Positions 1-64,000 of a stretch of DNA of 64,000 nt are shown piece by piece (within the stretch, counting starts at the first letter, position 1; every line of letters starts with the position of its first letter). The translations under genes and the position numbers were made by a program. The notes under the pieces were generated by a model, which was not told where the DNA came from, did no database searches, and was given only the letters and a program-made list of their open reading frames with translations. The stretch is from Octopus sinensis (Eukaryota): positions 2,728,001 through 2,792,000 of the forward strand of contig NC_043013.1 of the NCBI RefSeq assembly GCF_006345805.1, written 5' to 3'.

Positions 1-310
1 GCCCAGTACTTATTCTATCGGTCTCTTTTGCCGAACCGCTAAGTTACGGGGACGTAAACACACCAGCATCGGTTGTCAAGCAATGCTAGGGGAACAAACA
101 CAGACACACAAACATATTCACACACACTTATATATATACATATATACGACAGGCTTCTTTCAGTTTCCGTCTACCAAATCCACTCACAAGGCTTTGGTCG
201 GCCCGAGGCTATAGCAGAAGACACTTGCCCAAGATGCCACGCAGTGGGACTGAACCCGGAACCATGTGGCTGGTTAGCAAGCTACTTACCACACAGCCAC
301 TCCTGCGCCT
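1..310 (-). mobile_element. SINE family A (tRNA-derived, CORE-like), truncated by window edge
   Basis: Reverse complement of the head GCAGGAGTGGCTGTGTGGTAAG...GGTTCAGTCC, CORE-like CTTGGGCAAGTGTC, internal (CA/TA)n and the tail seen in other copies. Confidence 0.85.
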
Positions 311-1563
311 ATGTGTGGTCCTTATTTAATCGACTCCAAAGTGATGAAAATAAATGTTGACTTCGGCCGGATTTGAACTCAGTCATAATAATGATATTTC
401 ATCATAAACACTTAGACAATATGTATGCATATGGATTCATCTATCACTGGGGGTATTTACGGGCAATACGCGTTTGCGTGTATACTTACATTTACATGTA
501 CACGCTTATAAGCAAAGTCTGGTGTTTGTCATACATACATCACACGGTCGAACTTGCATACGTAGATGCGTACGCAGTGGTTGCGCATCCGTGCGTGAAT
601 GTATGGATATACATGCAAACGTGCGATCAATGAAACATACAACAATTATGATGTTCGAAAAAACAGAAAAATATATTTTAAAAAATAGAAAATTGCGACA
701 TGAAGGAATACGGAATACGGAAATTTGAAGATAAAATTACTTGTATTCATAAAAATAAAAATTATATAAGGATTAAGGAAAACAGAGATACGAAATTGTA
801 AAATTGCAACACCCCAAAATCCATAATAATGACAAAATTGTAGCGATGCGGAACTATAACCAAACAGATATGTGACAACGTAGGGAGTTAAATATTCGGA
901 TACTCACAGAGTTATCTAATTGTTTTTATGCATCAAATAGTCAGAGGCACGAATCTGAGTGCAACTGGATATTTGATCACCGCTTAAATTTACAGAGAAT
1001 ATATAACAAAACTGTGCAAATACGGAATGCGTGGTGATTAGGTAAAGGATTAATACAGATTAATACACACACACACACACACACAAAAGAAAAAGACAAA
1101 CTTGTTAATAGTAGATTGAAGAATGACTTAAGCATGGGTTATCAGAGAGAGAGAGAGAAGAGTGTTGAGATATATCATTGAAGGAAGTAGAAAAAGTCAT
1201 TTAGGAATTAGTTAAGAGTTTGTTTTCTGTAGGTAGGGGATTAAATGATGGCTTGGTGACAATCAGGAATCTTAAAAATAATTATTGGTTTTGTAGGATG
1301 GAATTTGTAACATTGAGAGAAAACTGCAAAAATTGTCATTTAAATCATTGTAAATTTTCTGAAAATTGTAGGTAATGTGAATATATATAATGATAATAAT
1401 GTATATATGCTTATACACCAGAGTGTGTGTGTGTGTGTATGTGTGTGTTTGGTGTGGTATGTGTATATGTGTATTGCTAAAGAGAGAGACAATATGGTGA
1501 ATTAATTCTTTTGAAGATATTTGGTATCCGGAAATTGTGCCGAAGCCGAAGAAAGAACCGTAC

Positions 1564-1746
1564 CTTTTATTGCGCATTTGACGTTGACATAATCCGTTCT
1601 TGGTTCAGTTCAACTTGACCTTTGAGTGCGCTTAATGGAAGTCACTCTGTTGCAATTATTCAGACGGTGTCCCTGGTTTCGTTCGTACTTTCACCCACAG
1701 GACTCGCAGTCCTGCCAAGGGGTCGTGGATACCGTACTTTCCTTCT
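1564..1746 (-). other. Candidate exon (mostly 5' UTR; possible start ATG CGC AAT AAA AG|)
   Basis: Unique GC-balanced sequence between a pyrimidine-rich ...cttcttaaaag acceptor and donor AAG|GTACGG at 1563. All three frames contain stops upstream of the ATG at 1577. Confidence 0.3.
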
Positions 1747-1864
1747 TTTAAGAAGCAGCAAATAAAGCAGAACTTAACTCAAGTCGTGACCAAATTCCAA
1801 TTCATTTGCAAGATACACGTCTCGACTCTCATCGAACTGACTTGTAGTTTTCCCTTATCTAGAT

Positions 1865-2218
1865 CAGTGGTTCTCAACCGGGGTCCATATGGGCCCCTCA
1901 GGGTCAATATAAGATTTTTGGGGTCCACACAACAAAATAGTAAATTGAGGATCCACAACAATATTTTAAGAACCCTTAAAAAAGTTTTGCTTTAGTTGTA
2001 TGTATTGTTATGTATTGCAAGAAACGGCTAGGTTTCTTTCTCTAACATCTGACATAGTTCAACCTACACAAGTAAATTTGCATAAATAAAATAGGAATTG
2101 TGAAAGAAGTTTCTATAAAACTAGTATTTAAACATCGAATGGCTCTGGTGTGAGGAGGACATCAGAATAAAGTAATAATGAAAGGGGTCTATAAGTAAAA
2201 AATAGTTGCGAACCCTTT
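1865..2218 (+). mobile_element. hAT (Charlie/MER5-like) non-autonomous element, copy 1
   Basis: Starts CAGTGGTTCTCAACC after ATCTAGAT (NTCTAGAN-type target) and ends with a degenerate inverted copy. Homologous along its length to 3430-4228. Confidence 0.75.
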
Positions 2219-3429
2219 ATACTCCTCGACTCTAACATCGCTGCTTTAAACATTCAGAGCTCATTTTCCTCTTCTTCTTTAGTACATTTATTAAAATTCA
2301 CTTTTAAGCAACAAACAGTTTACCCAGTCCTTATTAATCCAATGCAATATCTATCTGTAATTCTATCCCATCCTACACTTCCAGCTCTCGTATAAGCATG
2401 TAAACAGTTCAATTAAAATGTCGACATTTGTAATTTTATAAACTTGATCGTGTCTAGGTAAATCCTGTAAATAATATGCAGCACGATGTTTTGTCAGTGA
2501 ACAGGTCACTGTCTCAAAGCGACGAAAATATTTTGACAAATTAAACTTAAATGTTGAAGTGAATCTAACGGTTTTGTGTGTTTCTTAAATGGTTTATAAA
2601 CACCCTCCACACTGCAATTGTTTTCGTTCCAGCACACGATCTCAGATCAAGTCACTCGCTATGCAAGTACATCTCCAATAAATGTATCTCTTTGTGTAAA
2701 ATATGCAATTTAAAACTAAGATGTCCAAGTGAAATTGTGTCTATAGTTCTTAAAATTAAACATTCCCGTGTATGAACTCCACGATGGATTATATAAACAT
2801 GTCTTGGGTAGTGTCAACTTTGTGTTACTCTTCGAGTTATTCAAGAGTTTCTATTAAAACTATAAAATCAGTGATTGCAAAAATAAATCATCTGAAACAA
2901 AGGTGACAGCAACGAAGATGTGAAAATTGAGCTGATACTTAATAACAGTGAGATCTCAGTTTTTCAACGACAATATCATTAAGGAAACATCTGCTGTAAA
3001 GTCATCCATTGGTACAAGTGGAGAAATGACAACATAGAATAGTTTTAGACTATCAGGAACTGAGGAGTGATAGCCTTGTAATTGGAATCTTGGAAACAGA
3101 TATCGGAGGAAATCTGAAGAATATACGCGTATACATCTAAAATAGATAACTAGAATTTAAAAGGAAGCGACTTTTTAATATACTCTGTAATGTCCAGTTA
3201 ACATTGAAGAATCACAGATTGAACATTGATTGTCTGGTGACTGTATGTTATAGTTACTGGGAGGAAACACTGTTATAGATGGATTATTCATCATTGTTAG
3301 ACCACAGATTAAGAATTGATCAGATATTTTATTTAAACATATATTTAAGTCGAACGTTATATGGTGAAAAGCTAGTTCGACCATATATATCGAAGGAAAA
3401 AATAAAAGTCATATTTTAACCATCAAGGC

Positions 3430-3748
3430 TAGTGGTTCGCAACCGGGATCCATATGGTCCCTGAGAGCCCATATAAGATTTTGGGGGTTCAATGCAACAA
3501 AATAGCAAATTGAGGATCTACTATAGTATCTTAAGGACCCCCTGAAAAACTTTTGCTTTAGATGTTTGCAGGAGTGGCTATGTGGTAAGTAGCTTGCTTA
3601 CCAACCACATGGTTCCGGGTTCATTCCCATTGCGTGGCATCTTGGACAAGTGTCTTCTACTATAGCCTCGGGCTTACCAAAGCCTTGTGAGTGGATTTGG
3701 TAGACGGAAACTGAAAGAAGCCCGTCTCTCTCTCTATCTCTCTCTCTC

Positions 3749-3785
<37 letters not shown>

Positions 3786-4228
3786 TTGTGTGTCTGTGTT
3801 TGTCCCCCCAACATCGCTTGACAACCGATGCTGGTGTGTTTGTGCCCTCGTAACTTAGCGGTTCGGTAAAAGCGACCGATAGAATAAGTACTAGGTTTAC
3901 GAAGAATAAGTCCTGGGGTCGATTTGCTCGACTAAAGGCGGTGCTCCAGCATGGCCACAGTCAAATGACTGAAACAACTAAAAACGTAAAAAAGAGTAAA
4001 GGAGTATCGGTATGTATTGCAAGAAACAGCTGGGTTTCTTTCTCTAACGTTTTCCATTGTTCAACCCTACACAATTTAATGTGTAAAAAGCAAAATAGGA
4101 ATTTTGAAAGAGGTTTCTATAAAACTAGTTTTTAAACAACGAATGGCTACGGGGGGGGGGGGGGGGGCATCAAAATAAAATAATAGCCAAAGGGATCCAT
4201 AGATGTAGAAAATGGTTTAAAACTCCTG
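3430..4228 (+). mobile_element. hAT (Charlie/MER5-like) non-autonomous element, copy 2, interrupted by a SINE
   Basis: Ends TAGTGGTTCGCAACC ... GGTTTAAAACTCCTG; 8-bp TSD ATCAAGGC (3422-3429) / ATCAAGTC (4229-4236). Confidence 0.8.
3567..3995 (+). mobile_element. SINE family A, full length, nested in the hAT element
   Basis: A/B-box-like head, CORE-like segment, internal microsatellite, tail ending CATGGCCACAGTCAAATGACTGAAAC. Confidence 0.9.
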
Positions 4229-5199
4229 ATCAAGTCTTGGCAGCTTAGGTATCGATGTAATTACTATTACATCGATAAATTCATCGTCCCAAGTAAGGAA
4301 AGATTAACATTGTTTTGACCCCCTCCACTTACAGAGTCAAGATTAACGTAACTATGATTAGCTTATACAGACAATACTCCAGTTAGAATTAAGAATTCCA
4401 AAATTCTTAAAACAACAGTTTTAGTAAAGCAGCCATCTTTAAGTTCAAATGTTGGTCTTCGTGTTAAACCATTGCAATTTAGGTTAAGCCAGTAATATTC
4501 AAGTTAAACAACAGCATTTAGACGGAAGTAATGATATCGGTATCAATCCAATAAAATTCAGATCAAATCAAACGGTTGGATTTAAAACAAATGGTATTCA
4601 TTTTAAACCAATAATATTCAGATTACACCAATGCTATTTCATTTAAAGTAATGGTTTTGAAGTTAAAGCAGAGGAATCCGGGTTGAAATAAAAGTATTGT
4701 TGTTAAATAAGCGACGCCTAGGTTAACATAGATGAGAGTTTGTATATGAATGGGTCAGCTTGAAGATGTCCGTCTGTGAGTGAAGTTATGAGCGTAAAAA
4801 CCTACTTCTCGACCGATATCTCAGATATCCACTGGCAATCTGAAGTCCGAAGGTTTGCGATGTGAGCTGATGCATGCTGATTAGGTTAGTGACTTCTCAG
4901 TTCGATTCTGAGGGCTTGCCTTAGCTTATGCAGTCATGGATCGATAAATCAATATAGGGTTCAGTGACTTTCTACAGAGGTTCTCTGATTTGATTAGAAG
5001 GCCAACACTTATCGATCGTCTGCTGCATTCATATGAACATACAAACATGCATGCGTGTGCACTTGCATTCAAACAGGCATATATATATATATATACATGC
5101 GTTAGTGTACACATCTTTTCTCAGTCTCTCACTCTCTCTTTCTCCTCATTTCTCACGATTGCAGTCCCTGTCTTTCTTTTTCTTTTTCTGTCTTTATGT

Positions 5200-5222
5200 G
5201 TGAGTATGAGAGAGAGAGAGAA

Positions 5223-5255
<33 letters not shown>

Positions 5256-5347
5256 AAGAAAGAGAGAAAGAGAAATAGAAAGAGAAAGTGAGAGTGTGTG
5301 TGTGTACGTGTGTGTTGTGTGCGTGCGTGCGTTTGCATGTATAAATG

Positions 5348-5392
<45 letters not shown>

Positions 5393-5461
5393 ATGTATAT
5401 GCTTGTATGTATCTTTAAGCACATCATTTATTTATTTGTATCAATAGCTATTGATCTTTTG

Positions 5462-5493
<32 letters not shown>

Positions 5494-5793
5494 CATACAC
5501 GAACACACAAACGCACGCACACACAAATGCACGCACACATACACACATACACGCACACACACACACACACGCACACATACACACATATTTACAATACCAC
5601 AACTTTTAATTCCCAATAACCTCCTCTTCTCCCCCCCCAAACCAAACATGTACTTTAGTGGTTCTACACAAGAGCAACACTAACAACATCAACAACCACA
5701 ACACGATCATTACAAGAACAACAACGTCAATCACAACTCACACACGCACCACCATCATCACCTCCACCACCACCACTACCATTATCATCATCG

Positions 5794-5848
<55 letters not shown>

Positions 5849-6171
5849 CATCATCATCATCACCACCACCACTACCATCATCATCATCATCATCATCATC
5901 ATCGTCGTCGTCGTCGTCGTCACCATCATCTTCACAGTCAACAACAACGCCAGCCAGATTAACACCAATGGCCGGAATCAACACAAACAACTGCAGTAAC
6001 AACAACAATAACATTAAGTAAGAGTAACAACAACAGCAACAACAATAGTAACACATCCTTCAGTTGCACAAACAACAAGAACGGAATCATTTCTCATGAT
6101 GATGATGAGGAGGAGGAGGAGGTTGTAATGATATATAAACTACCATCAACAACAAAACTGCTACTACTACA

Positions 6172-6221
<50 letters not shown>

Positions 6222-6760
6222 CACAATGAACAGCAATCTTAACGCCATAAGCTTCATCATCATCATTATTATTATCATCAACAACGACAACAAGAACAGC
6301 AGCAACTACAATTCTCATCATAATAATAATCCTCATTATTCACATGCACTTGATGATGATGATGATGGTGATGATGATCGTCCTCATCATGATCATCACC
6401 ATCATCATCATCATCATCACCATCATCATCAACAAGCTCATCATGATCAATAATATTCTCGTGTTCTGTTACACCGTTCTCCTCCTCCTCCTCCTCCTCT
6501 CCTTCCTCCCCCTCCTTTTCCTCCTCCTCTTCATCCTCCTCCTCCTCCTCATCATCATCATCATCGTCATCGTCATAAGTAGCGGCAGCAAAAGCTAAAT
6601 CATTATTGCTAAAGCATCAATGACAAAAACAAAAGGAGCCAACGGCTGTAAGAGAAATGATGGAACAACAACAACAACAACAACAACAGCAGCAGAGGCA
6701 ACAACAACAACAACACCCGAAACAAGAACAGCAACAGCAACAACAGCCAGTATAGCCCTC
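5200..6760. repeat. Compound microsatellite field ((GA)n, (TA)n, (CA)n, (CAT)n, (CTA)n, (CAA)n, (CCT)n)
   Basis: Read directly; explains the homopolymeric ORFs here. Confidence 0.95.
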
Positions 6761-7015
6761 AAAGAAAACTAAGACTGACTACAGCAGCGACAATGTGACG
6801 TCAGACTTCAATTGACAAAGACTAAAGAATATTTATTGGAAACATTATTGGTTGTCCATTTACATACACATATATTGATTGGCAAGTGTGTACAATGGAA
6901 GTACACATATGTGTGTGTGTGTTTGTGTATGTCTATATGTATGGGTGTGGCGCCCTCTAAATAGCCGTTAAATATATGTGTGTGTGTATGTGTGTGTGTG
7001 TGTGTATGTATATAT

Positions 7016-7069
<54 letters not shown>

Positions 7070-7186
7070 TATATGTATGTATCTATATATATATATATAA
7101 TATATATATATACATATATATGAATAATATATGTATATACATATATATATGTGTGTATATATATATGCGTGTATGTATGTATGGTG

Positions 7187-7552
7187 GAACTCCGTCGGTT
7201 CCAGTTGATCCGATCAACGGAATAGCCTGCTCGTGAAATTAACATGCAAGTGGCTGAGCACTCCACAGACACGTGTACCCTTAACGTAGTTTTCGGGGAG
7301 ATTCGGCATAACACAGAGTGCGACAAGGCTGGCCCTTTGAAATACAGGTACAACAGAAACAGGAAGAAAGAGTGAGAGAAAGTTGTGGTGAAAGAGTACA
7401 GCAGGGTTCGCCCCCCCCCCCACTGCTGGAGCCTCGTGGAGTTTTTGGTGTCTTCGCTCAATAAACACTCACAACGCCCGGTCTGGGAATCGGAACCACG
7501 ATTCTACGACCGCAAGTCCGCTGCCCTAACCATTGGGACATTGCGCCTCCAC
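7187..7552 (-). mobile_element. SINE family C (tRNA-derived head) with tail X
   Basis: Minus strand GTGGAGGCGCAATGTCCCAATGGTTAGGGCAGCGGAC...GGTTCCGATTCC; collinear with 59705-60088. Confidence 0.88.
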
Positions 7553-8056
7553 TGTGTGTGTGTGTATGCACATATGCGGAGTGAGAGAGAGAGAGAGAGA
7601 GAGAGAAAACACATATAGATATAAATATATGGATGTATGTGTGTATGCATGTATACATACATACATACACACATGTGTATATATATATATATACACGCGC
7701 ACACATACATTTGTATACTATGTAAATAAAATAAACGGAAATAGCGCAATTCGAATATATCTCACGAAAGAAACATGGATATATTTAGCGAACACCCTAA
7801 TGTCCTTGTGGGACATTAGGGTGTTTCGAGAAATATATCTGTCTCTTCTGTTGGTGTTTGTAAATAGAGGTTTGCAGTCTAGTATATCGTAAATAATAGT
7901 CTACGTCGAGGGGTTAATATAGGAAGCGTCCTGGAAGAATGGAACGATGATAATATTTCTATAGAGAACCAAAATATAAGAAAAAATTCGCTCCAGGAGG
8001 TAAGGGACATATCTCCCAAATAATCTATTGGAAAATACATTAAGTTAGACAGCTTT

Positions 8057-8156
<100 letters not shown>

Positions 8157-8234
8157 ACACAATACATACATACATACATACATACATACATACATACATA
8201 CATACATAACATACATACATACAACATACATACA

Positions 8235-8277
<43 letters not shown>

Positions 8278-8280
<3 letters not shown>

Positions 8281-8551
8281 ATAAAGGTTAAATGCAACAA
8301 GTTGCTCAAAACCACATACCGCAAATATTAGAAATAGCAGCCAAAATTGGCTACTATTTCCTCTACTAGTAAAAAGTCTCCACAAACAAACAGAATTTGT
8401 AAGCTGTATATGGCAAAAAAGGCAGAAAATAACGAAAACCCAGCCTCTGGATTAATTATAGACGACTCGTTTCTGGATTAGAACCGAAGGTTCATTTCTT
8501 GTCATTTCCTCTGGTGGTTTTGAGCAACTTGTTGCATTTACCCTTTATTAT
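8278..8551. mobile_element. MITE-like or fold-back element with 38-bp inverted repeats
   Basis: 8278-8315 and 8514-8551 are reverse complements at 37/38 positions; the left end abuts (TA)n. Confidence 0.6.
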
Positions 8552-8658
8552 AATTATTATAACCCTTACCAAATATGGTCTTTTCCATACCGACAAATCT
8601 ACTAGGTGAAATTGATTAATTTTATTAAATTAATTATATTCCACCCTTTATTGAATAC

Positions 8659-8778
<120 letters not shown>

Positions 8779-8871
8779 CATAGATATTTATATTTATATG
8801 AACCCATGAATGAGCAAGGGAGAGTGAGAGAGAGAGAGACAGACAGACAGCGAAGATAGACAGAGAGATTA

Positions 8872-9690
8872 ATGTTAGTTAGTTAATTTTTTGGCTCAAA
8901 AAGCAAAAAGCAAGGCCATGTAGGGGGACATGGAGTTATGTACAGGGTGGTGTTCATGTAAAGAGTTCAGGCCACTTGAGGTCAAAGGAGGCTTTGAACC
9001 GAGCGGTCGTCGGCATTTTCACCATCTCGTCTGGCAGCTTATTCCACGGATCCGCAACCCGGACGGAGAAAGCCCCTCTCCTTCGATTGAGATGAAATCG
9101 TCGCAGATAGAGCTTTTCGGAATGACCCCGCAGCCGACGCTCTGGAGCAGGAGTGAAGAACAGCTCTTTCGAGAGGTTACACTTTCCGCTTATGATGTTG
9201 TGAGCAAGAATGAGATCTCCACGGCGTCGTCGTTTTTCTAGAGAATAAAGGTCGAGCGTCTTCAGCCTTTCTTCATAAGACAAATTCTTGAGACCAAGAA
9301 CCATGCGGGTAGCCAGCTTCTGGACTCTTTCGAGATGCTGTATGTCTTTGAAGAGATAAGGAGAAGAGGCTTGAATCCCGTACTCCAATATGGGTCTCAC
9401 CAGCGTGACATAGAGCGGTAGGAATATGGCTGCTGTGAGCAATCCGAATGACCGTCGAATCAAGAATAGAATTCCGCGTGCTTCGTTGGCAGCATGGACG
9501 TACTGGGCAGAAGGCGAAAAGGAGGAATCCACCAAGATACCCAGGTCCTTTACCTGATCGGTCCTCTCAAGCAGCAGAGGACCCGGCTCGAAATCAAGTT
9601 GAGTTGCAGGAGGAGAGCCAACAGGCAGATGACAGCACTTTGACACGGTTCAAATACAGGTCCCATTCGTTAAACCATGTCCATTAAAGT
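8872..9690 (-). mobile_element. CR1-like LINE, 5'-truncated (RT C-terminal region, 3' UTR, short tandem tail)
   Basis: ORF 8954-9646 has KDLGILVD, TLVRPILEYG, LERVQKLATRMV, YEERLKTLDLYSLEKRRRRGDLI and WNKLP motifs; ends in (AACT)n. Confidence 0.9.
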
Positions 9691-10375
9691 AGTGTTCTTG
9701 AATTCTGAAGTTTCTTGTTTTGAAACCTCAGAAAAAATACTATTTACTATCTTGACGACACAAAGGAGAAACTATTGTGAAAAAGTGTAAGTAATGTCCG
9801 GATTTTAAATAATAAAAACAAGTGATCAAATCTTACATTTTAATGAAACTTAATCGTTAATATAGTTTCCATGATTATCTATGGCATCTTTCTATCTTCT
9901 CGTAAGCTTTTTAATCCCATTAATGTAAAACTCTTTCGGTTTCGAAGAGAGCTCAGCTTTAACTTCCTCAGTTATTTCGAGAGTTAATCCATCTAAATGA
10001 TTCTGTAAGCTACAGAACAAATGATAATCTGAAGGAGCAAGGTTCGGGGAATAAGGCGATGAGCAATTTTCTCCCCGTCAACTTCCTCGATCTTCTGTGA
10101 CGTGATCTTTATAGTGTGGGCTCCTTTTCGATTCACTAAAGCAGGCCTTTTTTTCTTCAAAGCAGCGTTCAAACGCTCTAATTGCTGACAGTAGATTTGA
10201 GCATTGATTGTGGCATTAGTTTGTAGCAACTCAAAGTGAATGAGTCCTTTGCAATCTCACCAAATAAAGAGAAAATCTTCTTCGCATGTAGTTCTCTTTT
10301 CAGCTGTGTTTGGTCCTTTTCCTCTTCACCGAGCCTATGCCTACGACGCTTAAACATTTTGACAAAAGACCCATT

Positions 10376-10881
10376 CTTTTTACATTATGTACAGTTGACG
10401 GATATTTGTCCTCATTTTGTTCGTTGTTAACACAATATTTCGGCTGATAAACCCTCCAGCCTTCATCAGGTGTCTTGGGGAAATTTAGAACCTGGATTCT
10501 CATTCCTAAGGCATGTTTCGATTCTGTCTTCTTTTCTTCTTCTCTTCTTCTTCTTCTTCTTCTTCTTCTTCTTCTTCTTCTTCTCTCTTCTCTTCTCTTC
10601 TTCTTCTTCTTCTTTTCTTCTTCTTCTTTTCTTCTTCTCTTCTCTTCTTCTTCTTTTCTTCCTTTCTTCTTCTTCGTTCTTCTTCTTCTTCTTCTTACTT
10701 CTTCAGGTCACTGCCTGGAATCGAACTCGGAATCTTGGAGTTCTTAACCACTACGCCATATGCCCACGGGCATATGAACGCTGGAGAGTATATCAGACGA
10801 AACATTGTGTTAACATCCGTCAGATGTAAATAATGAAAATAATGTATATAGTTCCTCCATTCTTATATATAGAACTGTATT
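10376..10881 (-). mobile_element. tRNA-headed SINE carrying a hammerhead ribozyme, with an inverted partial tail copy
   Basis: 12-bp TSD AAAAGACCCATT (10364-10375, 10882-10893). A box TGGCGTAGTGG (10758-10748), B box GAGTTCGATTCC (10728-10717), (AGA)n linker, HHR at 10474-10429. Confidence 0.8.
10429..10474 (-). ncRNA. Minimal type I hammerhead ribozyme motif
   Basis: gacac CTGATGA a GGCTGG agggttta TCAGCC GAAA ta TT gtgtt: intact core, 6-bp stem II (one G-U), palindromic AATATT stem III, 5-bp stem I. Confidence 0.75.
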
Positions 10882-11859
10882 AAAAGACCCATTTTTCATC
10901 AGCGGTCATCAGTCCAAAAAAGGGCGAGATGAGTTCACGGGAATGAAGAGAAGAACAAATGTTCACTCGGGATTTACGGTTGGCTTCAGACAAATCCCGA
11001 GGCACCCACTTTCTGAGTTTTGGGACCTTTCCAAGCTGTTGAAAATGGCGGTGAACAGTTGAATGGCTTAAACGAAGATTGGTTACCAAAACTTCAAAAG
11101 AAACTGCATGTTCTTTTTCGAGTTCTGCCAAAAGGAGCTTGTCATTAAACTCAACTGGACGTCCTGTTCGGGCCTCATCTTCAAGGCTGAAATCTCCACT
11201 TGGAAATTTTACAAAGCATCTTCTGCAAGTTCTTTCATTCAGGTTCTCTTCTCCATAAGCTGAGTGAATATTTCGAGTCGTTTCAGCTGCAGAGTTCCAT
11301 TTTTTTAACTCATAAAGCATTTTGTGCCTCGAATGCTCCTTAGACGCTTCCATGCTCGAAGAGTCATAATTAGAGAAATTTCAATTAAATTATTCTGCAA
11401 GATTAAATTTAATAAGGTTAAATATGTCCAAATACATATAAATATTATTTGATTGCATTAGACTTTCTAAAATACTGTTAAAGCATTTACAAATTGAAAA
11501 TATAGAAGTCCGGACATATGGATAGTCAGATATATTCACTTCACGTACTTTATAATCATTGCTACCTGTCAGTATATGATGCAATTTTTATTCTCTGTTT
11601 GTCTGTCTGTCTCTTTCTCTCTGTCTCTTTCCCCCCCTCTCTCTCTCTCTCGCCATGTACACACGCACGCACACACACACACATACACACATACACACAC
11701 AAAACTGGCGAAAGATATTGAATGTCTGTTACAAACGCATCTAAATACCAACGAATGAGATGTAAACCGCAATAGAAAGCAACAAATACGGCCAAATTGT
11801 GATAGTAGAAATGATTATGATATAGCTAACACGGTAACAACGTCAGAAAATGAAGTCAG

Positions 11860-38230: not shown

Positions 38231-39359
38231 CGTTATGCAGGATTGTTTTTATTATCTTGAGGTTTGGTTTGCACACGTACGGCCTCATCGGGAGTTGAAG
38301 GCCCGACGAAGGAAGATTATTGAAAAGTCACACAAAGAGAAGAAAACGAAACGCCGAATATGCAGAAGAATACAGTTTGAAGAATTAATTTAACATTGAA
38401 AAAATAAAATCCGAAATGTTTCCACGCGTTGGCCAATTGCCCTTCTTCAATGAACAGAAGACAGCGAGAGTATAAAAAAGAAAAAAAAAAGAGAAAAATT
38501 TGTACTAAACAATATTAGAGTTTTGGTCGAGGTGACATGGTCTTTATTGATTAACAGACAGAAATGGTGGAATGGCATTAGGCTTCAAAGGTTTGGAAAT
38601 AGGGAAATGAGTGTTCTTTTGGCAGGAAGAAGTCTATTTAAATGTTGGTACTTGTGCAGGTGCCGTCAAAATGGTCAACTTGCAGTTAGATTCATCTGCA
38701 GGCTTGACCAGATGTATCTATTCTTACAAAGTCAAACAGATTGAAATATATGGTCATAGTTGTTTTTTTGACTTCAAACGAAATCAGTCTATGCTTTCTC
38801 TATCATTTAAGTTAACTCAAAACATGAATTCTTACTTTCTTAAAATCATCTCCCCGTTCCTTTGAAAGGCACTAAAAACTGCTACAAGTTTGTTGCTTTC
38901 TTCCTTAGAAGAGAAATTAGAGAAAAATTACAGTGGATTACCTATTTACTTCATGACATTCAGTACATCACTCTTTAATTAAATTATCCAAATTCGTGTA
39001 ATTGCCTCATTTGAATTTTTCATACATCTTTTATTTCTAATTATGCAATTATTCTCAACTAAAAATATACTTAATAACTCTCCTTCTAAATAAAATTCTT
39101 TGCAAGCTTGAACATTTTTTTCCGTTCTTAAGAGGTCAATCAGACCAAAATATGTCTGTAATTGTCCCTGGCTTGCAAACTAATTTTTCCTTAAGTATGT
39201 AAATTAACTTGAGAAATTAATTCTTAATTTCTTAAAATCAACTTTCACTCCCTTTGAGACTTGAGACAATTAATGAACGCTAAGCTGTTGTTTACTATCC
39301 TCGGCATAGATGGCAATTTCTTTGACTCTATTTATACATATATCTTTTATCTTTTTTTT

Positions 39360-39815
39360 TTTTACTTGTTTCAGTCATTAGATTGAGGCCATGCTGGAGC
39401 ACCGCCTTGAAGAATTTTTAGTTGAAAGAATCGACCCCATTACTTTTTATTTTTTTAAGTCTGGTACTTATTCTATCAATTTTTTTTGCCGAACCGCTTA
39501 TTTACGGTGACGTAAACACACCAACACCGGTTGTCAAGCAGTACTGAGGGGACAAACACAAACACAAACACACACATAGACACAAAGGCACACACACACA
39601 CATACATATCTACATACATACATGCATGCATACATGCATGCATACATGCATGCATACATGCATACATACGACGGGCTTCCTTCAGTTTTCATCTACCAAA
39701 TCCACTCACAAGTCTTTGGTCGCCCAGAGGATAAAGTAGAAAACACTTGCTCCAGTTGTCACGCAGAGGGACTGAACCCGGAACCATGTGACTGGTAAGC
39801 AAACGTCTTACCACT
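39360..39815 (-). mobile_element. SINE family A
   Basis: Reverse collinear with family A. Confidence 0.88.
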
Positions 39816-40148
39816 TGCTTCTTAAACAAGATAATAAATGGTACCTTGCTTATTTTAAAGTGATTCTCACTCGTACTTACAGAGTGCTCCCCCTCCATAC
39901 ACATATATAGTAAAAACTAGCAATATAATATATTACCTGATTCACCATAACCAAGTTATTTCACTCGCTGGAATGTTCTGTTGTTGGAGAAGGGTACGAA
40001 CCTGAGATCTTAAGGTATCTCTCCTCGTCCACGGCCTGAAACGCCACCCAAAACTAATATTCAGCAATAATCTATAAATATCTTACTCTGTTGAAACTAG
40101 AGAATATTGCGAATGTCTGTTTATGTATGTGAATATCTATAAGTACGT

Positions 40149-40185
<37 letters not shown>

Positions 40186-40560
40186 GTACATGTGAGTTTG
40201 CACTAAGCTAGACCATAAAATCGATATTATAGTTCAATGCAGGTGTCTTGATTTGGGGAACTGGACACAAAGTGGAGATAGTAGTTATGAAGAAAAACGT
40301 TCAAGAAGGTGATGTTGGGAGAGACGGTGCTTATATTGACTAGGTGTGATATAACCACAACGATGACGACGACAATAGGGATGACGATGACGGCGACGGT
40401 AGTGGTGGGGATGGCGGTGGTAGAAGTAGTGGTGGTAGTGGTGGTGGTGGTGGTGGTGGTGATTGTGACGCATATAGTTAAAAATGAAACGGTGGCGTAA
40501 CAATAAAAGAAAAAAAATTAAACGGCGTCTAGTTTGTTGGAACCCGGCGGATGGCTTCAT

Positions 40561-40623
40561 TCTGATTGGACAGGATGTCTATGACATCACCATGCGACAG
40601 AGCCAATCATATCCGCATTCCGG
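40561..40623. promoter_or_regulatory. CCAAT / CRE-like / CCAAT / ETS module 1
   Basis: ATTGG 40565, TGACATCA 40582, CCAAT 40603, TTCCGG 40618. Confidence 0.55.
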
Positions 40624-40886
40624 CTAATCAAAGTATCTGTCGACATTCTTCAGATTGTTAATACCATTTCTGTCTCAACTGGAACCTTCTAAGCTTTGGT
40701 GTGATTAATGGGGTGGAGGGAGGGATTTAACACGTTTACTAACTTTGACACATTCGCATCTATCCACATGCACTAAATTAATTATACACATACATCATAT
40801 ATGCTTATGCTGTACACGCACACATATGCACATACACACACATATACATGTATATATTCATATACTTATATATATATATGTATGTG

Positions 40887-40935
<49 letters not shown>

Positions 40936-41140
40936 GCGCGCATATATATGTATGTATATATATTCATATATACACACGCATACATATCTCTACGTGTGTA
41001 TATACACGCATGCACGCGCACACACGCGAGCACAAACACACACACAAACATTTGGAGATATGATGACGCATATAATGTATAATTTGCATTAAACGGCAAT
41101 GTAAGAAATGCAAACATCTTTTAGATTTTGATGGCCTGTA

Positions 41141-41203
41141 TCTGATTGGTCCAGCGGTCTATGACGTCACAATGCGACTCGCACTTACCAGGTGCATTTC
41201 CGG
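41141..41203 (+). promoter_or_regulatory. CCAAT / CRE / ETS module 2 (probable core promoter)
   Basis: ATTGG 41145, perfect TGACGTCA 41162, TTCCGG 41198, then Inr-like TCAT/TCAC and donor CAA|GTAAGG at 41360. Confidence 0.6.
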
Positions 41204-41205
41204 TT

Positions 41206-41359
41206 TCATATCTTCACTCGTCGCTGAAACTCAGTGCAGATCGATGATCAAAGACCAGCCCTGTCTCTGATATGTCACCTCTGCTGTAATCTTTTTGCAC
41301 TGAGTTACTGAAGTTTTACTGCAACCATTCTCTGCTTCTCCGGCCTTCCTGTACAGCAA
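41206..41359 (+). other. Candidate non-coding first exon
   Basis: Unique sequence between module 2 and the GTAAGG donor; contains an 11-bp perfect inverted repeat. Confidence 0.4.
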
Positions 41360-42124
41360 GTAAGGTTATCATTGAGAAATAAATCATACTTCTAAAGAAA
41401 ACTGAAATTTTTAGTTTCACGATAAAAAAAAAAATTTTCTTGCTTTCTTCAATAGTTAAGTCGCAATATAAATAGAAGTGATCAGCTTATGTTAGCTTAG
41501 TATTCTGCGGCGCTCATCATCTTCTTAAATTTCAAGCTCAGTAGCACCCCCGCCTTTACGAAACGAGTGAAGATACAGAGAGAAAAAATTAGCAAACTTC
41601 TACGTGCCAACTACATCATATCACTCGTCAGACAGTACCTTCTCAACAGTAGCCTTGAGAGAGTATCTAATGCCAAACATTCTCAACTACTCCCAAGGAC
41701 CCTTTTCCTTACAAAATCTATCACTTCAACAACTACGACTTTTAGTAACTACAGTGACTACGAACAACATTCTTGTTTATGAGGAAGGTGATGCTGCTTT
41801 GCCGATTCTAGATTCTGCATCTTAGGTTCAATGGTTGGCAGTTTTAAATATAGGTCATGTTTTTTAAAAAGTGTTTAAAAAAATTAAACCATTCCCTCGG
41901 ATTTTGAAAGTTTCAAAGTTTATCCTCTATAAGTCATAGTGACAAATTATATCTTTTATCCTGCAGATTCTTGATCTTTTTAAAAACCATTTATTAGCGA
42001 CAAAGGCAGTATTAATACTAAGAAATAATATTTATCCCCACTGAAAAGTAGATGTTCTGTTAGAACAAATTATACTGTAGTAGATACAACGAGGCAGCTC
42101 ATTCTAACAGAACATCCATGTTTA

Positions 42125-42340
42125 GGCGGTGAGCTGGCAGAAATGTTAGCGCGCCGGGAGAAATGCTTAGCGGTATTTCGTCTGCCGCTACGTTCTGAGT
42201 TCAAATTCCGCCGAGGTCGACTTTGCCTTTCATCCTTTCGGGCTCGATTAAATAAGTACCAGTTACGCAATGGGGTCGATATAATTGACTTAATCCGTGT
42301 GTCTGTCCTTGTTTGTCCCCTTGTAGACAATAAAGAAACA
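42125..42340 (+). mobile_element. SINE family B with TSD
   Basis: AGAACATCCATGTTTA is duplicated on both sides. Confidence 0.9.
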
Positions 42341-42799
42341 AGAACATCCATGTTTAAGTGAGCATGAACTTCATATTTAGCTCACGGATATCCACTCTTA
42401 CCTTCTCCTCACCCGGACCACAGGGCACTGTTTGGGAATTCGTCTTTCATCCTTTTAGCTCACGAAATAACAGCTAAATCTCCCTCAACCCACATCCTGT
42501 CATCTGAAAAGGGATGGGGCACAAGGTGACGAATGGTTTTGGATACACCATACCTGAAAAGAAAAGAAGGATGGAAACGGCCAGAATATCTTTAATTATA
42601 GCTGATTTCTCACTAAACTACAACAACGACAACATTCTTTCTATTATATCCACAAGGGTTCAAAATATTTGGTAGGAGAGAAAGATCAGTCGATTTCATC
42701 GACCTTAGTGTTCAACGGATTCTATTCTACCGTCTCTAAAAGAATGAAAGGCCAAGTCGAACAACAACAATAATATTGGCAGAATATTGGTAAATTTTG

Positions 42800-43005
42800 G
42801 CACAAGGCCAGCATTTTCAAGGGAATGGGGTAAGTCGATTACATTGACCCCAGTGCTAACTGCTACCTATTTTATTGACCTCCGAAGGGATGAAAAGCAA
42901 AGTCGACCTCGGCGGAATTTGAACTCAGAATATAAAGACGGACGAAACGCCGCTAAGCATTTTGCCCGGCGCTCTACCGATTCTGTTCTGCCAGCTTGCG
43001 GCCTT
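42800..43005 (-). mobile_element. SINE family B, short-tail form
   Basis: Core and head in reverse. Confidence 0.8.
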
Positions 43006-43019
43006 AAATACCTAATAAT

Positions 43020-43363
43020 AATATTAACAACTGCAACAGCACCACCGACAACAACACCATCATAAAAAACAACAACAAGAACAACAGCATCAACACCACC
43101 ATTACCACCAACACTAACCTCAACCAATAACAACAACAACAATAATGACGCCGACGGCAACAACAATAACAACAGCAGTAATAACGGCAGCACCACCAAC
43201 ATCAACAATAGCAGGAGCAGCAGCTTAACGTCTTGCAGAATTTTACAAAGCCAAACCTTTTAATAGTCAGCTGTAGTTAATTCATCTGTCATTAAATCAG
43301 CAATAAGAAAAATAGCAGCAACAGCAGTAGCAGCAGTGGCAGCAGCAGCAGCAGCAGCGGCAG

Positions 43364-43417
<54 letters not shown>

Positions 43418-43836
43418 TAGCAATAGTAGTAGTAGTAGTAGTAGTAGTAGCAGCAGCAGCAGCAGTAGTAGTGGTAGTAGTAGTCGTACTAATAGTACGT
43501 GTTGTTGGTATTATCTATAGTAAGTAGTGTTGCAGTAGTAGTTGCAGTAGTAGTTGCAGTAGTAGTTGCAGTTGAAGTAGTCATACTAATAGTGATAGTG
43601 GTGGTGGTAGTGGTGGTGGTGGTGGTGGTGGTGGTGGTGGTGGTGTGTTAGTCGTCTGAATGGTGTAACTGGCGGCGTTAATCGTAGAATGCTTTGTAGA
43701 AGTGATCGCGTTGTTCGTAGTGTCAGTGTAAGTGGTGGCGGTGGTGGTGGTGGTGGTTGTACAGGTGGGAGTGTGAGGGTTGCAGCGGCAGTGGCGTTGC
43801 AGGTGGTGATTATGATGACCATTTTAGCAGCACCAC

Positions 43837-43874
<38 letters not shown>

Positions 43875-44202
43875 CAATTTAGCAACCTAACAACAATATA
43901 TATTGGACGTGGAATCCCAGTTTAACAATCACAATAATAGTAACAAAAGTTATTGCTTGCAACAACAACAACAATAGCAAAATAACAATGATATTAACTA
44001 GAACAACAACAACAACAACAACAACATCACCAACAATAATAACTGCAACGATAGTCTTGATGTTTATTAATAGAGGCAAATAGAAATATTTTAGAATTTT
44101 TGATGGAGGAGATTTTATTTTAATAACTACATAATAATGATTAATAATATAATAATAATAATAATAATAATATAATAATAATAAATAATAATAATAATTT
44201 TA

Positions 44203-44239
<37 letters not shown>

Positions 44240-44242
44240 CGG

Positions 44243-44274
<32 letters not shown>

Positions 44275-44280
44275 GTGATG
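43020..44280. repeat. Trinucleotide microsatellite field ((CAA)n, (GCA)n, (GTA)n, (GGT)n, (AAT)n, (GAT)n)
   Basis: Read directly. Confidence 0.95.
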
Positions 44281-45560
44281 ATTTCTTTATTGGCCACAAA
44301 GGATTTACATCAAGAAAAACGTTATGGATTGTACAGGATAAAAGACTAAATGAGTGTGTGTATATGTGCGCGTGTTTTATTGTGAGATTTTTTGCGTGTA
44401 AACAGGTTTAACGCCAAAAAAAAAGTTAACAAAATGCAATCCTCAACAAGGAGGGGACTTTCAAGAGCTGCTCATGGAACAACCCCATAAAATCCCCAAG
44501 TTCCCTGACTTCTGGGGCAGGTGCCATTTCACAGTTCCTCGTCTTCAATTACAGGCATATACCCAGGGTAGACCCGTTTACTCACAACATTCTCGCCACC
44601 TTTCAACTAAATGGCTGGAAGGCAACTCTTCCCTCTCTGGGCCTTATTTTTCTCTTCAAGATTCACTTGAAGAAGTTCATCAGAAAGTGGTCAAAGAGAA
44701 AAGTGTTTGTCTTCAGCCCCTTCAATTTCATTCACCATACAACTTCTTTCGCCATGGCCACCAGGCATATACAAACTGCCTGCCCTTCCCGGTTAAAAGA
44801 ATTGCGGCGGAGCGATCTTCCTGATGGATTCAGTTGACAGCCGGATTCGTCCCACACGCGACAGCAGGTGTTCAACATAAGCTCACAGGTCAATAATGCT
44901 CAGACACTGGGCGAGTGCATGCAGAATGGTTTCGTCGTCCTGTGCACATCTCAGACATGCTTGGCTGACGGCACTTCCGTGCCTGTAGAGTTTATCCCGA
45001 ACAAGCAAAGCTCCCGGAAGTTATCCATCGGTCCCGGGCCGAAAACTCTCTGGAAGAGAATAGCTAACTGTTCGCCTTCCACGTTCAAGGTCTCCACAAG
45101 AACGTCGTCGCACTTTCCCGCCACTAATCCTCTACAGAACGCTAAAGTGGGCTTTTCACCTATCGCAGTGTTCGGCTGCCTGAAGGATTGGTAAGCGCTT
45201 GAAGACATTTCACTTTCAAAATGCCTTTTCTCGGTTTCTGTTCGACCTTAGACTGCAGCTCCGTTAAGGAGACCAGTTGGGAAAACACGAGTTTGGCGAA
45301 CGGCGACTACACTTGTTCACCGTCATGGAAGAGCTGGAGATGTCGTAACCTTGGCGCATGTTTGCGCATCATCAGCCACGGCATCCCCAATCCACCACGC
45401 AGCAGGCGTTGACAGCAGATAGCCTTCATGACCATCGGATTGCGTTCCATTCACAAAAAGCGAAAGACTATATGGTCTAATGCAATAAGACAGAGCCGGA
45501 ATAGGGCACGACGTTCAAGAGGTAGTAGATCACGGGCGCAATGTACTCGCTAGCCACCAA
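44281..45560 (-). mobile_element. Tx1/L1-like LINE, 5'-truncated (ORF2 C-terminus and 3' UTR), inside microsatellites
   Basis: Minus-strand translation IAPVIYY...RGGLGMP...C..DDETILHALAQC...AKEVVW; 3' end CCTTTGTGGCCAATAAAGAAAT then (CAT)n; 5' end abuts (TAA)n. Confidence 0.85.
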
Positions 45561-45620
<60 letters not shown>

Positions 45621-45622
<2 letters not shown>

Positions 45623-45915
45623 GTCGATAGATATGACAGGTTAGCTTAGGAGGTTAAGCAGTTGTGGTCGCTGAAAAAGGTGGTAGTAGTACTGATAATT
45701 GTCGGAGCCCTGAGAACAGTGAGTAAAAATCTTGAAACGTACACGGAGCAAATAGGGGCTGCAATAAGGGTGCAGCACTTGCAGAAAGCAGCACTGCTTG
45801 GAACCGCTTGAAATAATCCGGAGGGTGCTCGAAAAATAAGCGGTTTTACCTCAGTTCACTGGTAGTGAACAGCTGGCACCGTAGTACATCTCCTGCATTA
45901 GTAGCTGTGCAAAGA
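45621..45915 (+). mobile_element. R4/Dong-type LINE extreme 3' end inside (TAA)n
   Basis: RYDRLA.EVKQLW...IIVGAL...LQKAALLGTA; trinucleotide repeats on both flanks. Confidence 0.82.
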
Positions 45916-45963
45916 CAATAAATAACAACAACAACAACAATAATGATGATGATGATGATGATA

Positions 45964-46005
<42 letters not shown>

Positions 46006-46053
46006 GTGGTGGTAATAATAATAATAATAATAATGATAATAATAATAATAATG

Positions 46054-46104
<51 letters not shown>

Positions 46105-46386
46105 GTAATATGGATAATTCACCTTTGGAAATATGGGTGTTTTGTTCAACATCCTTAAACAAACTTTAGTCAGGGACCATTTGAGCGGGATGGGCTCGAC
46201 GTGAAGAAAATTCTAACTGGGCCCCACCTGCAAAGTCACGTGCTGTTTATCTTGATATGAGATCACCATATGGTTGTGATGCATGTGCCTGGTATACCCT
46301 TATCAGAAGAGTAATCATGATGGGTATACTGGGCTTCGTATATTTTAGCCAGTGTCACTTTGATGGCATGCACTTCTCTATCACTC
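46105..46386 (+). mobile_element. 5'-truncated copy of the (TAA)n-associated non-coding retroposon
   Basis: Matches the reverse complement of 26309-26600; (AAT)n on both sides. Confidence 0.8.
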
Positions 46387-46411
46387 AATAATAATAATAA
46401 TAATAATAATA

Positions 46412-46482
<71 letters not shown>

Positions 46483-46489
46483 TAATAAT

Positions 46490-48185
46490 CTAATTATCAG
46501 GAACTGTAAGAGGAGACACACAAACCTGAGCATGGCATGGGTTGACTATCGTAAACATACGATATGATACCATATTCCTCGATAATAAAAACAATGGAAA
46601 TGTATGGAGTAGCAGAAACTATGAGAAGCCTTATATGGAATAGCATGAAATGCTGGAGAATGGAATTAGCAGCTAGGAATCAACTGTTAGGAGAGGTTAA
46701 AATCAAGAGAGTTATCTTCCAGTAGGGCAGTGTCCCCCCCACCCACTGAGCTTCGTGCACGGAACGATATCCTTGAGTAAAATACTTCAGAAAACAAAGT
46801 TGGAGGTATGGATCTGGGAATGGGTAAGGCAAAACTGAACCACTTGCTATTCATGGACGACCTGAAGCTATTCACAAAAACTGAGGCAGAACTGGACAGC
46901 TTAGTCCAGCCTGTGCGGATTTTCTCCCATGATATTAAGATGGAGTTTGGACTCTCAAAATGTGCTACAATGGTGATGAGACGAGGAAAGCTTTTCAGAA
47001 CAGAAAAGTGGTGAAATGATGAAGGCAATTCGACCTCAATCCAGCTATAAATATCTGGGAATAGTTGAGGCAGATGGAATCAAACACAACATAAAAGGAA
47101 AAGACAAAAAAAAAAAAAAAAAAAGAGTACCTACGGCGAGTGAGAAAAATATTGGCGTCAAAGATGAATGCCAGAAACATAATTTCGGCAATTAACTCGC
47201 GCGCAGTCGAAGTAGTTCGGTATGGCGCTGGATTCCTGAAATGGACAGAGGAAGGACTAAAGACGGGCAAGAAGTCAAGAAAGTTTCTAACAATGCATAG
47301 TGCCCATCATCCACATGCAGACCCAAACAAACACTGATCGAAGTGCAAATGGAGAAAGAGAACAGATAAGTGTGGAAGACTTATGAGATACCTAGCCCTT
47401 TTCTAATTTAGGCACAAGGCCAGAAATTTTGGGGGAAGGGGCCAGTCGATTAAGTCGACCACAGTACGGAACAAGTACTTAATTTATTGACCCCGCAAGG
47501 ATAAAAGGTAAAGTCGACCTCAGCGGAATTTGAAATCAGAACATAAAGACAGACGAAATACCTATTTCTTTACTACCCTCAAGGGGCTAAACATAGAGGA
47601 GACAAACAAGGTCGATTATATCGACCCCGGTGCGTAACTGGTACTTAATTTATCGACCCCGAAAGGATGAAAGGCAAAGTCAACCTCAGCGAAATTTGAA
47701 CTCAGAACGTTAAGACAGACGAAATACCGCTAAACTTTTCGCCCGGCGTGCTAACGATTCTACCAGCTCGCCGCCTTAAAGTAAGGAAACCTTGCTAGTG
47801 ACAGTTAGGAACGAGGGAGTATTGAAAGCAGAGAGAAAAAAAGGAAAAACATATGAAGTACAAAAAGGATATGAAGAAGAATTACGCAAGAAGGGACTAC
47901 ACAATCAATTCCATTGTAGCCACAACAGAAGTTGCTGGAAACAATTAGGTGGGATTGGCTGATGAAAGGAACACTAAAAAAGGAGACCGAGAGCACTATA
48001 CTGGCGGTGCAAGACCAAGCTTTGGCCACAGACTGGGGGGGGGGTCAACCTTAGGAATGAGCATGTGTCTCCACTGTGCCGCGTCTGCAATAGAGTGGAT
48101 GAAGCCATTGTCCATATCACAAACGAATGCCCTAGACTTGCCCAAAACCAGTACAAGTTGTGGCGACACTATGAAAAAGTAAGCT
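46490..48185 (+). mobile_element. Decayed R4/Dong-type LINE (RT to zinc knuckle) interrupted by a SINE dimer
   Basis: LSMAWVDYRK, LNHLLFMDDLKLF, MEFGLSKCA, NIISAINSRAV..VRYGAG, LKKETESTILAVQDQAL. Confidence 0.85.
47397..47777 (-). mobile_element. Head-to-tail dimer of SINE family B
   Basis: Minus-strand junction AAAGAAATA|GGTATTTCGTC near 47550-47570. Confidence 0.85.
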
Positions 48186-48299
48186 TTTTCATTCGTACAT
48201 GTTGGGTCAGCGAAATTAAAGCCAGGTCCCACGGCAGCTCTTAATATGACCAAAAGGCTATTCTACAAGGACCAACGGTCATCAAAACGAAAACAAAAA

Positions 48300-50270
48300 T
48301 GAAGCGAAAAACCCGAAAAAGCACCTTCATACAAAGTTGGAATGCGAGTTTGCACCTGAAAAGTCTGATGAAGAAAGCAGAAAGCATAAAATGACTCATC
48401 ATGAACCCAAGGAAGTTTGATAACCCGACGGATCCCTAAAGATAAAAAAAGAATACTTTTTGTACCCGATAGATAAAGAATAATTAAATTAAGATGGAGT
48501 GGGTTTTCCAGTAAACAAAAAAAATTAAGAAGGGCCATTTCCATGAATTTGCCAATAAACCTCGTCAAACTACCAGCCTTGCCTTGAAGCTATCGAAGAA
48601 GTAATCCAACTTTATACACAAAAATCTACGATTATCCAAGAGCTAGAAGGATTATCGAAGTAAATGAATATCACAAAGCTTATGGCGCCATCATAATGGG
48701 AAATCTATACGCCAAGATAAGGAACGAAATAACAAATGTCTGGGAATGACAGAGAATAAAACACATAATGAATTTCTACGAGTCATAGAACCTAAAAATA
48801 TCCAATACCATTTTTGAAAAGGAAAAAAAAAGAAAAAAGAAAAGCTTAGAAATGTCCAAGCTGTACAACTTTAAAGTAGCTCGGCTACATTATCACAAAC
48901 AAGGCAAGACATTTTTCGAAACACTGAAGTAATAGATGAGGCAGCCATCGTATGCAAAGCGAAAAAAAAAATCTATTCCATTTCAAGCAGAAACCAATCG
49001 GGATTGTAAGAGAGGCTAATCAATCATTTCAAAGCTACCTTAACATTGAGCCTGCTGAACAATAAACACAAAGTGACGACACTGAAACTTTAAACAAGAA
49101 TCTAACAAAAGCTTTTACTGAAAGATCTGAATACAGCAACAAACTTAGGAACAAACGAAAAAAGTTCGGAGTTAATTCAGCCGGCAACGAGACAGAAGTA
49201 GCAGAGCTGAATAAACAGATAAACAGAAAATAATGAGAAGACACGAGAGACTGCAAGAATAGAAACAGCAATCCATCAAGTGAAAAAATTTGAATCTGTT
49301 AGAGAATAAAATAAACGGGAAGATCAAATGATAGCATAAAAGAAGTTCAGACCATCAAGATATGAAGAAATAGACTCGAAGAAAGAGGGACGGTGTTCTA
49401 TAATGGTAACTAAAGCAACAACAGTCTTATAGAAGACAACATTATCTTATCTAGAACAACACTGTAAGTTTCTGAAATTCAACCATACGAAGAGCAACAC
49501 ACAATCAAAAATGTAGAGGTGACGCTCTAGGACAGGGGTCGAGGAGGTTTTTTAACCAATTACCTCAAAATATGATATTTACACCGACGTTACCCTCTTG
49601 ATTTGAAAGGAAATAAGGGAAAAAAACAATTTATAAATATAAAAAGTATAAAATAAATGCTATAAAATGAATTAATATTATCTTCATTACGAAACAAAAG
49701 CATTTTTCTAGAAACCTTTTCACTTCAGGCTTTGGAGAAATGATGTTTCCTTTTTGTTACAATTTCATCAAAATTGGGGTATTTTGATGCCAGAGCAATT
49801 TGGATACCATCTTCGGTGTCCAATCAATTGCTCTGCTTTGTTTTTATGTTCATTAGAATGGAAAATTCTAGTTTGCAAAGGTAGGTTGTTGCAAAAGACA
49901 GCAATCTTTTGACTGCCCCCCCCTCATGCCAGAAGAAAAATTTTTTGTCGTAGCAAGGACCACGCTTTTATATAATTTTTCTTATGTCTAATGAGTCCTC
50001 GAGAATTTCATTTTTACTCCGGTTCGCCGACTCCTGCTCTAGAACAAAACAACGAATTAAAAAATGCAACTTGCCAAAATCTTCACTGAATACCTCAAAT
50101 AAAGTGAAATCTAAGGAAGATAAACAAGACCTAACAAACTATCGAGCTATAAACCTTCTAAGTGCCATATGAAGATCATTCCCAAAGATTGTGACAAAAC
50201 AGAATTGCCAAACAAGTGGATGGAACTCAGCCATTTGAACAAAAGGAATTTTAAAGGCGTTTTAATTTTC
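48300..50270 (+). mobile_element. Decayed RTE-like LINE interrupted by a hAT element
   Basis: IIMGNLYAKI (APE-like GD.NA motif) and DKQDLTNYRAINLLS (RT N-terminal NYRPI-like motif). Confidence 0.6.
49533..50036 (-). mobile_element. Internally deleted hAT (Charlie/Buster-like) element
   Basis: Ends CAGGGGTCG / CGACTCCTG; 8-bp TSD CTCTAGGA (49525-49532) / CTCTAGAA (50037-50044); minus strand encodes FATTYLCKLEFS...KTKQSN.L (hAT dimerisation motif). Confidence 0.88.
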
Positions 50271-50299
50271 CTTACCTTTGTCATTTACATGCGATGAAT

Positions 50300-50460
50300 T
50301 GGCTGTGTGGTAAGTAGCTTGCTTACGAACCACATGGTTCCGGGTTCAGTCCCTCTGCGTGGCACCATGGGCAAGTGTCTTCTACTATAGTCTCGGGCCG
50401 ACCAAAGCCTTGTGAGTGGATTTGGTAGACGGAAACTGAAAGAAACCCGTCGTATATATG

Positions 50461-50493
<33 letters not shown>

Positions 50494-50710
50494 GTGTGTA
50501 TGTTTGTGTGTTGCGTTTGTTCCCCTCCCCCAACATCGCTTGACAACCGATGCTGGTGTGTTTACGTCTCCGTAACTTAGCGGTTCGGCAAAAGAGACCG
50601 ATAGATTAAGTACTAGGCTTACAAAGAATAAGTCCTGGGGTCGATTTACTCGACCAAAGGCGGTGCTCCAGCATGGCCACAGTCAAATGACTGAAACAAG
50701 TAAATGAGTA
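50300..50710 (+). mobile_element. SINE family A, low-divergence full copy
   Basis: Collinear with 3567-3995. Confidence 0.92.
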
Positions 50711-52236
50711 ACTAACCTGAAAAAATCAACATAACATCTCCCTTTGAATAGCCTTTGTGGCTTCAAGACGAGTTTATGTCCAGTGCATCATTCTCAAAAA
50801 TTTCTTCTGAGGTAGAGGCATGGAATCGAAAAACCTGACAAACAAGCTAAATGCATCTCAATATACGCACGCATGTGTTATAGTTGGAATAAGATGGAAG
50901 TATTATAAGCTATCGGACTGGGGTCGAAAATAAACGAAAGTAAATAATACATTCAAATTTTCAGAACCATTGGACACGTTCGGGAGATGAGTGACAAAAG
51001 GTGAACGAAAAGACGAGGAAATGGATTCTCAGATGCCACAAAAGGAGCAGGAGATAACAACGGACAGGGAACAACGAGGAAAATCTAATAGAAACAAAAA
51101 AATATATATATATAATTAACCATAAAAAATGAGATGAGTCAATAGTAACCCTTCTCGAATTTATAAATAAATAAACGAGCCACGAATAAAGCATTTACTT
51201 GGCCACTCGATCTGCTAGATTTAGTAGTCAACTCTCCCTAAAATCACTGTTATTCGTCTTTAGAAAGACACTTTGAATATTACATAGTCTAGAATATACA
51301 ATGGCTGAAAACTGACAGCATGGCCATGGCTGGAATGCCTAAGATTATGGATCAGCTGTAAAACTCAAGTATAACCAGACCATCTAAGAAATTCTCTCCG
51401 CAGAAGCATACCCAAATATCAGTGTGTCTAATTTACTTAGTAGTCACAGCAGTTTGAAGGAAAAACTGGTTTCAATTCTAATCGAAACCTACCAACATTT
51501 GTAGAAACAACAAAACATGATGCAACAAGATAAACAACAAGAGAACAGACCAATCCTTGGCAGAAAGGGGTAGATCTTTCTTGCACGAAACAGGTGGAAG
51601 AATTTTTTTAAAGGTAATATATGAAAATACAGCACTAAAAGAAAAATGATTCTGAAAACGAAAGAAAAAAATTAAAGAGTGATCGTGTCAAAGACTTGTT
51701 ATGATAATAAAGAGACGTTGGATGAGATTCTTTGAAGAACATCAGTGCTCCTTTTATTGGAATCACGTTTTTGAATCAAATACCAAATAGAAAACAATTC
51801 TAGCGGGACATAAATAAAAAGTATCACTCGGAAATACATCAATGACACCAACAATTGGAAGAGCGTATTAAGTAAAATATACACCCGATAAATATGTACA
51901 AAGGATGAGAAGAGAGACAGAGAGAGAAAAGAAAAATATGGCATCACAAACATGGCCCAGCATCACTGGTGAGGAATTTACCTACAAAGAGTCATAATTC
52001 CTGCAACTGGAATCTTCCAGAATTGATAAAGCCCCAATACATGGTTAAAGTACGTAACCAGTATATAAGAAGCTACTTGCATTCTGTGACTTTGGAAAAG
52101 GACCAGCGTCAGCACCTGACTGTTCAGTAGATAGGAAAGCAATATATTGATTGCTACTGACCCATCAAAAAAAAGTAAAAAAAAACAAAGGCCCCAAATC
52201 TATATTGGTAAATCGATGGTCTGTTTACCAATTATA

Positions 52237-52277
<41 letters not shown>

Positions 52278-52294
52278 AATATAAATAAATAAAT

Positions 52295-52382
<88 letters not shown>

Positions 52383-52996
52383 ACATCAATATTCTCCAAA
52401 GGTTAGTTGCATATCTAGAAGATAATATCTTGCCAAAGAAGCAAAAAGATTGTTGGAAGTAGGGTGAATGGAAGAATAACTTATTGGTAAACCAGGCAGT
52501 TATTGAACGCAACAAGAAAAGAATAAAAACAAATCTAAGCATAGTAAGGATTGATTACTGAGAAACCTTCGACAATATACTTGCATGCCTGAACAGTGGG
52601 GACCAAAAACATAGAAACCTCAGCTATTGCAGTGTATCAACTGTTCTATTCTAAAGGGAAACTAAAAACATCAATAGCAATGCAAAACAAAGAAGGGAGA
52701 CTAAACTAGCCCTATCTGCATTGAAAAGGATTCGCTTTTTGTTTTTAGGAAGACTATATATATATCCTAGTTCAAATTCTGCTGAGAAACCCTTTTAAGT
52801 CAAACACCTAATAGTTATAAATGTTATGGTCAAACTAAAAAAAAAAAAAAATTAAACTTCTCTGGATTAAAATTATATACAAAAGACAAGACAATGGAAT
52901 GAATACAGAATTATGTAAATGTGCGTTTTGGGGTATGTTTTGAGAAGGTATAAATGTAAAAATTTAAATATGAAGTGGACCGTAAATAAAAAAAAA

Positions 52997-53315
52997 GACT
53001 CCGCCGGTTACGACGACGAGGGTCCCAGCTGATTCGATCAACGGAACAGCTTGCTCGTGAAATTAACGTGCAAATGGCTGAGCATTCCACAGACACGTGT
53101 ACCCTTAACGTAGTTCTCGGGGATAATCAGCGTGACACAGAGAGTGACAAGGCTGACCCTTTGAAATACAAGTACAACTCATTTTTGCCAGCTGAGTGGA
53201 CTGGAGCAACATGAAATAAAGTGTCTTGCTCAAGAACACAACACGTCGCCGGGAATCGAACTCACAACCTTACGATCATGAGCCGAATGCCCTAACCACT
53301 AAGCCACGCGCCCTC
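52997..53315 (-). mobile_element. Chimeric SINE: family D head and core with tail X
   Basis: TGGACCGTAAATA duplicated on both sides; 5' half like 27635-27500, 3' half like 59885-59710. Confidence 0.88.
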
Positions 53316-53769
53316 ACTGGACCGTAAATATAAAGTAAGCAGTAGACATTGAAATAGAGAATTAAGACCATAACCTTAAAATGTATTCTATGGAAGACGG
53401 AAATGATAACATTCAAAAATAAAGAGAAAGTAAGAAGAGAATACGCCAAGAGCCATACTACTACTACTCTTCCTAATTTTGGCAAAAGACCAGCACTTTT
53501 GAGGTGAGGGCAAGTCGATTATATTTTGAGGTGAGGATAAGTCGATTACTTGACTGGTAATTTTGGTACTTATTTGATCGACCCCGAAAGTGATGAAAGG
53601 CAAAGTTAAAGAGCTGGAAGAAATGCTGCTGGGTAGATTGTCTGTTATACTCGCACGCCACCTTAGAATCAGTCTAATATTTAAAAAAGGGCCATAAGCA
53701 CACTTGTCATCCCAGTCTTCAAGATGATAGATAAGAAGTTCAGTGAACTAAGTTATAGAGATAAAAAGG

Positions 53770-53987
53770 GAGAGAAAGAAATAGAGAATGAGAGAAAGAA
53801 AGGGAGAGAGACAGAAAGGGAGAAAGAGAGAAAGGGAGAAAAAAAGGAAAGGGAAAGAAAGAAAGGGAAAGAGAAAGAAAGAAATGAGGAAGAAAGAGAG
53901 AGAGAAAGAAAGAAAGCGAGAAAGAAAGGAAGAAAGAAAGAAAGGGAGAGACAAAGAAAGGAAGAGAGAAAGAAAGAAAGAAAGAAA

Positions 53988-54024
<37 letters not shown>

Positions 54025-54180
54025 CAGAAAGAAAGGGGACAAAGAAAGGGAGAAAGAAAGAAATGGAAAGAGAAAGAAAAGGAGAAAGACAGAAAGAAAA
54101 GGAGAAAGAAATGGAAAGAGAAAGGGAGAAAGAAAGAAAGCAAGGGAGAAGGAAAGAAGGAAGGAAGGAAAAAGAAAATT
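53770..54180. repeat. Purine-rich (GAAA)n/(GA)n low-complexity tract
   Basis: Read directly. Confidence 0.95.
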
Positions 54181-55263
54181 TGGTTGTGTGTGTTTGTGAA
54201 GTGTCCGGTCTTGAATTTGATACTGAAATAAAATCCAAGACGAGTGCCTCACGTCGAAGTGGGAGGAATCCTAATAACAATGAAGAACTGTTTTACGAAG
54301 AAACAAACCATAATTATTACAGAAAACATATTTTGCTACAAGTAAAGGTACACTGATTAAATTAATTAATCAATACAAAACAATAAGAAAACATTTGAGT
54401 ATAAACCGAAAAGATCAAATACGAATAATAAAACCAAAGAAATAAAAGAAAGAATGGAAAGAAACTCCAGTCTCTGGTCAGGATCTTATGAAAACGTAGA
54501 TGATGTAAGCCAATATGGCCGTCAATAATGTCTCAATATCGTAGACTAAAAGCGGAAAATATTTGATTTTACTTACACAAGATTAATGACTTAATAAAAC
54601 CAATCTACAAAAGAGAACAATGAAATAAAGTCAACTGCGAACTATGAAATAAGCATAAAGACCCCCTTCTCTGTATTTCCGGTTGTCCAGAGCTATCAGA
54701 ATTTAAATATATTCATAGAAATGGCTGGATAGGTACCTATGTCCACTAAGAAATACAGACACTTCTATATCAAACAGAAATTAATATAACACGTACCAAA
54801 TAACAATGCAAGGACTATCATGTTGTAGAACATGACTGAATACACTAACAAAGAGATCAAAGCAAACAATTCAAATACAATATTCAAAGACAGAAAGAAA
54901 AAAAAGCTCTCTAAATGGACATCTCATTCTTTTTCAATCAAATTATCGGCCAGAAGGTGATCGAAAGGTTATCGAAGTACAAAAGACTGATTTTCATTGC
55001 TTAGTCATAGTAAGTTAGTGCTCGTGACCAATAAGCTTTTCAGGGCCTCTGAGGCTGGTAGTAGGAGGGAGCTTACCCTTAGGTTGCAGATTTGGTCCAT
55101 TTGCTCGAAACAGATTGGGTCGCTAAAGGTACCCAAGGACTGGTGACGGTATTAAACCGAAAGACATATTAATTATGCCACCTAAGGCCAAAAACAACCT
55201 CATCGATGGGCTTCGACATAGTTTTCTTTACTTAATTTCACTCATAGGATTTTGGTCGACAGA

Positions 55264-55865
55264 AGGCGGCGAGTTGGCAGAAACGTTAGCATGCCGGGCG
55301 AAATGCGTAGCTGTATTTCGTCTGCCGTTACCTTCTGAGTTCAGATTCCGCCGAGGTCGACTTTGCCTTTCATCCTTTCGGGGTCGATTAAATAAGTACC
55401 AGTTACGTACAGGGGTCGATATAATCGACTTAATCCCTTTGTCTGTCCTTGTTTGTCCTCTCTGTGTTTAGCCCCTTGTGGGTAGTAAAGAAATAGGTAC
55501 TTTGTCTGCCGCTACGTTCTGAGTTCAAATCTCGCCGAGGTTGACTTTGCCTTTCATCCTTTCGGGGTCGATTAAATAAAGTACCTGTTACGCACTGGGA
55601 TCGATGTAATCGACTTAATCCCTTTGTCTGTCCTTGTTTGTCCCCTCTGTGTTTAGCCCCTTGTGGGCAATAAAGAAATAGGTATTTCGTCTGCCATTAC
55701 GTTCTGAGTTTAAATTCCGCCGAGGTCGACTTTGCCTTTCATCCTTTCGGGGTCGATAAATAAAGTACCAGTTACGCATTGGGATCGATGTAATCGGCTT
55801 AATCCGTTTGTCTGTCCTTGTTTGTCCCCTCTATGTTTAGCCCCTTGTGGGTAGTAAAGAAATAT
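55264..55865 (+). mobile_element. Head-to-tail trimer of SINE family B
   Basis: One full copy plus two ~185-bp units, each restarting at GGTA(T/C)TT(C/T)GTCTGCC right after AAAGAAATA. Confidence 0.9.
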
Positions 55866-56177
55866 ATATTTAGAAGTATAATGGGTATGCTAAAAGGAAA
55901 GCATGAACAATAAGCGTAAATACCATTCAAAAGTAGACACAACACAAAATAATAGCCCTATTAAGCACAATACTTGTCCTACACTAGAGACAGCGTTATA
56001 TAGAATATATCTCCTACACTGGGCTCTCGATACGATAAAAAATTTCGCAATAAAGAAGAGCAACACGAAAATAGCACAAGAACGAAACAAACCGCGCCAT
56101 CTCTAATGATAACAACGTCAACAACTACTGATTTCCTATAGAAGTGGTGTAATGAATTGATTTTAAGTGTATGTTTG

Positions 56178-56220
<43 letters not shown>

Positions 56221-56249
56221 CAGCAGAGGCGGCGGCGGCAGCAGTAGTT

Positions 56250-56298
<49 letters not shown>

Positions 56299-56333
56299 CT
56301 GTAGCAGAGGTGGCGGCGGCGGCAGCAGTAGTT

Positions 56334-56370
<37 letters not shown>

Positions 56371-56649
56371 CAGCAGCAGCAGCAGCGGCGGCGGCGGCGG
56401 CGGCGGCGGTGGCAGCAGTAGTTGTAGTAGTAGTAGTAGAATGATGGTGCTGCTTTTCATAGGAATGTAATCAATGTTATCGATCGCCGAAGAACTTGAC
56501 TGGAACCGTTTTATCGACCGCGTAAGCATGAAACTACAAAACCAAGTTCGGCGAGATTTGAACGCAAGAGGATGTCAGGCATCTTGTGGGACACTTCTAT
56601 CATCCACCCTCCTTTAATCATAACAACAACAAGGATTATGAATAAGGCA

Positions 56650-57300
56650 GTGGTGGGTATTATAAGAACAAGTTACAAAAATGGTGGTCGTTTGGGTTGA
56701 GTATAGAAAGCCAAGAAGAAGAAGAATACAAACATAAATGGTATTTGGGGTTGATAAGGGCCAAGGTCAATCAAGAACCTTTCTGATCCTGGATTACAAT
56801 GACCCTCAAGAGCAACTTCATTCCTCCATCTTAGTATCCGACCAACAGTCATATTCTGGGAGAAGGCTTCTTAACCCGAGTAATACTCACCGCACTCCCC
56901 ATCCTTTCAGCATATTTACGAATGATTACCGTCTTCCTCTCTACCCTCAGCTTTCTCGCCAAGTGGAAGTTGAGGACTTTGCCAAAGAGGAAAAGCTTCA
57001 GTCATTAGGCCTTTCAATCTTGTCTACCAAACTATCTCAATCTGTAGAGTTTTCGGATTGAGAAAAATTGCCAGCTAAGGCGATCCTCACGCCGGATGTT
57101 ACTAATATCCGGATCCGTCACAGACGCAGAAAAAGCTGTTAGACATAGCTCCATAAGTCGACAATATTTGAACACCATATACGAAATGATTTCTTTCCTA
57201 TGTGTATATCACGATCAGGCATTGAGAAGCCTGTACGGTTTACCCTGAACCGGAAATGATCCCAGTATCTAACCCCTGCAGGTGTCACTACTGACCTCTA
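56650..57300 (-). mobile_element. Third Tx1/L1-like LINE C-terminal fragment
   Basis: Minus-strand SNIVDLWSYV.QL...TRLKGL...LNFHLARKLRVER aligns with the 22.9-kb and 44.7-kb copies. Confidence 0.7.
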
Positions 57301-57347
57301 CAGATGCCGAGTTGCAAGCTCACTCATTTGTTACGTGATCGTCTTAC

Positions 57348-57452
57348 TTCATCATATTTCATTATATTTATTCAGTATGATAAGGACCATCTCAATTTTA
57401 GTTCCGCCACACACCATAACAGTAACCATGTTTGTGTAATCCGATACAGCCT
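57348..57452 (-). other. Candidate 105-nt exon (non-coding or terminal)
   Basis: Acceptor TGTTTTCTTTCTTGTTTTCAG and donor GAA|GTAAGA; no frame is open throughout. Confidence 0.35.
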
Positions 57453-58149
57453 CTGAAAACAAGAAAGAAAACAGTTTGAATTTAGAACAGCCGCTAGGTT
57501 TAGTAAGGTCCTCTTATAATGCATCGTATAAAATGTAAATTGCTTTGGATAGATATGCTGGCAATTATACTGCCATGTGTGCTAAAAACTATACAACCTA
57601 CAGCAAGGTTCAGCCTTTTCCCTCGTACTTGGTACAAAATGTTTAACTCCGCATTCATCAGTTGATATATCTTTTATCTTTCACTTGTTTCAGTCACTGA
57701 ACTACGACCATACAGGGGTACCGCCTTGAAAGTTGTTTTTCTTTTGGTGGTGGTGGGTGGGGTGGGGGCGAAGGAATCGATTCCATATACATACTTTTTA
57801 AGTTTGGTTTCTATCGGTCTCTTCTGCCGAACCGCTAGATTACAGGGAGCATAAACAAACACAAAAACATATGCACATAGTTCCACACACACATGTACAC
57901 ATACACATACACATATACACATACATACAGCTGTGTCTGGGTCTATAAAAATCAGGATCTCAAAACAAACAAACATACAAAAAAAAATAAAAAATGAAAT
58001 AAGCTTCCGAATTTGTTTGCAAGTTGATGAATTTACTGATACTAACATTAATAATAAATCACTCATAGTTTTTTTGATAGAAGCCAAATCGTAAATCAGT
58101 TTTTTTGTTTTTGCTTTTGTTGCTGTAAAGAAATGTCACGCGCTTCAAG

Positions 58150-58735
58150 GGGTCAATGTGTGTTTGATATTTCATCCGTCTACCTCGAAGGACACATTTT
58201 CATGGAAGCCAATCGTTAGAATTTGCACTAAAGGGGCTTTATCCATGGGTGGATGAACGGTTTTGCATTGCTCGTAAAACAGCAAATGTCTAACATTATT
58301 GAGACGCACCGATTTCTATATGGAGGTACTCGTTTCACAAACATTAGCAACTGCATTTAAAAAAGACGTATAGATCAAGATATTGAAATGGTTAATTTCA
58401 TTAAAAGTTCACCATTGAAGTCACGGTTATTTGAATGAATTTCCATTGCTTTGATTTCATAGCATGGCGCCTTCTTTTTACACAGAAGTTAGATGGCTGT
58501 CAAAAGGTAAAATGCTATTCTGTAGACATAGGCTTCAGAAATATTTGTTTGCATTTTCTGAAGGAGAGAAACTTGAAGGTTTTTATGAATACCTTCGATG
58601 CGAATTTTGGATTTCTCGACTGGAATATTTAAGAGGGATTATTGACAGATATGAACTGTGTAAACACAAGCATTCAAGATAAACATGAAATTATTTCGAA
58701 TCTGACAAATAAAATCTGATTCCATTTCAGAAAAA
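58150..58735 (+). mobile_element. Decayed hAT (Buster/Charlie) transposase fragment
   Basis: EMVNFIKSSPLKSRLF, FYTEVRWLSKGKML, W..RLEYL motifs. Confidence 0.85.
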
Positions 58736-59187
58736 CAAAAACAAACAGTATAGCTGTGTGGTAAGAAGCTTGTTCCCTTACCACATGGTTCAGTCCCACT
58801 GCGTGGCACCTTGCACGAGTGTCTTCTAATATAGTTTCTGGACGACCAAATTTGTACCTATTATCATTTTTAAATATATATACTTTTTTTGATATTTTTT
58901 TATGACTTGATGCACAAAATATGCAAAATATGCAACATACCGTTGTAAAAAAAAATGTTAAGAACCGCAAATTTATTGGAGCAAGTAATCTAATCTCTTA
59001 TCCTCTGAAATCCCATTAAAAGTAATTTACTCGCTGCTTATTTGAATATTCCCATCACACGTGGAAATTTATGGCGGAGGGTCAGATCATACATCCTATT
59101 CCCTATTTTTTAAATCCTGCGTTTTAAATACCCATACATACACACACACATGTGTGTGTGTGTGTGTGTGTGTGTGCGTGCATATGT

Positions 59188-59450
59188 GGGCGCAGGTGTG
59201 GGTGTGTGGTAAGAAGTTTACCTCCGAACCACATGATTCCGTGTTCAGTCCACTACGTGGCAACCTTGGGCGATTGTCTTCTACTATGGCCCTGGCCGGA
59301 CCAAGTACTTATGAGTGGATTTGGTAGACAGAAACTGAAAAAAAAATCCGTCGTATAATCTTTGTATATTTAAGGACTGGAATCGACTCGTTCGGTTAAA
59401 ACTTATTCAAGGCAGTGCCTCGGCATGGCTGCCGGCCAATGACTAAGATG
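59188..59450 (+). mobile_element. SINE family A, diverged and internally deleted
   Basis: Head, CORE-like segment and tail remnant. Confidence 0.75.
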
Positions 59451-59456
59451 TATACA

Positions 59457-59496
<40 letters not shown>

Positions 59497-59532
59497 TGCA
59501 CACACGCGCATAGACATCAAGTGATCTACAAA

Positions 59533-59573
59533 CCTCTGATGAGAACGTAAGAAGTCTCGAAAATCGATTAAGG
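59533..59573 (+). ncRNA. Minimal type I hammerhead ribozyme motif
   Basis: cct CTGATGA gaac gtaagaa gtctc GAAA ATCGAT TA agg; intact core, palindromic AATCGATT stem III, weak stems I and II. Confidence 0.55.
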
Positions 59574-59704
59574 CTGCTCATCATTTTTTCAATCCACTGA
59601 AAAATAGTTAAAATTGTCGTGCTTGTTTGTATATTTACCACATAAGTTCACATATATCATACGTTGAAACTGTATGGATTAAGATCCCCATTGACAGGCC
59701 ATTG

Positions 59705-60088
59705 GAAGCACTCCGTCGGTTACGACGACGAGGGTTCCAGTTGATCCGAATCAACGGAACAGCCTGCTCGTGAAATTAACGTGTAAGTGGCTGAGCACTC
59801 CACAGACACGTGTACCCTTAACGCAGTTCTCGGGGATATTCAGCGTGACACAGAGAGTGACAAGGCCGGCTCCTTGAAATACAGGTACAACAGAAACAAG
59901 AAGTAAGAGTGAGAGAAAGTTGTGGTGAAAGAGTACAGCAGGGATCACCACCATCCCCTGCCGGAGCCTCGTGGAGCTTTAGGTGTTTTCGCTCAATAAA
60001 CACTCACAACGCCCGGTCTGGGAATCGAAACCGCGATCCTATGACCGCGAGTCCGCTGCCCTAACCACTGGGCCATTGCGCCTCCACA
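59705..60088 (-). mobile_element. SINE family C with tail X, full length
   Basis: 12-bp TSD GACAGGCCATTG (59693-59704, 60089-60100); A box TGGCCCAGTGG, B box GTTTCGATTCC. Confidence 0.92.
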
Positions 60089-60345
60089 GACAGGCCATTG
60101 ATATTAGATAAAGTGCTAAATACGTATGGCATGCAAATTAGTAAATCCAGCTCTCTAAAGCTACTGGATGTGTTGTGTATATAAACAGATTAGTTACCCG
60201 CTTCTCTAACATTGACCAAATGGTGTAGACATTATTGAGGAAAACCTAAAAAAAGCTTGAAATTCAATTTAGCTTATTCATAATTTTTCATAATCTACAG
60301 AGAAGTAATTGAATTTCTTATGTCTGTATGTTTATTATGTAGGAT

Positions 60346-60535
60346 TATATATTTGTGTTATATATGTATGTATATATTTGTGTTATATATGTATGTATAT
60401 ATTTGTGTTATATATGTATGTATGTATTTGTGTTATATATGTATGTATGTATTTGTGTTATATATGTATGTATGTATTTGTGTTATATATGTATGTATAT
60501 ATTTGTGTTATATATGTATGTATATATTTATATAT
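60346..60535. repeat. 25-bp minisatellite, ~7.5 units (ATTTGTGTTATATATGTATGTATRT)
   Basis: Units start at 60351, 60376, 60401 ... 60501. Confidence 0.95.
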
Positions 60536-60739
60536 GAACAATTGTGGAATTTTAGGTTTTAAATGTTAAAGATTCAGAATCTGCGAAAAAAATATTTTTC
60601 TGACAAAAATGTTTTCAGACGCATTTTTTCTCTTTTTTTCTATTTATTTCTTTATTTTTATTTGTCTATTTTATTTCTTTACTTTCTTTTGGCAAAAAAT
60701 AAAGGAATAAAAGATATAAAATTCGTATCTGCTATGCTG

Positions 60740-61520
60740 ATGCCTCAATTGTTTCATGGCAGTTCAAAATGGCTACTCAGTGAATTAAGCAATTCAGCGA
60801 CCAACGCCATTGTGTGGATCTTACAAACGAACTACATTATTGCTGATGACAAGCTACGCGTTTGTTCATGAATGTCATTGTTACAATCTCAAATTTATTT
60901 TGATGGTGTTATCTAGTGATGCTCAAATGAAAAAGGACAGTTCCTGTGAGAAGCAACACATTTTGTTTAAAAATCTAAATTGACAATGTCCATTGTACTT
61001 GAAATATTATTAGACTGCGGATGTGAAGTTGCAGTGATGTGTTCTATGACACTGGAAGGTTACAGGACTGAAGGGGCAATTGACTGGTTTTATCTTTGTT
61101 GCGATATTTGTTTCACAGGAGTCTTACGAAACCGAATATTATTCGGTGATTGTAACAACTGAGCTCAAATTGATGAAAGCTTAATTCTCAAGCGCAAAAA
61201 TCATTTTGGCAGCGTCCTTAGACAATTTTGGATCCTTAAATTTTAGATAACAACAAAAAGTTTATCCCCAGCATGTGAGTAATTGCACCGCAGTGACCTT
61301 AGGAACTTCGATTATTGATACACCACACGATAAGTGCCAAAGTTATAAGCTGCCCAAACTTTCTAATATCCATGGAATTACAAATTATTCCAATTATTTT
61401 GTGGTTCCTGCCACTCATGATTGCTTTCGATATTCCTTGGCAATCTATCACATTTCTATTTTTCGTAATATTGAAACTTTCTTAGGATCAATTAGTAACA
61501 TAAATATAATGCTTTGATAT
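60740..61520 (+). mobile_element. Decayed Merlin/ISXO2-like transposase
   Basis: AQIDESLILKRKNHFG and NYSNYFVVPAT resemble the ISXO2 motifs VQIDES...KRK...G and NHS..FVDP.T. Confidence 0.65.
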
Positions 61521-61799
61521 TGAAGCTGGACATCAGCAATATTTTTACATCTGGCTTCAATAATGTGTATTTTTTGCATAAATATATTTCGAAATTGTTT
61601 ATTATTTTTTTCAATAACAAAAGTCAACAATTTCTAACTAACGAGTTTTTGATAATATTTTAGAAAAAATAGTTTTACATATCTGTGATGAATATCTTCG
61701 AAGATATATACTATTGCTAATTCAAATACAAAAAAACAAAAACAGGGTCAAATATGAAAACAATGTGGGTGTAATGTCCTGAAATTTTTATTTCTAATA

Positions 61800-62485
61800 T
61801 TTTTCTCAGTCGTGTTTGGATAATGTATCGGCATTATAAAATCAAACTGCTGACAAACGGCATAAGCACCACCCAGAGGCTGTAAGTGAGGGAGAAAATG
61901 TAACTATTCTCTGGGACTTCTCAGTATGTACAGACCGGGCAATCAAGGCAAATAAACCTGATTTTACTATGAAAGACAAAAGCAATAACGTCTGTTTATT
62001 GATTGACGTGAGCACACACTGTGACCATAATATCTCGGCAAAAGAATTTGATAAGCTCAGAAAATATAAGGATCTGCTAATCTGAATCGAAAATATGTGG
62101 GATTTCAAGACAGTTACAATACCAGTGATTGATTGTAAGAGCACTTGGAATGATCAAAAAAGTAACTGAAAATGTTCCCTGGTTTACCATCCATGCAGGA
62201 AGTGCAAAAGGTTGTTTTGACTGGTACATCATACGTATTGAGAAGAGTATTGTCGCTGTAAATTTTCTTCCCTTTTCCTCCCTTTATTTTATTTATTTAC
62301 TTTTCTATTTTTTAATTTTTTTAATTTTTTTCTTTGTCTTCTCCCTTTTCTCTATCACATAACTCTGTAAATGAATAATCTGGTGTGCTTGTTTTAATGG
62401 CCTACCAATGTATACAGTACGTTTCTCTGCCATAGGCGTCAGGAATACATTCGGCAAGAAATGGAAATACAATTGAAAGAAAATT
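61800..62485 (+). mobile_element. R4/Dong-type LINE 3' end followed by (AAT)n
   Basis: TILWDFSVCTDRAIKANKPD...LLIDVS...KYKDL...IVRALGMIKK, 3' UTR, then microsatellite. Confidence 0.87.
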
Positions 62486-62521
62486 CTAATAATAATAATA
62501 ATGATAATAATAATAATAATA

Positions 62522-62571
<50 letters not shown>

Positions 62572-62586
62572 ATAATAATAATAATA

Positions 62587-62639
<53 letters not shown>

Positions 62640-62726
62640 AATAATAATAATAATGATAATAATAATAATAATAATAATAATTATGATGATGATGATGATA
62701 ATAATAATAATAATATAATAATAATA

Positions 62727-62787
<61 letters not shown>

Positions 62788-62789
62788 TT

Positions 62790-62932
62790 CGACGTATTTA
62801 ATCAACATATTTCATCGACCCCGAAAGGATCAAAGGCAATGCTAACCTCAGTGGAATTTGAACTCAAGACCGTAAAAACAGACGAAACATCGCTAAGCAT
62901 TTTGTCCGATGGTTCTGCCAGCTCGCCGCCTT
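62790..62932 (-). mobile_element. SINE family B, partial
   Basis: Head and core in reverse. Confidence 0.8.
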
Positions 62933-63165
62933 AATTTATATATTAATATCCTAAGGCCGAATGCGTTACGCTGACATATGGTTAGTTGCAGGGAGGATCA
63001 AACGCGAGAGATAAAGAGGAAGAGTGAAGTACTAACGAGGAAAGTAATATTTATTATGTGGTTAAAAAGTTGAAGGGAGTGATAAAGAGAAAGTGAGTTA
63101 GAAATACATTGCTTGGTACAGGGCTGATGTTCTGGTGGTGATGTTAAAGAAATGCAGATAGAGAG

Positions 63166-63196
<31 letters not shown>

Positions 63197-63359
63197 GTGA
63201 GGTTACATTATGAGTGAGAGGCAAATAAAGTGAGAGCAGCGACGCTATGTCAGTCGATGCATTACGCGGTCAAGTGGATAGTAGAAGAAAATTAGTAGAG
63301 GTGATGCAACAACTGGGCGTACTATTTCACAGTTGAAAAGTCTGTAAATTAAAAATTCG

Positions 63360-63500
63360 TTTCAAATTTTGACACAAGGCCAGCAATTCTGGGACGGGAG
63401 GTAAGTCGATTATATTGACTCCAGTGCTTAACGGGCACTTATTTTATTGACCCTGAAAGAATGAACAGCAAAGTCAACCCCAGAAGAATTCCAACTCCGA
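63360..63500 (-). mobile_element. SINE family B short-tail form, diverged
   Basis: Tail and core in reverse. Confidence 0.65.
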
Positions 63501-64000
63501 AGGTAGAGACGAAGAGAAACAGCAATGATAACCACTTGAAGAGGGGAATTACATGGTTAAAACGTTTGTTGAAGTTAAAGATAGAGAGAAAACGAAGAGA
63601 TAGAAATATAAAGTGTTTAGCAGAATGAAATTCTAAACATCACATATTGTTGTGACTGACAAGAGAATAACATTTGAATACTAAATTTTTTTTTGTATCT
63701 CCTATCTGTCGATCTATTTATCTATCTATCCACATTGACAAAAACATCGCTGCGTGGTCGGCGGAAAGAATATATGGGATATAATAATAACATTATCATA
63801 GAGAGGTAGATTTTTCAATGAAAGTGAAATAACTTAGCAAAATAGCCGTTGATGCTATTTTTTTTTTTTATATTTGTTATTCGAACTTTGTTTTGTCAGA
63901 CTAGATAGAAACATCGACAACAAGAAAAGTAGATTCGAAGAAATATTTGAACTGAACTGAATTGAAAATAATCTTGTTTAGGAAGCAACGAAGACTGAGC

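What the first reader, a model, noticed from the sequence alone, without database searches (positions are those of the whole stretch)
10364..10893. Ribozyme-bearing SINE: tRNA Pol III head, (AGA)n, hammerhead, inserted with a Penelope-style inverted tail copy
Seen: one insertion splits a mariner ORF and is flanked by a perfect 12-bp TSD (AAAAGACCCATT). On the minus strand it has an A box (10758-10748), a B box (10728-10717), an (AGA)n tract and a minimal type I hammerhead (10474-10429: CTGATGA, 6-bp stem II, GAAA, palindromic stem III, 5-bp stem I). A second, truncated copy of the HHR tail lies in the opposite orientation (10774-10881). A third tail copy at 13690-13774 keeps GAAACGTT. Known: minimal HHRs with palindromic stem III that cleave as dimers, and inverted partial copies, are hallmarks of Penelope-like elements; schistosome Sm-alpha repeats also combine a Pol III SINE with an HHR. 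Inference: a non-autonomous, Pol III-driven, self-processing retroposon mobilised by Penelope RT/GIY-YIG. I do not know a description of it in cephalopods, but could not check.
Basis: partly seen in the sequence, partly recalled or inferred. Interest (0 to 1): 0.82.

Follow-up and report, generated by a model that had tools for sequence, protein, structure and literature searches.

The report
Penelope retrotransposon with tRNA-type promoter
This apparent 'ribozyme SINE' is the end piece of a protein-coding Penelope-type jumping gene of octopus that carries a tRNA-like promoter and almost no TTTT stop signals along its 2.6-kb coding strand, so the whole element is likely transcribed by RNA polymerase III, an enzyme normally reserved for short non-coding RNAs.

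Summary
In detail: TSD, A/B boxes, minimal hammerhead and inverted partner are all present. The reading as an independent SINE does not. The ~270-nt unit (tRNA-like head, microsatellite, hammerhead, tail) is the pseudo-LTR of a Penelope/Poseidon-type element in this octopus genome. The RT/GIY-YIG ORF stops 36 nt before the A box (head follows the ORF end in 28 of 30 loci), and the 'tail' is the ORF's first ~50 codons (19 of 27 ORF-start loci). Insertions show the PLE signature: 25 of 28 inverted pairs have one long and one short 3' end, and 16 of 28 have TSDs scoring >=10.

The new part is the promoter. 5' ends pile up at -14..0 of the A box, also in ORF-bearing copies. The coding strand is nearly free of TTTT (11 runs vs 78 expected in 36.7 kb of decayed copies), unlike two Neptune ORFs in this genome and 79 relatives. 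A distant intact relative (L242) has the same layout. Best reading: an autonomous PLE likely transcribed by Pol III, shedding roughly 26,000 SINE-like arms by internal RT initiation. Pol III use and cleavage are untested; Repbase and Dfam could not be checked.

The parts
10364..10375 (.). left target-site duplication (12 bp, mariner ORF sequence)
10379..10520 (-). pLTR 3' part of the main arm = first codons of the PLE ORF (ATG at 10503-10501); ends at the 'short' 3' site
10429..10474 (-). minimal type I hammerhead with palindromic stem III; predicted cut between 10434 and 10433
   Evidence: sequence, folding; same topology by eye in 11 of the 12 relative loci printed; cleavage untested
10527..10703 (-). 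microsatellite linker, (AAG)n here, (AAT)n in most of the family
10717..10728 (-). B box
10748..10758 (-). A box
10704..10772 (-). tRNA-like head with a 13-nt deletion; 5' end at -14 of the A box (inferred transcription start)
10757..10776 (.). fold-back palindrome CATATGCCC-AC-GGGCATATG joining the two arms (inferred cDNA snap-back, then a jump at ATG microhomology)
   Evidence: 429 strand hits (about 215 sites) genome-wide
10774..10881 (+). inverted 5'-truncated arm with an internal deletion; carries the ~30-nt PLE tail (long 3' end) and 4 nt matching the ORF continuation
10882..10893 (.). right target-site duplication
10883..11359 (-). interrupted mariner transposase, N-terminal part (continues left of 10375)
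13675..13774 (-). separate 5'-truncated copy, short 3' end, incomplete hammerhead

Best explanation
[quoted passage not shown] Shown: layout head-(AAT)n-[ORF start with hammerhead]-RT-endonuclease-stop-head-(AAT)n-tail; 5' ends piled at the head; almost no TTTT on the sense strand; two 3' end classes split between the arms of inverted pairs; TSDs mostly of 11-14 bp. Inferred mechanism: (1) Pol III starts at about -14 and, meeting no T4 terminator, reads a ~3-kb pLTR-ORF-pLTR RNA; solo pLTRs give short read-through RNAs that stop at the first flanking T4. (2) The PLE protein nicks both target strands ~12 bp apart and starts reverse transcription inside the RNA at two sites ~30 nt apart, as shown for anole Poseidon, one site per strand. 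(3) Initiation in a 5' or solo pLTR runs off the RNA 5' end after ~270 nt and gives a SINE-like copy without any separate SINE lineage; initiation in the 3' pLTR gives ORF-bearing truncations. (4) The cDNA end snaps back on the TGCCC-NN-GGGCA palindrome or joins the opposite cDNA by microhomology, giving head-to-head pairs such as this one. (5) The hammerhead would cut only as a dimer or with protein help, downstream of the start codon, and does not make the template's 5' end.
For: ORF end followed by head in 28 of 30 loci and by tail in 23 of 30 (4 of the 30 appear to be one duplicated locus, three of them 98% alike with flanks). Tail directly before the ORF body in 19 of 27. Full pLTR-ORF-pLTR copy L345 starts at -14. 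The tail peptide aligns to the N-terminus of the 847-aa relative P0027 (E 8e-5). RVT_1 E 9e-9; the C-terminal model matches the I-TevI GIY-YIG domain weakly (E 0.31, prob 0.92, TM 0.71 of the target). Inverted pairs: 25 of 28 long+short, 3 short+short, 0 long+long; TSD score >=10 in 16 of 28 vs 1 of 84 mismatched controls. 5' stop rate 0.062/nt at -14..0 (25 of 38 arms) vs 0.008 inside the head and 0.003-0.004 upstream. Of 4 ORF-start loci with a head, 3 begin at -14, -14 and -4. T4 runs: 0 in 2.6 kb vs 5.6-5.8 expected, with 25 T3 runs; synonymous-shuffle P 0.0075; 11 vs 77.9 in 36,753 nt of 27 copies; TTTT is the most depleted 4-mer in L202 and L348 and second after CGCG in six pooled copies. 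Controls: two Neptune ORFs 9 and 10 vs 7.1 and 8.4 expected; 79 relatives 456 vs 319, none of the 56 with expectation >=3 at zero. L242 repeats the layout in another organism.
Against: No RNA, ChIP or activity data: only contigs were available. The copies share one ancestor, so the T4 test is one evolutionary observation (P about 0.004-0.008 for one sequence). The closest relatives (59-70% aa) had no DNA to test. L242 has 2 T4 per 2,760-nt unit (5.2 expected), so its depletion is weak. A and B boxes are no better conserved among copies than the rest of the head (0.92 and 0.91 vs 0.92-0.93); this is expected of dead copies and gives no support. The palindrome itself can stop RT or extend alignments to -14, and 247 exact read-through junctions exist. 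One of the 4 ORF-start loci with a head begins at -69. How an uncapped Pol III RNA is translated is unexplained. Pfam GIY-YIG misses this family's domain. The three long copies translated (L201-L203) are broken.
Confidence: 0.62

Rival explanations
1. Same PLE pLTR, but the full-length element is a Pol II transcript. The tRNA head is a captured SINE or tRNA piece that at most drives short pLTR RNAs, and the 5' pile-up comes from RT stopping and snapping back at the palindrome.
For: [quoted passage not shown] The head's first ~30 nt resemble another tRNA SINE in this window. The fold-back junction is precise and common. Pol II would solve the translation problem.
Against: It does not explain the sharp T3/T4 cut-off along the whole ORF (395, 68, 25, 0 runs of length 1, 2, 3, 4+), which is absent from the controls. 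AATAAA is still present 1-3 times per copy. ORF-bearing copies also start at -14.
Confidence: 0.27
2. One reading: an independent non-autonomous Pol III SINE lineage with a hammerhead, mobilised in trans by a PLE that shares its tail.
For: 83 of 95 position-picked arms have no ORF sequence. Solo pLTRs are T4-poor (13 runs in 24,663 nt) and meet a flanking T4 within 100 nt in 16 of 26 cases, so they could be templates in trans. Minor allele-frequency shift at one head column (p 0.016 uncorrected).
Against: The head is part of the autonomous element. No fixed diagnostic site and the same age.
Confidence: 0.08
3. LINE-mobilised SINE with twin-priming inversion, or chance nesting of a tRNA SINE and a PLE fragment.
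For: TSD length and microhomology joins also occur with LINEs (recalled).
Against: Both arms carry the same 3' terminus facing outward, with the PLE long/short asymmetry; linkage 25 of 29; the 3' part is PLE coding sequence.
Confidence: 0.03

Closest known systems
Penelope/Poseidon PLEs, e.g. PAc of Anolis (Frangieh 2024, PMC11167929)
   Same: RT plus C-terminal GIY-YIG-like domain; ORF starts in the hammerhead region of the pLTR; two 3' ends 30-40 nt apart; inverted truncated copies (Craig 2021, PMC8557442)
   Different: tRNA-derived A/B box in the pLTR, T4-free coding strand, discrete 5' end with snap-back junction. No Pol III promoter is described for PLEs in the passages I read.
Schistosome Sm-alpha/Sj-alpha SINE-like repeats (via review PMC6765202)
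   Same: Pol III-type promoter followed by a type I hammerhead
   Different: Those are non-coding tandem repeats with a cleaving ribozyme; here the unit is the pLTR of a coding element, mostly solo or head-to-head, with a minimal hammerhead.
Non-LTR retrozymes (PMC7229834; bioRxiv 10.64898/2026.07.22.740005)
   Same: Short pLTR-related hammerhead units attributed to PLE machinery
   Different: Defined as head-to-tail tandem arrays; the preprint has 0 occurrences of tRNA, Pol III or octopus.
TRIMp3: Cassandra, Helenus, Ajax (Kojima 2024, PMC10886601)
   Same: Small-RNA-derived Pol III promoter inside a terminal repeat
   Different: Non-autonomous LTR elements under 1.3 kb; the paper states that their autonomous partners must use Pol II.
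R2 retrotransposons (recalled; review PMC6765202 seen in passages)
   Same: Autonomous, ribozyme-bearing, non-Pol II RNA translated without a cap (recalled)
   Different: Co-transcribed with rDNA, HDV-like ribozyme at the 5' end, no promoter of its own (partly recalled).
Octopus tRNA SINEs OK/OR1/OR2 (Ohshima and Okada 1994; title seen in a reference list, family names recalled)
   Same: tRNA-derived octopus retroposons; this unit may be one of them
   Different: Could not be compared: paper not held.

Membership tests
Penelope-like element (EN+) | PLE-type RT in a single ORF | tested here: met
   RVT_1 E 9e-9; 81 relatives at E<=1e-20; ORF in four pieces in L201/L202
Penelope-like element (EN+) | C-terminal GIY-YIG endonuclease | tested here: inconclusive
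   Pfam misses it; relatives P0074 and P0083 pass the cut-off at the aligned region; best-probability fold match is I-TevI, E 0.31, prob 0.92
Penelope-like element (EN+) | pLTR direct repeats flanking the ORF | tested here: met
   L345: head+tail, ORF, head+tail
Penelope-like element (EN+) | Minimal type I hammerhead with palindromic stem III in the pLTR | tested here: met
   core intact in 18 of 33 head-picked arms
Penelope-like element (EN+) | Optional 30-40 nt tail at one end; inverted 5'-truncated partner | tested here: met
   46 long, 46 short, 3 other of 95 arms; 25 of 28 pairs discordant
Penelope/Poseidon clade | No Zn-finger linker before the endonuclease; apart from Neptune | tested here: met
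   Linker cysteines seen in the Neptune-type ORFs are absent; quick tree separates the two, SH-aLRT 100. The clade labels are my reading.
Penelope/Poseidon clade | Grouping with named reference elements | not tested
   No named PLE was in the tree (97 rows, quick method)
tRNA-derived SINE (SINE2) | tRNA-related head with A and B boxes | tested here: met
   TRGCNNARYGG and GTTCGANNC 45 nt apart in intact copies; z 3.4-7.0 against 15 distinct tRNA genes of G000; isotype unresolved; ARAGORN 0 of 9 loci and Rfam do not call it
tRNA-derived SINE (SINE2) | Separate non-autonomous lineage, head absent from the autonomous partner | tested here: not met
tRNA-derived SINE (SINE2) | 3' end from a LINE or a simple-repeat tail | tested here: not met
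   the 3' end is the PLE ORF start
tRNA-derived SINE (SINE2) | Transcribed by Pol III | not testable with these tools
   indirect only; no raw reads
Non-LTR retrozyme / Sm-alpha type | Head-to-tail tandem arrays of hammerhead units | tested here: not met
   60 position-picked loci: 28 inverted pairs and 39 single arms; a partial tandem in L008
Non-LTR retrozyme / Sm-alpha type | Self-cleavage and circular RNA | not testable with these tools
   no 5'-end pile-up at the cut site, 2 of 40

The most novel reading that the evidence does not exclude
An autonomous, protein-coding retrotransposon transcribed end to end by RNA polymerase III: a Poseidon-type PLE that captured a tRNA promoter into its pseudo-LTR, purged Pol III terminators from a 2.4-kb ORF, and through internal RT initiation makes its own SINE. 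L242 suggests the same design recurs in other animals.
Probability: 0.58. Interest if true: 0.88.

Novelty: new variant of a known kind. Interest (0 to 1): 0.76.

Why it matters
Pol III promoters in mobile elements are taken as the mark of short, non-coding passengers, and a 2024 paper states that the autonomous partners of such LTR elements must use Pol II (PMC10886601). A 3-kb coding element under a Pol III promoter would break that rule, raise the question of how an uncapped RNA is translated, and give a direct route from a PLE to a SINE-like family with no separate SINE ancestor. It also makes open PLE questions testable with thousands of natural copies: what sets the 5' end, why the tail sits on only one arm, and what the hammerhead is for. 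In practice, part of the large 'SINE' fraction of octopus genomes may be misfiled PLE ends. A/B box plus T4 depletion is a cheap screen for more cases.

Tried and rejected
Looking for the partner among Pfam GIY-YIG hits failed: none of 50 loci L061-L110 shared the tail. Those are mostly Neptune-type families, and Pfam misses this family's domain. The partner was found from flanks shared between copies. Rfam and ARAGORN do not recognise the head or the hammerhead. A PWM scan for A/B boxes behind 42 ORF ends ranked L242 first but missed the octopus head itself, so it is insensitive and not evidence of absence elsewhere. The viral contig scan found no relative. Expression: no RNA holder listed; all runs were contigs, so RNA ends, strand and level could not be read. 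MFE cofolding does not return the stem III dimer on its own; the dimer pairs were only checked as pairable. The careful tree did not finish; the quick tree is used. The findings index returned nothing. Papers not held: Ohshima and Okada 1994, the dimer-cleavage paper on PLE hammerheads, the 2015 octopus genome paper. The last literature search on octopus SINE names was swamped by unrelated terms. The supplement of PMC13282606 was listed, not read, and its consensus library is on an outside server; bioRxiv supplements are closed. Either could already list this family.

Full report
1. Observation. Every feature listed is at the stated place: a 12-bp TSD inside a mariner ORF whose frames continue across it, A and B boxes, an AAG tract, a minimal type I hammerhead (10474-10429) and an inverted arm. 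The inverted arm and the copy at 13675-13774 start inside the catalytic core and are not complete ribozymes. The window head has a 13-nt deletion and a TA in stem III where the family has CG. Rfam does not call the hammerhead or the head.

2. It is a large family. G000 holds 4,597 exact matches of a 27-nt core, control 0. That word is exact in 14 of 79 arms picked by other parts, which gives about 26,000 arms (19,000-39,000 by subset). Head and tail are linked in 25 of 29 head-picked loci, by (AAT)n in 23 of 25. Copies differ by 5.6-5.9% from column majorities; at the 0.0036/Myr rate quoted in PMC13282606 that is roughly 16 Myr (inference). The tail is exonised in gene models named Octopus sinensis and O. 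bimaculoides. Holders fall in five coded organisms, and contigs of four runs from four of them cover all 30 bins of the long element.

3. The unit is a pLTR. Several copies shared the flank upstream of the head, which translates as the end of an RT/GIY-YIG ORF. A search with that flank gave 2,959 candidates, 40 scored. In 30 fetched loci the head follows the ORF end in 28 and the tail in 23 (four appear to be one duplicated locus). The stop lies 22 nt before the palindrome TGCCC-RY-GGGCA and 36 nt before the A box. At the other end the tail runs in frame into the ORF, directly so in 19 of 27 ORF-start loci (three duplicates dropped from 30). Its peptide matches the N-terminus of a relative. 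L345 is a whole pLTR-ORF-pLTR copy. The RT is confirmed by Pfam; the endonuclease only weakly, by fold. It lacks the Neptune linker and groups apart from the genome's Neptune-type elements in a quick tree without named references. The three long copies I translated are broken.

4. Insertion anatomy is that of PLEs. In 60 loci taken in order along C1 (all carry the exact 27-mer), 95 arms end at two sites about 30 nt apart: 46 long, 46 short, 3 other. Of 28 head-to-head pairs, 25 have one of each, 3 two short and none two long. Sixteen have TSD scores >=10, against 1 of 84 mismatched controls. This matches the tail on one end only (PMC8557442, passages) and the two internal RT starts of anole Poseidon, whose protein cut and extended both strands, whose ORF starts in the hammerhead and whose ribozyme was not needed for insertion (PMC11167929, parts 1-2 of 4 read). 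The window copy fits: main arm short, inverted arm long. Only 2 of 40 tail-internal 5' ends lie near the predicted cut, so cleaved RNA is not the usual template.

5. The promoter. The head has canonical A and B boxes 45 nt apart and aligns to 15 distinct tRNA genes of G000 at z 3.4-7.0, isotype unresolved. Of 38 arms that reach the A box, 25 stop within -14..0: 0.062 per nt, against 0.008 inside the head and 0.003-0.004 upstream (ends are BLAST ends, good to a few nt). The exact fold-back junction occurs at about 215 sites (429 strand hits), about as often as the exact read-through junction (247); the window copy has it. Three of the four ORF-start loci with a head also begin at -14, -14 and -4. 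Independently, the sense strand lacks T4: 0 in 2.6 kb with 25 T3 runs, 5.6-5.8 expected; P 0.0075 under synonymous shuffling; 11 vs 77.9 in 36,753 nt of 27 decayed copies, mostly at different places; most or second most depleted 4-mer in L202, L348, L349 and the pool, rank 12 in L345. Two Neptune ORFs show 9 and 10 (7.1 and 8.4 expected), and 79 relatives show 456 vs 319 with no zero among the 56 informative ones. That T4 ends Pol III transcription is established knowledge (recalled). Against: the copies are one lineage; the closest relatives had no DNA; the boxes are not better kept than their surroundings; there are no RNA data.

6. A second case. L242, an intact tandem PLE in a metagenome contig (868 codons open, RVT_1; 38% to P0027), has after its stop a tRNA-like segment with A- and B-like boxes ending in CCA, then AATAATAATGAT, then the frame with a minimal hammerhead. 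It was the only one besides the octopus element flagged by the motif scan. It has 2 T4 per unit, both in the first 400 nt, 5.2 expected. It sits in the same weakly supported group (89) as relatives that lack both features, so shared or independent origin is open.

7. Independent SINE? Short (26) and ORF-linked (38) copies show no fixed difference over 243 columns and equal age. Because PLE RT starts inside the RNA, the 5' pLTR of a full transcript, or any solo pLTR read through to a flanking T4 (within 100 nt in 16 of 26), would give the SINE-like copy. The unit works like a SINE but fails SINE membership.

8. Prior knowledge. Ten searches found no paper describing a PLE with a tRNA-derived promoter or this octopus family. 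Seen: PMC4209133 (parts 1-2 of 4), PMC13282606 (parts 1-2 of 3), bioRxiv 10.64898/2026.07.22.740005 (parts 1-2 of 5 and a term search), PMC10886601, PMC6765202, PMC7229834 and PMC8967140 (passages), PMC2377424 (abstract). Repbase, Dfam, SINEBase and the 1994 octopus SINE paper could not be checked, so the short unit may already carry a SINE name and the long element a Penelope name.

9. Verdict. pLTR of a Poseidon-type PLE: about 0.95. Whole-element Pol III transcription: about 0.6. New variant of a known kind; interest 0.76, and 0.88 if Pol III transcription is shown.

Noticed in passing
L242:2810-3040: Intact tandem PLE of another organism with a tRNA-like segment, AAT repeat and hammerhead in the same order; possible second Pol III-type PLE.
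   Followed up: partly
window ~30450-30537 (-): A different tRNA-derived SINE whose first ~30 nt resemble this head; possible donor or sister head.
   Followed up: partly
window ~9990-11360 (-): Decayed mariner element that received the insertion.
   Followed up: partly
L091, L092, L095, L075, L078, L110: Several other PLE families in G000, some with open frames of 775-781 aa and their own hammerhead-like ends; L091 has a second long frame upstream and a different, more G+C-rich 3' region.
   Followed up: partly
P0001, P0003: Octopus gene models that begin with or include the pLTR peptide; real exonisation or annotation artefact.
   Followed up: no
P0004-P0027, P0095: Unnamed relatives at 59-70% aa identity in public assemblies; unusually close if the hosts are not cephalopods, which would hint at horizontal transfer.
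   Followed up: no
L201, L202, L203: One long copy with flanks present at least three times at 98% identity (duplication or haplotype scaffolds).
   Followed up: no
window 10774 and 13774: Both truncated arms begin at the same tail position (57); 4 of 40 tail-internal starts fall at 54-58, perhaps a stop at hammerhead stem II.
   Followed up: no
hammerhead position 7 (tail column 58): T/A polymorphism at the variable core position, 19:11 in ORF-linked copies: at least two master variants.
   Followed up: no
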